Positions 1-64,000 of a stretch of DNA of 64,000 nucleotides are shown here, one piece after another. This DNA comes from Stappia sp. (GTDB taxonomy: Bacteria > Pseudomonadota > Alphaproteobacteria > Rhizobiales > Stappiaceae), in assembly GCF_965228715.1 (NCBI RefSeq), contig NZ_OZ245833.1, one strand, 5' to 3'. The position numbers and the translations under genes were made by a program. Positions within the stretch are counted from its first letter, which is position 1; each line of letters opens with the position of its first letter. The notes under the pieces are model-generated. The model saw only the letters and a list, made by a program, of their open reading frames with translations, ran no database searches and was not told the DNA's origin.

Positions 1-159
1 CACCGCGCCTGCCGTCTCGCGCACGATGGCTCGGGCTTCCTCGACAGTGGGAACGTCGAGGCCGAGGATCAGCCGGTCGCGGGCTGAGGCGGGTGCGTAA
101 CGCCTCGACGGCTCGGGGTCGGCGGTCTCGGCGGTCGTTTCGGCACTTTCGGCAGGCAT
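1..159 (-). CDS. pyrF: Orotidine-5'-phosphate decarboxylase, N-terminal part (runs off left edge; not in ORF track)
   Basis: Manual translation from CAT at 157-159: MPAESAETTAETADPEPSRRYAPASARDRLILGLDVPTVEEARAIVRETAGAV; RDRLIxGLDVP is the typical OMP decarboxylase N-terminus. Confidence 0.8.
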   Translation of the reverse strand, partial: MPAESAETTAETADPEPSRRYAPASARDRLILGLDVPTVEEARAIVRETAGAV

Positions 160-402
160 CTTTTCGGGTCTCCGATGACGAATGGTCCGGGATCCGCGCC
201 GAGGCGCGGAAAACGGCGTTCTTTCCCTCTTAGCCAAGCCGGACGCGGTTTGCCAGCTTCGCATGTGCGAAAGGCTGAAAGCGCGCGGCGCGCGCCGGGT
301 ATTTCAAAGCGCCCTGCCACCTGATACAAGCCTTTCGACTGCTTTTCGGGCCGCCGTCGCGCAAGACGCGGGCAGCCTCTCGACAGAGGATCGACATCGC
401 CC

Positions 403-996
403 ATGCGCACCGCATCGATCACGCGCGCCACCAAGGAAACCGATATCGCCGTCAGCGTCGCGCTCGACGGCACGGGAACCTTCGACATCTCGACCGGGGT
501 CGGCTTCCTCGACCACATGCTCGAGCAGCTCTCGCGCCACTCGCTGATCGATATCACCGTGCGCGCCAAGGGCGACACGCACATCGACTTCCACCACACG
601 GCGGAGGACGTGGGCATCGCGCTCGGACAGGCCCTGCGCGAGGCGCTGGCCGACATGACCGGCATCACCCGCTATGCCGACTGCCACCTGGCCATGGACG
701 AGGCGCTGACGCGCTGCGCGCTCGACGTGTCGGGCCGGCCGTTCCTCGTGTGGGACGTGACCTTCCCGCGCGACAAGGTGGGCGACTTCGACACGGAGCT
801 GTTCGAGGAGTTCTTCCGCGCCTTCGCGATGAACGCCGGGATCACCCTCAACATCGCCAACCTGACCGGGACCAACTGCCACCATATCGCCGAGACCTGC
901 TTCAAGGCCGTGGCGCGGTGCCTGCGGGTGGCGATCGAGCCCGATCCGCGCCAGGCCGGACGCGTGCCCTCCACCAAGGGCCAGCTCGGCGGCTGA
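403..996 (+). CDS. hisB: Imidazoleglycerol-phosphate dehydratase
   Basis: [15 protein letters not shown] start, [14 protein letters not shown] and NCHHIAE metal motifs. Confidence 0.98.
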
Positions 997-1018
997 ACGG
1001 CGAAGGGGAGATCCGGCA

Positions 1019-1597
1019 ATGGCGATCTTCATGGTGCTCGTGCCCCCCGGAAAAACGCACACGGCCCTGCGCGAGCGGGATCTCGAGCGGAGCGTTTTCA
1101 TCAAGGACGGCTTTTCCTTTCCCGCATTCTTCCTCTCCATCCCCTGGCTCTTGTGGCAGCGGCTCTGGCTCGTGCTCGGCGTCTTCCTCGTCGCCACGAT
1201 CGCGCTCGAGCTCGGCGCGCGCTACAGCAACGGACCGGGGGTGGGCATCGTCAGCCTGCTCGTCACCTTCCTGTTCGCGCTGGAAGCCAACGGCCTGCGC
1301 CGCTGGACCCTGGAACGGCGCGGCTGGCGCTTCGTCGCGGTGGTCGAGGCACAGGGACGCGCCGATGCCGAATGGCGCTTCTTCACCGGCCTGGCGCAGG
1401 ATACGGCGGATGTCCCCGCGCATGCGGACGCAACGGTGGCGGCCGACGCGTCAAACACTTCGGACACAAGCGTCGGCGCCGGAGAGAGCACGGCGGAGAC
1501 CGCGAACCCGACACCCGGGCCGGCAAGACGCACGCCCGCGCCACGCACCAGCCGGGAACAGGTTGTCGGCCTGACGCTTGGCACCCATCGACACTGA
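1019..1597 (+). CDS. DUF2628-type membrane protein with low-complexity C-terminal tail
   Basis: FIKDGFSFPAFF...WLLWQRLW and RRWTLERRGW motifs; usual position between hisB and hisH in Hyphomicrobiales. Confidence 0.8.
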   Translation: MAIFMVLVPPGKTHTALRERDLERSVFIKDGFSFPAFFLSIPWLLWQRLWLVLGVFLVATIALELGARYSNGPGVGIVSLLVTFLFALEANGLRRWTLERRGWRFVAVVEAQGRADAEWRFFTGLAQDTADVPAHADATVAADASNTSDTSVGAGESTAETANPTPGPARRTPAPRTSREQVVGLTLGTHRH

Positions 1598-1689
1598 CCC
1601 CGATCAACGGCTAGGACACCCCGCGCGCGACGCCGAAGCGTCGTTCCGCCCTTCATGACCCGCGACCACACGCTCCAACGGACAGACCC

Positions 1690-2343
1690 ATGCTGATCGC
1701 CATCATCGACTACGGTTCCGGCAACCTGCGTTCGGCCGAAAAGGCCTTCGAGCGGGCCGCTCACGGGCACGGCAGGTCGCCCGAGGTCCGTGTCACCGCG
1801 GACCCGGACGTGGTCGCCCGCGCCGACCGCATCGTCCTGCCGGGCGTGGGCGCCTTCGCCGACTGCCGGCGGGGGCTCGCCGCCGTCGATGGCATGACGG
1901 AAGCGCTCGTGGAAGCCGTGGAAACGAAGGGACGCCCCTTCTTCGGCATCTGCGTGGGGATGCAGCTCATGGCCACGCGCGGTCTCGAGTTCGAGACGGT
2001 GGAGGGTTTCGGCTGGGTGCCGGGCGACGTGACCGCGATCACTCCGGACGATCCCGCTCTCAAGATCCCCCACATGGGCTGGAACACGATCTCGCTGAGC
2101 GCGCAGGACCACCCGCTGTTCGCCGGAATCGAGACCGGGGACAAGGGCCTGCACGCCTACTTCGTACACTCGTTCCACCTCAAGGCGGAGCGGGGGGAGG
2201 ACGTCCTGGCCACCGCCGACTATGGCGGCCCGATCACGGCCGCCGTGTGCCGGGACACCAGGTTCGGCACCCAGTTCCACCCGGAAAAGAGCCAGCGCCT
2301 CGGCCTGTCGCTCATCGCGAACTTCCTCGATTGGGCGCCTTAG
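1690..2343 (+). CDS. hisH: Imidazole glycerol phosphate synthase glutaminase subunit
   Basis: [30 protein letters not shown]. Confidence 0.98.
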
Positions 2344-2346
2344 GGG

Positions 2347-2374
2347 ATTCACAACCCCTCTGTGTTTCCTATAT
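2347..2374 (+). promoter_or_regulatory. Putative sigma70-type promoter of the inserted two-gene cassette
   Basis: ATTCAC-N16-CTATAT just after the hisH stop; resembles the rhizobial RpoD consensus CTTGAC-N17-CTATAT. Confidence 0.4.
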
Positions 2375-2401
2375 GCTCAGGCATCAACATGGGAGAACGG
2401 C

Positions 2402-2605
2402 ATGAGCAAGCTGCTCCGACGCCCCGGCAAAGGGGAAGTCGTTACCTATTCGCTTCGGCCGCACAAAAAGGGTCAGGCCCCCTTTTCCGACATCAAGCTC
2501 GCTGACGGTACGATCATCCGACGCGTGGACGAGTCCGTTCATCGCCGGGCCCTGGAGAAAGTCAATTCCGCGTTCCGCAAGCAGAAGCTCAAGGAACCGG
2601 CCTGA
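2402..2605 (+). CDS. Small basic hypothetical protein (67 aa)
   Basis: ATG at 2402 preceded by GGGAGAA; MSKLLRRPGKGEVV...KQKLKEPA; stop overlaps next start (TGATG). Confidence 0.65.
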   Translation: MSKLLRRPGKGEVVTYSLRPHKKGQAPFSDIKLADGTIIRRVDESVHRRALEKVNSAFRKQKLKEPA

Positions 2606-3186
2606 TGGACGAGGGAGCGGAAACTGCCAAACCGGCTGCGGCATTTTCTGGAACACCCTCACATTACAACAGAATCTTCGAGTTCTATGCAGAGAGCAAC
2701 GGCGACGATCTGGATCTCGTCGGGCTTGTTGCCTACGCGCTCTACAAGCGGCAAAAACGCGACTGGATCCTGAGGCATCAGAACGAGACCGGCGCTCGTC
2801 CGACAGACAGTGAGATGGCTGCAGTCATTGGCAACTATCTTACGGAAGACATGCGCACCACGCTGCGCGAGCGGGCGCAGGACTTTCTGTCGGAATATGG
2901 CGAAGCCTTTGCGGAAGCGGCAGAGCCCGAGATCGTCGAAGAGGCTCTCAACAGTGAGATGGTCCGCAAGGCGGAAGCATGCCAGAGAAGCGCAGAGGAA
3001 ACTCACGCCAGAATTCTGTCTGAAGTATCGCGCAATGGCGGATGGTGGCGGCAAATCTGGGCGAGTCTTGTCTCGGCTTTTGTGTGGACGTTCATCCTGA
3101 TCGTGATACTGGTCGGCGCAAAGCTGTTTGGGATCGACCCACTCGACGGTTGGTTCGCTCTAAACGGCCAGACAGAGCAACACTGA
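2605..3186 (+). CDS. Hypothetical protein, helical soluble N-terminus plus one C-terminal transmembrane helix
   Basis: 193 aa ORF coupled to upstream ORF; hydrophobic [30 protein letters not shown]; lower GC than flanking his genes. Confidence 0.75.
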
Positions 3187-3202
3187 CCTTCGGATTTCTC
3201 CC

Positions 3203-3931
3203 TTGCCCCATCTCTACCCCGCCATCGACCTCAAGGCCGGACAGTGCGTGCGCCTGAAGCTCGGCGACATGGAACAGGCCACCGTCTTCAGCGACGATCC
3301 GGGCGCGCAGGCGCGCGCCTTCCAGGACCAGGGCTTCAAGCGGCTGCACGTGGTCGACCTCGACGGCGCCTTCGCCGGCGAAAGCCGCAACGGCGACGCG
3401 GTGGACGCCATCCTCAAGGCGACCAAGAACCCGGTGCAGCTTGGCGGGGGCATCCGCACCCTCGACCATGTGGAGGCCTGGCTCGCCAAGGGCATCTCCC
3501 GCGTCATCCTGGGCACCGTCGCGGTGCGCGATCCGGGGCTGGTGCGCGAGGCCTGCCGCCTGTTTCCCGGCCATGTGGCCGTGGGCATCGACGCGCGCGG
3601 CGGCCGGGTCGCGGTGGAAGGCTGGGCGGAAACCTCGGAGCTTTCGGCGATCGAGCTTGCCGGACGGTTCGAGGACGCGGGCGTTTCCGCGATCATCTAC
3701 ACCGACATCGACCGCGACGGGGTCCTAGCCGGCATCAACTGGGACTCCACGCTGGACCTCGCCGCCGCCACTTCCATTCCCGTCATCGCCTCGGGTGGCC
3801 TTGCCTCCATCGAGGACGTGAAGCGCCTCGCCTCGCCGGAGGCCGCCCGGCTGGATGGCGCCATTTCTGGTCGCGCGCTTTATGACGGACGCCTCGATCC
3901 GGCCGAGGCACTTAAGGTCCTCGGCGCCTGA
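3203..3931 (+). CDS. hisA: ProFAR isomerase
   Basis: [37 protein letters not shown]; TTG start. Confidence 0.97.
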
Positions 3932-4140
3932 GCGCCCGCCATCTCCCGGAATCCCGACGCCGGCGTTTTTCGCGCGCAACGCGGTCGTTCACGGGCGATG
4001 CCACATGGTGGACCGCCCTGAAGAAGGTCGCGCGCGGTCTTGCACGCAAGCGAAAAGGTCATTCCGCCCGCTACCGCCTTTCCAGAGCGGGGCGGGGGCT
4101 GTATGCTGCGACCGCGAAATACGCTGGATAACCGCCTAAG

Positions 4141-4917
4141 ATGTTGAAAGCACGAGTCATTCCCTGCCTTGACGTAAAAGACGGCCGTGTCGTCAAGGGC
4201 GTCAATTTCGTCAATCTGGTCGACGCGGGAGACCCGGTCGAGGCCGCGAAGGCCTATGACGCGGCCGGAGCGGACGAGCTTTGCTTCCTCGACATCACAG
4301 CCAGCCACGAGGGTCGCGACACGATCTTCGACGTGGTGCGCCGCACGGCGGAAGCCTGTTTCATGCCGCTGACCGTCGGCGGCGGGGTGCGCACCGTCGA
4401 AGACATCCGCAAGCTGCTCGTCTCCGGCGCCGACAAGGTGTCCATCAACACGGCGGCGGTAAAGAACCCCGAGTTCATCCGCGAGGCCTCGGAGAAGTTC
4501 GGTGCCCAGTGCATCGTCGTCTCCATCGATGCCAAGCAGGTGAACGGCGAGGGCGAGGCGGAGCGCTTCGAGATCTTCACCCACGGCGGACGCACGCCGA
4601 CCGGCATCGACGCGGTCGCCTTCGCGAAGAAGGCCGTGGAGCTTGGCGCGGGCGAGCTTCTCGTCACCTCCATGGACCGGGACGGCACGCGGCAGGGCTT
4701 CAACCTGGCGCTGACCCGCGCCATTGCCGACGCGGTCAGCGTTCCGGTGATCGCCTCGGGCGGCGTGGGCACGCTCGATCATCTGGTCGAGGGCGTGCGC
4801 GACGGCCATGCGACGGCGGTGCTCGCCGCCTCCATCTTCCATTTCGGCACGCACACGATCCGCGAGGCCAAGACGCACATGGCGTCAAGCGGCATCGCCA
4901 TGCGGCTCGACACCTGA
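4141..4917 (+). CDS. hisF: Imidazole glycerol phosphate synthase cyclase subunit
   Basis: [37 protein letters not shown]. Confidence 0.98.
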
Positions 4918-4940
4918 CACGGCACCGCCGGAGCCCGAAG

Positions 4941-5270
4941 ATGACCGACACACGCTTCACCCTTTCGGATCTCGACGCCATCGTGCGCACGCGCGCGGCA
5001 AGCGGCGATCCGGGCTCCTACACCCGCAAGCTGATGGACAAGGGCGTTTCCAAGATCGCGCAGAAGGTGGGCGAGGAGGCCGTGGAGGCCGCCATCGCCG
5101 CCGTGGAGCGCGACCGGGAAGGACTCACCGGCGAGGCGGCGGACCTGCTCTACCACCTCCTGGTTCTGCTCCACGCCGGCGACGTGCCGCTCGACGAGGT
5201 GATGCGGGAGCTTGCCCGGCGCACGGGCCAGACCGGGCTTGAGGAAAAGGCATCCCGCCCCGATACGTGA
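4941..5270 (+). CDS. hisE: Phosphoribosyl-ATP pyrophosphohydrolase
   Basis: [11 protein letters not shown]...SYTRKL...KVGEEAVE...[13 protein letters not shown]; in frame with the end of track ORF 4281..5270. Confidence 0.95.
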
Positions 5271-5398
5271 AGAGGGGCGCGACAAAAGGGCCCCACGCCT
5301 GACGGCGTGAGGGGGGCGTTCCGGTCGCGACGCGGCTCGGGGCAGGGAGGAATGGGCACGCCGCGGGCAACCGCAGCCGGAACGGGACGAGCGTCGCC

Positions 5399-6364
5399 AT
5401 GGAACAGACCGTCAGCAGATACCGGGACGACGACCTGTCGCCCTACCGGGTCTTCTCCGAGGACCAGTGGGCCCGGCTGCGCGCCGACACGCCCATGACC
5501 CTGACGGCCTCGGAAGTCGCGCGCCTGCAAAGCCTCAACGATCCGGTCTCCATCGCCCAGGTGGAATCGATCCTGCTGCCGCTCTCCAGGCTCCTGGCCT
5601 ACTACGTGGAAGCGACCCAGCAGCTTCACCGGGCGACGAACCGCTTCCTGGGCTCCAACGAGGTGAAGAACCCCTTCGTCATCGGCCTTGCCGGATCCGT
5701 CGCGGTGGGCAAATCCACCACCGCACGCCTGCTTCAGGCGCTTCTGGCGCGCTGGCCGGCTAGCCCCAAGGTCGATCTCGTCACCACCGACGGCTTCCTG
5801 CACCCCAACGCGGTGCTGGAGCGGGAAGGCCTGATGCGGCGCAAGGGGTTCCCCGAAAGCTACGACCGCACGACGCTGCTCACCTTCCTCTCCGACCTCA
5901 AGGCCGGGCGGAGGCACGTGCGCGCGCCGGTCTACTCCCACTTCTACTACGACGTGATGCCGGACCAGTATGTCACCGTCGACCGGCCGGACATCCTCAT
6001 CCTCGAGGGGCTGAACGTTCTGCAGACCTCCAACCTGCCGCGAGACGGCAAGGAGGTGCCCTTCGTCTCCGACTTCTTCGACTTCTCGATCTACATCGAT
6101 GCCGACGAGGACGTGCTGCACGAATGGTACGTGAAGCGCTTCATGCGCCTGCGCGAGACCGCGTTCCGCGACCCCGGTTCCTACTTCAACAAGTATTCGA
6201 TGGTGGGCGAGAACGAGGCGCTGGAGATCGCCGAGGACCTGTGGCGCGAGATCAACCTGGTCAACCTGCAGGAAAACATCCTGCCGACCCGCCCGCGCGC
6301 CGACCTGATCCTGCACAAGAACCGCGATCACGCCATCGACGAGGTCCGCCTGCGCAAGCTTTAA
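5399..6364 (+). CDS. coaA: Type I pantothenate kinase
   Basis: [13 protein letters not shown]-loop, [26 protein letters not shown]. Confidence 0.98.
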
Positions 6365-6456
6365 CTAAGTTTGGGAACCAACGCAGCTCACACTTTAAAT
6401 TAATTAATTATTAACCAAAAAAATCTAATTTCTATACATTGTAGGAGATAGGTGAC

Positions 6457-7050
6457 ATGGATGCGACTTACAACTTGAACGGAGGCTTCAAGCCAACTGT
6501 TAAGCGTTTCGCAGACCTAGAAGGGCCTGATTTTTTTCCTACTCCAGCATGGGCAACGCATGCTCTGATCGAGAATGAACCCTTTTCCGGGGAGATATGG
6601 GAATGCGCCTGCGGAAACGGGGCCATGTCTGAGGTTCTCGAGTGCACAGGCAATAGCGTGTTCAGCTCAGATTTGTTTGATCGCGGCTATGGCCAGCCTG
6701 GGATTGATTTTAAGGTATCCACTCGGAAAGCTGACAACATTATCACCAATCCACCATATAACAGTGCAGAGGAATTTGTTCATCAAGGGCTTAAACTTTC
6801 GCGCAATAAGTTCGCTCTACTACTCAGGCTCGCCTTCCTAGAAGGTGCAAACAGAGCAAAGAATATATTTCAATCCTCACCTCCGTCACGAGTCTGGGTA
6901 TTCAGCGAACGTATTACATTTTATCCAGCTGGTGCCGTTCGAAAAGGCTCCGGCACAACCGCATATGCTTGGTTTGTTTGGGATAAGAGCTCACCATCCC
7001 ACACCGAGCTAAAATGGCTTAAACCAGGTTACAAGCGGAAATACACTTAA
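6457..7050 (+). CDS. Small SAM-dependent amino (N6-adenine/N4-cytosine) DNA methyltransferase, solitary
   Basis: DFFPTP (motif X), WECACGNG (motif I), IITNPPY (motif IV), ALLLRLAFL, AYAWFVWDK; motif order X-I-IV; strong RBS GTAGGAG. Confidence 0.8.
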   Translation: MDATYNLNGGFKPTVKRFADLEGPDFFPTPAWATHALIENEPFSGEIWECACGNGAMSEVLECTGNSVFSSDLFDRGYGQPGIDFKVSTRKADNIITNPPYNSAEEFVHQGLKLSRNKFALLLRLAFLEGANRAKNIFQSSPPSRVWVFSERITFYPAGAVRKGSGTTAYAWFVWDKSSPSHTELKWLKPGYKRKYT

Positions 7051-7364
7051 GACCTAGATTCAAGAAAGGCGCGCCCGGCCGGGGTAATCTCAAGCCCGCC
7101 TTTAACATGCTTGAGCCATCCCTCTGCAATATAATTTCCATCCGTATTAGAATGGCTCTTAATATTCCGAACTCTTTGCTCCCATTTCTGCTCGCCATCA
7201 CGGCTCTCTGAATCTTCTTTATCAGCGTCCGTAAAAGTAATTACCTTTGGCAGCTCTAGAATTAAATCCTGAATAGACAGGCGCCCAGAAGGAACCGTGT
7301 TCAAAATTATTAAAATTGCAAAAGAAATTTCGGACTCTGTAGTCCTACCTTGGTGATCAGGCAT
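7047..7364 (-). CDS. Stand-alone winged-helix protein, Mrr N-terminal-like (105 aa)
   Basis: MPDHQGRTTESEI...KWEQRVRNIKSH...GWL...GGLEITPAGRAFL resembles the wHTH ending GxxxITxxGRxxL; stop overlaps MTase stop at TTAA 7047-7050. Confidence 0.55.
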   Translation of the reverse strand: MPDHQGRTTESEISFAILIILNTVPSGRLSIQDLILELPKVITFTDADKEDSESRDGEQKWEQRVRNIKSHSNTDGNYIAEGWLKHVKGGLEITPAGRAFLESRS

Positions 7365-7399
7365 ATCAAAACCCCAGCACAAAAATAGTAACTTTGGTA

Positions 7400-7428
7400 A
7401 ATTAGATAGCGATATAGACGCTGGTCAA
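7400..7428 (-). promoter_or_regulatory. sigma70-type promoter for the wHTH gene
   Basis: Minus strand TTGACC-N17-CTAATT. Confidence 0.6.
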
Positions 7429-7470
7429 TAGCAATTATGCCAAAGGCTGCGGTAGCAGTATATGATCCGC

Positions 7471-8772
7471 TCAGTCCGGCGACATGCCGTTGGCGGCAAG
7501 AACCTCGCCCGCCAGGTAAAGCGAACCGCACACCAGAACGCGCGGCGGCACATCGCCCTCGCGCGGCAGACGACGCAGCGCCGCCTCGACGGACGGCGCC
7601 ACGTCCGCGACAAGCCCGGCCGCGCGCGCGGCCTCGACAAGGTCCTCCGGATCGCGACCGTTCTCCGTCGTGCGCAAGGCCACGCAATCCACATGCGCGG
7701 CCAGTCCCTCGAACGGCGCGAAGAAGCCGACGGGATCCTTGGTCTTGAGCATTCCCGCAACGAGATGCAGCGAACGCGGCGCGCGTTCCTCCCGGTCGGC
7801 CATGGCGGCGGCGATGACCATGCCGGCGCCGGGGTTGTGCCCCCCGTCGAGCCAGAGCTCGGTGCCCGGCGGACAGAGATCGATAAGTGGTCCCGCCCCG
7901 ATCGGCTGCATCCGCCCCGGCCAGTCGACCCGCTGCACGCCGCCCTCGACCGCCTCGACGGCGGGAAGCAGCCCCGCGGCCTTGAGCGTCGCGACGGCCA
8001 TGGCGGCATTGACGATCTGGTGCGCGCCGGACAGCCTCGGACGGGGCAGGTCGAGAAGCCCGTCCCCGTCCTGGAAGACGAGACGCCCCCCCTCTTCCCA
8101 GGCCGTGAAATCCTCGCCGAAGACGGTGAGGGGCGCGGCAAGCTCGCGGGCGCGGGCGCGAATGACATCAAGCGCCGCCTCGTCCTGCGGCGCGACGACG
8201 GCCGGACGGCCGTGCTTGAGGATCCCCGCCTTCTCGAAGGCAATGCCCTCAAGGGTCTCGCCCAGGTAGCGCTCGTGGTCCATGGACACCGGCGTCAGCG
8301 TGGCCGCCAGCGGCGCGTCCACCACGTTCGTGGCGTCGAGACGTCCGCCCAGCCCCACCTCGAGCAAGAGCACGTCGGCCGGCACCTGCGAGAAAAGGTG
8401 GAAGGCGGCGGCGGTCGTCACCTCGAAGAAGGTGATCTCGCGGCCTTCATTGACCTGCTCGCACCGGTCCAGCGCATCGAGAAGCTCGGCGTCGTCCACC
8501 AGCCGCCCGGCAAGGCGGATGCGCTCGTTGAAGCGCACGAGATGGGGAGAGGTATAAACGTGCACGCGCAGACCGGCGGCCTCCAGGATCGCCCGCATGA
8601 AGGCGGTCGTCGATCCCTTGCCGTTGGTTCCGGCGATGTGCACCACCGGCGGGAGCCTGTCCTGCGGCCGCCCGAGCGCCTCCAGCAGGCGCTCCATGCG
8701 TCCGAGCGACAGATCGATCTCGCGCGGATGCAGCGCGAGGAGCCTGTCGAGAATGGCCGTGACCTGATCCAT
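7471..8772 (-). CDS. folC: Bifunctional folylpolyglutamate synthase/dihydrofolate synthase
   Basis: HIAGTNGKGST, YTSPHLVRFNERI, EVGLGGRLDATN, LDGGHNP, CGSLYLAGE. Confidence 0.97.
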   Translation of the reverse strand: MDQVTAILDRLLALHPREIDLSLGRMERLLEALGRPQDRLPPVVHIAGTNGKGSTTAFMRAILEAAGLRVHVYTSPHLVRFNERIRLAGRLVDDAELLDALDRCEQVNEGREITFFEVTTAAAFHLFSQVPADVLLLEVGLGGRLDATNVVDAPLAATLTPVSMDHERYLGETLEGIAFEKAGILKHGRPAVVAPQDEAALDVIRARARELAAPLTVFGEDFTAWEEGGRLVFQDGDGLLDLPRPRLSGAHQIVNAAMAVATLKAAGLLPAVEAVEGGVQRVDWPGRMQPIGAGPLIDLCPPGTELWLDGGHNPGAGMVIAAAMADREERAPRSLHLVAGMLKTKDPVGFFAPFEGLAAHVDCVALRTTENGRDPEDLVEAARAAGLVADVAPSVEAALRRLPREGDVPPRVLVCGSLYLAGEVLAANGMSPD

Positions 8773-8901
8773 GTCGCCGCCCCGCTGCGGTCAGGTGCAG
8801 TTGGTGAGGGTCCGTTCGCAGTCCGCCCGCACGCGTCTGCAGGATGCCCCGTGTCGGGAGGCCCCGGCGGAACCGTGCCGCCGCGGCCGGGGAACGCGAC
8901 C

Positions 8902-9876
8902 TCAGGCCGCGCCCTTCTCCGTCGCCTCGGCGGTCGTTGCCGGCTCGGCGGTCTCGCTCGCCTGGACCGTTTCCCCCTCGGTCTCCGGCTCGGGCGTCTC
9001 GAGCTCGGCGGCCTCGGGAAGCGGCACTTCGGCCTTGGTCAGGATGCGGCAGATGCGGGCGACGGTCTCCGGCATCTGGTGACGGTGCACGACCATGTCG
9101 ACCATGCCGTGATCGAGCAGATACTCGGAGCGCTGGAAGCCCTCGGGCAGCTTCTCGCGGATCGTCTGTTCGATGACGCGCGGCCCCGCGAAACCGATCA
9201 GCGCGCCAGGTTCGGCAAGATGCACGTCGCCAAGCATGGCGTAGGAGGCGGTGACGCCACCGGTCGTGGGATTGGTGAACACGACGATGAACGGAAGCCC
9301 GGCCTCGCGCATCATCTGCACGCCGATGGTGGTGCGCGGCATCTGCATCAGCGACAGGATGCCCTCCTGCATGCGCGCGCCACCCGAAGCGGCGAAGAGC
9401 ACGAAGGGCGTCTTGCGCGCGACCGCCGTCTCCAGGCCCGTGAGGACGGCCTCGCCGGCGGCCATGCCGAGCGAACCGCCCATGAAGGCGAAGTCCTGCA
9501 CGGCCGCGGTGACGTCCATGCCGCTCAGCTTGCCGGTGGCAACCAGAACCGCGTCATCGAGACCGGTCTTGGCGCGTGCGTCGCGCAGACGGTCGGTATA
9601 GCGCTTCTCGTCCCGGAACTTGAGGGGATCGACGGCGACCTCCGGCGTCTTCACCTTCTCGAAGGCGCCGCCGTCGAAGAACAGCTCCAGGCGCTTCCTG
9701 GCGGAGACGCGCATGTGGTGATTGGAATTGGGCACCACGAACTGGTTCGCTTCCAGATCCCGGTGGAAGACCATCTCTCCGGTCTCGGGACACTTGATCC
9801 AGAGATTCTCCGGCACGTCCCGCTTCTGCAGGAGACCGCGGATCTTCGGGCGAACGACGTTGTTGATCCAGTTCAA
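8902..9876 (-). CDS. accD: Acetyl-CoA carboxylase carboxyltransferase beta subunit
   Basis: [43 protein letters not shown]. Confidence 0.97.
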
Positions 9877-9973
9877 GGCTTACCGTCCGTATCTGCTCGG
9901 GCGTCCCGTCGCGGGGTCTGCCCTTCGTTTCGCGGCCACCTGGCAGAGCCGCCACGCATGTCCCGCCGACGCG

Positions 9974-10822
9974 TCAGCCGGCCTGTTCGGCGGTGGCGCG
10001 CGCACGTGCCGCGCCGGCCGCCAGATCGCGCACGATCCGGGTCACCGCATCGCGCGTGCCCTCCGTCGCCCGGCCCTGGGAATCCAGGCTCTTGCGCACC
10101 GCATCGACCAGCACCGACCCGACGACGACGCCATCGGCATCGCGACCGATCACCTCGGCATCCTCGGCCGTCTTGACGCCGAAGCCGACGGCAACCGGAA
10201 GATCCGTGTGCCCCTTGATGCGCCGGACCGCCTCCGCGACACTCGTGCGGTTGGAGATCGTCGCACCGGTGATGCCGGTCACCGAAACGTAATAGACGAA
10301 ACCCGACGTGTTGGCGAGAACCGTGGGAAGGCGGCGATCGTCCGTGGTCGGCGTCGTCAGGCGAATGAAGTTGAGACCGGCCTCGAGCGCGGGCAGGCAG
10401 AGTTCGTCGTCGGCCTCGGGCGGAATGTCCACCACGATGAAACCGTCGACGCCGGCGTCCTTCGCCTCGGCGACGAAGCGGACCGGATCGCGCACGTAGA
10501 TGGGATTGTAATAGCCCATCAGCACGATCGGCGTGTCCTGGTCGTGCTTGCGGAAGGCGCGCACCATGTCGAGGGTGCGGTTCATGGTCTGCCCGCCCGC
10601 CAGCGCGCGCTGGGTGGCGAGCTGGATCGGCACGCCCTCGGCCATGGGATCGGAGAAGGGCATTCCCAGCTCGATCACGTCGGCGCCGGCCGCCGGCAAC
10701 GCATCCAGAATGGCCTGGGAGGTGGCGAGGTCGGGATCGCCCGCGGTGATGAAGGTCACCAGCGCCGGCCGGTTTTCCGCCCGACATGCCGCGAAGCGGC
10801 GATCGATCCGCGTGTCAGTCAT
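9974..10822 (-). CDS. trpA: Tryptophan synthase alpha subunit
   Basis: [43 protein letters not shown]. Confidence 0.97.
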
Positions 10823-10920
10823 TTCGCCCGTCCTGTGCCGTCTCGTGTCGCGAGGCGCGCCTGAAGGTGTTTCCGTTCCAAGGGAGCCACCCGACCCGCG
10901 CGGCCCCGGCTGAATGGGGC

Positions 10921-10949
10921 ATGTAGGAGCGGAAGGGCGCCGCTGTCAA
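10921..10949 (-). promoter_or_regulatory. sigma70-type promoter upstream of trpA-accD-folC
   Basis: Minus strand TTGACA-N17-CTACAT. Confidence 0.65.
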
Positions 10950-11019
10950 TCGGACCGCGCGCAAGGGCGGCATGCCGTGGCGGCGCGGAGGGACGCGACC
11001 GTCCGTCCGCGCCCCGTGG

Positions 11020-12183
11020 TCACAGCCTGCCGGACAGGGCCGCGTCGAAGATCGCGCGCGCGCCCTCCTTGGTCAGTTCGATCGGATTGCCGCCGGCGGT
11101 CGGATCGACCACGGCCATCTCGGCGATGGTCTCGGCCTTCGATCCGTCGACCTTGAGGCCCTCGAGCGTGGCCGGCACGTCCAGGTCGGCGCGCAGCTTC
11201 AGGATCTCGTCCATGAAGCCGTCGAACCCGCCGGACATGCCGAGATACCCCGACAGGCGCTCGATCTTGCCCTCGATGGCGGACCGGTTGAACGCCAGCA
11301 CATAGGGCATGAAGACCGCATTGGTCATGCCGTGGTGGGTGTCGTAGAGCGCGCCGACCGGGTGCGAGAGCGCATGGATCGCGCCAAGGCCCTTCTGGAA
11401 GGCGACCGCGCCCATGGCGGCGGCCGACATCATGTGGCCGCGCGCGACGAGATCGTCCGGCGTTTCGGCGACCCGGCGCAGGTTCTCGAACACCAGCCGA
11501 AGGCCCTCCACGGCGATACCGTCGCCCATGGGGTGATAGAAGGTCGAGGAATAGGCCTCCAGGCAATGCGCCAGCGCATCCATGCCGGTGCCGACCGTGA
11601 AGTAGCGCGGCATCCCCACCGTCAGCTCGGGATCGCAGATGACGATGCCCGGCAGCATCTTCGGATGGAAGATGACCTTCTTGGTGTGGGTTTCCTCGTT
11701 GGTGATGACGCCGGCGCGCCCCACCTCGGACCCTGTGCCGGCCGTGGTCGGAACGGCGAGAATCGGCGCGATGCCGTCCGGATCGGCACGGGTCCACCAG
11801 TCGCCGATGTCCTCGAAGTCCCACATCGGCCGGGTCTGGCCGGCCATGAAGGCAATGACCTTGCCCGCGTCGAGGCCTGAGCCGCCGCCATAGGCGATGA
11901 CGCCGTCATGGTCGCCGGACCGGAAGGCGGCCACGCCGGCTTCCACGTTCCCGGCGGTCGGGTTCGGCTTGATCTCGCTGAAAAGGCCCGGCTCGAGGCC
12001 GCCGGCCTTCAGCAGATCGAGGGCCTCGCCGATCATCGGCAGGCGGGCAAGCCCGGGATCGGTGACGATCAGCGGGCGCTTCATGCCGAGGCTCTCGGCG
12101 GCGGCGGCCAGTTCCCTGATGCGACCGGCGCCAAAACGCAGGGCGGTGGGGTAGGACCAGTTGACGGAGGGCGTGGTGCTCAT
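11020..12183 (-). CDS. Iron-containing alcohol dehydrogenase
   Basis: GGGSGLD, PTTAGTGSE, GMDALAHCLE, GAIHALSH, HHGMTN. Confidence 0.93.
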   Translation of the reverse strand: MSTTPSVNWSYPTALRFGAGRIRELAAAAESLGMKRPLIVTDPGLARLPMIGEALDLLKAGGLEPGLFSEIKPNPTAGNVEAGVAAFRSGDHDGVIAYGGGSGLDAGKVIAFMAGQTRPMWDFEDIGDWWTRADPDGIAPILAVPTTAGTGSEVGRAGVITNEETHTKKVIFHPKMLPGIVICDPELTVGMPRYFTVGTGMDALAHCLEAYSSTFYHPMGDGIAVEGLRLVFENLRRVAETPDDLVARGHMMSAAAMGAVAFQKGLGAIHALSHPVGALYDTHHGMTNAVFMPYVLAFNRSAIEGKIERLSGYLGMSGGFDGFMDEILKLRADLDVPATLEGLKVDGSKAETIAEMAVVDPTAGGNPIELTKEGARAIFDAALSGRL

Positions 12184-12273
12184 GAGCAGTCGACCTTGAG
12201 GGATTGGAAGGAACCGGTCCGGCACACCGTGCGCCGGATCCGGGAAACGTGGAAACCGGACCCCGTGTGCGGG

Positions 12274-13662
12274 TCAGGTCTTCGTGCGAAGGTGGTAGGA
12301 CTTGGGCCGGGTAAGCGACAGGTAGCCGAGCTCGGACAGGGCCGCGCCCTTGCCGGTCTCCTTCACGCCGGTCCACACCAGGGCCGGATCGAGGTAGTCG
12401 CAGCGGTTCATGAACACGGTGCCGGTCTCGACCCGGTCGCCGATGGAGATCGCCGCCGCCTCGTCGGAGGTCCAGATCGAGGCCGTGAGCCCGTAGGGGC
12501 TGTCGTTCATGAGGGCGATCGCCTCCTCGTCGGAGCGCACCTTCATGACGCCGACGACGGGACCGAAGCTCTCCTCGCGCATGACCGACATCTGGTGATC
12601 CACGTCCACCAGAACCTGCGGCATCAGGTAGGCCGTGCCCTCGCGGTCCTCGGGGAAAAGCTTCGGGTCGACCAGCGCCTTCGCGCCCTTGCGCAGCGCC
12701 TCGGCGGTCTGCTCGCGCACATGAGCGGCGAAGCGGGCCTGGGCCATCGGGCCGAGGGTGGTCGCCTCCTCGAGCGGATTGCCGAGCTTGTAGTTGGAGG
12801 CGAAGGCAACGAGCCCCTCGACCACCTGGTCGTAGTGCTTCTCGTGCACATAGACACGCTCAACGCCGCAGCAGCACTGGCCGGCGTTGAAGAAGGCGCC
12901 ATCGCCCATGCCCTCGATGGCGAAGGCCACGTCCGCGTCCTCGCGCACGTAGGAGGGATCCTTGCCGCCAAGCTCGAGACCGAGCGAGGCGAAAGTGCCC
13001 GCCGCCGCCTTCTCGATGGCACGTCCGCCACCGACGGAGCCGGTGAAGTTGATGTGGTCGATCCGCCCGGACGCGAGCAGTTGCTCGGTCTGGCCGTGGT
13101 TGAGCACGATGTTGCGGAACACGCCCTTCGGCACGCCGGCGATCTCGAAGGCCTTCGCCAGCCGCTCGCCGACGAGCAGGGTCTGGGCGGCGTGCTTGAG
13201 GATCACCGTGTTGCCGGCGATGAGCGCCGGCACGATGGTGTTGATCGCCGTCATGAACGGGTAGTTCCATGGCGCGATGATCAGCACGACGCCAAGCGGC
13301 TCAGGCTTCACGTAGCGGGTGAAGCCGGGACGGTCCGTGTGATGACGCGGCGCCAGCGCCTCTTCCGCGATCTTCACCATGTAGTCGGCGCGCTCGCGGG
13401 TGCCGCCCTTCTCGCCGCCATAGCGCACGGGACGGCCCATCTGCCAGGCGAGTTCGGGAACGATCTCGTCGTTCATGGCCTCGAGCGCGGCGACGGCGGC
13501 GAGCACCGCGTCGCAGCGCTCGGAGAGCGGCGTCGCGGCCCAGGCCGCCTGCGCGCTGCGCGCCTCGGCCACCGCCTTGTCGATCTCGGCGGCGCTCGCC
13601 ACCGGGCGTTCGGCATAGACCGAGCCGTCGACGGGGGTAATCAGCTTGATCGTGTCGCTCAT
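12274..13662 (-). CDS. Aldehyde dehydrogenase
   Basis: APWNYP, FTGSVGGG, LELGGKDP, NAGQCC, EESFGP. Confidence 0.95.
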   Translation of the reverse strand: MSDTIKLITPVDGSVYAERPVASAAEIDKAVAEARSAQAAWAATPLSERCDAVLAAVAALEAMNDEIVPELAWQMGRPVRYGGEKGGTRERADYMVKIAEEALAPRHHTDRPGFTRYVKPEPLGVVLIIAPWNYPFMTAINTIVPALIAGNTVILKHAAQTLLVGERLAKAFEIAGVPKGVFRNIVLNHGQTEQLLASGRIDHINFTGSVGGGRAIEKAAAGTFASLGLELGGKDPSYVREDADVAFAIEGMGDGAFFNAGQCCCGVERVYVHEKHYDQVVEGLVAFASNYKLGNPLEEATTLGPMAQARFAAHVREQTAEALRKGAKALVDPKLFPEDREGTAYLMPQVLVDVDHQMSVMREESFGPVVGVMKVRSDEEAIALMNDSPYGLTASIWTSDEAAAISIGDRVETGTVFMNRCDYLDPALVWTGVKETGKGAALSELGYLSLTRPKSYHLRTKT

Positions 13663-13804
13663 TTCACACCCAATCATCCTCCGGCCTCGTCGTGGGCCGG
13701 TTTCTTGACGCCGTGCGCTCCGCACGGCCGGTGAACGCCAATGCCGCCCCCGGCGGGGACGCGGCGGCGTTCCGTCTCGCTGACCTTGCCCGGATGCGGG
13801 AAGG

Positions 13805-15172
13805 TCACGCCCGCTCGAAACCGCGGGCGAGTTCGTAGTCGGTGACCACGCGGTCGAACTCTTCCTGCTCCCACTCCGCCGCGCGGACGTAGTGGTCGAT
13901 CACGTCGTCGCCGAAGGTCTCGCGCAGCATCTTCGACTTGCGAAGGGTCTCGCTTGCGGCCCTGAGCGTGCGCGGCACGTCCTTCAGCCGGCGCGACCGG
14001 TAGAGATCGCCGGTGACCGGCGCGTCCAGCTCCAGCTTCTCCTCCATCCCGCGAATGCCGGCGGCAAGCTGCACGGCAAGCGCCAGATAGGGATTGAGGT
14101 CCGAGCCGCCGATGCGGCACTCGACGCGCACCGCCTTCGTGCCCTCGCCGCACAGGCGGAAGCCGGCCGTGCGGTTGTCGATGGACCAGGCCGTCTTCGT
14201 CGGGGCGAAGGTGCCCTCCTGGAAGCGCTTGTAGCTGTTCACATAGGGCGCGAGGAAGGCGGTGTAATCGGAGGCGTAGCGGATCAGTCCGGCCATGTAG
14301 TGGCGCATGGTCCGCGACATGCCGTGCTCGGCGTCGGGATCATGGAAGACGGGCTTGCCGTCCTTCGTCCACAGCGACTGGTGCACATGGGTGGCGGAAC
14401 CGACCTTGTCGCGGTGCCACTTGGGCATGAAGGTCACCGCGTGACCCTGCTGCCAGGCGACCTCCTTGGTCGCGTGCTTGGCGATGGTGTGAAAATCGGC
14501 GGTGGCGAGCGCCTCCGCATAGCGGATGTTGAGCTCCTCCTGGCCGGTTTCCGCCTCGCCCTTGGAGTTCTCGACCGGAATGCCGGCGGCCACCAGATGG
14601 TTGCGCAGCGGCCGCATGACGGCCTCCTCGCGGGTGGTCTGGAGGATGGAATAGTCCTCGTTGTAGCCCGAGATCGGCGCAAGATCGCGGAAGCCGGACT
14701 TGCGGATCTCGTCAAAGCCCTTCTCGAACAGGAAGAACTCCAGCTCGGTCGCCATCATGGCCGTGAGGCCCATGGCCTCCAGCCGCGCGATCTGGGTCTT
14801 GAGCATGGTGCGCGGCGAATGGGGCACCGGCTCATGCGTGTGATGGTCGAGCACGTCGCACAGCACCATCGCCGTTCCCTCGAGCCACGGCACGGGCCGC
14901 AGCGTGGAGAGGTCGGGCTTCATCACGTAGTCGCCGTAGCCCGCCGCCCAGCTCGTCGAGCGGTAGCCCTCGACGGTGTACATCTCCAGGTCGGTTGCCA
15001 GCAGGTAATTGCAGCAATGGGTCTCGGCGTGGGAATGCTCGATGAAATTGGAGACATGGAAGCGCTTGCCCATCAACCGGCCCTGCATGTCGACCAGGCA
15101 GACGAGCACGGTGTCGATGGTGCCGTCAGCGGCGGCGCTCTTGAGGGCTTCAAAGGTCATGGTGCCGGACAT
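13805..15172 (-). CDS. Glutamine synthetase-family gamma-glutamyl-amine ligase
   Basis: DMQGRLMGKR, ATELEFFLF, EAETGQEE, GSATHVHQSL, NRTAGFR, ECRIGGSDLNPYL. Confidence 0.9.
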   Translation of the reverse strand: MSGTMTFEALKSAAADGTIDTVLVCLVDMQGRLMGKRFHVSNFIEHSHAETHCCNYLLATDLEMYTVEGYRSTSWAAGYGDYVMKPDLSTLRPVPWLEGTAMVLCDVLDHHTHEPVPHSPRTMLKTQIARLEAMGLTAMMATELEFFLFEKGFDEIRKSGFRDLAPISGYNEDYSILQTTREEAVMRPLRNHLVAAGIPVENSKGEAETGQEELNIRYAEALATADFHTIAKHATKEVAWQQGHAVTFMPKWHRDKVGSATHVHQSLWTKDGKPVFHDPDAEHGMSRTMRHYMAGLIRYASDYTAFLAPYVNSYKRFQEGTFAPTKTAWSIDNRTAGFRLCGEGTKAVRVECRIGGSDLNPYLALAVQLAAGIRGMEEKLELDAPVTGDLYRSRRLKDVPRTLRAASETLRKSKMLRETFGDDVIDHYVRAAEWEQEEFDRVVTDYELARGFERA

Positions 15173-15277
15173 GGGGCGTTCGTTCCCGGTTAGGCTTTCG
15201 TACGGTGTCAAACGCCGGACGGGCCGGCGCGGGGAGGGACCGGAGGGCGGACATGCCGCCCCCCGGCACCGTCGTCA

Positions 15278-16327
15278 TCAGGTGTAGCGGTAGGGCCGGC
15301 CGGCCTTGCGCATGTCGGCGTTGTATTTCTTGAAGATCTCCACGACCTTGGCCTTGACCTCGGACTGTTCCGCGATCTCGTCCCAGAAGACTTCCGCCGC
15401 ATCCTCCACGGTCGCCCACTCGGCATCCGGGATCGAGGTCAGCTCCATCTTGGTGCCGTTGACGCGAAGGCTCGCCTCGCCGCCCCAGTACCACCACTGA
15501 CGGTAGTAGTGGGACGCATCCATCGCGAGCTGCAGCATCGTCTTCAGGTGATCCGGCAGCTCGTTCCACTTCTCCATGTTGGCGAAGAAGGACCCGGCCC
15601 AGGCACCGGAGATGTTGTTGGTCAGGAAGTAGTTGGTCACATCGGCCCAGCCGACCGTGTAGTCCTCGGTGATGCCCGACCACGCCACGCCGTCAAGCTC
15701 GCCGGTCTGCAGCGCCACCTCGATGTCCTCCCAGGGCAGCGTCACCGGAACGACACCGAACTGTGCGAGGAACCGGCCCGCCGTCGGGAAGGTGAAGACG
15801 CGCTTGCCCTTGAGGTCGGCAAGGCTGCGGATCGGATCCTTGGTGGCGAAGTGGCACGGATCCCAGGCGCCGGCCGAGATGTGCTTCACGCCGACCTTGG
15901 CGTATTCCTCCTCCCAGATCTCCTTCAGGCCGTACTGGTTGAACAGCACCGGCACGTCCAGCGAATAGCGGCTGGCGAAGGGGAAGTAACCGCCGAAGAC
16001 GGTGACTTCCGTCGGCGAGGCCATGGAGTCGTCGTCCGACTGCACCGCGTCGATGGTGCCGCGCTGCATCGCGCGGAACAGCTCCGAGGTCGGCACGAGC
16101 TGGTCGGCGAAGTAGAGCTCCACCTCCATCTGACCGTTCGCGGCCTTGTTGAAGGCATCGATATGCGGCTTGATCACATGTTCCGCCAGCGCCGGACCGG
16201 CGTAGGTCTGCAGGCGCCACTTGATCGGCGCCTGGCCCAGAACCGCCGGGGCGGCGAGCGTGGAGGCTCCGGCAGCGGCAACGGTGCCAAGGCCCGCATT
16301 CTTCAGAAAATCGCGTCTGTTGGTCAT
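15278..16327 (-). CDS. TRAP substrate-binding protein DctP with Tat signal
   Basis: MTNRRDFLK twin-arginine leader, APAV...WRLQT, ALQTGELDG. Confidence 0.92.
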   Translation of the reverse strand: MTNRRDFLKNAGLGTVAAAGASTLAAPAVLGQAPIKWRLQTYAGPALAEHVIKPHIDAFNKAANGQMEVELYFADQLVPTSELFRAMQRGTIDAVQSDDDSMASPTEVTVFGGYFPFASRYSLDVPVLFNQYGLKEIWEEEYAKVGVKHISAGAWDPCHFATKDPIRSLADLKGKRVFTFPTAGRFLAQFGVVPVTLPWEDIEVALQTGELDGVAWSGITEDYTVGWADVTNYFLTNNISGAWAGSFFANMEKWNELPDHLKTMLQLAMDASHYYRQWWYWGGEASLRVNGTKMELTSIPDAEWATVEDAAEVFWDEIAEQSEVKAKVVEIFKKYNADMRKAGRPYRYT

Positions 16328-16463
16328 GGTTGTCTTTCCCCTTCTGTCGCGTTCGCTTGCCCGGACGGTCCGCCGACCACCCGGAGGTCTCGCGGGCTTT
16401 GCGCCCGTCTTTCCCGGTTTCCCGGGCAACTCGCGCGCGGTGTCCCGCGCCATGCCCGGCCGC

Positions 16464-17804
16464 TCAGCGGCCGTAGACCAGATCCGGCAGCCACAGGGCG
16501 ATCTCAGGGAACAGCATCAGGATCGCCAGCGCCAGAACCATCACCGTCACGAAGGGCAGGATGGAGCCGTAGATGTCGCGCAGGCTGATTTCAGGCGGAG
16601 CCATGGCGCGCATCAGGAACAGGTTGTAGCCGAACGGCGGGGTCATGTAGGCGATCTGCGTCGTCACCGTGTAGAGCACGCCGTACCAGATCAGCACCTC
16701 GTCGCGCGGCAGGCCGAGGTCGAGCGTCGCCACGAGCGGCACGTAGAGCGGCGCCACGATGACGAGCATCGCCGTGTCGTCCAGGAAGGTGCCCATCACC
16801 AGGAACGAGAGCTGCATCAGGATCAGGATCATCCAGGGTGACAGGCCGAGCTTCTCGGTGAAGAGGTCGGAAATCGCGTTGACCGCGCCGAGGCCGTCGA
16901 ACACCGCGCCGAAGCCCAGCGCCGCGAGGATGATCCACATGAACATGCAGGAGATGGCCAGCGTCTGGCGCGTGGAAGTCTCGAACACCTTCCAGGTCAT
17001 GCGCCCGCGCAGCACCGCCGCCAGAAGCGCGGCAAGCGCGCCGATCGCGGAGCTTTCCACCAGGCTGGTCCAGCCGTTGACGAAGGGCACCATCATGGCC
17101 GCGAAGATGGCGATCGGCAGGATGCCGGCGCCGAGAAGGCGGATCTTCTCCGCCCGCGGCACGTTGCGTTCCTCGGCCGGCAGCGCCGGACCGAGCTCCG
17201 GGTTCAGCCGGCAGCGCACCGCGATGTAGACGATGAACATCGTCGCCATCATGAGACCGGGGACCACGCCGGCGAGCCAGAGCTGGCCGACGGGCGCGCG
17301 GGCGATCATGGCATAGAGCACCAGCACCACCGATGGCGGCACGAGAATGCCGAGTGACGAGCCGGCCTGGATGACGCCGGTCACCATCTTCTTGTTGTAG
17401 CCGCGCTTGAGCAGCTCCGGCAGGGCGATGGTGGCGCCGATGGCCATGCCGGCGACCGAAAGCCCGTTCATGGCGGAGATCAGAACCATCAGGCCGATGG
17501 TGCCGATGGCGAGCCCCCCGGGCACCGGCCCCATCCAGACATGGAACATGCGGTAGAGATCGTCGGCGATCTTGGATTCCGACAGCACGTAACCCATGAA
17601 GATGAACATCGGCAGGGTGAGAAGCGGATACCACTTCATGAGCTTCATGGCGGCGGCGAACGGCACTTCCGCCCCGCCCGTGCCCCAAAGCGCCAGCGCG
17701 GCCACCGCCGCGACGCCGCCGATCGCGCCGAAGACGCGTTGCCCCGTGAGGAGCATCAACATCATCGAGGCGAACATGAGCAGGGCGATCATCTCGTAGG
17801 ACAT
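16464..17804 (-). CDS. TRAP large permease DctM
   Basis: GSSLGILVPPSVVLVLY, YMTPPFGYNLF; 3' part of track ORF 16464..18845. Confidence 0.92.
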   Translation of the reverse strand: MSYEMIALLMFASMMLMLLTGQRVFGAIGGVAAVAALALWGTGGAEVPFAAAMKLMKWYPLLTLPMFIFMGYVLSESKIADDLYRMFHVWMGPVPGGLAIGTIGLMVLISAMNGLSVAGMAIGATIALPELLKRGYNKKMVTGVIQAGSSLGILVPPSVVLVLYAMIARAPVGQLWLAGVVPGLMMATMFIVYIAVRCRLNPELGPALPAEERNVPRAEKIRLLGAGILPIAIFAAMMVPFVNGWTSLVESSAIGALAALLAAVLRGRMTWKVFETSTRQTLAISCMFMWIILAALGFGAVFDGLGAVNAISDLFTEKLGLSPWMILILMQLSFLVMGTFLDDTAMLVIVAPLYVPLVATLDLGLPRDEVLIWYGVLYTVTTQIAYMTPPFGYNLFLMRAMAPPEISLRDIYGSILPFVTVMVLALAILMLFPEIALWLPDLVYGR

Positions 17805-18403
17805 CAAAGCTCCTCCCCGTTGATGCGGGCGATGTCCTTCACAAGCTCCGAGATCGCCTGGAGCAACATCAGGAAGAAGCCGAGCAGCATGACGAACTTG
17901 ACCGGCCACAGGTAGGGACGCCAGGCCGTGGGGCTGCGCTCCACGTAGCCGATGACCTCGCCGGCGGCATCCGGGCCGCCGGTGACGAAGGCCACGATCA
18001 GGTCCTTGAAGAAAACGAAGGGCTCGGTGCCGAAATGACCGAGCGAATAGGCCGTCGAGCTGAGCGCGCCCCAGATCAGGACGCAGAGGTAGAACATCAG
18101 CACGAACACCGTGAAGGCGTCGAACCACGCCTTCCTGCGCGGCGACCAGGCCGAATAGAACAGGTCCATGCGCACGTTGGAACCGAGCTGGATCGACCAG
18201 GGGCCGCCGAGGATGTAGTAGCCGACCATCAGGAACTGGGCGACCTCGAGCGTCCACAGCGAGGGATTGAAGAAGGTCTTGGAGGCGGACGACCACAGGA
18301 GGACGCCCATCATCGCGAACAGGCCGAACATGACAACGCGCCCGAGGCCGGCGTTGAACCGGTCGACGGTGCGCACGTAGCCGCGGGCGACGGAGCGCAT
18401 CAT
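17804..18403 (-). CDS. TRAP small permease DctQ
   Basis: WTLEVAQF, VRMDLFY, hydrophobic helices; coupled to dctM. Confidence 0.88.
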   Translation of the reverse strand: MMRSVARGYVRTVDRFNAGLGRVVMFGLFAMMGVLLWSSASKTFFNPSLWTLEVAQFLMVGYYILGGPWSIQLGSNVRMDLFYSAWSPRRKAWFDAFTVFVLMFYLCVLIWGALSSTAYSLGHFGTEPFVFFKDLIVAFVTGGPDAAGEVIGYVERSPTAWRPYLWPVKFVMLLGFFLMLLQAISELVKDIARINGEEL

Positions 18404-19194
18404 GCCACGCCTCCCAGCAACGCGCGCCGCGCCGCCTCCATCGCGCGGGCGAGGCGCTCGGCCCACAGCCGCTCCCCGGCCTCGTCACGAAGCTCGTCGT
18501 TGCGGATCTCCACCATGGCGCAGGGAAGACCCCGGCTCTCGGCGTGCCGGTCGAGCGTGTAGTAGACGCCATCGAGCGGCGCATAGGGCTCGTTGTCGCC
18601 CAGATCGGAAATACCCTGCCCGGCGAGATCCGCCAGCATCGCCTCGGCGACGCGGCGGTCGACATTCGACAGGATTCCGACGGGCCACGGCCGGGACACG
18701 CCCTTGTAGACCGGCGTGAACGTGTGGATCGACACGACGATGCTCGCCAGCCCGGCCTGCTCGCGGTCAGCCATGAGCTCCTCGATCGCCGCATGGAAGG
18801 GAGCATGGGACAACGCGATGCGCGCGGCGCGCGCCGGTTCGTCAAGCCCCTTGTTGCCGGGAACCTCGGTGGTTTCGCTCACCTCCGGCACAAGGTCGCG
18901 GGCACCGGGATCGCGGTTGCAGTCGATCACGAGGCGGGAGACGTCAGGCCAGACGAGCGGCGCGTCGAGAAGGGCGGAAAGATGCCGCGAGACGCCAAGG
19001 GCCCCCGGATCCCAGGCGATATGGGCGCGCCGGGCCGCCTCGTCGAGACCGAGATCGCCGAACTCCGGAGGGATGCGGTTGGAGGCATGGTCGCACAGCA
19101 GGACGAAGGGCCCTTGCGCGCCCGCATTCTCGATGCGGATCACAGTGCTGGCGTCCGGCGCCACGGCTCCATCGGGTGCCTTTTCCGGCAACAT
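18400..19194 (-). CDS. N-formylglutamate amidohydrolase-family hydrolase
   Basis: LLCDHASN, HIAWDPGA, SRLVIDCNR, SIHTFTP, DNEPY, EIRND. Confidence 0.9.
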   Translation of the reverse strand: MLPEKAPDGAVAPDASTVIRIENAGAQGPFVLLCDHASNRIPPEFGDLGLDEAARRAHIAWDPGALGVSRHLSALLDAPLVWPDVSRLVIDCNRDPGARDLVPEVSETTEVPGNKGLDEPARAARIALSHAPFHAAIEELMADREQAGLASIVVSIHTFTPVYKGVSRPWPVGILSNVDRRVAEAMLADLAGQGISDLGDNEPYAPLDGVYYTLDRHAESRGLPCAMVEIRNDELRDEAGERLWAERLARAMEAARRALLGGVA

Positions 19195-19262
19195 TCGCCT
19201 CTCCCCCGGGCGACGGCGCAGGCGAGCGCCGTCCCGTCCACTCGTTACCGGCCAGGGTCGCG

Positions 19263-19319
19263 CTGTTATATTTGTTACAGAATTGCGTTAGCCTGGCCTT
19301 CCTGTATGATTTGATACAG
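19263..19319. promoter_or_regulatory. Two related 18-bp imperfect palindromes, likely RpiR operators
   Basis: CTGTTA-N6-TTACAG (19263-19280) and CTGTAT-N6-ATACAG (19302-19319) between the divergent genes. Confidence 0.6.
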
Positions 19320-19386
19320 CGATCGGCGGATTGTCAATCGCCATTGCGCGACAAGCCGTAACCGGCAGAAAAGACGAGACCGGATC

Positions 19387-20289
19387 ATGACGGGGGAGGA
19401 AGACGGACACGCGGCGAACCGGGCGCTGGCGGAGGAAATCCGCCACAGGCTCGGAGAATGCACCGCGACCGAACGGCGCGCGGCGCTGGCGCTGCTTGCC
19501 AATTATCCCATGCTCGGGCTCGGCACCGTGGCCCAGTTCGCATCCGCCGCCGGTGTGAGTTCGCCGACGATCCTGCGCTTTGCCGCCCGCATGGGCTTTT
19601 CCACCTACGCCGCGTTGCAGACCCGGCTCAGGACGGAACTGGAGGACCAGCTCCGCTCACCGCTCGCCAAGGCGAAGGCGGGCGAGGGCGATGCCGCGGA
19701 CGGGCACGCCAGGGGGCCCTCGGCCATCGCGGCGGCAGCGGGGCGCAACATCGACGAGACCTTCCGTCACCTGCCCGAGGCGGAGCTTGCCGCCGTCGTC
19801 GGACTGCTTGCCGACGAACGACGGCGCATCTTCCTTCTCGGCGGACGCTTCACCGACGCGCTGGCGCGCTACATGGCCGCGCATCTGCGCATCGTGCGTC
19901 CCGGCGTCACCCACCTGGCCGGCCAGGAAGGTAACTGGCGCGACACGCTGCTCGACATGGGGCGGCGCGACGTGCTCGTGGTGTTCGACATCCGCCGCTA
20001 CCAGGACGACCTCGCGCGCATGGCCCGCGCGGCCGCCGGGCTCGGTGTCTCGGTGGTTCTCGTCACCGACAGCTGGCTCTCGCCCATCGCCGCCGTGTCG
20101 GCACACGTGCTGCCGGCCCGGGTGACGGTGCCCAGCCCCTGGGACTCGGGCGCCGCCCTTCTGGTGATCGCCGAGGCCCTCGTCGCGGGGGTGACCCGCC
20201 AGGATCCCGGACGCAGCGAGCGGCGCATGGCACAGATCGAGGGCTATCGGGATGCCGGCGATCCGCCGGCGGATTCCTCGATCTCCTAG
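19387..20289 (+). CDS. MurR/RpiR-family regulator (HTH plus SIS)
   Basis: A...GVSSPTILRFAARMGF, VFDIRRY, VLVTDSWLSP. Confidence 0.9.
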   Translation: MTGEEDGHAANRALAEEIRHRLGECTATERRAALALLANYPMLGLGTVAQFASAAGVSSPTILRFAARMGFSTYAALQTRLRTELEDQLRSPLAKAKAGEGDAADGHARGPSAIAAAAGRNIDETFRHLPEAELAAVVGLLADERRRIFLLGGRFTDALARYMAAHLRIVRPGVTHLAGQEGNWRDTLLDMGRRDVLVVFDIRRYQDDLARMARAAAGLGVSVVLVTDSWLSPIAAVSAHVLPARVTVPSPWDSGAALLVIAEALVAGVTRQDPGRSERRMAQIEGYRDAGDPPADSSIS

Positions 20290-20300
20290 GGTGTGGCCCC

Positions 20301-21245
20301 CTAGCGCTGCCCCTTGAAATAGGGCTTCAGCAGCGCGCGTGGATAGTCGGCCCGGCGGGCGGCGACCACAAGCGCCGCAATCGACAGAAGATAGGGCATC
20401 ATCAGGAAGAGCTGCCCCGGCACGAAGGCCCCGACTTCCGTCTGGAGACGCACCTGGAAGGCGTCGAAGGCACCGAACAGCAACGCCCCGACGAGCGCCT
20501 TTCCGGGCCGCCACGAGGCGAAGACCGTGAGCGCGATGCAGATCCAGCCGCGCCCGTTGACCATCCCGAAGAAGAAGGCGTCAAACGCCGACATGGTGAG
20601 AAACGCGCCGCCCAGCGCCATGAGCGCCGAGCCCGCGACCACCGTTCCCATGCGAAGCGCCACGACGGACAGTCCCTGGGCCTCGACCGCGGCCGGATTG
20701 TCGCCCACCGCCCGGATGGCAAGGCCAAGGGGCGTCCGGTTGAGCACGAACCACACCGCCACGACGAGCGCGAGGGCGAGCATGGTGAGCGCCGTCTGCT
20801 GGAACAGCACCGGCCCGATGAAGGGCAGGTCCGACAGGACGGGAATGTCGAGCGGCTGAAACGCGGTGATGCGCGGCGGCGAGGACACGTCCGGCAGGGC
20901 CGTGCGGTAGGTGTAGTAACTCAGACTTGTCGCGAACAGCGTCACGCCGATGCCCGAGACATGCTGCGACAGGCCGAGCGGCACGGTCAGGATCGCGTGG
21001 ATCAGCCCGAAGGCCGCACCGGCCATGGCCGCGACCAGCACCCCGCCCCAAAGGCCGGCGCCGAGCCAGGCCGCCATCCAGCCGGCCATGGCGCCGGCCG
21101 TGAAGATGCCCTCGATGCCGAGGTTGAGAACGCCCGCACGCTCGCACAGGAGCGCACCGAGAACGCCGAAGATCAGCGGCGTCGCGATCCTGAGCGCCGC
21201 CGCCCAGAAGCTGGCGGAAACGAGAATGTCGAGGATGTCGCTCAC
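20301..21245 (-). CDS. ABC permease (nucleoside/BMP type)
   Basis: ERAGVLNLGIEG, RAVGDNP, GRGWICIAL, PYLLSI. Confidence 0.9.
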   Translation of the reverse strand: MSDILDILVSASFWAAALRIATPLIFGVLGALLCERAGVLNLGIEGIFTAGAMAGWMAAWLGAGLWGGVLVAAMAGAAFGLIHAILTVPLGLSQHVSGIGVTLFATSLSYYTYRTALPDVSSPPRITAFQPLDIPVLSDLPFIGPVLFQQTALTMLALALVVAVWFVLNRTPLGLAIRAVGDNPAAVEAQGLSVVALRMGTVVAGSALMALGGAFLTMSAFDAFFFGMVNGRGWICIALTVFASWRPGKALVGALLFGAFDAFQVRLQTEVGAFVPGQLFLMMPYLLSIAALVVAARRADYPRALLKPYFKGQR

Positions 21246-22320
21246 GAGCCGTGCCCTCCCTGGCCGTGGGGGCGCACGAAACGCACGCGGAAGCGCACGA
21301 AGAGGCCCGAGACGAGAACGGCGATCAGCGACGTGGCGACGACCAGATCGGCCAGATAGTTGGACACACCGATGGCGCGGCTCATGCTGTCCGCGCCGAC
21401 GAAGACGCCGGCGATGAAGAGGGCCGCAACCACCACTCCAAGCGGCGACAGGCCGGCAAGCATGGCGACCACGATGCCCGCATAGCCGAAGCCGGGCGAA
21501 AGGTCGGCGGTAAGATAGCCCTTCAGGCCCGCGACCTCACCCACGCCCGCGAGACCGGCGAGCCCGCCGCTCAGCAGCGCGACACGCAGCATGGTTGCCG
21601 TCACGGGAATGCCGGCGTGGCGCGCGGCTTCCGGATTTTCGCCCACGGCGCGGGTCTCGTAGCCCCACACCGTACGCTTCATCACGACATGAACCAGAAG
21701 CGCGCAGCCCAGCGCCACGAAGAGACCGGCGTGAACGCGCATCCGCGCCATGAGCTTGGGAAGTGTCGCCGCCTCCAGCATGGGCTCGGACTGCGGCCAG
21801 CCCATCCCCATGGGGTCCTTCATCGGCCCCTCGAGCATCATCTGCACAAAGAGCAGCACGACGAAGTTGAGCAGCAGCGTGGTGACCACCTCGTCCGCGC
21901 CCAGGCGCACCTTGAGAAGCGCCGGCACCAGCATCAGCAGGCCACCGGCAAGCGCACCCGCCACGATGACCGAGGGAACCATGACGACGGGCGGCAGCGC
22001 CAGCGCTCCGGAGCCGACGGCGACAGCCGCGAGCGCGCCGGCGTACAACTGGCCCTCGCCGCCGATGTTCCAAAGTTTCGCGCGGAAGGCGACAGCGGCG
22101 GCAAGGCCGGTCAGGATCAGGGGCGTCGCGCGCGCCAGAAGCTCGGAGACCGCGAAAAGCGAGCCGAACGCGCCCTTCGCCATCAGCGCATAGGCGGAAA
22201 ATACCGGCGCACCGGCGGCGGCGATGGGGATGGATGCCAGCAGAAGCGCGGCGAGCGCGGCGATGGCGGGGGCGGCGACACGGCGCAGGGGCGTGACGGT
22301 TTCGCGCGGTTCGAAGCGGA

Positions 22321-22324
<4 letters not shown>
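21242..22324 (-). CDS. ABC permease (nucleoside/BMP type)
   Basis: WNIGGEGQ, DEVVTTLLLNF, RAVGENP, GFGYAGIVVAML. Confidence 0.9.
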
Positions 22325-23868
<1,544 letters not shown>

Positions 23869-24030
23869 GTCACCTCTTCGATGAATCTCGTCTGGCAGCT
23901 TTCCGGATGTGTCGTCTTCCGGGGCCACATGCCGACGGCACACGGCCCGGACCGGATGGAACCGGACCGGGCCGCGAGACGAATGGCCGAAGGCGGAGGC
24001 AAACGCAACCCGTGCGCCCCCGCCGGGGGA

Positions 24031-25035
24031 TCACATGGTCGACTTGGGCTCGGCGTCGTTGACGTTGACGCGGAACAGTCCGTCCAGGATCTCCTTCTCC
24101 TTCTCGCGCGCGGCCTTGACGGAGTCCGCGTCGGCGAGCGACTCGTCGACGACGAAGCTGCCGCCGCCGTAGCTCATGAAGGAGTACTGGCCATAGTCGG
24201 CGGGTTCGAAACTGTCGGTGGCGACCGCCTCGATCACCTTGTCGATGGTCGGCTGCATGTTCCACAGGGCGCTGGAGAGAATCGTTCCGGGATAGTCGGC
24301 GGAGGTGTCGATCACGTTGCCGATGGCAAGGATGCCGCGCTCCTTCGCCGCGTCGGACACGCCGAAGCGCTCGGCGTAGAGGATGTCGGCCCCCTTGTCG
24401 ACCATCGCGAAGGCGGCTTCCTTCGCCTTGGGCGGATCGTACCAGGAGTTGATGAAGGTCACGAGGAACTTGACGTCCGGATTCACCGCCGTGGCGCCTT
24501 CCATGAAGGCATTCATGAGCCGGTTGACCTCCGGAATCGCATAGCCGCCGACCATGCCGATGACGTTCGACTTGGTGGCCTTTCCGGCGATCATGCCGGT
24601 CAGGTAGCTCGGCTCGTGGATCCAGTTGTCGAACACGGCGAAGTTCGGCTTGGCGGGACCGAAGGAGGAGCCCATCAGGAAGGCCGTCCCGGGATATTCC
24701 GAGGCCACGTTGCGCGCCGCGCGCTCGACCGCGAAAGCCTCGCCGATGACGAGATCCATACCGCCTTCGGCATATTCGCGCATGACGCGCTCGTAGTCGG
24801 TGTTGGCCACGTTCTCGGAGTAGACGTAGGTGACATCACCGCGCTCCTCGGCGGCCTTCAGCGCCTCGTGAATGCGGCCCACCCACTGCTGCTCGACGGG
24901 AACGGTGTAGATCGCGGCCACCTTCAGCGGCTTGTCCTTCGCTTCCGCCGGCGCGCCGGCAAGGGCGGTGGCGGCAAGCGCGAGGCCGAGAAAGGCACGG
25001 CGCGTCCATGCAAGCGTCGTTTGTCGGATTGTCAT
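24031..25035 (-). CDS. BMP-family ABC substrate-binding protein (purine/nucleoside-type)
   Basis: TRRAFL leader, GMVGG, SWYDPPK, ERFGV, IGNVID. Confidence 0.88.
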   Translation of the reverse strand: MTIRQTTLAWTRRAFLGLALAATALAGAPAEAKDKPLKVAAIYTVPVEQQWVGRIHEALKAAEERGDVTYVYSENVANTDYERVMREYAEGGMDLVIGEAFAVERAARNVASEYPGTAFLMGSSFGPAKPNFAVFDNWIHEPSYLTGMIAGKATKSNVIGMVGGYAIPEVNRLMNAFMEGATAVNPDVKFLVTFINSWYDPPKAKEAAFAMVDKGADILYAERFGVSDAAKERGILAIGNVIDTSADYPGTILSSALWNMQPTIDKVIEAVATDSFEPADYGQYSFMSYGGGSFVVDESLADADSVKAAREKEKEILDGLFRVNVNDAEPKSTM

Positions 25036-25313
25036 TGTTGGCTACCCCCTGGCAGGTTGCTGTCTCGCGGATCCACCGGCCATGTGCGGGGTCGCCACAG
25101 GCACCCCGGGAACGCGGACCGGACGGCGCCCGCCCTGCGGGCGGAGCACGCGCCGTGCCGTCGTCCGCGCGCATCGCGCGGGCCGTCCGGCGGACTGGCG
25201 AATTGGACCACATTCCCGCAAAAGCGACAATGCGACGCGCGCGCAGCCAGCGCTGTTTCCTGTTCGAATGGACAGGATTTGATCAGATGGTCAAATTTTG
25301 ACCGGACGGATGC

Positions 25314-26924
25314 TCATTTCGCAGCGTCATCCGGTGCGGGGGGCACGGGTGCACGGCCGCCCCGCTTCCGCAGCCGGCGAAGATAGCCGGCGAGATCCAC
25401 CGCACCGGTGACCTGGACGAAGATCGCGAACAGCACCAGACCGCAGGCGACGAGCAGGGCCAGCGCGACGAAGCGCAGCAGCGTGCCGTCACCGGACAGC
25501 CAGGGGCCCAGCACCGCCGCGCCGCCGAACAGGCCAGCGCCCATGAGCACGCTGGCAAGCGCCAGCAGGGGCAGGCGCTTGCGGGCCCGGGAATCGAAGC
25601 GGAAATGTCCGCGCCGCCAAAGCACGATCATGAGCAGGCCGGTGTTGACCCAGCCGGCGATGCTCGTCGCCAGTGCGATGCCGACATGCGCGAGAAACGG
25701 CGCGAGCGCGAGCGCGCCGACCACGTTCACCACCATGCCGACGCCCGCGAACCACATGGGCGTGACCGTGTCCTCCCGGGCGAAGAAGGCGGGAGAGAAC
25801 ACCTTGTTGAGCACGAAGGCGGGCAGGCCGACGGCAAACGCCATCAGCGCGCCCGTGGTCGCGGCCGCCGCCTCGGCTCCGAAGGCGCCGCGCTCAAAGA
25901 GCACCGATACGATCGGCGCCGGCACCACCAGCAGCGCGACCGCCGCCGGCAGCGTGAGGGCGAGGGCGAATTCCAGCGCGCGATTGAGCCGGTCGTTGGC
26001 ATCGCGTGACGCGGTCTCCGCGCCCGAGCGCAGTGCGCGGGAGAGATCGGGCAGCAGCACGACGCCGATGGCGATGCCCACGACGCCGAGCGGAAGCTGA
26101 TAGATCCGGTCGGCGTAGTAGAGATAGGACACCGCGCCGGCCTGGGCGGAGGCGATGATGGTTCCAACCACGATGTTGATCTGGGTGATGCCGCCGGCGA
26201 TGACGCCGGGAACGCCGAGGCGCCACAGCCGGCGCACGGCCGGCGTGAGACGCGGGCGACCGAGCGGAACGGAAAAGCCGAGCCGGCGCACCGCGCCAAG
26301 CAGAAGCGCGAGCTGCGCGAGCCCGGCGACCAGCACGCCGCAGGCCAGCACCACGCCGAGCGTCACCCCCGTCTCTAGGCCGCTGATCCAGATGCCGGTC
26401 AGCACCGAGATCATCACCAGGTTCAGCACCACCGGCGCGAAGGCCGCGGCGGCGAAGCGCTGGTAGGTGTTGAGAATGCCGGACAGGAAGGCGACCAGCG
26501 ACATGCACAGCAGGTAGGGAAAGGTGATCCGCGACAGAAGCACCGCGAGATCGAACTTGCCCGGATCCTCCACGAAGCCCGGCGCAAGGACCAGAACGAG
26601 GCCGCTCATGCCGACGAAGGCGAGCGCGGAAAGCGCCATGAGCGTCCAGAACAGGGCGGCGAGGATCTCGGCGGCGAAGCGCTGCGCACCGGCTTCGCCC
26701 TCTTCCTCGAGGGCGCGGGCGAAGAGCGGAACGAAGGCGGAATTGAACGCCCCTTCGGCGAACAGCCGGCGAAACAGGTTGGGCAGGCGGAAGGCCACGA
26801 AGAAGGCATCGGCCACCGGACCGGCTCCGGCGAAGGCGGCGATCATCACGTCGCGCACGAAACCAAGCACGCGGCTCATCATCGTGGCGCCGCCAACGGT
26901 GGCGAAATTGCGCAGCAGGCTCAT
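25314..26924 (-). CDS. murJ: Lipid II flippase
   Basis: SRVLGFVRD, AFRLPNLFRRLFAEGAF, YADRIYQLP. Confidence 0.97.
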   Translation of the reverse strand: MSLLRNFATVGGATMMSRVLGFVRDVMIAAFAGAGPVADAFFVAFRLPNLFRRLFAEGAFNSAFVPLFARALEEEGEAGAQRFAAEILAALFWTLMALSALAFVGMSGLVLVLAPGFVEDPGKFDLAVLLSRITFPYLLCMSLVAFLSGILNTYQRFAAAAFAPVVLNLVMISVLTGIWISGLETGVTLGVVLACGVLVAGLAQLALLLGAVRRLGFSVPLGRPRLTPAVRRLWRLGVPGVIAGGITQINIVVGTIIASAQAGAVSYLYYADRIYQLPLGVVGIAIGVVLLPDLSRALRSGAETASRDANDRLNRALEFALALTLPAAVALLVVPAPIVSVLFERGAFGAEAAAATTGALMAFAVGLPAFVLNKVFSPAFFAREDTVTPMWFAGVGMVVNVVGALALAPFLAHVGIALATSIAGWVNTGLLMIVLWRRGHFRFDSRARKRLPLLALASVLMGAGLFGGAAVLGPWLSGDGTLLRFVALALLVACGLVLFAIFVQVTGAVDLAGYLRRLRKRGGRAPVPPAPDDAAK

Positions 26925-26981
26925 ACGGCGGGTTCCGGGCGCGGGAGGGAAGACGGCGCGGTCTGGGGCGGTCGGCTCACC

Positions 26982-29795
26982 TCAGGCGGCTCCCGCCCGT
27001 CGGGCCCTGCGCCTGGGCTGGTCCTCGCCCGCCTCGCCGTCGACCGCCGCGCGCAGGCGGTCGCGGATCGCTTCCTGACGCCCGATGTTGGCGATTTTCT
27101 GGCCCGTGAGGTCCGTGACGTAGAAGACGTCGACCACCCGCTCGCCGAAGGTGGCGATATGGGCGGAGTTGATGTTGAGATTGAGATCCGAAATGGCCCG
27201 CGTCAGGTCGTAGAGAAGACCGGGCCGGTCGAGACCCGTGATCTCCAGCACCGTGTGGCGGTTGGACAGGGCGTTGTTGACCAGGACTTCGGACTCGACG
27301 CGGAACGCCTTCATGCGCGTGCGGCTCGCCACCTTGCTGGCAACGCTCTCGGGCAGCCTTTCCTCGCCGCGCAACGCCTTCTCGATGAGCTTGCAGATAC
27401 GCTCGCCCCGGCGCAGTTCGTCCGCGTCTCCCGGCAGTTCGCGGGAAATGAAGATCGTGTCGAGCGCGAAGCCGTCGGTGGTCGTGTCGATCTGCGCGTC
27501 GACGATGTTGGCCCCGGCGACGAAACAGGCGCCCGCGATGACCGACAGCAGCCGCGGGTGATCGGCCGCGAGAACGGTGATCTCGGTCACCTCCTCGAAG
27601 GCGTGCGGAGCAACGCGCGAGGCGAAGCCCCGGCCGGAAAGATCCGCCTCGCGGATCATTCGCGCGTCGGCGACCTTGCGCTCGATCGGCACCCGGAGCC
27701 AATAGGCCGGATAGTGACGCTCGCGATAGGCGGCAAGCTCCTCCGCGCTCCAGTCCCCGAGCTCCGCCTCCAGCTCTTCCACCGCCCGCGTGACGCGCTG
27801 CTCGTGCGGCAACACGGAATGACCGCCGGTGAGCACCGGTTCGGTCTCGTAGTAGAGCGTGCGCAGGAGCTGGCCCTTCCAGCCGTTGAAGACATTGGGA
27901 CCGACGGCACGGATGTCGGCGACGGTCAGCACCAGAAGCAGCTTCAGCCGCTCGAGGTTCTGCACGGTACGGGCGAAATCCTCGATCGTCTTGCGGTCGG
28001 CGAGGTCGCGCGACTGCGCGGTGGTGCTCATGTCCAGGTGGTGCTCGATCAGCCAGGCCACCGTGTCGGTTTCCGTCGGGCTGAGGCCGAAGCGCGGGCA
28101 CAGGCGCCGTGCGATGCGGGCGCCGGCGGTCGAATGGTCCTCCGGCCGCCCCTTGGCGATATCGTGCAGGAACATGGCGACGAAGAGCACCCGGCGGCTC
28201 TGCACCGTCTTGATGAGATCGGTCGACAGCGGATGATCCTCGCCCGCCTCGCCGCGCTCGATCTCGCCAAGAACGCCGATGGAGCGGATCAGGTGCTCGT
28301 CCACCGTGTAGTGGTGGTACATGTTGAACTGCATCATGGCGACGACCTTGCCGAAGTCCGGCACGAAACGGCCGAGCACGCCGGTCTCGTTCATGCGCCG
28401 CAGAACCGTCTCCGGGTCGTTGCGCGAGGTCAGCACCTGCAGGAACAGCCGGTTCGCCTCGGGATCCTCGCGCACCGCCGGGGTGACAAGCTTGAGCGAG
28501 CGGCGCACCAGCTTCAGCATTTCCGGGTGCAGCAGCGCCGAAAGCCGGTCGGACACCGCGAACAGCCGGATCAGGTTGACCGGGTCCTTCTCGAAAACGC
28601 CCGGGCTCGCCACGTTGAGACGACCGTTGTCTATGACGAAATCCGGCGCGCCGGACACCGGCCGGCGGGCCGAGCGGCGGGTGATCCTGCCGATAAGCTG
28701 CGAGAGCGGCTGCGGCGCCTTGGCGTGCTGTTCCTCGAGCGCCGCGCAGAAGATGCGGGTCAGGTCGCCCACGTCCTTGGCCACGAGGAAGTAGTGCTTC
28801 ATGAAGCGCTCGACATCCTTCATGCCCGGATGCTGCGTGTAGCCGAGACGTACCGCGATGTCGCGCTGCAGGTCGAAGGACAGGCGCTCCTCCGCGCGGC
28901 CCGTCAGGAAATGCAGGTGGCAGCGCACCGCCCAGAGAAAATCCTCGCCCTTGCGGAACCGCTTGATGTCGGCGCGGGTGAAGACCCCGGCCTTGACCAG
29001 GCCGGAGCCGGTGCGCACGCGGTAGAAGTATTTCGAGATCCAGAACAGCGTGTTGAGGTCGCGCAGGCCGCCCTTGCCTTCCTTGACGTTGGGCTCGACC
29101 AGATAGCGCGAGGCGCCCTGGCGGGTGTGACGCTGGTCGCGCTCGGCCAGCTTGGCGGCGATGAACTCCGGTCCGGATCCGGCCACGACCTCCTTGTCGA
29201 AACGTTCGAGCAGTTCGTCGGTCAGCGTCCGCTCGCCCCAGACATGGCGGGCCTCGAGGATCGCCGTGCGGATGGTCATGTCGGCGCGGGACAGGCGCAC
29301 GCATTCCTCGACGTTGCGCGTGGCGTGACCGACCTTCAGCCCCATGTCCCACAGCATGTAGAGGATGTATTCCACCACCTGCTCGCCCCAGGGCGTCTGC
29401 TTGTAGGGGAGCAGGAACAGCAGATCGACGTCGGACCCGGGCGCCAGCGTGCCGCGCCCGTAGCCGCCCACCGCGACGATGGACATGCGCTCGGCAGCAG
29501 ACGGATTTTTCACCCTGTAGACGTGGTGGATCGCGAAGTCGTAGATGACGCGCAGCACCTCGTCCTGGACGTGGCTCAGCCGCTGGGCACAGAGGGTGCC
29601 GCCGCCATCCTCGAAGAGACGCTCCTCCACCAGCGCACGCGCGTCGCGCATGACCGTCTTGAGTTCGGCGAGCACCTGGCCGCGGATCGCCGTGCCCGAC
29701 CCGTCGCCGTCGCTTTCCGCCGTCAGCGCGGTGAGGCGATGGCGCAGCGCGTCGGCGTCGATCAGGCCGTCGAAGGGATCCTGCGATTTGGTCAT
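26982..29795 (-). CDS. glnD: [Protein-PII] uridylyltransferase/uridylyl-removing enzyme
   Basis: AVGGYGRG...SDVDLL, NVKEGKGGLRD, HHYTVDEH HD domain, two C-terminal ACT domains; start taken at MTKSQDPF. Confidence 0.97.
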   Translation of the reverse strand: MTKSQDPFDGLIDADALRHRLTALTAESDGDGSGTAIRGQVLAELKTVMRDARALVEERLFEDGGGTLCAQRLSHVQDEVLRVIYDFAIHHVYRVKNPSAAERMSIVAVGGYGRGTLAPGSDVDLLFLLPYKQTPWGEQVVEYILYMLWDMGLKVGHATRNVEECVRLSRADMTIRTAILEARHVWGERTLTDELLERFDKEVVAGSGPEFIAAKLAERDQRHTRQGASRYLVEPNVKEGKGGLRDLNTLFWISKYFYRVRTGSGLVKAGVFTRADIKRFRKGEDFLWAVRCHLHFLTGRAEERLSFDLQRDIAVRLGYTQHPGMKDVERFMKHYFLVAKDVGDLTRIFCAALEEQHAKAPQPLSQLIGRITRRSARRPVSGAPDFVIDNGRLNVASPGVFEKDPVNLIRLFAVSDRLSALLHPEMLKLVRRSLKLVTPAVREDPEANRLFLQVLTSRNDPETVLRRMNETGVLGRFVPDFGKVVAMMQFNMYHHYTVDEHLIRSIGVLGEIERGEAGEDHPLSTDLIKTVQSRRVLFVAMFLHDIAKGRPEDHSTAGARIARRLCPRFGLSPTETDTVAWLIEHHLDMSTTAQSRDLADRKTIEDFARTVQNLERLKLLLVLTVADIRAVGPNVFNGWKGQLLRTLYYETEPVLTGGHSVLPHEQRVTRAVEELEAELGDWSAEELAAYRERHYPAYWLRVPIERKVADARMIREADLSGRGFASRVAPHAFEEVTEITVLAADHPRLLSVIAGACFVAGANIVDAQIDTTTDGFALDTIFISRELPGDADELRRGERICKLIEKALRGEERLPESVASKVASRTRMKAFRVESEVLVNNALSNRHTVLEITGLDRPGLLYDLTRAISDLNLNINSAHIATFGERVVDVFYVTDLTGQKIANIGRQEAIRDRLRAAVDGEAGEDQPRRRARRAGAA

Positions 29796-29920
29796 GGTCG
29801 CTCTTTCGGACTCAAGGGTCGGGGCGCTCGGCGGCGGCAGGGTACGCGTGCGGGCCGCGCCGGTCGAGGGGCAAGCGGACCATGCACCGGCACGGGTTGC
29901 TATTTGGTGGACGCAGCCCC

Positions 29921-30292
29921 CTAGACGCCGTCGCGTGCGGCGGCGGCCCTGAGCTGGTGCAGGAGATGGGCAAGGCTCTCGCGCGACAGGCCCGGGATCT
30001 TGTCGGCGAGCACATTTGCAAGCTCGGTCGCCTCCGGCTCGAGGCCGGCTGTGTCGATGGAGATCTTCGGATCGGACAGTTCGGCCAGTCGCTGCAGTTC
30101 CTCCGCCTCGTCCCAGATGACATTGAAATAGGTGATGATGCGCTGGACCATGAACCAGGTCGGCCGGCCGCGCTTTCCGTGTTCGAGCGCGGACAGATAG
30201 GCGGGCGAGACATTGAGCGCCGCCGCCATCTCCGAAAGGGTCAGCCCGCGCTTGCGGCGGATTTCGCGGATCTTCGCGCCGAAGGGCGTCAT
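29921..30292 (-). CDS. XRE-family HTH protein
   Basis: MTPFGAKIREIRRKRGLTLSEMAAALNVSPAYLSALEHGKRG. Confidence 0.88.
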   Translation of the reverse strand: MTPFGAKIREIRRKRGLTLSEMAAALNVSPAYLSALEHGKRGRPTWFMVQRIITYFNVIWDEAEELQRLAELSDPKISIDTAGLEPEATELANVLADKIPGLSRESLAHLLHQLRAAAARDGV

Positions 30293-30921
30293 CGTGAACC
30301 TCCCCGTCCCGCGCGGCGCACGCGGACATACAGCGCGCCGCCGCCGCCATGGGCGCCATGGGCCTCCTCGAAACCGACGACAAGCCCCCGGAACTCCGCG
30401 AAGGACAGCCACTGGGGCACCACGCGGCGCAGGATGCCGCGCCCGTCGGCGGCAAGCGATCCGTCCGCGCCCCCCTTGCCGGTGATCACCAGAACGACGG
30501 AGGCGCCTTCCGCCTGGGCGCGGGAGAGAAACCCGCGCAGGCGCTGATGCGCCTCTGCCTGGGTGAGGCCGTGCAGGTCGATGCGCGCGTCGATGGCCCG
30601 GGTGCCGCGCACCAACCGCCGGCGCTGGCGCGGCTCAAGCGGGGCAAGCGGCGGAGGCGCCGGGGGCTTCGGCGTCGTCTTGCGGCCGAGCGCCGCGCGC
30701 AACGCCTCCTGGCTGACGACGTTCCGTGCCCGCGCCGGCTGACCGACATCCGTTGCCGGCGCCTCGGGAGGCGTCGCCGGGCCATCCTCCGCGGGCGCGG
30801 CCTTTTTCTTGCGGGCCCGCAGGCGCGAAGGCGGCGCGATCGGCGTCACGTCCGCCGTGACGGTCTCCCACAACCGGCGCTCCTCGGGCGAGGGATGGCG
30901 CCCCTTCCGCCGGCTGCTCAC
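30289..30921 (-). CDS. Smr/MutS-domain protein
   Basis: IDLHGLTQAEAH, VLVITGKG, HGGGGALYV. Confidence 0.92.
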   Translation of the reverse strand: MSSRRKGRHPSPEERRLWETVTADVTPIAPPSRLRARKKKAAPAEDGPATPPEAPATDVGQPARARNVVSQEALRAALGRKTTPKPPAPPPLAPLEPRQRRRLVRGTRAIDARIDLHGLTQAEAHQRLRGFLSRAQAEGASVVLVITGKGGADGSLAADGRGILRRVVPQWLSFAEFRGLVVGFEEAHGAHGGGGALYVRVRRAGRGGSR

Positions 30922-32183
30922 CGCTCCCTCTCCCGCGGCTCCAGCACGTAGAGCGTGCCGCGATGCTGGATGCGCCCGGCCGCCTCGCCGGCTTCGCGGC
31001 CCGATCCCAGAAAGAGGTCGCCACGCCCGTCCCCGACGATGGCGGACCCCGTGTCGTCGGCGATCATGAGCCGGCGGAAGGGCTCCAGGGTTCCCGCCTC
31101 GCCGAGCGGCAGGGAGGCGGCGACATAGACCGGCGTGCCGAAGGCATGGCGGCTGGCGTCGATGGCAAGGCTGCGTCCGGCGACAAGCGGCAGGCCGGCC
31201 GCCCCGATCGGCCCCTCGCTCTCGTCCGCCTCGATCCGGCGGAAGAAGATGTAGGAGCGGTTGCGGCGCAGGACCGCGTCGATCTCCGACGGGTTGTCGG
31301 CAAGCCAGCCGCGCAGCACCTGCATGGTCACCGTTCCCGGCTCCGCAAGCCCGCGCTCGATCATCACCCGTCCGATGGGAGAATAGGGGTGGCCCGTCTT
31401 GCCGGCGTAGCCGACCCGCAACACGCCGCCGCCGGCCAGGCGGATGCGGGCCGAGCCCTGCACGTGAACATAGAAGGCGTCGACGGGATCGGCGAGCCAG
31501 ACGAGTTCCAGCCCCCGCCCGGCAAGCGCGCCATCCATGATCGCGCCTCGGTCGGGAGGAAGGCTCATCGTGCCGTCCCCGGCGCGCATGGCAAAGGGAA
31601 AGCCTTGCGGAAAGTCGTCGGGCCGCGAGGCGTCGTCGACGGCGACCAGTTCGGGCGGGCGCATGAGCAGGGGCACACGGTGGCGTGCGTCACGGGTCAG
31701 CGAGCCGTCGAACTCCGGCTCGAAATATCCGGTGAGAAAGCCCGCCTCGCGAATGCGGACCGGGCGGAACCAGTCCTCGAAGAACCGGCGCGCCGTCTCG
31801 TCTCGCTCGCTCCGCGGACTCGCGGCGGCGGCACGCGCGGCGGCGGCACGCGCGGCCTCGCAAAGCGCCGGCGAATAGCGCGGCTCGACATCGGGACGCG
31901 GGCTGCAGTGGCGCAGGAAGGCGTCCAGCGCCGCGCCGTGGTCGTCGGCATCCCAGCCGGGCAGATCGGAGAAGGCGGTGGTGCGGACACTCATGGCAGC
32001 GGGCGGCGCGGGCGTTGATCCGGTTTCGGCAATGGCTGTTTCCGCGCCTCCCAGACACGCGAAAGCCCCCGTCATGACGATGGCGAGGGCACGCGCGGCA
32101 GTGGCGAACGGTCCGGCCGGCAAGGCGGTTGCGGTCGAACGCGCCGGCGCGCCGGCCTCCCGTGACCGCGCGGTCCGGCGCAT
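30918..32183 (-). CDS. mltA: Murein lytic transglycosylase A (start uncertain)
   Basis: LTGYFEP, VQGSARI, NRSYIFF, DTGSAIVG...RGDLFLG. Confidence 0.92.
   Translation of the reverse strand: MRRTARSREAGAPARSTATALPAGPFATAARALAIVMTGAFACLGGAETAIAETGSTPAPPAAMSVRTTAFSDLPGWDADDHGAALDAFLRHCSPRPDVEPRYSPALCEAARAAAARAAAASPRSERDETARRFFEDWFRPVRIREAGFLTGYFEPEFDGSLTRDARHRVPLLMRPPELVAVDDASRPDDFPQGFPFAMRAGDGTMSLPPDRGAIMDGALAGRGLELVWLADPVDAFYVHVQGSARIRLAGGGVLRVGYAGKTGHPYSPIGRVMIERGLAEPGTVTMQVLRGWLADNPSEIDAVLRRNRSYIFFRRIEADESEGPIGAAGLPLVAGRSLAIDASRHAFGTPVYVAASLPLGEAGTLEPFRRLMIADDTGSAIVGDGRGDLFLGSGREAGEAAGRIQHRGTLYVLEPRERER
31821..31856. repeat. In-frame 15-bp tandem repeat in mltA (2.4 copies of CGCGGCGGCGGCACG)
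   Basis: Period-15 identity checked base by base; encodes the AARAAAAR stretch. Confidence 0.85.
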
Positions 32184-32190
32184 GACGCGC

Positions 32191-32922
32191 CTACTCGACG
32201 GACTCGGTCGCCACCAGACGCCAGTTCGGGTCTCGCGAATTGGTGTCGCGGGCGAAGGTCCAGATGTCGGTGACATCGCTCACCGCGTTGGGATCGCCGT
32301 CCACGATGGCGCCGTCCTTGTCGCGGGTGGCGGAAATCAGCTCGCTGCGGAACTTGACGGTGATCTGCGCCGTGCTGCCCTTCATCGCCGCTTCGACGAT
32401 GTCGGCGCGGTCGATGCCGACGAAGGTGGACTCGATGGTCTCGCCCCGGCTCTCGCGGTCGGAAATGGCGGCGACGAACCCGTCGTAGACCTCCCTGGAC
32501 AGCAAGCCCTTGAGCATCTTGCGGTCACCGGCGGCGAATGCCGTGACGATCATCTCGTAGGCGCCGCGCGCACCCTGCAGGAACTGCTGGGGATCGAACG
32601 ACCGGTCGGCGGAGAGGATCTGGCGCAGCGCATCGTTGAGCGCGCTGCCGCGCGGCGCCACCGTGTCGAGGGTCGCGGTGCTCGCGCCCGTCTGCGGTGC
32701 CGGCGGCTCGCCCTGGCCGGGCAGCGAGATCACATTGTCCTCGGCGTCCTGCGGCGACTGGCGCGAGGCGGAACGGTCGCGCTCGCGATCCGGCGTGCCG
32801 AACGGATCGAAGGGCGGGCGCTCGGTTCCGGTCCGCCGGCCGAGCACATTGCGCAGCCTGAGGAAGATCACGACCGCCAGAACCAGAAAGATCAGTGTGG
32901 TGACGTCGAACATTTGACCCAT
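32191..32922 (-). CDS. Tim44/TimA-family adaptor protein
   Basis: LRNVLGRRTG, FDPQQFLQGARGAYEMIV, DIWTFAR...PNWRLVAT. Confidence 0.92.
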   Translation of the reverse strand: MGQMFDVTTLIFLVLAVVIFLRLRNVLGRRTGTERPPFDPFGTPDRERDRSASRQSPQDAEDNVISLPGQGEPPAPQTGASTATLDTVAPRGSALNDALRQILSADRSFDPQQFLQGARGAYEMIVTAFAAGDRKMLKGLLSREVYDGFVAAISDRESRGETIESTFVGIDRADIVEAAMKGSTAQITVKFRSELISATRDKDGAIVDGDPNAVSDVTDIWTFARDTNSRDPNWRLVATESVE

Positions 32923-33280
32923 TTCGCATTCGGCCGGATCGCCCCGGGACACGCTGCCGGGATCCCGTCCCGCAGCGCCGCCCCCGCAACGGATCCGCGC
33001 ATGTGTCCGGCAACACCACCCGGTTCGACCGGGCAAGCTGCGGATCGCTCTGTGACACATCCTGTCATCTGAGTCCAATATAAGGACGGTCACGGCAACA
33101 TCCAGCCTCGATGATGGCCGGAACCGTCTCGTTCGCGCAATCATCGCGGCCTTGTGCGCGAGACGGGCTCGCAATCCCCGCGATGATCGCCTACCTGTGG
33201 GGTGCGGACCCGCCGAACGGCCTTACCGTCACCGGTCGGCGTCCGCGACAACCTGCAACCGGGACACCTGCGCGCCAACC

Positions 33281-33847
33281 ATGCCCATCGGTCTTATCAT
33301 CCTTCTGCTGCTCATCGGCCTTCCGCTCGTCGAGATCACGGTCTTCATCCAGGTCGGCTCCGAGATCGGCGCGCTCTGGACCATCCTGCTCACGGTCGCC
33401 ACCGCGATCGCGGGATCGCTCATGCTGCGCATCCAGGGACTGACTCTCCTGACGAGAATGCGCGGCGAGATGGATCGCGGCGAGGTGCCCGGCGCCGATC
33501 TCGTGGAAGGCGCGCTCATGGTCGTCGCCAGCATCCTGCTGCTCATTCCAGGCTTCGTGACCGACGCGTTCGGCCTGCTGCTCTTCGTGCCGCCGGTGCG
33601 CAGGATCATCGCCGGTCAGGTCATCCGCAACGCCCGCGTCACCGTGGTGCGCGCCGAGGCGCAGCGCCGGGGCGGGGGCGCGGGCGTCGTCGACCTGGAC
33701 GCGGACGACTGGGAGACCAAGGACGGCGGCGCGGGACGGCGCGGACCCTCGTCCGGCGGATCGTCGCCCTGGATTTCCGACGGTCGCAACCCGGACGGTC
33801 GCAACCCGGACGGCCGCAACCCGGGCGGGAACCGCGAGCCGGATTAA
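33281..33847 (+). CDS. fxsA: FxsA-family membrane protein
   Basis: LPLVEITVFIQVG, LLLIPGFVTDAFG. Confidence 0.9.
   Translation: MPIGLIILLLLIGLPLVEITVFIQVGSEIGALWTILLTVATAIAGSLMLRIQGLTLLTRMRGEMDRGEVPGADLVEGALMVVASILLLIPGFVTDAFGLLLFVPPVRRIIAGQVIRNARVTVVRAEAQRRGGGAGVVDLDADDWETKDGGAGRRGPSSGGSSPWISDGRNPDGRNPDGRNPGGNREPD
33779..33823 (+). repeat. Three 15-bp tandem copies GACGG(T/C)CGCAACCCG encoding DGRNP x3
   Basis: Read directly at the 3' end of fxsA. Confidence 0.92.
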
Positions 33848-33920
33848 CCCTTCCTGTACGCATTGCTCCTAGCATACCGGTCCGTGTGCGGGGGGCCGGA
33901 CGCAGAACAAGGGATCGGTC

Positions 33921-34967
33921 ATGGCCGAAGGAGGATCGCAGCGCGTCGACTGGGTCGATGCGGCGAAAGGCATCTGCATCATCTTTGTGGTGATGATGCA
34001 TTCGACCCTGGGGACCGAGAAGGCCGCCAACGCGACCGGCTGGATGGGGCATGTGGTCGAGTTCGCGCGCCCCTTCCGTATGCCGGACTTCTTCATGATT
34101 TCCGGCTTGTTCCTGGCCCAGGTCATCGACCGCCCATGGCGGCGCTATCTCGACCGCAAGGTCGTGCACTTCTTCTATTTCTACATCCTGTGGCTGACCA
34201 TCCAGTTCGCGTTCAAGGCGCCGGGAATGGCCGCCGAGGCGGGAAGCTGGCACGCGCCGCTTTCCGAATATCTTCTGGCCTATGTGCAGCCGTTCGGCAC
34301 GCTGTGGTTCATCTACATGCTGCCGGTGATGTTCGTGATCACCCGCGCGCTGCGCGAGGCCCGCGTGCCGTGGCAGGCGACGCTCGCGGCGGCGGCGGTC
34401 CTGCACCTCGCCCCGATCCACACCGGCTCCGTGCTGATCGACGAGTTCAGCTCGCGCTATGTCTTCTTCTTCTCCGGCTACATCTTCGCCGCGCGGGCTT
34501 TCGCCCTCGCCGCCTGGGCCCGCACCCATCTGCCGCTCGGCCTCGCCGGCCTCGGCGCATGGGCGCTGGTGAACGGCACGCTCGTCGCCCTCGGTTTCGC
34601 GGATCAGCCGCTCGTCAGCCTCGCGCTCGGCACCGCCGGCGCGCTTGCCGTCATCGTTACCGCGGCCCTGCTCACCGAGAGCGGACTGGCACGGCCGCTG
34701 GTTCACTGCGGCGAGAACTCGATCGTCATCTATCTCGCGTTCTTCCTGCCCATGGCGGTCACGCGCATCGTGCTCCTCAAGACCGGGATCATCACGGACA
34801 TCGGCACCATCTCGCTTCTGGTGACCACGGCCGGCGTGCTCGGGCCGCTGATCCTGTTCGAGATCGTGCGGCGCACGGGCCAGGGGTGGTTCCTGTTCCG
34901 CCGGCCGGCCTGGGCGCGGCTCGAGCCGGAAACGCCCCGGCCCCGGGCTCCGCAGGCGGCCGAATAG
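33921..34967 (+). CDS. Acyltransferase family 3 membrane protein
   Basis: WVDAAKGICIIFVV..H, FRMPDFFMISG, TLWFIYML. Confidence 0.88.
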   Translation: MAEGGSQRVDWVDAAKGICIIFVVMMHSTLGTEKAANATGWMGHVVEFARPFRMPDFFMISGLFLAQVIDRPWRRYLDRKVVHFFYFYILWLTIQFAFKAPGMAAEAGSWHAPLSEYLLAYVQPFGTLWFIYMLPVMFVITRALREARVPWQATLAAAAVLHLAPIHTGSVLIDEFSSRYVFFFSGYIFAARAFALAAWARTHLPLGLAGLGAWALVNGTLVALGFADQPLVSLALGTAGALAVIVTAALLTESGLARPLVHCGENSIVIYLAFFLPMAVTRIVLLKTGIITDIGTISLLVTTAGVLGPLILFEIVRRTGQGWFLFRRPAWARLEPETPRPRAPQAAE

Positions 34968-35039
34968 GCCGTACATAAACAGGGCAGGGACCGACATACG
35001 GTCTTTCCCTTCCTGGCGCGGGCGGGCATGATCCGCGCC

Positions 35040-38000
35040 ATGTCGAACGAAGCCGCCTCCGCCCTCACCGCCAACGACCACCTGATCCTGGTCGACGGCT
35101 CCACCTTCATCTTCCGCGCCTACCACGCGCTGCCGCCGCTGACCCGAAAGTCGGACGGCCTGCCGGTGGGCGCGGTCTCGGGCTTCTGCAACATGCTGTG
35201 GAAGCTGCTGCAGGAGGGGCTTTCGCCGGAGCCGGGCGACGAGCCCACGCACATGGCGGTGATCTTCGATCATTCGGCCAAGACGTTCCGCAGCGAGATC
35301 TACCCCGAGTACAAGGCGCAGCGCCCGGAGCCGCCGGAGGACCTGATCCCGCAGTTCGGTCTCATCCGCGAGGCCACGCGGGCGTTCTGCGTCCACTGCA
35401 TCGAGCAGGAGGGCTTCGAGGCCGACGACCTGATCGCCACCTACGCCCGGCAGGCGGCGGCGGCCGGGGCCAGGGTCACGATCGTGTCCGGCGACAAGGA
35501 CCTGATGCAGCTCATCGGGCCCCGCGTCTCCATGATCGACACGATGAAGAACAAGACCTTCGCCGAGGCGGACGTGTTCGAGAAATTCGGCGTCGGCCCG
35601 GACAAGGTGATCGAGGTGCAGTCGCTGGCCGGCGACAGCGTCGACAACGTGCCCGGCGTTCCCGGCATCGGCCTGAAGACGGCGGCCCTTCTCGTCAACG
35701 AGTTCGGCGACCTGGAAACGCTGCTCGGCAAGGCCGACACCATCAAGCAGAAGAAGCGGCGCGAGAACCTGATCGAGTTCGCGGAGCAGGCCCGGATCTC
35801 GAAGCAACTCGTCACGCTCAAGGACGACGTTCCGGTGGAGGATCCGGTCGGCGGCCTGAAGGTCACCGACTTCGACGCCACGCGGGCGATCGCCTTCCTC
35901 AAGGCGATGGAGTTCACCACGCTCACACGCCGGGTGGCGGAATCCGCCGGTCTCGAGGCCGGCGAGGTGACACCCGCCAGCTTCGCCATTCGCGGCTGGG
36001 ACGAGCCGGACGGCAAGGGCCGCCTGTCCCCGGCGGGCCCGGCGGCACGCGGCGAGGACGCCGGTGCGGGCACCACGGCGCCCGGAGGCGGGGCCTCCGG
36101 CGCGGGAGGCGGCGCGCCGGACACCTCGCAAGGCTCCACCACCGGCCCGTGGAGCGCACAGGCGCGCGCGGACGCCGCCGCTGCCGCCGCGATGGACACG
36201 CCCGTCGACACCTCGGCCTACGAGTGCGTTCGCGACATGGAGCGGCTCGGGGCCTGGATCGCCGAGGCGATCGAGCTCGGCGTCGTGGCGGTGGACACGG
36301 AAACCACCTCGCTCGACGCGATGCAGGCCGACCTCGTCGGCGTGTCGCTGGCCACCGCTCCGGGCAAGGCCTGCTACATCCCGCTCGCCCATGTGGACGG
36401 GGAAGGCGACCTGCTGGGTGGCGGCGGGCTCGTCGAGGGACAGATCCCGATCAGGGAGGCGCTCGACGCGCTGAAGGAGCTTCTCGAGCATCCCGGCGTC
36501 CTCAAGATCGCGCAGAACCTCAAATACGACTGGCTCGTGCTCAAGCGGCACGGCATCGAGGTCGCCCCCTTCGACGACACCATGCTGCTGTCCTACACGC
36601 TCGACGCGGGCAAGGGCGGCAACGGCATGGACGCGCTCGCCGAACGCTGGCTCGGCCACACCCCGATCCCCTTCAAGGACGTGGCGGGCTCGGGCAAGTC
36701 GATGATCACCTTCGACAAGGTGGCCATCGACACCGCGACCGCCTATGCGGCCGAGGACGCGGACGTGACGCTGCGCCTGTGGCAGATCCTCAAGCCACGG
36801 CTGGCGGCGGAGGGCATGACCACCGTTTACGAGCGGCTGGAACGGCCGATGGTGCCGGTCCTGGCGCGCATGGAGGCGCGCGGTATCTCCATCGACCGGC
36901 AGATGCTGTCCCGGCTTTCGGGCGATTTCGCGCAAGGCATGGCCGCTCTGGAGTCCGAGATCCACGAGATGGCGGGCGAGACCTTCAACATCGGCAGCCC
37001 GAAGCAGCTCGGCGACATCCTGTTCGGCAAGATGGGCCTTCCCGGCGGCAAGAAGACCAAGACCGGCGCCTGGTCGACCTCGGCGTCCGTTCTCGACGAT
37101 CTGGCCGCCGAAGGACACGAACTGCCCTCGCGCATCGTCGACTGGCGCCAGCTCTCAAAGCTCAAGTCGACCTATTCCGACGCGCTGCCGGGCTTCGTGA
37201 ACCCGGAGACGGGGCGCGTCCACACGTCCTATGCGCTCGCGGCGACCACCACGGGCCGCCTGTCGTCTTCCGAGCCGAACCTGCAGAACATTCCGGTGCG
37301 CACGGAAGCCGGGCGCAAGATCCGCAAGGCCTTCATCGCGGAAGAGGGCATGAAGCTGGTCTCGGCCGACTACAGCCAGATCGAGCTGCGCGTGCTGGCC
37401 CACATGGCCGACATCGGCCAGCTCAAGCAGGCCTTCGCCAACGGGCTCGACATTCACGCGCTCACCGCCTCGGAGATGTTCGGCGTGCCGATCGAGGGCA
37501 TGGATCCCATGGTCCGCCGGCGGGCCAAGGCGATCAACTTCGGCATCATCTACGGCATCTCGGCCTTCGGCCTCGCCGCCCAGCTCGGCATTCCGCGCGG
37601 CGAGGCGGCGGAGTATATCTCCACCTACTTCAAGCGCTTCCCGGGCATTCGCGACTACATGGACGAGACCAAGGCCTTCGTTCACGCCCATGGCTACGTG
37701 ACGACCATCTTCGGTCGCCATGCCCACTATCCCGACGTCAACACCAAGAACCCGAACATGCGCGCCTTCTACGAGCGCGCGGCGATCAATGCGCCCATCC
37801 AGGGTTCGGCCGCCGACATCCTGCGCCGCGCCATGCTGCGCATGGAGGAACGCCTGTCGGCCTCGACGCTCTCGGCGAAGATGCTGCTGCAAGTGCATGA
37901 CGAGCTGATCTTCGAGGTGCCGGAAGCGGAAGTGGACAAGACCATCCCGCTCATCCGGGAGGTGATGGAGACCGCCGCCGAACCGGCCGTCACGCTCTCC

Positions 38001-38054
38001 GTGCCGCTGCAGGTGGACGCCCGCGCCGCCGACAACTGGGACGAGGCGCACTGA
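35040..38054 (+). CDS. polA: DNA polymerase I
   Basis: LVDGSTFIFRAYH, DTETT, QNLKYD, ADYSQIELR, AKAINFGIIYG, QVHDEL. Confidence 0.98.
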   Translation: MSNEAASALTANDHLILVDGSTFIFRAYHALPPLTRKSDGLPVGAVSGFCNMLWKLLQEGLSPEPGDEPTHMAVIFDHSAKTFRSEIYPEYKAQRPEPPEDLIPQFGLIREATRAFCVHCIEQEGFEADDLIATYARQAAAAGARVTIVSGDKDLMQLIGPRVSMIDTMKNKTFAEADVFEKFGVGPDKVIEVQSLAGDSVDNVPGVPGIGLKTAALLVNEFGDLETLLGKADTIKQKKRRENLIEFAEQARISKQLVTLKDDVPVEDPVGGLKVTDFDATRAIAFLKAMEFTTLTRRVAESAGLEAGEVTPASFAIRGWDEPDGKGRLSPAGPAARGEDAGAGTTAPGGGASGAGGGAPDTSQGSTTGPWSAQARADAAAAAAMDTPVDTSAYECVRDMERLGAWIAEAIELGVVAVDTETTSLDAMQADLVGVSLATAPGKACYIPLAHVDGEGDLLGGGGLVEGQIPIREALDALKELLEHPGVLKIAQNLKYDWLVLKRHGIEVAPFDDTMLLSYTLDAGKGGNGMDALAERWLGHTPIPFKDVAGSGKSMITFDKVAIDTATAYAAEDADVTLRLWQILKPRLAAEGMTTVYERLERPMVPVLARMEARGISIDRQMLSRLSGDFAQGMAALESEIHEMAGETFNIGSPKQLGDILFGKMGLPGGKKTKTGAWSTSASVLDDLAAEGHELPSRIVDWRQLSKLKSTYSDALPGFVNPETGRVHTSYALAATTTGRLSSSEPNLQNIPVRTEAGRKIRKAFIAEEGMKLVSADYSQIELRVLAHMADIGQLKQAFANGLDIHALTASEMFGVPIEGMDPMVRRRAKAINFGIIYGISAFGLAAQLGIPRGEAAEYISTYFKRFPGIRDYMDETKAFVHAHGYVTTIFGRHAHYPDVNTKNPNMRAFYERAAINAPIQGSAADILRRAMLRMEERLSASTLSAKMLLQVHDELIFEVPEAEVDKTIPLIREVMETAAEPAVTLSVPLQVDARAADNWDEAH

Positions 38055-38075
38055 CCCGTCGCCCCGCGCGGGACC

Positions 38076-38636
38076 TCAGTCGAGGTCGTCCGCGCGCTCG
38101 CCGGGTGCGATGCGTCTGAGGTCGGTGACGCCGGCCTCGTCCAGCAGGCGTGCCTCGACCGCCGAAAGCCCCGCCTCCAGCGCCCGGAGCGCCTCCGGCC
38201 CGAGTTCGCGGCACAGGGATTTCTGGTAGGAGCGGGCAAGCCCGGCAAGCTCGCGGTAGACCGCCTCTCCCGATGCGGTGAGTTCCAGGTGCTCGATCCG
38301 CCGGTCGGCCTCGTCCGCCCTGCGCGACAGCCAGCCGCGCGCCTGAAGCGCCGCAACGGCACGGCTCACCTTCGTCTTGTGCATGGTCGAGCGGCGCGCG
38401 ATCTCCGTCGCCGTGGTCTGTCCCGCCTCGCCCAGGATGGCAAAGCAGCGCCATTCCTGCCGGGTGATGCCATGCGCGGCGCGATAGGCCTCGGCGAAGC
38501 GGCGGCTGACCAGTTCCGACGCGCGCACCAGCCGGTACGGCAGGAAGGCCTCGAGAACCAGGCGCTCGGCCCCGTCCACGATCCCGTCGTCCGCGCAGCC
38601 CCCCTGATCCGTCTCGTCTTTCTGGTGCATCGCCAT
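38076..38636 (-). CDS. MarR-family regulator of the hmg cluster
   Basis: FLPYRL, MHKTKVSRAV, DEADRR...LELT; divergent from hmgA. Confidence 0.9.
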   Translation of the reverse strand: MAMHQKDETDQGGCADDGIVDGAERLVLEAFLPYRLVRASELVSRRFAEAYRAAHGITRQEWRCFAILGEAGQTTATEIARRSTMHKTKVSRAVAALQARGWLSRRADEADRRIEHLELTASGEAVYRELAGLARSYQKSLCRELGPEALRALEAGLSAVEARLLDEAGVTDLRRIAPGERADDLD

Positions 38637-38686
38637 GCTCCCGCGCCCGGTCCGCACCCTGTCGGCAGGCGGGCGCGCCAATCCCT

Positions 38687-38729
38687 GTTGATAGTTACAA
38701 GCTAAACAGTTACATATGCAACTATCAAC
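38687..38729. promoter_or_regulatory. Inverted repeat operator region between marR and hmgA
   Basis: GTTGATAGTT (38687-38696) and AACTATCAAC (38720-38729) are exact reverse complements; inner AGTTAC-N4-GCAACT at 38708-38723. Confidence 0.7.
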
Positions 38730-38753
38730 CGTCTGCATCAGGAGGGATCAGAC

Positions 38754-40067
38754 ATGACGCTTTCCTACATGCCGGGCTTCGGCAACGATTTCGAGACGGA
38801 ATCGCTGCCCGGCGCCCTGCCCCAGGGCCAGAATTCACCCCAGCGCGCGCCTTACGGCCTCTATGCCGAGCAGCTTTCCGGCTCCCCCTTCACCGCGCCG
38901 CGCGGGACCAACGAACGCTCGTGGCTGTACCGCATCCGCCCGTCCGTGAAGCACTCGGGCCGCTACAAGCGCGTCGCGCTTCCCGCGTGGAAGAGCGCGC
39001 CGCATGTGGAGGAGCACACGCTCGCGCTCGGCCAGCTGCGCTGGGATCCGGTTCCCTATCCCTCGATCCCCACCACGTTCCTGGCCGGAATGCGCACCGT
39101 CACCACCGCCGGTGACGTGCATACCCAGGTGGGCATGGCCAGCCACGTCTATGTGGCGACCGCCGACATGGTCGACGAGTTCTTCTTCAACGCCGACGCC
39201 GAGCTTCTGATCGTGCCGCAGGAAGGCCGCCTCGAGGTCGCCACCGAGCTCGGCATCATGGAGGTGTCGCCCAAGGAGATCTGCGTGATCCCGCGCGGCA
39301 TGATCTTCCGGGTGCGCCTTCCGGACGGAAAGGCGCGCGGCTACGTCTGCGAGAACTACGGCGCCAAGTTCACCCTGCCGGACCGTGGTCCGATCGGCGC
39401 CAACTGTCTCGCCAATCCGCGCGACTTCAAGACGCCGGTCGCCTGGTACGAGGACAAGGACGGCGAGTGCCGGCTCATCGTGAAGTGGTGCGGCGAGTTT
39501 CACGAGACGACGCTCCAGGCCTCGCCTCTCGACGTGGTGGCCTGGCACGGCAACTACGCGCCCTACAAGTACGACCTGACCACCTATTCGCCGGTTGGGG
39601 CGATCCTGTTCGACCATCCCGATCCGTCGATCTTCACCGTGCTCACCGCGCCGTCGGGCGAGGAAGGCACGGCGAACATCGACTTCGTGATCTTCCCCGA
39701 ACGCTGGATGGTGGCGGAACATTCCTTCCGCCCGCCGTGGTACCATCGCAACATCATGTCCGAATTCATGGGCCTGATCTGCGGCCAGTACGACGCCAAG
39801 GAAGAGGGCTTCGTGCCGGGCGGCATGAGCCTGCACAACATGATGCTCCCGCACGGTCCGGACGCGGCCGGTTTCGAGAAGGCCAGCCGCGCCGATCTCA
39901 AGCCGGTGAAGCTGACCGACACGATGGCGTTCATGTTCGAGACCCGTTTCCCGCAGCACCTGACCCGGTTCGCGGCGGAGCTCGAAACCCTGCAGGACAA
40001 CTACATCGACTGCTGGGAGCCGCTGAAGAAGCGGTTCGACGGCACCATCGAAGGCAACTGGGACTGA
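38754..40067 (+). CDS. hmgA: Homogentisate 1,2-dioxygenase
   Basis: [45 protein letters not shown]. Confidence 0.97.
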
Positions 40068-40077
40068 GAGCGCACAC

Positions 40078-41094
40078 ATGAAACTCGCAACCCTTCGCGA
40101 CGGCAGCCGGGACGGCAAGCTCGTCCTCGTCAACCGGTCGCTGACCCGCTGCACCGACGCGGCACACATCGCGCCGACCCTGCAGGCGGCGCTTGATGCC
40201 TGGGACAAGGTGGCGCCGAAGCTCGCCACGCTCGCCGAAAGCCTCGAGCACGACGCGGTGCCCTCGTTCCGCTTCCACGAGCATGACGCCCTGTCGCCGC
40301 TGCCGCGCGCCTACCAGTGGGCGGACGGATCGGCCTACGTCAATCACGTGGAGCTGGTGCGCAAGGCCCGCAACGCTGAGATGCCGGCAAGCTTCTGGAC
40401 CGACCCGCTCATGTACCAGGGCGGTTCCGACAGCTTCCTCGCCCCGCGCGATCCGATCGTGATGGCCGACGAGGCCTATGGCATCGACATGGAGGGCGAG
40501 GTCGCCGTCATCACCGGCGACGTGCCGATGGGCGCGACCCACGAGGAGGCCGCCGCCGCGATCCGCCTCGTCATGCTGGTCAACGACGTCAGCTTGCGCG
40601 GCCTGATCCCGGCCGAGCTGGGCAAGGGCTTCGGGTTCTTCCAGTCCAAGCCGTCCTCCGCCTTCTCGCCGGTGACGGTGACGCCGGAGGAACTGGGCGA
40701 CGCGTGGGACGGCGGCAAGGTCTCGCTGCCGCTCCACGTCGACCTGAACGGCAAGCCCTTCGGCCGCGCGGAAGCCGGCGTCGACATGACCTTCGACTTC
40801 CCGACGCTTGTCGCCCATGCCGCGAAGACCCGTCCGCTGTCGGCGGGCACCATCGTCGGCTCGGGCACGGTGTCGAACAAGCTCGACGGCGGTCCCGGCA
40901 AGCCGGTCGCCGACGGCGGTGTCGGCTACTCCTGCATCGCCGAGATCCGCATGATCGAGACCATCGAGAGCGGCGCTCCCAAGACGCCCTTCATGCGCTT
41001 CGGCGACACGGTTCGCGTCGAGATGCTCGACCGCGAGGGTCATTCGATCTTCGGCGCCATCGAGCAGACCGTCGAGAAGTACGAAAAGGGCTGA
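40078..41094 (+). CDS. fahA: Fumarylacetoacetate hydrolase-family protein
   Basis: PLPRAYQWADGSAY, MYQGGSD, DMEGE, NDVSLR, FFQSKP, GSGTVSN. Confidence 0.88.
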   Translation: MKLATLRDGSRDGKLVLVNRSLTRCTDAAHIAPTLQAALDAWDKVAPKLATLAESLEHDAVPSFRFHEHDALSPLPRAYQWADGSAYVNHVELVRKARNAEMPASFWTDPLMYQGGSDSFLAPRDPIVMADEAYGIDMEGEVAVITGDVPMGATHEEAAAAIRLVMLVNDVSLRGLIPAELGKGFGFFQSKPSSAFSPVTVTPEELGDAWDGGKVSLPLHVDLNGKPFGRAEAGVDMTFDFPTLVAHAAKTRPLSAGTIVGSGTVSNKLDGGPGKPVADGGVGYSCIAEIRMIETIESGAPKTPFMRFGDTVRVEMLDREGHSIFGAIEQTVEKYEKG

Positions 41095-41232
41095 CGGCCC
41101 GCATCCGGGGGCGCGGTGCACCGCCGCCACGCCCCCGAAGCGCACGCGCGCGCCCCGCGTGCAGGCTTGCAGAGCGGACGAAACGTGGCCCCGGACCGCG
41201 ACGACAGCGGTCTCATTGCGAGGGGGATCCGG

Positions 41233-41751
41233 ATGAAGACGTTTTGGCTTGTTGCAGGTGTGCTTCTGCTGCCCGTTCCCGCCCTTGCGCTCGACGCGGG
41301 CGCTCCGGTGCGCGCCGTCATGGCCGCCGCCGAGGCGAACTGGTCCGACCAGCCAGGCGAGTACCAGGACTATTTCTCGAAAGAGAGGCTCGCCACGCTC
41401 TACAGCGCGGGCTTCGTTGCGCTCTATCGCGCGGCCTCCGACACGCCGTTCGCCAGGGAGGCGGGAACTCCCTTCGACTGGGACGTGATCGTCAACGCAC
41501 AGGACGGCTGCCCGCTGCAGAACCTGAGCGTGACCCCGTCCGGCCGGGAGGGCGATGCGACACTCGTCAGCGCCCGGTTCCAGAACATGACCTGTTTCGG
41601 CACCGATCCCGAGTATCAGGCCTACAGCGAGGCAACCTTCGTCGTCGTGGAGGAGGACGGCCGGGCCGTGATCGACGACATCGTCCAGACCATGGACGGG
41701 GAACGCCTGTCGCTGAGCGCGCAGATGCGGGAGATCGCCGGCCAGCAGTGA
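41233..41751 (+). CDS. Secreted hypothetical protein, possibly DUF3828-like
   Basis: Signal peptide MKTFWLVAGVLLLPVPALA; FDWDVIVNAQD and EEDGRAVIDDI resemble DUF3828 motifs. Confidence 0.55.
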   Translation: MKTFWLVAGVLLLPVPALALDAGAPVRAVMAAAEANWSDQPGEYQDYFSKERLATLYSAGFVALYRAASDTPFAREAGTPFDWDVIVNAQDGCPLQNLSVTPSGREGDATLVSARFQNMTCFGTDPEYQAYSEATFVVVEEDGRAVIDDIVQTMDGERLSLSAQMREIAGQQ

Positions 41752-41847
41752 GAATTCGCCTCCGGCGCCTGCCGGAGGACATGACGATGCGGGCGATGGA
41801 GGCGCCCGCGGCCGGACGGCGATGACGACCGGCCTTCGGGAGGACAC

Positions 41848-43485
41848 ATGACCAAGATCTTCGAGACACCGCTTTATCCCTATCGCCGGTCGGCCGACCA
41901 GGACGCGGACTCGCCCGTGCGCCACAAGGTGGTCGTGCTGGGGGCGGGGCCGGTCGGGCTCGCCGCCGCCATCGACCTCGTCCAGCAGGGCGTTTCCGTC
42001 GTCGTTCTCGATGAAAACGACAAGGTAAGCTGGGGGTCGCGCGCCATCTGCTTCGCCAAGCGTCCGCTGGAGATCCTCGACCGGCTCGGCTGCGGGCAGA
42101 AGATGGTCGAGAAGGGCGTGGTGTGGAACCTCGGCAAGGTCTTCTTCGGCGACCGCAAGGTCTACGACTTCAACCTGCTGCCGGAGGAGGGACACAAGCG
42201 CCCCGCCTTCATCAACCTGCAGCAATATTACCTGGAACTGCATCTGGTCGAGCGGCTGCTCGAACTCGCCGACGAGACCGGCCTGGTCGAGCTGCGCGGC
42301 GGCAACAGGGTCAACAATGTGACGCCTCTTGCGGACGGCGTGCGCCTCGACGTGGAGACGCCCGAGGGCGCCTATGCGCTCGAAGCGGACTGGCTGGTCG
42401 CCTGCGACGGTGCCGGATCGCCGACGCGCTCCCTGATGGGGCTCGATTTTCGCGGCCGGGTGTTCGAGGACAATTTCCTCATTGCCGACGTCGTGATGAA
42501 GGCGGACTTTCCCACCGAACGCTGGTTCTGGTTCGATCCGCCGTTCAACCGCGACCAGTCGGCCCTGCTTCACAAGCAGCCCGACGACGTGTGGCGCATC
42601 GATCTCCAGCTCGGCTGGGACATCGATCGCGAGGCGGAGAAGGACCCGGAGCGGGTGCGCGCGAAACTCAGGGCCATGCTCGGCGATGACGTCGAGTTCG
42701 AGCTCGAATGGGTCTCGATCTACACCTTCCAGTGCCGGCGGATGGAACGCTTCCGCCACGGGCGCGTGATCTTCGCCGGCGACGCCGCGCACCAGGTCTC
42801 GCCCTTCGGCGCGCGCGGGGCCAACTCCGGGTTCCAGGACACGGACAACCTGGCCTGGAAGCTCGCGCTGGTCATCGACGGCAAGGCCCCCGAGAGCCTG
42901 CTCGACACCTACGACCTCGAGCGCGTGCAGGCGGCCGACGAGAACATTCTCAACTCGACCCGCTCCACCGACTTCATCACGCCCAAAAGCCACGCCAGCC
43001 GGGTTTTCCGCGATGCCGTGCTGGAACTCGCCGAGCGACATGCCTTCGCACGCCCGCTGGTCAACTCGGGCCGCCTGTCGCTGCCGGCGACCCACGACGG
43101 TTCACCGCTCAACGGCACGCCGGAAAACGGCGACGACACGCGGGACCTGCCGGAGCGCACCAGGCCCGGCGCCCCGGCGAGCGACGCCCCGCTGTCCCGG
43201 GGCTTCCTCATCGACCGGCTCGGCAACGGCTTCACCCTGCTCGGCATCGGCATCGAGGTGCCGGACACGCTCAGGGTAGACGGCATTCCGGTGAAAGGCA
43301 TCAGCCTTGCCGCGGACGACGACCCGTCCGGTGCCCTGGCCGGGCGTTATCTGGGCGAGGCGAGGGCCGGCGTCTACCTGATCCGCCCGGACCAGCACGT
43401 CGCCGCCCGCTGGACCACGTTCGACACCGCCTGCGTGGAGCGTGCGCTCCGGCGCGCGGCAGGTCGCGCGGACCGGGCGGGATGA
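41848..43485 (+). CDS. FAD-dependent aromatic monooxygenase (PheA/MhpA-like)
   Basis: VLGAGPVGL, ACDGAGS, FAGDAAHQVSPFGARGANSG, LIRPDQHV. Confidence 0.9.
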   Translation: MTKIFETPLYPYRRSADQDADSPVRHKVVVLGAGPVGLAAAIDLVQQGVSVVVLDENDKVSWGSRAICFAKRPLEILDRLGCGQKMVEKGVVWNLGKVFFGDRKVYDFNLLPEEGHKRPAFINLQQYYLELHLVERLLELADETGLVELRGGNRVNNVTPLADGVRLDVETPEGAYALEADWLVACDGAGSPTRSLMGLDFRGRVFEDNFLIADVVMKADFPTERWFWFDPPFNRDQSALLHKQPDDVWRIDLQLGWDIDREAEKDPERVRAKLRAMLGDDVEFELEWVSIYTFQCRRMERFRHGRVIFAGDAAHQVSPFGARGANSGFQDTDNLAWKLALVIDGKAPESLLDTYDLERVQAADENILNSTRSTDFITPKSHASRVFRDAVLELAERHAFARPLVNSGRLSLPATHDGSPLNGTPENGDDTRDLPERTRPGAPASDAPLSRGFLIDRLGNGFTLLGIGIEVPDTLRVDGIPVKGISLAADDDPSGALAGRYLGEARAGVYLIRPDQHVAARWTTFDTACVERALRRAAGRADRAG

Positions 43486-43502
43486 GCAGGAGGGAACCCA
43501 CA

Positions 43503-43721
43503 ATGAGCCAGACGACGCCGGACAGCCTGACGCTGTCGCCCAACATTCCCGATCCCGACGGTTTCTACGCCGAGCTCCTCGGCCTGCACGAGGGGCTTTC
43601 GCGCGAGGAGAGCGAGGCGCTCAACGCGCGCCTCGTCCTCGTGTTGGCCAATCACGTCGGCGACCGGGAGATCCTCCGCGCGGCTCTTGCCGCGGCGAAA
43701 GAGGTCACGCCCACGGGCTGA
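43503..43721 (+). CDS. DUF2783-like small protein
   Basis: NIPDPDGFYAELLGLH...LNARLVLVLANHVGD. Confidence 0.8.
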   Translation: MSQTTPDSLTLSPNIPDPDGFYAELLGLHEGLSREESEALNARLVLVLANHVGDREILRAALAAAKEVTPTG

Positions 43722-43830
43722 CCCCTGCAAGACCGGCGGCGCGCGACGGGCTGAGGGGCCTCGCGCGCGCGGCCAGCACAGAACGCGGACGGGGCGTTCC
43801 CATTTTCGACACGAAACGGGAGAGCCCGAC

Positions 43831-44403
43831 ATGAGTGCTGCACAGAACCTGAAGATCGACCGGATCCACCACGTCGCCTATCGCTGCAAGGACGCGAAGG
43901 AAACGGTGAACTGGTACGTCGACAACCTGAACATGGGCTTCGTGCTCGCCATCGCCGAGGACCGCGTGCCCTCGACCCATGAGCCCGATCCCTACATGCA
44001 CGTCTTCCTCGATGCGGGGCAGGGCAACGTGCTTGCCTTCTTCGAGCTCCCTACCAAGCCGGAGATGGGCAAGGACCCCAACACGCCGGAGTGGGTCCAG
44101 CACATCGCCTTCAAGGTGAAGGATCGTGAGACGCTGGTCGGCTACAAGGAAAAGCTCGAGGCCAACGGCATCGAGGTGCTCGGTGTCACCGACCATTCGA
44201 TCTTCCATTCGATCTACTTCTTCGATCCCAACGGCCACCGGGTCGAGCTTGCCTGCCCGGATCCCGAGGAAGAGGACATGCTCGCCAGGCTCGACTCGGT
44301 GAAGTGGGACATGCTCGAGGAATGGTCGAAGACCAAGCGGGCACCCCAGCACGCCGCCTGGCTGCACGCCAAGGAACTGAAGAAGGACACGGCGGACGCC
44401 TGA
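43831..44403 (+). CDS. VOC/glyoxalase-family protein
   Basis: IHHVAYRCKD, LAFFE, QHIAF, HSIYFFDPNGHRVEL. Confidence 0.88.
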   Translation: MSAAQNLKIDRIHHVAYRCKDAKETVNWYVDNLNMGFVLAIAEDRVPSTHEPDPYMHVFLDAGQGNVLAFFELPTKPEMGKDPNTPEWVQHIAFKVKDRETLVGYKEKLEANGIEVLGVTDHSIFHSIYFFDPNGHRVELACPDPEEEDMLARLDSVKWDMLEEWSKTKRAPQHAAWLHAKELKKDTADA

Positions 44404-44429
44404 TCGCCGGCACCGGGCAAGCGCGCGTC

Positions 44430-45269
44430 TCAGGAAGTGCGCCAGTCCCAGACAGGTTCGAGGCGCCGGGCGGCAACGTCCGGCGCCTTCCCGCTTTCGG
44501 CGCGCGGCGGGCGGACAGCCTCCACGGCCTCCAGCCGAAAGGCCGGCATGGCCGCATCCACCGGCAGACAGAGCGCCAGTGCGTGACGTGCCTCCGTGCC
44601 CTCCATAAGCATCTGCGCGAAACCGTAGTCACGCGGCCCCGGCCCCACGGGGTCCGCCACCCCGGGTGCTGTCCGGCAGCTTTCCGGTACCCGATCGGCG
44701 TGGCGGGCGAACGCCAGCAGCCCCGCGCCGGGAAACGTGAAGGAGAAGGTGTCGAGCGGCAGCGACAGGCCGAGCCCGGTCGCCTTCAGGAAGCTCTCCT
44801 TGAGCGACCAGAGCGTGAAGAACCGGCGCAGGCGCTCGCCATCGGGCAGGTGGAACAGATCCTCCACCTCGACGGGGGCGAAGAAGCGGTTCGCCACGGC
44901 GAGATCGACGCTTCGCCCCGCATCCTCCGCATCGAGTCCCAGCGGCCCGTCTTCCGCCGCGCCGACGGCGATCGCGACAAGACCGCGGGTGTGGGCGAGA
45001 GAAAAGGCCAGCGGGGGAAGCCCCGGAGCAACGCCCGGCTTGCCGTACGGCCCGGCCGAGAACCGCCAGTCGGCCGGCTCGATGTGCGGGCACTTTCGCG
45101 TCAGTGCCAGCCGCAACAGGCCGTGCGCGACCGTGTACTGACGCGCAAGATGCTCGAAGCGGAACCGGGACCGGCGCGCGCGTTCGCCCGCATCGAGCAG
45201 GGGATCGAGCGCCTCGGCTCCCACGAGCCGGGCGTCCTCGCAGACCCAGAGGATCGTATCCTGCGTCAT
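44430..45269 (-). CDS. Sfp-type 4'-phosphopantetheinyl transferase
   Basis: PYGKP, FSLAHT, LGLDAE, WSLKESFLKATGLGL. Confidence 0.9.
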   Translation of the reverse strand: MTQDTILWVCEDARLVGAEALDPLLDAGERARRSRFRFEHLARQYTVAHGLLRLALTRKCPHIEPADWRFSAGPYGKPGVAPGLPPLAFSLAHTRGLVAIAVGAAEDGPLGLDAEDAGRSVDLAVANRFFAPVEVEDLFHLPDGERLRRFFTLWSLKESFLKATGLGLSLPLDTFSFTFPGAGLLAFARHADRVPESCRTAPGVADPVGPGPRDYGFAQMLMEGTEARHALALCLPVDAAMPAFRLEAVEAVRPPRAESGKAPDVAARRLEPVWDWRTS

Positions 45270-45345
45270 TGCACCCGTCGTCGCCTCGCCGCGTGTCCAC
45301 CCGACCCGGAGAGTAGCGGGGGAACGGCTGCGGGGGAACGGAAGA

Positions 45346-46506
45346 TCAGGTCAGCGCGGTGACGGCACGCTCTATCCCGCGCAACTCGGCAAGCCCGCGC
45401 AGCCGTCCGACCGCCGGATAACCGGGCGTGGAGACCTTGCGGAGATCGTCGAGGATCTGGTGACCGTGGTCGGGCCGCATGGGCAGCGAGACCGCGCGGC
45501 GGCGCTCCTCCGCGACGACAGCGCGAACCATGGCCACCATGTCCACGTCGCCGTCGAGATGGGCCGCCTCGTGGAAGCTCTCTGGATCCTCCTCGCGCTT
45601 CGTCGCGCGCAGATGCAGGAAGTGGACCCGTTCCGCATGGGCCTGGAACATGGCAACGAGATCGTTGTCGGCGCGCACGCCGTAGGAGCCGGTGCAGAAG
45701 GTGAAGCCGTTCGCCGGGCTGTCGACCATGGCCGCGATCGCATCCATGTCGGCGGCGGTGGAGACGATGCGCGGCAGGCCGAAGAGCGGGCGGGGCGGAT
45801 CGTCGGGATGGATCGCGAGCCTTGCGCCCTCGCGTTCGGCAACCGGCACGACCCGCTTCAGGAACGCCTCGAGATTGCGGCGCAGCCCTTCGGCGCCCAG
45901 CCCGCCATAGGCGGCGAGGCGGGCGCGGAACGCCTCGATCGAATAGCTTTCCTCGGAGCCCGGCAGGCCGGCGATGACATTGTCGCAAAGGCGCTGGCGC
46001 GCATCTGCCGACAGGGCGTCATGATAGCGCTTCGCGGCTTCCCGGCGCTCCGCCGTATAGTCCGCGTCCGCCCCCTCGCGCTCCAGGATGAACAGGTCGA
46101 AGGCGGCCAGTGCCGTCTGGTCGAAACGCAGGCAGCGCGCGCCGTCTTCAAGCTCGTGCGCAAGGTCCGTGCGCGTCCAGTCCAGCACCGGCATGAAGTT
46201 GTAGCAGATGGTGGTGATGCCGGCGCGGGCGAGATTTGCGAGGCTTTCGGCCCAGGCGTCCGCATGGGCCTCCCAACCCGGAGCGCCGGTCTTGATGTCC
46301 TCGTGCACGGGAATGCTCTCGACCACGGACCAGGTGAGGCCGGCGGCCTCGATCTCGGCCTTGCGAAGCGCGATGCGCTCGGGCGTCCACACGACGCCGT
46401 TCGCAAGATCGTGCAGGGCGGAGACCACGCCGCTCGCGCCTGCCTGGCGCACGTCGCTCAGGGAAACCGGGTCGGCGGGTCCGAACCAGCGCCAGGTGTG
46501 CAACAT
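45346..46506 (-). CDS. uxuA: Mannonate dehydratase
   Basis: [48 protein letters not shown]. Confidence 0.96.
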
Positions 46507-46573
46507 CGTTCAGTGTTCCATGTCTTGTCGAAAAGGCCGTCCGCTCAGCGGGACCGACCGGGAAAGGTGCCGC

Positions 46574-47323
46574 TCAGGACCCCGCCGCCACGACCGGACC
46601 GCTGTCGAACAGGTAGCCGTCGAAATGCGGGTCATCCACGTCGGACAGGTCGAGCAGGGTGCGGCGCACGTTTTCAAGGTGCTGCCACATGGCCTGCCGC
46701 GCGCCGGCGGGATCGCGGGTCTGCAGGGCGGCGAGGATGCGGCCGTGATCCTCGAGCCACTTCTTGCGGTAACCGCCGTCGAAGATGCGCGCGTGAAGCC
46801 TGGCCCACATGGGGCTCTGCTCGCGCTTGCGCCACAGTTCGTCGATCATATCGACGAGCACGCCGTTCTGCGTCGCCTCGGCGATGAGGTGATGGAACAG
46901 TTCGTCGCCAGAATAATCGCCCGTGTTCTCCTCGATGGCGCGGCGCTCCATCTCCAGCGCCTCGCGCATGCGCAGGATGTCGGCCTTGGTCACCATGGTG
47001 GCGGCGAAGGCGGCGATCGAACTTTCCAGCACCTGCCGCGCCTGCAGCAGCTCGAAGGGACCGATGTCCGCCCGCGCAGCCTGAGCCTCGCCGGAGGGCA
47101 GGCGGGCGACATAGATGCCCGAGCCCTTGCGCACGTCCACGAGCCCCTCGATCTCCAGCATGATGACCGCCTCGCGCACCAGCGAGCGGCTGACGCCCAT
47201 CTCCTCGGAGATCTGGCGCTCCGTCTTCAGCCGGTCGCCAACGCCATAGGCGCCGGAGGCCAGATCGTCCCTCAGGGCGTCCGCCACCTCCTCGTAGCGG
47301 CGCCTGGCCGGTGTATCGCTCAT
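46574..47323 (-). CDS. uxuR: GntR/FadR-family regulator, UxuR/ExuR-like
   Basis: ER...GVSRSLVREAVIMLEIEGLVDVRKGSGIYV, GPFELLQARQ, AMWQHLENV; next to uxuA. Confidence 0.8.
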   Translation of the reverse strand: MSDTPARRRYEEVADALRDDLASGAYGVGDRLKTERQISEEMGVSRSLVREAVIMLEIEGLVDVRKGSGIYVARLPSGEAQAARADIGPFELLQARQVLESSIAAFAATMVTKADILRMREALEMERRAIEENTGDYSGDELFHHLIAEATQNGVLVDMIDELWRKREQSPMWARLHARIFDGGYRKKWLEDHGRILAALQTRDPAGARQAMWQHLENVRRTLLDLSDVDDPHFDGYLFDSGPVVAAGS

Positions 47324-49161
47324 GCGGTTTCCTCCCGCGCTGCATCCGCGGCCTGCGCGTCACGCGCCGCGTCGTCCTCGCGACGCTCGGCGTAATAGGC
47401 GGCAAGCACGTCAAAGGGCTTCTTCCGCGTCGCCTTGTCGGCCGCGATCAAGCCCTTCTTGTTGTATCCACGCTGGAATATATTTTGCCGGCGTTCGACA
47501 CGAAAGTCATACAGGATCCAGGGCGACATGCCCTTGACGTAATCGAGCGGGCGCAGCGTGGCGATCTGCTTCTCGTAGACCTCGGTCATATAGGCTTCGC
47601 TGAACAGGCCCCGCCTGGGCGCGCCCTCGCCGATGGCGCCGTCCGCGCCGGTCTCGGAGATCACCACCGGCTTGCCGGGGTTGGAATTGGCGCCGATGGC
47701 GACGAGGTCCTCGAAATTCTCCTCGTACCAGCCGTAATACTCATTGATGCCGATGACGTCGATGTGCTCGGCCAGCCGGTCCTCGATGCGGTTGCGCGCG
47801 TGGTTGACCAGGCAGGCGGCGGAGGTGAGGCGGGTCGGGTCGAGCGCCTTCGCGGTGTCCGCGAGCCCCTTCATGAAGGCCAGCCGCGCATCCGTGTCCG
47901 GGTTCTCGTTGCCCACCGACCAGATGATGACGCTGGCGCGGTTGCGGTCGCGCTTCACCAGCTCGCAAAGCTGATTGCGGGCGTCCTCGTAGGTGGCGGG
48001 ATCGTCGAAGGCGATCGCCCAGTAGACCGGGATCTCCTCCCACAACAGGAAGCCCATCTCGTCGGCGATCTCGGCGGCGCGCTCGTGGTGGGGATAATGC
48101 GCAAGCCGCAGGTAGTTGCAATTGAGCTCGCGGGCGTGGGCGAAGCGCCGGCGCAGGTCCTCCTCGCTGGTGACCTTGCCGTGGACCGCGTCATCCTCGT
48201 GCACGGAAATGCCGCGCAGGAACAGCGCCTTGCCGTTGAGCCTGATCTCGTCCCCGACCCGCTCGATGCGGCGGAAGCCGACGCGATCGCTGACACTGTC
48301 CCCGCCCGCGGAAAGCCGCACGTCGTAGAGCTTCGGATTTTCCGGCGACCACAGTTCCGGGGCTGCCTCCAGCGTGACCTCGCCCCGCCCCCCGGCGTCG
48401 AGGGGAATATCGCAGGCGATGCCGAGGCCGGCGATCTCAAGACGCGCGCTCGTCGCGCCCTCCACCTCGACCTCGGCGCGGATGCGGCTGTCGCTGCCGT
48501 CGGGCACCAGATGAACGAAGAGGTCGCGGATCACCGTCTTCGGCGTCTCGTAGAGCGCCACCTCGCGGTAGACGCCGCCGTAGTTGAACCAGTCCGTGTT
48601 GCGCATGGGCACGCGATCGAGCGTGCGCGCGTTGTTGACCATCAGCATGAGCCAGTTGCGGCCCTCGCGCAGGTGGTCGGTCAATTCGCAGAAGAAGGGC
48701 GTGGACCCGCCGACGTGATTGCCCAGGAACACGCCGTTCAGGAAGACCTTGCAATCGTACTGGGCGGCACCGACGCGCAGGAAACGGCGCTTTCCGTCCT
48801 GCGGCGTGCCGACGTCGAGTGGGCGGGTGTACCAGGCGGAGCCCTCGAAGAAGTACCACTTCTCCTTCAGCATCTGCCAGCAGGAGGGCACCGGGACGGT
48901 CTCTCCCTCGTAAGGGTCGTAGTCCCAGGGCTCGGCGCGTTCTTCCGCGGCCATGGGTTCCATGGCGAACCACTTCTGGCGCAATCCGGTGTCGAGCAGG
49001 TCGACGCAGAAGTTCCAGTCGCCGTCGAGGCTGATCCCGCTTCGGCCCCCGGTGAAGATCATGGTGGAGCTGTTCAGCGTGCGGGTGTCGTAGGGCCGCC
49101 CGTAGTCCTCGTCATGCAGGCACTGCAGCGCGTTCTCGGCAAGGGGAGAGCGTTCGAGCAC
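47320..49161 (-). CDS. GH2 glycoside hydrolase, probable beta-glucuronidase, no signal peptide
   Basis: RLAHYPH, WSVGNE acid/base, NEYYGWY, SETGAD nucleophile, C-terminal YNKKG (NxK glucuronidase motif). Confidence 0.88.
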   Translation of the reverse strand: MLERSPLAENALQCLHDEDYGRPYDTRTLNSSTMIFTGGRSGISLDGDWNFCVDLLDTGLRQKWFAMEPMAAEERAEPWDYDPYEGETVPVPSCWQMLKEKWYFFEGSAWYTRPLDVGTPQDGKRRFLRVGAAQYDCKVFLNGVFLGNHVGGSTPFFCELTDHLREGRNWLMLMVNNARTLDRVPMRNTDWFNYGGVYREVALYETPKTVIRDLFVHLVPDGSDSRIRAEVEVEGATSARLEIAGLGIACDIPLDAGGRGEVTLEAAPELWSPENPKLYDVRLSAGGDSVSDRVGFRRIERVGDEIRLNGKALFLRGISVHEDDAVHGKVTSEEDLRRRFAHARELNCNYLRLAHYPHHERAAEIADEMGFLLWEEIPVYWAIAFDDPATYEDARNQLCELVKRDRNRASVIIWSVGNENPDTDARLAFMKGLADTAKALDPTRLTSAACLVNHARNRIEDRLAEHIDVIGINEYYGWYEENFEDLVAIGANSNPGKPVVISETGADGAIGEGAPRRGLFSEAYMTEVYEKQIATLRPLDYVKGMSPWILYDFRVERRQNIFQRGYNKKGLIAADKATRKKPFDVLAAYYAERREDDAARDAQAADAAREETA

Positions 49162-49366
49162 GGCAAGGTCTCCGGTGTTTGTATCGAGGAAAGCGGCACG
49201 ATGCGACGCGGCGACGCCGACCCATCAGCGTCTCGGCACGGTGTCCGGGAAACCGGCCGCGGCGTGACGCCGCGGCCGGATGCGGGTGGACGGCGGGCGC
49301 AAGCGCCTCGGGCCGTCCGGTCCCGGGAGGACCCTGTCCCTTTCGGGGATCGGGTTCGGCGCGGCC

Positions 49367-50350
49367 TTACTCAGCCGCCGCCTTGATGCGCTCGATCAGG
49401 TCGGCGACGCGCGGCGAGGCCTTGGCGGCTTCCTCGTGCATCGGCAGGACCTTCTCGACGAACGGCGCCTTGTCGACCTCGATGAACTTCACGCCGAGCT
49501 CGTTCTTGGCCTGCTCGATGCCCTCGGCAACCTGCTTGTTCCAGTTGTCGCGGTGGAAGTCCATGGACTCGCGGGCGGCCTCCTTGAGGGCCTTCCGCTC
49601 TTCCTCGGACAGCGAATCCCAGGTCTGGGTGGAGATCATCACCACCGACGGGATCATCGTGTGCTCGTCGTTGGAATAGACCTTGGCAACCTCGCCGTGA
49701 CGGGCGGAGGTGAGGGCGAGCGGATTGTTTTCCGCGCCGTCGACCACGCCCTGCTGAAGCGCGCTGTAAAGCTCGCCCCAGGCGATCGGCGTCGGGCTGC
49801 CGCCGAGCAGTTCGACCATGCGGATCGCCGACGGGCTCGGCTGGACGCGGATCTTCATGCCCTCGAGATCGGCCGGCGAGTTGATCTCCTTGTTGGCATA
49901 GAAGGAGCGCGCGCCCTCGACGTAGAAAGCCACGCCGATGAAGCCCTTGTCGCGCGAGGAGGCAAGGATGTCGTCGCCGATCTCGCCGGACAGGACCTTG
50001 TAGTAGTGGTCCTCGTTGGCGAAGATGAAGGGCAGGTTGAGCGCCGCGTAGGACTCCTCGAACGCCTCGAGCTCGCTGGCGTTGGAGCGGGCCATGTCGA
50101 GCGAGCCGTTCTGCATGAGCTCCATGGACTCGCGCTGGTTGCCGAGCTGGGCGTTGGCGTAGACGCGGACCTTGAGGTCGCCGTCGGTCAGTTCGTTGAC
50201 GCGATCGGCCATGAACTCCAGCGACTTGTGAAGCGGATGGTCCTCAGGGTTGTTGTGGTTCAGCTTGAGCGTGCGGGCCTCGGCGGTCGAGGCGAGGGCA
50301 GCAATGAGAGCCGCGCCGGCAAGCGCAGCAATGCCACGGGACATGCGCAT
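49367..50350 (-). CDS. TRAP substrate-binding protein DctP (uronate/sugar-acid type)
   Basis: Signal peptide, QLGNQRE, GARSFY, KIRVQ, YSALQQGVVDGAENN. Confidence 0.92.
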   Translation of the reverse strand: MRMSRGIAALAGAALIAALASTAEARTLKLNHNNPEDHPLHKSLEFMADRVNELTDGDLKVRVYANAQLGNQRESMELMQNGSLDMARSNASELEAFEESYAALNLPFIFANEDHYYKVLSGEIGDDILASSRDKGFIGVAFYVEGARSFYANKEINSPADLEGMKIRVQPSPSAIRMVELLGGSPTPIAWGELYSALQQGVVDGAENNPLALTSARHGEVAKVYSNDEHTMIPSVVMISTQTWDSLSEEERKALKEAARESMDFHRDNWNKQVAEGIEQAKNELGVKFIEVDKAPFVEKVLPMHEEAAKASPRVADLIERIKAAAE

Positions 50351-50600
50351 GTGGAATACCTCCCGAAATTGGTCCGGCCAGTTGGTTCCCGGAGGGGCCT
50401 CCCCACGCCGGGTCCTGGCTCCCGGCGGTCCCGCCCGCGGCCGGAGGACCGGGACAGCGTGCCGAGATGACCGGTTTCTTGATCCCGCCACGGCCAGGAA
50501 CGACGCGCGGCGCGGAGTGAAAACGCGCCCGGACGGAGATCGACCCGCCGGACCCGTCGCAAAGGATGGCCACGCCGGACGACATGTCAACCAGTTTTGG

Positions 50601-50618
50601 AAATTGGTTGACCAATTT
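50601..50618. promoter_or_regulatory. UxuR/ExuR-type operator
   Basis: AAATTGGT-TG-ACCAATTT, perfect 8-bp arms matching AAATTGGTnnACCAATTT; weaker related site at 50366-50383. Confidence 0.8.
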
Positions 50619-50746
50619 TGTCGAATGGGCAATGTGAAGCCAACAAGACATGAGAACCCGGCGGTCGCGAGACCTGCCGGATGGGGAGGAAATGCGTGGC
50701 CCCGGCCGATCCCGCCGGCGGACCCGCACCAGATGGAGGCCCCGCC

Positions 50747-51283
50747 ATGGTGGGACTGAAGGCCCGCGTCGACAGGACGCTCGGCTGGCTTATCTCGCTC
50801 GTCTTCGCGGTGCTCGTGGCCTGTGTGGTCTGGCAGGTGGTGTCGCGCTACGTGCTTGGCACGCCCAGCACCGTGACCGACGAACTGGCCCGGTTCCTGT
50901 TCATGTGGACCGGCCTCGTCGGTGCCGCCTACACGCTCGGGCAGCGCCGGCACCTGGCCATCGACGCCCTGCCGCTGATGCTCGGTCCCGAGCGCGCGCG
51001 CTACCTCGACATGCTCGTCATGCTGCTCATCATGGGTTTCGCGCTGGTCGTCATGATCTACGGCGGCGCCGACCTGATGGCGCGCACGCTCTCCACCGGC
51101 CAGTTGTCTCCGGCGCTGCGGCTGCCCATGGGCTGGGTCTACGGCGCGATCCCCTTTGCCGGCGCCATGATCGTCTTCTACTGCCTGTATTTCCTGGTCG
51201 CGCTGGCGCGCGGCGAAACGTTCCACCAGGGCCCCGACGAGGAGCCCGCCGGCGGAATAGCGACCGACGCTTCGCGCGACTGA
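50747..51283 (+). CDS. TRAP small permease DctQ
   Basis: WQVVSRYVL, TDELARFLFMW, RHLAID. Confidence 0.9.
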   Translation: MVGLKARVDRTLGWLISLVFAVLVACVVWQVVSRYVLGTPSTVTDELARFLFMWTGLVGAAYTLGQRRHLAIDALPLMLGPERARYLDMLVMLLIMGFALVVMIYGGADLMARTLSTGQLSPALRLPMGWVYGAIPFAGAMIVFYCLYFLVALARGETFHQGPDEEPAGGIATDASRD

Positions 51284-51293
51284 GGACCCCGAC

Positions 51294-52598
51294 ATGGATG
51301 AATTGCAGAGCGCCCTGACCCTTTTCGGCGTCTTCGCCTTCCTCATGGTGATCGGCGTGCCGATCGCCTTCGCCATCGGCATCGCGACCGTTTGCACCTT
51401 CCTGCTGTTCATGACGTTCGACCAGTCGGTCTACATCACCGCACAGCAGATGGCCTCCGGCCTCGACAGCTTCACGCTGCTGGCCATCCCCTTCTTCATC
51501 CTTGCCGGCAACATCATGAACCGGGGCGGCATCGCGCTGCGGCTCATCGAGTTCGCCAAGGTGCTCGGCGGCCGCCTGCCCGGCGCGCTCGCCCACTGCA
51601 ACGTGCTGGCCAACATGATGTTCGGCTCGATTTCCGGATCGGCCGTCGCCTCGGCGGCGGCTGTGGGCGGCGTCATGTCGCCACTGCAGAAGAAGGAAGG
51701 CTACGACCCGGCCTATTCGGCCGCCGTCAACATCGCCTCCTGCCCCACCGGCCTTCTCATTCCGCCGTCGACCACCTTCATCGTCTACTCGCTCATCACC
51801 AACGGCACCTCGATCGCCGCGCTGTTCGTGGCCGGTTACGTGCCGGGCATCCTGATGGGTCTCGGGCTGATGACGGTCGCCGGCATCATCGCCAAGAAGC
51901 GCGGCTACCCCGTCGCCCCGCGCCCCTCCATGCGCGAGGTGGCCCAGCGCACGGCGGATGCCATCCTGCCGCTCGGGCTGATCGTCATCGTCATGGGCGG
52001 GATCATCGGCGGCATCTTCACCGCGACCGAGGCGTCCGCCGCCGCCGTGGTCTACACGCTGTTCCTGGCACTCGTCGTCTATCGCGAGATCGGCGTGCGC
52101 GACCTCCCCGGCATCATCCTTGAATCCGCCGTCACCACCTCGATCGTGCTGCTGATGATCGGCTGTTCCATCGCCATGTCCAAGGTGATGGCCTTCGCCG
52201 ACATCCCCTACACCGTCTCCGACGCACTGCTGGCCATCTCCGAGAATCCGCTCGTGCTGCTGCTGGTCATCAACATCGCGCTGCTTGTCGTCGGTACCTT
52301 CATGGACATGACCCCCGCATTGCTGATCTTCACGCCGATCTTCCTTCCCGTGGTGAAAGATCTCGGCATGGATCCGGTGCATTTCGGCGTCGTGATGACC
52401 TTCAACCTGTGCATCGGCATCTGCACCCCGCCGGTGGGCTCGGCGCTCTTCGTCGGCTGTTCGGTGGCGAAGGTCTCCATCGGCCAGGTGCTCAAGCCTC
52501 TCATGCCCTTCTATGCGGTGCTCGCGGCGCTGCTGCTTCTGGTCACCTATGTGCCGGAAATCTCGCTCACGCTGCCGCGTCTCCTGCTCGGCTACTGA
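51294..52598 (+). CDS. TRAP large permease DctM
   Basis: LLAIPFFILAG, MFGSISGSA, GLLIPPS, TPPVG. Confidence 0.94.
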   Translation: MDELQSALTLFGVFAFLMVIGVPIAFAIGIATVCTFLLFMTFDQSVYITAQQMASGLDSFTLLAIPFFILAGNIMNRGGIALRLIEFAKVLGGRLPGALAHCNVLANMMFGSISGSAVASAAAVGGVMSPLQKKEGYDPAYSAAVNIASCPTGLLIPPSTTFIVYSLITNGTSIAALFVAGYVPGILMGLGLMTVAGIIAKKRGYPVAPRPSMREVAQRTADAILPLGLIVIVMGGIIGGIFTATEASAAAVVYTLFLALVVYREIGVRDLPGIILESAVTTSIVLLMIGCSIAMSKVMAFADIPYTVSDALLAISENPLVLLLVINIALLVVGTFMDMTPALLIFTPIFLPVVKDLGMDPVHFGVVMTFNLCIGICTPPVGSALFVGCSVAKVSIGQVLKPLMPFYAVLAALLLLVTYVPEISLTLPRLLLGY

Positions 52599-52631
52599 GC
52601 CGGGCCGCACACCGCAATCCGGACAGGTTCT

Positions 52632-55049
52632 ATGAAAACGCTCAAATCCTTCACGCTCACGGCCCGGCTCGACGCCGGCATCGAGCTTCTCGTGGACGGT
52701 CGGCACCGGATGCAGGTGCTGGTGCTGGAAGACGCGCTGTGGCGGGTTCTGCTGGCGCGAAACGGCGAGCTGCGGCTGGACCGCACCTGGTCGGTCGCGC
52801 CCGCCCTCGACCGGGGCGGGGACGACGTTCCCTTCGAGGGGCGCCCGCGCACGGACCTCTCCGGCTTTTCCTGCCCCGCCTTCACCCTCGTCGAGGGCGA
52901 TGACGGCAGCCTGACGCTGGAAACGGCCACGCTGCGCCTGACGATCGCGCAGCCGCTCACCTTCACATGGTCGGCGCGCCAGGCGGACGGCAGCTTCGCC
53001 ACCTTCGCCAGCGAGCGGCCCACCGGCGCGGTCATGCTGGGCGTGAAGGACAACGCCCACGGCCATTTCCTGCTGCGCCATCCGGGCGAGCGGGTCTACG
53101 GGCTGGGCGAGAAATCGGGCGACCTGGAACGCTCGGGCCGGCGCTACGAGATGCGCAATCTCGACGCCATGGGCTATGACGCCCGCTCCACGGACCCGCT
53201 CTACAAGCATGTGCCCGTCACCTTCACGGTGACCCCGGATGCCGGTGCCTACGGCCTGTTCTACGACAATCTGGCGAGCTGCTGGTTCGATCTCGGCAAC
53301 GAGCTCGACAACTACCACAAGCCCTATCGCGCCTACCGTGCGACGGACGGCGACCTCGACTACTACATGAGCTGGTCGCCGAACCTTCTGGGACTGGTGA
53401 AGGGGCACACGCGGCTGACCGGCGGCACGGCGTTTCCGCCGCTGTGGAGCCTGGGCTACTCCGGCTCCACCATGCATTACACCGACGCGCCGGACGCACA
53501 GGCCCGGCTCGAGGGGTTCGTGCGCCTCGTCGCCGAGCACGACATTCCCTGCGACAGCTTCCAGCTCTCGTCCGGCTACACCTCCATCGGCCCCAAGCGC
53601 TACGTGTTCAACTGGAACCACGACAAGGTGCCGAACCCCAAGGCCATGTCGGCGGTCTTCGCCGAGGCCGGCCTGCATCTGGCGGCCAACATCAAGCCGT
53701 GCCTGCTGCAGGATCATCCCCGCTACGGCGAAGCGCAGGCGGCCGGTCTCTTCGTTCGCGACAGCGAGAGCGACGCACCCGAGCGCTCCTCCTTCTGGGA
53801 CGACGAGGGCTCGCACCTCGATTTCACCAACCCGGCGACCGTCGACTGGTGGAAGGAGAACGTCACCTCCAAGCTGCTCGCGAACGGCATCGGCTCGACC
53901 TGGAACGACAACAACGAGTATGAGGTCTGGGACGCCTCGGCGCGCTGCAACGGGTTCGGCCGAGACATCGAGATCGGGCTCATCCGCCCCCTCATGCCGG
54001 TGCTGATGACGCGCGCGAGCCGCGACGCGCAGCTTGCCCACGCCCCGGATCGGCGTCCCTATCTGATTTCGCGCTCCGGCGCGCCGGGCCTGCAGCGCTA
54101 CGCGCAGACCTGGTCGGGCGACAACCGCACCAGTTGGGACAGCTTGCGCTACAACATCCGCATGGGCCTCGGCATGTCGCTGTCCGGCCTCTACAACATC
54201 GGCCACGATGTCGGTGGGTTCGCAGGCCCCAAACCCGGTCCGGAGCTGTTCGTGCGCTGGGTGCAGAACGGCATCTTCCACCCGCGCTTCACGATCCACT
54301 CGTGGAACGACGACCACACGGTCAATGAGCCCTGGATGTACCCGGATGTCACGCCGCTGGTGCGCGCGGCCATCCGCCTGCGCTATCGGCTGCTGCCCTA
54401 TCTCTACACCGTGCTCTACAAGGCGGTGGTCGAGGCCGAGCCCATGCTCCGGCCGACCTTTCTCGACCATGACCACGACCCGGCGACCCATGTTGAGTGC
54501 GACGAGTTTCTCATCGGCCGCGATCTTCTGGTCGCGAGCGTCGTGGACGAGGGTGCCCGCACCCGCTCACTCCACCTGCCCGACAACGGCACGGGCTGGT
54601 GGGACTTTCATACCGGCATCCACCATCCCGGCGGGAGCGAGCTCACCCTGGACGTGGATCTCGCCTCCATGCCGCTCTTCGTGCGGGCCGGCGCGGCGAT
54701 CCCGCTCGCCGAGGGTCTTTCGCGCGCCGATGCCGCACGGGACGGGACGCGCACGTGGCTCGTCTTCCCGGTTCCGGCGGCGTTGGACCAGGGCGATGCC
54801 CACGAAAGTCTCGAATATGCGGATGACGGTTTCGCCGCCGACGCGCTTGCGGGCAACCATGCTCTGACGCGGGCAGTGCTTTCCGGCGACGCGGATGTCG
54901 TGCGGCTGGCGCTCACGCGCAAGGGCGGTTACCGGCCGGCGTTCGACACGGCCCGCATCGTCCTGCCCGCCGGCGAGACCCGCTCGCTCGTGGTCAATGG
55001 CGAGACCGTTGACCACGACGCCCCGGTTCGCATTCCGCACGAGGCCTGA
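52632..55049 (+). CDS. GH31 alpha-glycosidase, Aec37-like subgroup, no signal peptide
   Basis: SLGYSGSTMHY, DSFQLSSGY, WNDNNE nucleophile motif, WSGDN, GHDVGGF. Confidence 0.88.
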   Translation: MKTLKSFTLTARLDAGIELLVDGRHRMQVLVLEDALWRVLLARNGELRLDRTWSVAPALDRGGDDVPFEGRPRTDLSGFSCPAFTLVEGDDGSLTLETATLRLTIAQPLTFTWSARQADGSFATFASERPTGAVMLGVKDNAHGHFLLRHPGERVYGLGEKSGDLERSGRRYEMRNLDAMGYDARSTDPLYKHVPVTFTVTPDAGAYGLFYDNLASCWFDLGNELDNYHKPYRAYRATDGDLDYYMSWSPNLLGLVKGHTRLTGGTAFPPLWSLGYSGSTMHYTDAPDAQARLEGFVRLVAEHDIPCDSFQLSSGYTSIGPKRYVFNWNHDKVPNPKAMSAVFAEAGLHLAANIKPCLLQDHPRYGEAQAAGLFVRDSESDAPERSSFWDDEGSHLDFTNPATVDWWKENVTSKLLANGIGSTWNDNNEYEVWDASARCNGFGRDIEIGLIRPLMPVLMTRASRDAQLAHAPDRRPYLISRSGAPGLQRYAQTWSGDNRTSWDSLRYNIRMGLGMSLSGLYNIGHDVGGFAGPKPGPELFVRWVQNGIFHPRFTIHSWNDDHTVNEPWMYPDVTPLVRAAIRLRYRLLPYLYTVLYKAVVEAEPMLRPTFLDHDHDPATHVECDEFLIGRDLLVASVVDEGARTRSLHLPDNGTGWWDFHTGIHHPGGSELTLDVDLASMPLFVRAGAAIPLAEGLSRADAARDGTRTWLVFPVPAALDQGDAHESLEYADDGFAADALAGNHALTRAVLSGDADVVRLALTRKGGYRPAFDTARIVLPAGETRSLVVNGETVDHDAPVRIPHEA

Positions 55050-55074
55050 GGGGTCCCTACCGGGGAAAGACAGG

Positions 55075-55107
55075 ACGCCCGCCCCTTTTCGAAGGGGCGG
55101 GCGTTTT
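55075..55107. terminator. Intrinsic terminator between convergent GH31 and pecM
   Basis: 13-bp stem ACGCCCGCCCCTT/AAGGGGCGGGCGT, TTCG loop, then TTT. Confidence 0.8.
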
Positions 55108-55122
55108 CGTGTCAAACGCGCC

Positions 55123-56040
55123 TCATCCCGCGCGAACGGTCGCAGACGCGGAAGAGGGCACGGACGAGGGCGCGGCGACGGGAACACCCGCGCGACGAGC
55201 CTGCGCGCGCTGCCCGGCAATGATGCTCGCGAAGATCACCGCGATACCTGCCACCTGCAGGCCCGTCAGGGTCTCGCCCGCCAGCAGCATCCCGAGCGCG
55301 ACCGCCGTCACGGGGCTGAGAAAGCCGAGCGGCGAAACGATGGCCGGTTCAAGCCGGGCGAGGCCGCGAAACCACACCAGATAGGTGAAGGCCGCCCCGA
55401 TGAGTCCGAGATAGGCAAGACCCGCAAGGTTCGCGGCGGTCACAGTCTCGGGAAGCGGGGCGAACGCCAACGCGGCGGGCAGAAGCAGCACGCCACCGGC
55501 AACAAGCTGCCAGGCGGTGAAGGTCAGCGGCCCCGCCGGCGGCTGCCAGCGGCGCGAAAGCACGGTGCCCAGCGCCATGGAGGCCGCACCGCCAAGACCC
55601 GCGGCAAGGCCGAGCGGGTCGAGCGACGCGCCGGGCGTCAGGATGAGCATCGCGACGCCGCCAATGCCCGCAAGGGCGGCCAGGAAGGCGAGCGGCGCGA
55701 CGCGCGTGCCCAGAAGAGGCCGCGAGAGCATCAGCACGAGAAGCGGCTGAATGGCACCGACCGTTGCCGCCACGCCGCCGGGCAACCGGTAGGCGGCGAC
55801 GAACAGAAACGCCCAGAAGACCGAGAAGTTGAGCGCGCCCAGCAGGAACACCCTGGACCACCAGATCCCCCGAGGCATCTGGCGAACGAGAAGCAGCAGC
55901 AGCAGGCCTGCGGGCAGCGCGCGCAGGAAGGCGACGAGCAACGGGTGCCAGCCCGGCAGGAAGGTCGTCGCCACATAGTAGGAACTGCCCCAGATCGCCG
56001 GCGCGAGCGCCGTCAGGGCAATGTCTTTGGTCCGGTTCAT
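55123..56040 (-). CDS. pecM: PecM-like DMT/EamA exporter
   Basis: LTALAPAIWGS, RALPAGLLL, YRLPGGVAATVGAIQPL, TFTAWQL. Confidence 0.8.
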   Translation of the reverse strand: MNRTKDIALTALAPAIWGSSYYVATTFLPGWHPLLVAFLRALPAGLLLLLLVRQMPRGIWWSRVFLLGALNFSVFWAFLFVAAYRLPGGVAATVGAIQPLLVLMLSRPLLGTRVAPLAFLAALAGIGGVAMLILTPGASLDPLGLAAGLGGAASMALGTVLSRRWQPPAGPLTFTAWQLVAGGVLLLPAALAFAPLPETVTAANLAGLAYLGLIGAAFTYLVWFRGLARLEPAIVSPLGFLSPVTAVALGMLLAGETLTGLQVAGIAVIFASIIAGQRAQARRAGVPVAAPSSVPSSASATVRAG

Positions 56041-56087
56041 CGGTACGTCTCCACTGGCGCGGCGCCCCGAGGAGAGGCTCGCGCATT

Positions 56088-56107
56088 TTATCTTGATCTC
56101 AAGATAA
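56088..56107. promoter_or_regulatory. PecS-type operator palindrome 1
   Basis: TTATCTTGA-TC-TCAAGATAA, exact 9-bp arms. Confidence 0.8.
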
Positions 56108-56116
56108 TGAGATGAA

Positions 56117-56131
56117 TCTTGACGTCAAGAC
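56117..56131. repeat. Left copy of 15-bp direct repeat TCTTGACGTCAAGAC (operator palindrome 2)
   Basis: Identical to 59077-59091; 14-bp core is a perfect palindrome carrying TTGACG on both strands. Confidence 0.92.
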
Positions 56132-56183
56132 ATATGGACTTCGCTCGCCGGCGCCATTGTCCCAATCGGCTCTTGCGCCACCG

Positions 56184-56211
56184 CTATATATCCAATATTC
56201 TCGATATATAG
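56184..56211. promoter_or_regulatory. AT-rich inverted repeat, putative ArsR operator overlapping the ars promoter
   Basis: CTATATATC-N10-GATATATAG; TTGCGC-N17-TATTCT at 56173-56201. Confidence 0.6.
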
Positions 56212-56260
56212 ATTAAATGGAGCGCCACCGGCGATCCGCCCGCCGCGATCGGAGGCCGAA

Positions 56261-56752
56261 ATGTCCCAGGTCCACAACGTTCTCTTCCTGTGCACGGGCA
56301 ACTCCGCCCGCTCGATCATGGCCGAGGCCATCCTGACGCGGGAGGGAGGAGGACGGTTCCGCGCGTTTTCCGCCGGCTCGCAGCCGAAGGGCGAGGTGCA
56401 CCCCTTCGCCATCGACCTCCTTGCCCGGGAGGGACATGACACGGCCTTTGCCCGGTCCAAGAGCTGGGAGGAATTCGCGACAGCCGACGCCCCCCGGATG
56501 GATTTCGTCTTCACGGTCTGCGACCAGGCGGCCTCGGGATCGTGCCCCGTGTGGCCCGGCCAGCCCATGACCGCCCACTGGGGCGTTCCGGATCCGGCCG
56601 CCGCCACCGGCAATGACGCCGAGCGCCGTTTCGCCTTCGCCGACGCCTACCGGATGCTGTCCACCCGCATTTCCATCTTCGTGAACCTGCCCATCGCCTC
56701 CCTCGACAGCCTGTCGCTTTCGCGCCGGCTCGACGAGATCGGCAAGGCGTAA
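56261..56752 (+). CDS. arsC: Arsenate reductase, LMW-PTPase (thioredoxin-type) fold
   Basis: LFLCTGNSARS CX5R loop, TVCD, CPVWPG, AHWGVPDP. Confidence 0.9.
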   Translation: MSQVHNVLFLCTGNSARSIMAEAILTREGGGRFRAFSAGSQPKGEVHPFAIDLLAREGHDTAFARSKSWEEFATADAPRMDFVFTVCDQAASGSCPVWPGQPMTAHWGVPDPAAATGNDAERRFAFADAYRMLSTRISIFVNLPIASLDSLSLSRRLDEIGKA

Positions 56753-56796
56753 GGCCGTCCTCCCCGTCTCCTCCCGAACAAGAGCCCGCGACAGTC

Positions 56797-57876
56797 ATGA
56801 GCGACACGACCCAATCCCCCGCGCCCGGAATAAGCTTCTTCGAGAAGTGGCTGACCGCCTGGGTCACCGGCTGCATCATCGTCGGCATCCTGCTCGGCAA
56901 GGCCTTTCCCGGTGCCTTCGCCGCGCTCTCCGGCATGGAGGTCGCCAGCGTCAACATCCCCGTGGCCGTCCTGATCTGGCTCATGATCGTTCCCATGCTC
57001 ATGAAGATCGATTTCGCCGCGATGCTCCAGGTGGGCCGTCACTGGCGCGGCATCGGTGTCACCCTGCTCGCCAACTGGGCGATCAAGCCGTTCTCCATGG
57101 TCATCTTCGGCTGGCTGACGCTCGGCTGGCTGTTTCGCCCGCTGCTGCCCGAGGCCCAGATCGAGAGCTACATCGCCGGCCTGATCCTGCTCGGCGCCGC
57201 GCCCTGCACGGCCATGGTCTTCGTCTGGAGCAACCTGACGCGCGGCGACCCCGCCTTCACGCTCAGCCAGGTGGCCCTCAACGACGCGATCATGGTCATC
57301 GCCTTCGCGCCCATCGTGGCGCTGCTTCTCGGCGTTTCCTCCATCGTCGTGCCCTGGGAAACGCTGCTGATCTCCGTGGCGCTGTTCATCGTCGTTCCGG
57401 TGATCGTGGCGCAGGTGCTGCGCTCGGCGCTGGGCGGTGGCGACGGGTCGCGCCTTGCCGATTTCACCCATGCGGTGCAACCGTTCTCCATCACCGCCCT
57501 GCTGCTCACCGTCGTGCTGCTCTTCGCCTTCCAGGGCGGACAGATCCTCGCGCAGCCCTCGGTGATCGGCCTGATCGCGGTGCCGATCTTCCTGCAGACG
57601 GTCTTCATCTTCGCCTTCGCCTATGTCCTCAACCGGACGATCGGCGAGGAGCACTGCATCGCGGGTCCCTCCGCCCTTATCGGCGCCAGCAACTTCTTCG
57701 AACTCGCCGTGGCGACCGCCATCAGCCTGTTCGGCATCAACTCGGGCGCGGCGCTCGCCACCGTCGTCGGCGTGCTCATCGAGGTTCCGGTGATGCTCGC
57801 CCTCGTCGCCGTGGTGAACCGCTCGCGCGGCTGGTACGAGCGCAATCCCGCCGTTTCCGCCCGCAACGCCGGCTGA
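56797..57876 (+). CDS. acr3: Acr3 arsenite efflux transporter
   Basis: FFEKWLT, LIWLMIVPM, APCTAMVFVW, GASNFFELA, VGVLIEVPVM. Confidence 0.95.
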   Translation: MSDTTQSPAPGISFFEKWLTAWVTGCIIVGILLGKAFPGAFAALSGMEVASVNIPVAVLIWLMIVPMLMKIDFAAMLQVGRHWRGIGVTLLANWAIKPFSMVIFGWLTLGWLFRPLLPEAQIESYIAGLILLGAAPCTAMVFVWSNLTRGDPAFTLSQVALNDAIMVIAFAPIVALLLGVSSIVVPWETLLISVALFIVVPVIVAQVLRSALGGGDGSRLADFTHAVQPFSITALLLTVVLLFAFQGGQILAQPSVIGLIAVPIFLQTVFIFAFAYVLNRTIGEEHCIAGPSALIGASNFFELAVATAISLFGINSGAALATVVGVLIEVPVMLALVAVVNRSRGWYERNPAVSARNAG

Positions 57877-57904
57877 GCCCGGCCGGTTTTCCATCGAGGC
57901 CCCC

Positions 57905-58327
57905 ATGACCATCGTGATCCACCACAATCCCGACTGCGGCACCTCGCGCAACGTGCTGGAGATCATCCGCGCGGCCGGCGAGGAGCCCGTCGTCATTCCC
58001 TATCTGGACACCGGCTGGACGCGCCCCCAGCTTCAGGCGCTCTTCGCCGCGGCCGGCCTGACGCCGCGCACCGCGCTGCGCGAGACCAAGTCGCCGGCCG
58101 CGGATCTCGGCCTGCTCGGGGAGGGGGTGGCGGAGGACACAATCCTCGACGCCATGCTGGCGCATCCGGTTCTCGTCAACCGGCCCATCGTGTGCAGCCC
58201 GCGCGGCGTGCGCCTGTGCCGCCCCTCGGAAACCGTGCTCGACCTGCTCGACAGGATGCCCCCCGGTCCGCTTTCCAAGGAGGACGGAACGCTGGTCCTG
58301 GACGCGGAGGGCAACCGTGTCGGATGA
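57905..58327 (+). CDS. arsC: Arsenate reductase, glutaredoxin type
   Basis: [24 protein letters not shown]. Confidence 0.93.
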
Positions 58328-59030
58328 CCTGCCCCAGCTCGACGAGACGGCCTTCGCGCCCCTCGACGCGACGCGCCTGTTTCCCGCCAGCCGAAGCACC
58401 CATCCCCCGCGCCTGCTGCTCCTGACCGGATCGCTGCGCGAACGCAGCTACTCACGTCTTCTGGCACAGGAGGCGGCACGCGTGCTCGCCCGTTTCGGCG
58501 CCGAGACGCGGTTCTTCGATCCGGCCGGCCTGCCGCTTCCCGACGGCGACGACGCCTCCCACCCGAAGGTGGCGGAACTGCGCGACCTCGTCACCTGGTG
58601 CGAGGGCATGGTCTGGTGCTCGCCGGAGCGCCACGGCGCCATGTCGGCGGTGATGAAGGCCCAGATCGACTGGATTCCCCTGTCGCTTGGCGGCGTGCGC
58701 CCGACCCAGGGCAAGACACTCGCGGTGATGCAGGTCTGTGGCGGCAGCCAGAGTTTCAACACCGTCAACCAGTTGCGCATCCTGGGGCGCTGGATGCGCC
58801 TGCTCACCATCCCCAACCAGTCGTCCGTGCCCAAGGCGTTCAACGAGTTCGACGAGGCGGGCCGCATGATCGCCTCGCCCTTCTTCGACCGCATGGTCGA
58901 CGTGATGGAGGAACTCGTCCGCTTCACATGGCTGACCCGCGACATCCGCGAAGCGCTCGTGGACCGTTATTCGGAACGCAAGGAAAGCCACGCGGAGCTG
59001 TCGGCACGCGTCAACCAGCGCCGGATCTGA
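58317..59030 (+). CDS. arsH: NADPH-dependent FMN reductase ArsH
   Basis: [34 protein letters not shown]; GTG start overlapping arsC. Confidence 0.95.
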
Positions 59031-59076
59031 CCGCTCGCTGACACGTCCCGGGCGGGCGGGCGGCGCCGGCATTGTG

Positions 59077-59091
59077 TCTTGACGTCAAGAC
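59077..59091. repeat. Right copy of 15-bp direct repeat TCTTGACGTCAAGAC
   Basis: Identical to 56117-56131; its TTGACG (59079-59084) lies 17 nt before CGATAT (59102-59107). Confidence 0.92.
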
Positions 59092-59113
59092 GCAGCGGCG
59101 GCGATATGGGGGC

Positions 59114-59593
59114 ATGGATCATGTCGAGCGCATCGTCGAGCAGTGGAACCGGGAGCGCCCCGACCTGGATGTGGCGCCCATGGCGCTCATCGGCCGTCTC
59201 GGTCGCCTTGCGCGCGCCTGGAGCCGGGAGATGGAGGCGACCTTCGCCCGTCACGGCCTCAATGCCGCAAGCTTCGACCTTCTGGCCACGCTGCGGCGGG
59301 CCGGACCTCCGTACGCACTGTCCCCCGGCGCGCTGATCGAGGCGACGATGGTCACCTCGGGCACGATCACCAACCGCATCGACCGCCTCGTGGCGGCGGG
59401 CCTCGTCGAGCGCAGGCCCAACCCTCAGGACGGACGGGGTTTTCTCGTGTCGCTGACGCCCGAAGGGTTCTCGCGCATCGACGCCTGCGTCACGGACCAC
59501 GTGGCGACACAGGCGCGCCTCGTCGCCCCGCTCGACGCCGCCGACCGCGCGGCTCTCGAGGCCCTGCTGAGAAAGGCCGCCGGGACGACGTGA
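59114..59593 (+). CDS. pecS: PecS/UrtR-type MarR regulator
   Basis: MDHVERIVEQWNRERPDLD..PM extra N-terminal helix with conserved Trp, FDLLATLRRAG, TNRIDRL, DGRG. Confidence 0.82.
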   Translation: MDHVERIVEQWNRERPDLDVAPMALIGRLGRLARAWSREMEATFARHGLNAASFDLLATLRRAGPPYALSPGALIEATMVTSGTITNRIDRLVAAGLVERRPNPQDGRGFLVSLTPEGFSRIDACVTDHVATQARLVAPLDAADRAALEALLRKAAGTT

Positions 59594-59707
59594 ACCGCAA
59601 CGCGCCGCGCGTTCACCGTTTCGTGCCCTGCCGTGTGGTTGCAACCTGCGCCCATTGCTCCACATTCGCCCCACATATCCTTGTTCCGAATTTCCGGAGA
59701 CAACTTC

Positions 59708-60586
59708 ATGAGCAACGACAATACCTATGTCCCGCCCCGCATCTGGACGTGGGAAGCACCGAGCGGCGGCGCCTTCGCCAGCATCAACCGTCCGGTGTCC
59801 GGCGCGACCCACGACAAGGAGCTGCCCGTCGGCAAGCACCCCATGCAGCTGTATTCGCTGGGGACGCCGAACGGCCAGAAGGTGACCATCCTTCTCGAGG
59901 AGCTCCTGGCGGCCGGTCACACGGGCGCCGAATATGACGCCTGGCTGATCCGCATCGGCGACGGCGACCAGTTCGGCTCCGGCTTCGTGGAGGCCAATCC
60001 CAACTCCAAGATCCCGGCGCTCGTCGACCGCAGCGGCGCGGAGCCGGTGCGCGTGTTCGAATCCGGCGCGATCCTCATGCACCTGGCGGAAAAGTTCGGC
60101 GCCTTCATTCCCCAGGACCCGGCGAAGCGGGCGGAAATGCTGTCCTGGCTGTTCTGGCAGATGGGCTCGGCCCCCTTCGTGGGCGGTGGCTTCGGCCATT
60201 TCTACGCCTATGCGCCGGTGAAGCTCGAATATCCCATCAACCGCTACGCCATGGAGACCAAGCGCCAGCTCGACGTGCTCGACAAGCGGCTGGCCGAGAC
60301 GCGCTTTGTCGCCGGCGACGACTACACCATCGCCGACATGGCGATCTGGCCGTGGTACGGCGGCCTCGTGAAGGGCTGGCTCTACGAAGCGGCGGAGTTC
60401 CTGCAGGTGTCGGACTACACCAACGTGCTGCGCTGGGCCGACGAGATCCTGGCCCGTCCGGCGGTGCAGCGCGGTCGCATGGTGAACCGCACGAGCGGCG
60501 ATCCCGCGACGCAGCTTCACGAGCGCCACGACGCCTCGGACTTCGACACGAAGACACAGGACAAGATCGAGGCGGCAAAGGCCTGA
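59708..60586 (+). CDS. yghU: Glutathione-dependent disulfide oxidoreductase, YghU-like GST
   Basis: YVPPRIWTW, NRPVSG, YSLGTPNGQK, NPNSKIP, FESGAIL. Confidence 0.88.
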   Translation: MSNDNTYVPPRIWTWEAPSGGAFASINRPVSGATHDKELPVGKHPMQLYSLGTPNGQKVTILLEELLAAGHTGAEYDAWLIRIGDGDQFGSGFVEANPNSKIPALVDRSGAEPVRVFESGAILMHLAEKFGAFIPQDPAKRAEMLSWLFWQMGSAPFVGGGFGHFYAYAPVKLEYPINRYAMETKRQLDVLDKRLAETRFVAGDDYTIADMAIWPWYGGLVKGWLYEAAEFLQVSDYTNVLRWADEILARPAVQRGRMVNRTSGDPATQLHERHDASDFDTKTQDKIEAAKA

Positions 60587-60668
60587 AGCAGCCGCCTCGC
60601 ACGCAAGCGCAACGACACGCAAAACGACCGGCGGCGGGGGCAACCCTGCCGTCGGCTTCTTGGCGAGC

Positions 60669-61499
60669 CTAGCCGTCCCGGTCCGCGGACAGCGCGATCT
60701 CACGCTGCGCCTGCAAGGACGCGAGCCGTTCGCCCAGGGCCTTGGAAATGGACTCATAGGCGGTGCTGCCAAGTGTGAGGCGTAGCGCGGGTGACTCGCT
60801 GTCGGCGGCTGCGATGATGGACGCCACCGTACGAACCGCATCGCCCTTGATGTCGAAACTTCCGCTGTCGATGGCGCGTCGCACCGCTCCTGCCGGCGTG
60901 TCCTCGTAAACCGCCATCGATGCCGGGCGCACCAGGTTGGCCGCGAAGTTCGTCCCCGTCGGGCCGGGCTCGGCGATGATGAAGTCGACTCCGAAGGGGG
61001 CCACTTCCTGAGCCACCGATTCCACGAACCCTTCGATCCCCCATTTGGTCGCGTGGTACAGGCTGAAATTGGGATAGGCGATCTGGCCACCTTCCGACGA
61101 GACCTGCACGATGCGCCCGCCGCCCTGGCGGCGCAAATGCGGCAACACGGACCGGATGACCCGGATCGATCCCGTCAGGTTGGTGGCGATCTGGTGCTCG
61201 ATCTGCGCGTCGGTGAGTTCTTCCGCCGCACCGAAAAGGCCGTAGGCGGCATTGCTGACGACAACGTCCACTTGTCCCGCCTGGGCAAACGCGTCGTCCA
61301 TCACCCGCCGCATCCGTTCAACATCCGTGACGTCCAGCTTCAGAACGACAAGGCTCGCACCATGCTGCCGCGCGAGGTCGGCAAGAGCGTCCTCGCGCCG
61401 CACCGTCGCCAGGACGCGATCGCCTCGCGCCAGCAGTTGAGCTGCCATCTCCCGCCCGAGACCCGAGGAGGCGCCGGTAATCAACCAAGTCTTGCTCAT
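60669..61499 (-). CDS. SDR-family oxidoreductase
   Basis: WLITGASSGLG, NAAYG, YHATK, EPGP. Confidence 0.92.
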   Translation of the reverse strand: MSKTWLITGASSGLGREMAAQLLARGDRVLATVRREDALADLARQHGASLVVLKLDVTDVERMRRVMDDAFAQAGQVDVVVSNAAYGLFGAAEELTDAQIEHQIATNLTGSIRVIRSVLPHLRRQGGGRIVQVSSEGGQIAYPNFSLYHATKWGIEGFVESVAQEVAPFGVDFIIAEPGPTGTNFAANLVRPASMAVYEDTPAGAVRRAIDSGSFDIKGDAVRTVASIIAAADSESPALRLTLGSTAYESISKALGERLASLQAQREIALSADRDG

Positions 61500-61576
61500 A
61501 TGACACTCCTTCATCAGAGGTCATGATGTAGCCCGCCATGATTGGTGCTATAAGATAGCTATTATTGCATGATTAG

Positions 61577-61591
61577 GTGAAAGAAATTCAC
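61577..61591. promoter_or_regulatory. LysR recognition box
   Basis: GTGAA-AGAAA-TTCAC containing T-N11-A between the divergent SDR and lysR genes. Confidence 0.55.
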
Positions 61592-61593
61592 GA

Positions 61594-62502
61594 ATGGAAA
61601 AACCGTCACTGGCCGATCTGGAAGCATTTGCCGTGGTTGCTGCCGAGCGCAGTTTCCGACGTGCCGCCGATCTCCTCGGTGTCTCGCGATCCGCGCTCAG
61701 TCACCGTATGAAGAAGCTGGAAGAGCAGGTAGGACTGCGGCTTTTGAACCGGACGACCCGCAGTGTTTCCCCGACAGACGCAGGATCTCGATTGCTGGAC
61801 CAACTCGGCCCGGTTCTACGGAACCTGGACTCGGCGCTCGATACGATCGCGGATGATCGCGGGACGCCCGGCGGCGTGCTGCGCATCAATGCCGACAAGG
61901 GGGCCGCCCGACTGATGCTGTGCCGGATCATGCCCGCCTATCTGGATCAATACCCGAAGGTCGAACTCGACCTCGTCAGCGAAGGGCGGCTTGTCGACAT
62001 TGTGGAACAAGGATTCGACGCGGGCGTCCGGCTCGCCGAAGCGGTTCCCCAGGACATGATCGCGGTGCGCCTTGGCGATGATTTCCGGTTTCTCGCCGTC
62101 GCCTCGCCGGATTATGTGAACCGTTTTGGCGCCCCGAATACACCGGATGACCTGCATCGCCATCGCTGCATCCGCCAGCGCCTGCCGAGCGGCAAGCGCT
62201 ATCGATGGGAGTTCGAGAAGCGCGGGCAGGAAATCGCACTTGATCCACCAGGCGCTTTGACACTGAACGACAACGACCTGATAGCCGAGGCGGCAGTCCA
62301 CGGCCTGGGCATCGCCTATGTGCCCGAAACCGCCGCATGGGATCACCTCGCGGCGGGCCGTCTGGTCCCTGTTCTCGAAGACTGGTGCCCACCGGACTCC
62401 GGCCTGATGCTGTACTACCCCGGCCATCGCCACGTGCCCGCGGCACTGCGGGCGCTGATCGACCTGGTGAAGGCGACCCGCTCCCGGGCTGGCGCTGACT
62501 AG
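61594..62502 (+). CDS. LysR-family regulator (CrgA-like)
   Basis: SFRRAA...SALS...LE...[24 protein letters not shown]. Confidence 0.93.
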
Positions 62503-62517
62503 CTTGGGCGCGTCCCT

Positions 62518-62715
62518 GTGAACGAGGCACGTGGGCGCGAAAGCGGCAAGGAGGCGTGCACTTGTTCGCCGTTGCCCATTGTGGATGGCAAACGACGGTA
62601 TTTGGCGCGCCTGGATGGCGACACTTCGAACGAATTGTTCGAGGTCCTGGCCGAGTGGAATACCTACCTTGAGCACCGGAAATCCGATGATTTCCCGGTG
62701 CCGCCATGCCCTTAA
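62518..62715 (+). CDS. Possible small hypothetical protein or gene remnant
   Basis: 65 aa GTG-start ORF overlapping mobC start; no motif recognised. Confidence 0.25.
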   Translation: MNEARGRESGKEACTCSPLPIVDGKRRYLARLDGDTSNELFEVLAEWNTYLEHRKSDDFPVPPCP

Positions 62716-63131
62716 AAGGTGGATTCAACAAAACCGGCAGCGCCCCGCGCTCTAAGGAAAAAGATAAGAAGCGCCCTTCGCCCTTCTGCATCCGCCTGAG
62801 CGAGGCTGACCGTGCCCGCCTGGCTATGGAGGCCGCGGGCACTCCGCTGGGTGCCTACATCAAGCAAAAAGCACTGGGCTTGCCTGCGCAGCACAAACGA
62901 ATGACCGGCCTCACCATCAAGGACCGGCAGGCGTTTGCGCAAGCCCTCGCTCTGCTCGGCCAATCGCGCCTTGCCAGCAATCTCAACCAGCTCGCCCATG
63001 CGGTGAACACTGGCTCGCTGCCGATCACCCCCGAAACCGAAAGCTTCCTGCTAGAGGCGGTCCAGGACGTGCGTGAGCTGCGCCGTCTTTTCCTGCTGGC
63101 GGTCGGAATGAAGCCGGAGGATGCGCCATGA
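62706..63131 (+). CDS. mobC: MobC-type relaxosome accessory (ribbon-helix-helix) protein
   Basis: PFCIRLSEADRARL, SNLNQLAHAVN; ATGA-coupled to relaxase. Confidence 0.82.
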   Translation: MPLKGGFNKTGSAPRSKEKDKKRPSPFCIRLSEADRARLAMEAAGTPLGAYIKQKALGLPAQHKRMTGLTIKDRQAFAQALALLGQSRLASNLNQLAHAVNTGSLPITPETESFLLEAVQDVRELRRLFLLAVGMKPEDAP

Positions 63132-64000
63132 TCCTCAAGGGCTCTCAGCGCGGCGGCGGACAGAACCTCGCCGCTCACCTGATGCGCATGGACGATAACG
63201 AGCATGTGCGCCTGCATGAGCTGCGCGGCTTTGCATCGGATGATCTGAAGAGTGCTTTCAAAGAAGCGGAAGCCATCGCACGCGGCACCAACTGCCGCCA
63301 GTATCTGTTCTCGCTGAGCCTCAATCCGCCGGAAGAAGCCAATCTAAGCGAACACGGCTTTGAGGAGGCAATCGACCGGATCGAGTCCCGCCTCGGCCTC
63401 ACCGGGCAGCCGCGCGCCATCGTTTTCCATGATAAGGAAGGACGCCGCCATGCGCATTGCGTTTGGTCGCGCACGGATGCGCAGACCATGACCGCCCGGC
63501 AGCTCTCTTTCTTCAAGAAGAAGCTGCAAGGCGTCTCCCGCGAGCTTTACCTGGAGAATGGCTGGAAGCTGCCGCGCGGACTGGAAAGCCCTGCTGAGCG
63601 CAATCCCACCAACTTCACCCTGGAAGAATGGCAGCAGGCCAAGCGCCAGGGCGTCGATCCCCGCTGGCTTAAATCCACCTTGCAGGAATACTGGAAGCAC
63701 TCAGATAGCCGCAAGGCATTCGAAAGCAGCCTCGGCGAGCGCGGCTTCCTTCTCGCCCGTGGCGACAAGCGCGGCCATGTCATCATCGATCACCACGGCG
63801 AGGTTTATTCCCTGCCGCGAATGCTTGGCGTTAATACCAAGGACGTGCGCGCCCGGCTGGGAGATGGGAGCGATCTTAAGAGCGTGGCCCAGGCGCAGGC
63901 CGTAATCGGCGAGCGCATGACCCCGGCTATCCGATGCCATGTCGAAGAATCCCGAAACCGCTTCCGGGACCGCTCGAATGACCTCGCCAAACAGAAAGAA
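63128..64000 (+). CDS. Relaxase/mobilisation nuclease, truncated by window end (not in ORF track)
   Basis: Manual translation open for 291 codons: MILKGSQRGGGQNLAAHL...QYLFSLSLNPP...AIVFHDKEGRRHAHCVWSR (HUH motif). Confidence 0.88.
   Translation, partial: MILKGSQRGGGQNLAAHLMRMDDNEHVRLHELRGFASDDLKSAFKEAEAIARGTNCRQYLFSLSLNPPEEANLSEHGFEEAIDRIESRLGLTGQPRAIVFHDKEGRRHAHCVWSRTDAQTMTARQLSFFKKKLQGVSRELYLENGWKLPRGLESPAERNPTNFTLEEWQQAKRQGVDPRWLKSTLQEYWKHSDSRKAFESSLGERGFLLARGDKRGHVIIDHHGEVYSLPRMLGVNTKDVRARLGDGSDLKSVAQAQAVIGERMTPAIRCHVEESRNRFRDRSNDLAKQKE

Follow-up and report, generated by a model that had tools for sequence, protein, structure and literature searches.

A mobile two-gene cassette of Alphaproteobacteria pairs a minimal, probably DNA-directed methylase with a converging winged-helix protein

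What can a DNA methylase gene be for when the gene that converges on it encodes a bare winged-helix protein and no nuclease accompanies the two? The question is raised by a low-GC islet in the genome of a Stappia sp. (contig NZ_OZ245833.1), located at positions 6365-7470 of the 64,000-nucleotide stretch of DNA that was analysed and that is referred to here as the window. The islet measures ~1.1 kb and has a GC content of about 0.45, as against 0.68 outside it; in 400-nt windows, the value lies at 0.43-0.51 across 6201-7600 and at 0.60-0.73 on either side. It occupies the whole gap between coaA and folC, two genes that converge, and the coaA stop codon directly adjoins its left edge. Only two genes lie inside, and these are convergent as well (Table 1). 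A first-pass annotation of the letters had described an AT-rich islet of this size with exactly two convergent genes whose stop codons overlap at TTAA; the GC dip, the open reading frames, and the sequence at the junction bear this out. A consensus scan for terminator-like sites between the two genes found none at the junction, so that each transcript must read into the opposite gene. A TTG at 7382 was considered as the start of the winged-helix gene (111 aa) and rejected, the homologue alignment favouring the ATG at 7364 (105 aa, MPDHQGRTTE...).

Table 1. Coordinates of the islet, its two genes, and the flanking genes (positions in the window; L001 is a related Stappia locus)
Feature	Position	Strand	Basis
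coaA (pantothenate kinase), left flank	5399..6364	+	ORF; PF00485 on syntenic gene of L001
Islet left end and methylase 5′ region	6365..6456	+	TTATTAACCAAA block kept in Stappia L001
Methylase gene, 197 aa, gamma-type NPPY	6457..7050	+	ORF; phrog_799 E 1.8e-60
TTAA common to both stop codons, 4-bp gene overlap	7047..7050		Sequence
Winged-helix gene, 105 aa, Mrr_N type	7047..7364	-	ORF; homologue alignment; AF2
Islet right end and winged-helix 5′ region	7365..7470	-	GGTCAATA kept in L001
folC (folylpolyglutamate synthase), right flank	7471..8772	-	ORF; Mur_ligase_M on syntenic gene of L001

The larger of the two genes encodes an intact methylase with a full set of motifs. Motif X (FFPTPAW, residues 26-33), motif I (WECACGNGA, residues 48-56), and NPPY (residues 98-101), all pointed out in the first-pass annotation, are present in the order X-I-IV, which is that of the gamma class and not of the beta-class CcrM family, and PF01555 is not matched. 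The protein matches PHROG 799 ('DNA methyltransferase', E 1.8e-60), Pfam, NCBIfam, and PADLOC return marginal matches only, and searches of PDB sequences with both islet proteins gave nothing meaningful. Its homologues form 6533 clusters; the best 120 of these 6533 are ~197-217 aa long, share 74-86% identity, and span Mesorhizobium, Sphingomonas, Xanthobacter, Hyphomonas, and many further genera. Ninety-three alignment columns are invariant in the family, NPPY and the SAM loop (WECACGNG, residues 48-55) included, and the copy in the window keeps them all. The AF2 model (pLDDT 77.8) consists of one Rossmann domain without a target-recognition domain, in agreement with the earlier remark that 197 residues leave little room for one, and residues 1-25 form a near-invariant tail that is predicted to be disordered.

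The nearest solved folds found by Foldseek are a TrmN6-like protein, TrmM, M.TaqI, and METTL5. As M.TaqI scores no better than TrmN6/TrmM and METTL5, the fold alone cannot tell a DNA from an RNA substrate, and the link to DNA comes instead from a characterised relative, the p027 (gp27) protein of phage phiLM21, with which the methylase shares 37% identity (BLASTP E 2e-33; tblastn to phiLM21 E 7e-25). In PMC5537653, which refers to Dziewit et al. 2014, p027 (218 aa) and the Paracoccus aminophilus proteins JCM7686_1231, JCM7686_2255, and JCM7686_2934 (179 aa) are described as small m6A methylases with 'CcrM-like specificity'; p027 and the three Paracoccus prophage enzymes each conferred HinfI resistance on their own in E. 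coli, which corresponds to m6A at GANTC. Judged by this kinship, the methylase of the window very probably methylates adenine in DNA. Its target may well be GANTC, a proposal for which the balance is slightly favourable and which draws on the characterised relative together with the GANTC-rich promoters found across the family. At 37% identity, the distance to the characterised relative, target specificity can shift.

The smaller gene encodes a protein predicted by AF2 to be a winged helix (pLDDT 87.6, pTM 0.79) of the topology H-strand-H-H-hairpin-H, in which the hairpin corresponds to the wing and WEQRVRNIKSH (residues 61-71) to the recognition helix. Winged helices are known from restriction enzymes; for example, the C-terminal winged helix of DpnI reads Gm6ATC. 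The first-pass annotation had proposed to compare the protein with the Mrr N-terminus and with the winged helix of DpnI. Mrr_N (PF14338) is matched weakly but repeatedly: the partner itself reaches E 4.4e-4 and 20.8 bits, under the 29.5-bit Pfam gathering score, and 55 of 70 members of its family match at E <= 0.01, the best with E 3.3e-10. Foldseek against the PDB and viral models returned generic MarR, forkhead, and MukE folds only (E > 0.03), and DpnI and Mrr were both missing from the top 50 matches. HTH_3/Xre is not matched by the partner or its family, and the partner matches no known controller (C) protein.

A single-sequence search with the partner yielded 3 homologues only, a consequence of a word-index limit; profile searches retrieved 663 clusters and 468 representatives at 50% identity, nearly all of them 98-110 aa long. 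In rare longer relatives the winged helix is located at the C-terminus, the reverse of the Mrr order. It is fused there to a beta-class DNA methylase (P0258, P0254), to an NgoFVII-like PLD nuclease (P0390), to a DinD-like plasmid protein, or to a ~115-aa domain of no recognised family; the N-terminal domain of the 228-aa long forms has no match in Pfam, PADLOC, or PDB profiles, and Mrr_cat is absent from all ten longer relatives scanned. The first-pass annotation had allowed that the gene might be a truncated fragment of a longer Mrr or HNH gene, a possibility ruled out by a family that is full-length at 98-110 aa and by the C-terminal domain order. As far as these fusions indicate, the winged-helix domain behaves as a module by which enzymes of modification and restriction bind DNA. 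Across the domain, mean pairwise identity is only 0.35, compared with 0.74 for the methylase, and yet 13 residues are invariant in the homologue alignment, all of them kept in the partner of the window, and those in or before the recognition helix form a cluster (S52, R55, W61, Q63, R66, N67, I68, S70, H71, and N77). An invariant recognition helix in a domain of such low identity suggests a single conserved DNA target, and the family probably binds one fixed DNA motif.

Relatives of the methylase are encoded by 422 species-level genomes, of which the best 80 were fetched. In all 80 loci a winged-helix homologue is found on the converging strand, in 78 of them at <=15 bp from the methylase 3′ end or overlapping it, and a recognisable nuclease occurs as converging partner in none. 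Because it recurs in 80/80 related loci, the arrangement exceeds chance. The 3′ ends overlap in 64/86 loci, a 4-bp overlap being commonest (25/86). Apart from some MAG contigs whose taxonomic label is wrong or missing, the best 80 loci all belong to Alphaproteobacteria. When 250 genomes were drawn evenly from the class, five proved to contain a close methylase, each with an adjacent and converging partner (5/5), whereas 0/16 distant homologues without the N-terminal tail have an adjacent partner in the same sample. When the search was started from the winged-helix side, 3/3 loci had an abutting gene on the converging strand whose product, at 197-198 aa, is as long as the methylase. In Stappia sp. 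TSB10GB4, the methylase lies at the same coaA|folC site and faces a converging ORF, uncalled in its record, which is 65% identical to the partner in the window. Loci of Sphingomonas, Hyphomonas, and Mesorhizobium have the same layout at other chromosomal sites, and the cassette is also present on the 5.8-kb Paracoccus plasmid pHAE2. The nuclease-free pair proposed in the first-pass annotation is therefore real and conserved, and its convergent arrangement is not peculiar to this genome. It occurs in hundreds of species, is annotated 'hypothetical' almost everywhere, and a full-text literature search found no published description of the two genes as a pair.

Within the methylase subfamily, identity remains ~75% across orders, and the N-terminal tail is confined to the partnered subfamily. 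Purifying selection acts on both genes. For the partner, dN/dS is 0.105 relative to the Stappia copy; for the methylase, the same comparison gives a dN of 0.109 with dS saturated. Third-codon entropy is high throughout the methylase gene (1.3-1.7 bits), codons 1-25 included, and since third positions are thus free, the conservation of the methylase, its tail included, acts on the protein. The invariant, disordered tail hints at a protein-protein link, which would be superfluous if the partner were purely a regulator. Loci L015 and L028 contain a truncated partner beside an intact methylase, and the existence of such natural truncations argues that the partner is not strictly required.

The first-pass annotation had also entertained the relic of an R-M or Mrr locus. 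Such a decaying remnant, or else an RNA or protein methylase that merely adjoins an unrelated gene, is very improbable. It is true that the partner resembles the Mrr N-terminal domain, that tRNA and rRNA m6A enzymes are among the folds nearest to that of the methylase, and that the copy in the window lacks the promoter GANTC sites of its family (see below). However, the pair is found in 80/80 loci, in none of which the converging gene encodes a recognisable nuclease. The partner proteins form a full-length family, and selection has acted on both genes; conservation and selection rule out an R-M relic. As to the substrate, the characterised methylase relatives act on DNA, according to PMC5537653.

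A predicted methylase promoter, recognised by consensus match only, consists of TTAACC (-35, 6411-6416), a 16-nt spacer, and TATACA (-10, 6433-6438), and is followed by the ribosome-binding site AGGAGA at 6443-6448. The promoter scan did not list this methylase promoter. On the minus strand, the winged-helix gene has a predicted promoter, likewise by consensus only, with TTGACC (-35, 7423-7428; GGTCAA on the plus strand), a 17-nt spacer, and CTAATT (-10, 7400-7405; AATTAG on the plus strand). The latter promoter and the methylase ribosome-binding site had been noticed at first pass, and both can be seen in the sequence. Across the family, the 110 nt upstream of the methylase genes contain 173 GANTC sites in 86 loci against 35 expected, a 4.9-fold excess, and no other gapped palindrome in this region exceeds 1.5-fold. 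The positions of the sites are fixed: two occur in tandem upstream of the -35, and a GATTC abuts the -10 in 39/66 loci. At homologous sites the central base differs (GAGTC, GAATC, GATTC), which fits GANTC itself as the constrained unit. Upstream of the partner genes GANTC is 1.7-fold enriched, and many relatives have TTGACTC at the -35. The flanking preference around GANTC, with T at -1 in 61%, does not suffice to delimit an operator; TGANTCA is found in 38/86 methylase promoters and 6/83 partner promoters. Inverted CTTAG/CTAAG elements and conserved promoter blocks occur in some lineages, with no C-box defined. Promoter GANTC sites could equally serve the CcrM/GcrA circuit of the host, without involvement of the partner.

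Neither promoter of the copy in the window or of its closest Stappia relative contains GANTC. The two retain the TTATTAACC and TTGACC promoter blocks, and the whole islet has 4 GANTC sites against 4.1 expected. The Stappia-type copies have lost every promoter GANTC site, and owing to this loss any feedback may be rewired or relaxed in the genome of the window. With no GANTC in the promoters and no enrichment across the islet, the feedback model is not visible at this locus itself.

The reading favoured here, to which roughly even chances are given, is that the cassette is a mobile, self-regulating m6A writer together with a DNA-binding reader or regulator. For the narrower claim that the partner is the cassette's own regulator or reader, confidence falls a little short of even. 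From sequences and models we infer the substrate, the target sequence, DNA binding by the partner, its regulatory role, and its sensitivity to methylation, and the mechanism can be outlined as follows. The methylase would write m6A, at GANTC, without the partner. The partner would bind operators located in the promoter of the methylase gene and, in many cases, in that of its own gene. A feedback loop would arise through the promoter GANTC sites, whose methylation state would reflect the output of the methylase, and with no terminator between them the converging genes would also interfere with each other's transcription. Such feedback would resemble the way in which CcrM limits its own promoter, which carries GANTC sites that feed back on ccrM transcription. 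The genome of the window encodes a true CcrM elsewhere (E 7e-171 to 6PBD). Since the CcrM of the host already writes GANTC, regulated, low-level, or conditional expression of the cassette is argued for.

The converging layout and the uneven conservation of the two proteins invite another explanation, in which the pair is a restriction-like or addiction module that dispenses with a nuclease. Here the partner would block replication or transcription at its unmethylated target and the methylase would protect the DNA of the host; the block would fall on DNA entering the cell or, where a cell no longer has the methylase, on its chromosome, and the pair would persist and spread as a selfish element. 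A tail-to-tail arrangement is typical of methylase-endonuclease pairs, the methylase is much more conserved than its partner (0.74 vs 0.35), as in R-M systems, and the same winged-helix family is fused to an NgoFVII-type PLD nuclease in P0390. The patchy distribution and foreign composition of the cassette, located in spacers beside housekeeping genes and on a 5.8-kb plasmid, would also suit a selfish element. In L015 and L028 it is the partner that is broken and the methylase that is intact, although the loci were collected by a methylase search, so that this partner-only decay is biased. The partner, however, has no catalytic domain, its 105 residues being taken up entirely by the winged helix, and no PADLOC match was obtained. 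Moreover, the CcrM of the host already methylates GANTC, which would make for a weak test of self and non-self in Alphaproteobacteria. This explanation is accordingly considered unlikely.

The tail gives some reason to consider a two-part enzyme, in which the partner would be a DNA-targeting subunit that docks on the N-terminal tail of the methylase and sets or narrows the choice of target. The methylase has no recognition domain of its own, its first 25 residues are near-invariant, predicted to be disordered, and constrained at the peptide level, and they are present only where the partner is. In addition, P0258 and P0254 combine an unrelated beta-class DNA methylase with this winged helix at its C-terminal end. 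On the other hand, tail-less relatives of similar size methylate GANTC alone in E. coli, as stated in PMC5537653. Subunits of an enzyme are normally co-transcribed and not encoded by converging genes with overlapping 3′ ends, and the partner is truncated in some loci where the methylase is intact. A two-part enzyme is weakened by small relatives that act alone and gains something from the subfamily-specific tail; on the whole it appears quite unlikely. That the cassette represents a new kind of nuclease-free methylation system, be it a protect-or-block module with nothing but a winged helix where the endonuclease would be or a methylase that docks a separate reader via its tail, is doubtful as well; if it did, mobile DNA would have gained private access to the GANTC epigenetic code.

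Known systems share some features with the cassette and differ from it in others. The methylase resembles the phiLM21 p027 group in belonging to the same protein family, in its NPP[YFW] and SAM motifs, in a minimal size without a recognition domain, and in its alphaproteobacterial hosts. The phage enzymes, in contrast, are encoded ahead of the phage replication genes, on their strand, and have no winged-helix neighbour, whereas the gene in the window belongs to a stand-alone chromosomal islet; they also lack the 25-residue N-terminal tail that, together with the converging partner, characterises the subfamily of the window. The islet was not found in a prophage location but stands alone between coaA and folC, and no phage record contains the methylase at above 60% identity. 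With CcrM the methylase probably shares its mark, and GANTC sites occur in most cassette promoters as they do in that of CcrM. CcrM, however, is a core, vertically inherited enzyme of the beta class (PF01555) of about 360 aa with a C-terminal domain, whereas the cassette methylase is accessory and mobile.

Some methylases regulate themselves. M.SsoII and M.EcoRII repress their own promoters through a fused HTH, and type II R-M systems may have C proteins. The cassette is similar to C-protein R-M systems in combining a methylase with a small DNA-binding protein, its converging layout is common in R-M systems, and rare relatives such as P0258, a methylase that ends in the winged helix, are a counterpart of the self-repressing methylases. 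Unlike in type II R-M systems, there is no endonuclease in the islet; PADLOC likewise finds no defence system and no nuclease there, and the winged helix takes the place often held by an endonuclease gene (80/80). Unlike in C-protein systems, the partner has an Mrr_N-type winged helix in place of an Xre-type HTH, and no C-box was identified. From Mrr the partner differs in standing alone, without Mrr_cat or another nuclease, and in that the domain is C-terminal in longer relatives. GANTC methylation by CcrM times the alphaproteobacterial cell cycle. A second, mobile, probably GANTC-specific writer, if the favoured reading is true, would let foreign DNA tap or disturb the CcrM circuit, and the cassette would be a compact example of a writer combined with a reader or regulator and no nuclease.

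The islet is foreign DNA, one copy of a mobile two-gene cassette of Alphaproteobacteria, and its site of insertion can be compared with empty sites. In 14/16 congeners, about 10-51 bp separate the stop codons of coaA and folC, and 2/16 carry an unrelated 1.6-kb insert between the two genes. Comparison of filled and empty sites reveals 1086 bp in place of the spacer; neither a target duplication nor terminal or inverted repeats are seen at the junctions, and the islet contains no recombinase. Family-wide, the GC content of the cassette averages 0.52 compared with 0.64 in the flanks, and its correlation with that of the host is weak (r 0.18). A single ancestral insertion followed by vertical descent was rejected on the basis of the coaA tree, which sets the two filled species apart, each beside an empty-site relative: the species of the window is sister to an empty-site species, and the flanks in TSB10GB4 are ~98% identical to those of another empty-site genome. 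With 64-95% saturation at fourfold sites in each of the four genes, a dS comparison cannot date the cassette, and the two Stappia-type copies nevertheless have a GC3 near 0.45-0.49 in genomes with a GC3 near 0.9. Because saturation coexists with low GC3, the two copies were either gained separately and recently at one spacer or have been subject to selection for AT-richness. The puzzle that results is how a 1.1-kb unit without recombinase, repeats, or target duplication enters the same 10-50 bp spacer in two species that are not sisters.

The N-terminal tail of the methylase (residues 1–25) is predicted to be disordered (pLDDT <50) and is restricted to the methylase subfamily having a winged-helix partner. 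Since the codons of this segment show no constraint at synonymous sites, constraint acts on the peptide. A second, distant methylase homologue, encoded elsewhere in the same genome, lacks the tail, and no winged-helix neighbour was detected beside it. A further homologue of 285 aa (P0001), known from one 1.6-kb ENA contig, carries an internal duplication of ~85 aa that starts at the NPPY motif and takes in the C-terminal part, and is probably an assembly artefact.

The winged-helix partner itself occurs in several forms. In ten loci (L022, L027, L030, L032, L036, L039, L040, L047, L076, and L096), which include several from Acetobacteraceae and Rhodospirillales, it is lengthened to ~228 aa: a conserved N-terminal domain of ~115 aa precedes the winged helix, whose recognition helix is altered (WQQIVGNVISH). 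The N-terminal domain gave no match in Pfam, PADLOC, or PDB. The family is also found as a C-terminal fusion (homologues P0258, P0254, and P0390, and a Zymomonas plasmid locus), the hosts being a beta-class DNA methylase, an NgoFVII-like PLD nuclease, and a protein that bears the annotation DNA-damage-inducible protein D. Natural truncations of the winged-helix gene were encountered in Hyphomonas and Mesorhizobium; in the Hyphomonas case, sister contigs which keep the partner encode an identical methylase. In the public record of Stappia sp. TSB10GB4, the winged-helix gene was left uncalled, and the family is therefore under-counted in protein databases.

The junction of the converging coaA and folC genes is an insertion site used repeatedly, because two Stappia congeners (genomes G009 and G002) hold an unrelated insert with host-like GC content in this spacer. 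A cassette copy on a Paracoccus plasmid adjoins rep, a resolvase, and a DndB-like gene, and this plasmid is a possible vehicle for cassette spread.

Features of the cassette, its relatives, and the spacer insert
Feature	Location	Source	Strand	Details
Methylase N-terminal peptide	window 6457-6531	window		residues 1-25; near-invariant
Second, distant methylase homologue	G000:C1:1092251-1092823 (L005)	same genome, outside window		37% identity
Long-form partner, example	L030:5588-6271		-	~228 aa
Winged-helix fusion locus	L128:1442-2770	Zymomonas plasmid pZM36
Winged-helix gene, natural truncation	L015:4594-4965	Hyphomonas MAG		methylase gene alongside intact
Winged-helix gene, natural truncation	L028:5595-5828	Mesorhizobium		methylase gene alongside intact
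Winged-helix gene, uncalled	L001:5591-5956	Stappia sp. TSB10GB4
Unrelated insert in coaA/folC spacer	L104:1-1500 (G009)	G009 and G002		~1.6 kb; TetR-like regulator, DoxX-like membrane protein, glutaredoxin
Cassette copy	L129:1476-2412	Paracoccus haeundaensis plasmid pHAE2		5.8 kb, small, cryptic plasmid

Another GC dip, to 0.57 and milder than that of the cassette islet, lies at 2400-3200 of the window. It spans a gene of the DUF2628 type that is flanked by hisB and hisH, a region kept at the same position in the Stappia relative.

Follow-up and report, generated by a model that had tools for sequence, protein, structure and literature searches.

In this work, the pecS/pecM locus of a Stappia sp. 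was found to be split by an arsenic (ars) operon, a rearranged gene order that is carried by one clade of marine Stappia-like bacteria. We consider it probable that the order arose in a single local rearrangement, which became fixed and was inherited vertically, with loss of arsR and duplication of an operator. Judged from sequence comparison, the arrangement appears to be an old inherited change of gene order and not a mobile element. The locus would provide a clean natural example of a shared bidirectional promoter/operator that was split apart while control of both the repressor and its target was kept, the means being duplication of the shared operator, which doubles as a -35 box. In addition, the only arsenic operon of the cell, without a repressor gene of its own, lies directly upstream of a urate/oxidative-stress regulator, and the predicted cross-talk is that arsenic induction raises PecS.

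The window is the whole stretch of DNA that was analysed (64,000 nucleotides), and the features of the locus are as follows:

55075..55104, probable bidirectional terminator, a GC-rich hairpin where the GH31 and pecM genes converge
55123..56040, minus strand, pecM-like EamA/DMT efflux gene, 305 aa (Pfam EamA, 3.9e-35)
56089..56106, operator site 1, TATCTTGATCTCAAGATA, overlapping the pecM promoter's -10 box
56115..56132, operator site 2 (left copy), AATCTTGACGTCAAGACA, with the bottom-strand TTGACG at 56123-56128 as the pecM -35
56173..56210, plus strand, ars promoter, TTGCGC (56173-56178), N17, TATTCT (56196-56201)
56186-56209, ArsR-type operator, ATATATCCAATATTCTCGATATAT, overlapping the ars promoter, with no arsR gene downstream
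56261..56752, plus strand, arsC of the low-molecular-weight phosphatase (LMWP) type (gene call)
56797..57876, plus strand, acr3 arsenite efflux transporter (TIGR00832, 365.6 bits, cutoff 282.8)
57905..58327, plus strand, arsC of the glutaredoxin (Grx) type (gene call)
58317..59030, plus strand, arsH (TIGR02690, 385 bits, cutoff 292.25)
59075..59092, operator site 2' (right copy), TGTCTTGACGTCAAGACG, with the top-strand TTGACG at 59079-59084 as the pecS -35
59102..59107, plus strand, candidate pecS -10 (CGATAT), 6 nt before the ATG
59114..59593, plus strand, pecS-like UrtR-family MarR repressor, 159 aa
59708..60586, plus strand, yghU-type glutathione-dependent oxidoreductase (GST) (NF008731, 533.9 bits)

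The first-pass annotation had reported a direct repeat, TCTTGACGTCAAGAC, bracketing arsC-acr3-arsC-arsH, and its two copies were recovered at 56117-56131 and 59077-59091, 2960 bp apart. The ars block is flanked by the EamA gene (pecM) and the MarR gene (pecS), whose start codons are 3073 bp apart, and the two genes do not diverge directly across a short spacer. The start of pecS is the ATG at 59114 and not the TTG at 59072. The yghU-type GST gene is the right flank common to the window and to L138, L152, L156, and L139. In line with the earlier statement, neither an integrase nor a transposase was found between pecM and pecS with Pfam, and no ArsR homologue is encoded within this interval.

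On the sequence comparisons made here, the MarR gene encodes a genuine UrtR/PecS-family regulator. Its product has a MarR winged-helix domain (PF12802, 3.6e-15; PF01047, 4.4e-11) and matches the PDB structures of MftR (8YLF, 1.4e-42), PecS (8YLH, 2.1e-36), and HucR (2FBK, 4e-24), which were identified from PMC11602129, with E. coli MarR as a far weaker match (about 1e-10). The residues W24, D68, R75, and H142 (PecS numbering) are absolutely conserved in UrtR proteins (PMC11602129). They align, in both the PecS and MftR chains, with W11, D55, R62, and H129 of the window protein at a constant offset of 13, and these four are invariant in 23 homologues. The earlier assignment of a true pecS/pecM-type pair is thus borne out by the structure matches, the conserved residues, and the EamA partner, which is divergent in relatives.

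The palindromes are predicted PecS-type operators that supply both -35 boxes, as had been proposed. The UrtR operator consensus is TxxCTxxxxxxxxAGxxA (TxxCTx8AGxxA) (PMC11602129), to which site 1 fits at 6/6 positions and each copy of site 2 at five of six. The palindromes also resemble the published PecS/MftR operators PecO1, MftrO, and the site bound by Vibrio PecS (PMC11602129, PMC6391409). The site 1 palindrome, TCTTGATCTCAAGA, spans 56091-56104 and precedes the left TCTTGACGTCAAGAC copy by 26 bp. The core TCTTGANNTCAAGA occurs four times in the 4.5-Mb genome, whereas base composition predicts 0.04 occurrences. This locus has three of these cores, and the fourth (G000:C1:1845245) lies within a coding region and was set aside as fortuitous. 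The pecM promoter described earlier, TTGACG-N16-TATCTT (minus strand, 56128-56101), was the sole sigma-70-like site found by a scan of 4.8 kb. Its proposed counterpart for pecS, TTGACG-N17-CGATAT, is present at 59079-59107 but fails the -10 rule of the scan. The distance of only 6 nt between the candidate -10 and the ATG suggests a leaderless or near-leaderless pecS mRNA, and the start region GGCGA(T/A)ATG was kept in 6/6 aligned loci. The left copy of site 2 is invariant in three lineages with the rearranged order, and the core of the right copy is invariant in four rearranged and two canonical loci, with its spacing to the pecS ATG unchanged. Overall, conservation is seen in the operators, the ars promoter, and the ribosome-binding site, whereas the spacers that flank them have diverged, a pattern that we count as a probable sign of selection.

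In relatives, pecM and pecS were adjacent in all 12 related loci read base by base, and a divergent pecM was present within 300 bp in 56 of 80 wider loci. Two palindromes at a distance of 26 bp occupy the spacer in the ten closest (G007, G010, G015, G023, G099, G155, G087, G028, G098, and L139), and the window is therefore a normal two-site pair beside pecM with an extra pecS-proximal copy. An empty site with a single 15-mer had been predicted, but the spacer of the relatives carries two palindromes instead. Removal of the ars block with one repeat does restore the canonical site 1-site 2 spacer, as in G007 and other relatives, and the right copy is as far from the pecS ATG as in canonical loci and is accompanied by a conserved -10-like box. 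It is highly improbable that no duplication took place and that the ars operon landed between the pecM and pecS sites of an ancestor with three PecS sites, as in Agrobacterium. Three sites are seen in Rhizobium and Agrobacterium loci; however, every close relative examined (G007, L139, and nine family members) has exactly two sites 26 bp apart, and the window keeps this 26-bp pair intact beside pecM and adds the third.

The rearranged order with three sites was also found in L138, L152-155, L156, and L140/141 (83-98% protein identity), and the loci with this order form a monophyletic clade (99/98) of at least four diverged lineages. The locus L139, about as distant from the window as G007, has the order pecM<->pecS-arsR-arsC-aqpS-arsC-arsH-GST. 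Its ars proteins are 81-88% identical to those of the window, in line with the flanking genes, and its ArsH is sister to that of the clade (100/99). In the tree, the rearranged clade, L139, and G007 come out as an unsettled three-way split. The L139 order would be ancestral by parsimony only, pecM-pecS adjacency and arsR-first operons being the rule elsewhere. Between the window and L139, the non-coding flanks have diverged so far that junction homology does not show; matches picked out by eye between the junction spacers and the pecS-arsR and arsH-GST spacers of L139 did not exceed shuffled controls, with z of about 1-2 (1.2-1.9), and significant alignment was confined to the operators and the ars promoter. 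A third PecS site 3' of arsH in L139, which could have allowed unequal crossing-over, was not found at up to two mismatches.

We hypothesize that the starting neighbourhood already held pecM, pecS, an arsR-led ars operon, and the GST gene. The pecS-proximal palindrome of relatives, TCTTGACGTCAAGA, would give a TTGACG -35 on each strand of the shared spacer. After the rearrangement, the left copy together with site 1 would cover the -35 and -10 of pecM, and the right copy would cover the -35 of the probably leaderless pecS. Because each promoter has its own operator copy, PecS could still repress pecM and itself at a distance of 3 kb through the predicted binding. The two copies would stay identical because both equal the consensus operator under selection, and since TCTTGACGTCAAGA takes the pecS-proximal position almost universally across genera, their identity is uninformative on recency. 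Both the direction of change and the route are conjectural, and the latter may have been either a duplication with subsequent deletions or a staggered break at the edges of the operator. Besides the unsettled branching order and the diverged flanks, two observations speak against this explanation. The duplication-and-deletion route requires three or more events, and the duplication ends exactly at the palindrome edges, which resembles a target-site duplication and is unlike random breakpoints. Cruciform resolution at the palindrome would yield exactly this duplication, but its 7-bp arms are too short for this to be likely.

The coincidence of the duplication boundaries with the palindrome edges in all lineages would also fit a one-off, non-mobile capture of an ars fragment, horizontal or intragenomic, in an empty G007-like pecM-pecS spacer, which we regard as unlikely. 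Here, a staggered double-strand break with nicks flanking a PecS-bound or distorted palindrome would be filled in, duplicating exactly the 14-15 bp core, and the L139 ars operon would be a separate acquisition or a later relocation. Such a capture is favoured by the presence of acr3 in the window where L139 has aqpS, the Acr3 having no close relative anywhere searched, and by G007 being as close to the window as L139, with the three-way branching not settled by the tree. On the other hand, the ArsH, the ArsC, and the neighbouring GST show matching divergence between L139 and the window, and each has its nearest relative in the other locus. That near-identical donors should twice have contributed genes to the same three-gene neighbourhood would be a coincidence. 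The 14-bp palindrome is also short for cruciform-type breakage. Moreover, a separate loss of arsR is still needed, because the kept promoter and operator sit upstream of the expected place of arsR.

The first-pass annotation had read the ars block as a recombinase-less mobile cargo cassette that uses the PecS operator as its attachment site, duplicates it on entry, and can be excised. This reading suits the exact 15-bp direct repeat precisely at the block edges and the apparently empty pecM-s1-s2-pecS site of G007. Nevertheless, it is very unlikely, and the comparisons point to one inherited event in one clade, in a single context, linked to L139, with no excised form seen. The closest ArsH relatives among the best 120 matches of a 5.8-billion-protein database are all at this locus; those with at least 92% identity all come from this one pecM...pecS-GST locus. 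For Acr3, the best match elsewhere reaches at most 71% (one genome per species), and plasmid matches reach about 70% at most. The arrangement is monophyletic and old, and the ars operon of L139 adjoins the same genes. The contigs of this clade showed neither a precise empty site nor an excised variant, and G007 is not a simple excision product because its right flank is an amidase gene and not GST. As in target-site duplications and attL-attR repeats, a short direct repeat flanks the block and is single in "empty" relatives. In contrast to transposable and integrated elements, however, the interval has no transposase, integrase, or other recombinase (Pfam), no terminal inverted repeats join the insert ends, and no second copy or context came up in these searches. 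The repeat is merely the consensus operator, a predicted functional-type site conserved by selection, and the block genes are already neighbours of this site in the near relative L139. The locus reveals no new kind of mobile element.

In Rugamonas sp. CCM 8940 (L241), a lysR gene lies between pecM and pecS, and, as in the window, two sites stand beside pecM and a third before pecS, whereas the two-site spacer of canonical loci is seen in its relatives G212 and G217. This is a second, independent interruption, and its 2+1 outcome lends something to both the cassette and the one-off capture. It differs from the window in that only one gene, for a LysR-type regulator, intervenes and the three sites are non-identical, sharing only consensus positions, which argues against a mobile cassette. 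It is also conceivable, although rather doubtful, that PecS/UrtR operator palindromes are preferred DNA insertion points, of which the Stappia ars and the Rugamonas lysR loci would be two independent products. Paired nicks at the edges of a repressor-bound or distorted palindrome, or a recombinase acting in trans, could be responsible. If true, capture of foreign or relocated genes would exactly duplicate the operator and automatically preserve regulation on both sides.

The ars promoter and its ArsR-type operator are fully conserved in the clade, and the same operator motif stands in front of arsR in L139 and L157 and in many ars operons of Alphaproteobacteria. The match suggests that arsR was lost from the window operon. 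The only acr3 and the only arsH of the genome are at this locus. The nearest ArsR homologue (G000:C1:3732775-3733143) is 1.7 Mb away, is 55% identical to the L139 ArsR, and carries a similar operator, and the ars operon is presumably under trans control, e.g., by this protein. No intrinsic terminator was found between arsH and pecS by scan, and this spacer folds mainly via the palindrome itself (z -2.3). The ars operon would therefore probably read through into pecS.

Compared with known systems, the window shares its ars genes, and their order after arsR, with the alphaproteobacterial arsR-arsC-acr3-arsC-arsH operons of the Rhizobium, Agrobacterium, Shinella, and Martelella type, as well as the AT-rich ArsR operator ATATATC-N10-GATATAT over the promoter. 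It differs from them in that arsR is missing while the operator and promoter are kept, and in being nested within the locus of another regulator. With the pecS-pecM systems of the urate-responsive MarR (UrtR) family in Dickeya, Agrobacterium fabrum, Vibrio vulnificus, and Pectobacterium (and with MftR and HucR), it shares the UrtR N-terminal helix, the W/D/R/H residues, and the EamA-type PecM partner. As at those loci, which have two to three sites each, 18-bp operators of the TATCTT-N6-AAGATA type overlap the promoters of both genes (PMC6391409, PMC12288460, PMC11602129). Unlike these loci, the window has the two genes separated by 3 kb and by an arsenic operon of four genes, pecS directly 3' of arsH with no terminator detected, and the shared operator doubled, one copy for each promoter.

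In this work, the exact 15-mer TCTTGACGTCAAGAC was found in two copies in the window, at 56117-56131 and 59077-59091, and a related third palindrome, TCTTGATCTCAAGA, occupies 56091-56104 and precedes the left copy by 26 bp. The first-pass annotation had described an exact 15-mer repeat bracketing a block of arsenic genes, and this anatomy was well read. The gene calls are as follows:

55123-56040, minus strand, EamA gene (pecM)
56261-56752, LMWP-type ArsC
56797-57876, Acr3
57905-58327, Grx-type ArsC
58317-59030, ArsH
59114-59593, plus strand, MarR gene (pecS)
59708-60586, YghU-type GST, the next gene after MarR

No arsR, integrase or transposase is among the genes of the interval, and no inverted repeat was found to link one end of the ars block with the other. 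Base composition predicts 0.04 occurrences of the palindrome core TCTTGANNTCAAGA in the 4.51-Mb genome, but there are four, three at this locus and one inside a coding region. PecS palindromes with at most one mismatch number 11 in the genome, against 1.8 expected. Near-consensus palindromes with one mismatch lie at G000:C1:3207651, 1766001 and 1260352 of the same genome, and such sites possibly mark further members of the PecS regulon.

The MarR and EamA genes are, as far as sequence can tell, a pecS/pecM pair. The best solved relatives of the MarR protein are MftR (8YLF, 1.4e-42), PecS (8YLH, 2.1e-36) and HucR (2FBK, 4e-24), structures assigned to these three members of the urate-responsive UrtR family by PMC11602129, and classical MarR matches at about 1e-10. 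The absolutely conserved UrtR residues are W24, D68, R75 and H142 in PecS numbering (PMC11602129), and their equivalents W11, D55, R62 and H129 in the window protein are invariant in 23 homologues. Furthermore, the UrtR operator consensus was reported as TxxCTxxxxxxxxAGxxA, and the crystallised operators PecO1 and MftrO are TATCTTGACTTCAAGGTA and TGTCTCTACGTCAAGATA, respectively (PMC11602129). The window sites TATCTTGATCTCAAGATA, AATCTTGACGTCAAGACA and TGTCTTGACGTCAAGACG are close to both of them, and the Vibrio PecS site, TATCTTTATATTAAGATA, shares the outer hexamers (PMC6391409). The initial assignment of the pair is thus borne out by the UrtR structure matches, the four conserved residues and the operator fit.

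The window genome is a member of a Stappiaceae-like family, with match sources including Roseibium litorale and Stappia taiwanensis. In nine relatives from this family (G007, G010, G015, G023, G099, G155, G087, G028 and G098), the divergent genes pecM and pecS adjoin each other across 80-110 bp, and each spacer holds two palindromes, site 1 and site 2, exactly 26 bp apart from start to start. The pecM-pecS spacer of L139, a locus of a near relative from metagenome run ERR14788559, has the same layout. In a wider sample of 80 loci from many phyla, a divergent pecM lies at most 300 bp from pecS in 56, and the pecS-proximal site is almost always TCTTGACGTCAAGA. In the pecS locus of Actinomadura mexicana (L237), one site is proximal and two more PecS-type sites form a pair upstream, at a distance of about 950 bp (about 6024-6060 and 6968). 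The DNA of G007, from the same genus as the window, is about 79% identical to it across GH31-pecM and pecS, and the order there is GH31 and pecM (leftward), site 1, site 2 and pecS (rightward), without ars genes. Aligned with G007 and L139, the right-hand copy of site 2 in the window precedes the conserved GGCGA(T/A)ATG box and has the canonical spacing to the pecS ATG, and the left-hand copy retains the canonical 26-bp pairing with site 1. Because both copies keep their canonical spacings, the window corresponds to a canonical spacer in which site 2 is doubled and the ars block lies between the copies. It had been claimed that removing the block and one repeat restores a canonical locus; the restoration is correct, but the empty site has two palindromes and not one.

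The window arrangement with all three sites was also found at L138, L152-L155, L156 and L140/141, loci whose proteins differ from those of the window by 2-17%, and the rearranged loci form one clade in the pecM+pecS tree (support 99/98). Among the best 120 ArsH matches in a 5.8-billion-protein collection, every one with at least 92% identity is at this same locus, and the next is that of L139 (86%). No Acr3 relative above 71% identity was found in a search of one genome per species, and the plasmid search gave no match to the ars block above about 70%. No product of excision was observed; in G007 an amidase gene, not GST, follows pecS, so that simple recombination between the repeats does not account for this locus. 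Repeat identity is uninformative on age: both 15-mer copies are the consensus site and are invariant across the clade, and the neighbouring spacers have diverged past alignment. At L156 (4203-8679), a tyrosine integrase (Arm-DNA-bind_3/Phage_integrase) and a reverse transcriptase gene lie 2-5 kb downstream of GST; this lineage-specific island has no relation to the ars block. A recombinase-less mobile cassette had been proposed, and the evidence does not support it: the block is inherited in one clade, appeared in no other context among the protein, species and plasmid matches, gave no excision product among the loci seen, and its operon is found next door in L139.

In L139, the ars operon already adjoins pecM-pecS, in the order pecM, site 1, site 2, pecS, arsR, arsC, aqpS, arsC, arsH and GST, where an aquaglyceroporin gene (MIP, aqpS-like; 2549-3268) occupies the slot of acr3 in the window. 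The ars proteins common to both are 81-88% identical, and the flanks are within the same range (PecM 82%, PecS 79%, GST 88%). Moreover, ArsH of L139 is sister to that of the window clade (support 100/99, with a long stem). The AT-rich palindrome at 56186-56209 of the window is the ArsR operator found ahead of arsR in L139, L157 and many alphaproteobacterial ars operons. Since the window retains this operator and the promoter without arsR, the absence of arsR is a derived loss. An L139-like ancestor is the parsimonious choice, since elsewhere pecM and pecS are as a rule adjacent and ars operons begin with arsR; the pecM+pecS tree gives no supported order among the rearranged clade, L139 and G007. 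From such an ancestor, pecS and site 2 would have ended downstream of arsH, with arsR lost. One candidate route begins with a tandem duplication that spans site 2, pecS and the ars genes and ends with deletions, at least three events in all. The other is one staggered break whose ends, at the edges of the operator, were filled in. The junction spacers of the window and L139 are too diverged for a homology test, and the duplication boundaries are the exact edges of the palindrome; this feature alone leaves room for operator-directed insertion as a mechanism.

We hypothesize that the pecM promoter combines a bottom-strand TTGACG in site 2 as its -35 with TATCTT within site 1 as its -10, and would be occluded by PecS on both sites. 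It is the sole promoter-like match in the 4.8 kb scanned. The pecS promoter would have its -35 TTGACG on the top strand of the right-hand copy (59079-59084), then N17 and CGATAT (59102-59107), with the ATG 6 nt later in the window. In the rearranged and canonical loci aligned, the pecS ATG lies 6-7 nt past the conserved -10-like box (window 59102-59116), and this proximity suggests leaderless pecS mRNAs in this group. There is no -10 rightward of the left copy, so transcription of the ars genes likely starts from a promoter of their own (TTGCGC-N17-TATTCT) that overlaps the ArsR operator. The closest ArsR homologue in the genome (G000:C1:3732775-3733143) is 55% identical to L139 ArsR; it lies 1.7 Mb away, adjoins no ars gene (G000:C1:3732753-3733143, or L158 1479-1869), and has an operator, ATGTATC-N10-GATACAT, similar to that of the window. 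Judged from these similarities, it is a candidate trans regulator of the ars operon. The arsH-pecS spacer showed no terminator, and arsenic-induced transcription may therefore read into pecS. Directly after the left copy, three diverged lineages share an unchanged CATATGGA (56131-56138), in contrast to the next 40 bp; it may be what is left of the former pecS -10 or start region, or an extension of the PecS contact.

In Rugamonas sp. CCM 8940 (L241 5763-6980), pecM and pecS are separated by a LysR-type regulator gene; two PecS-type sites are on the pecM side and one precedes pecS, and the three have only the consensus positions in common. Its relatives G212 and G217 carry the canonical adjacent pair with a two-site spacer. 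This shows that the outcome of two sites plus one recurs, which selection or a targeting mechanism explains equally well; under selection, both genes stay regulated only where an interruption leaves each of them an operator. The relevance of the locus is in regulatory evolution and in a testable cross-talk between arsenic and PecS. Its architecture departs from that of known pecS-pecM loci in that an arsR-less arsenic operon is nested between duplicated operators, probably by an old local rearrangement.
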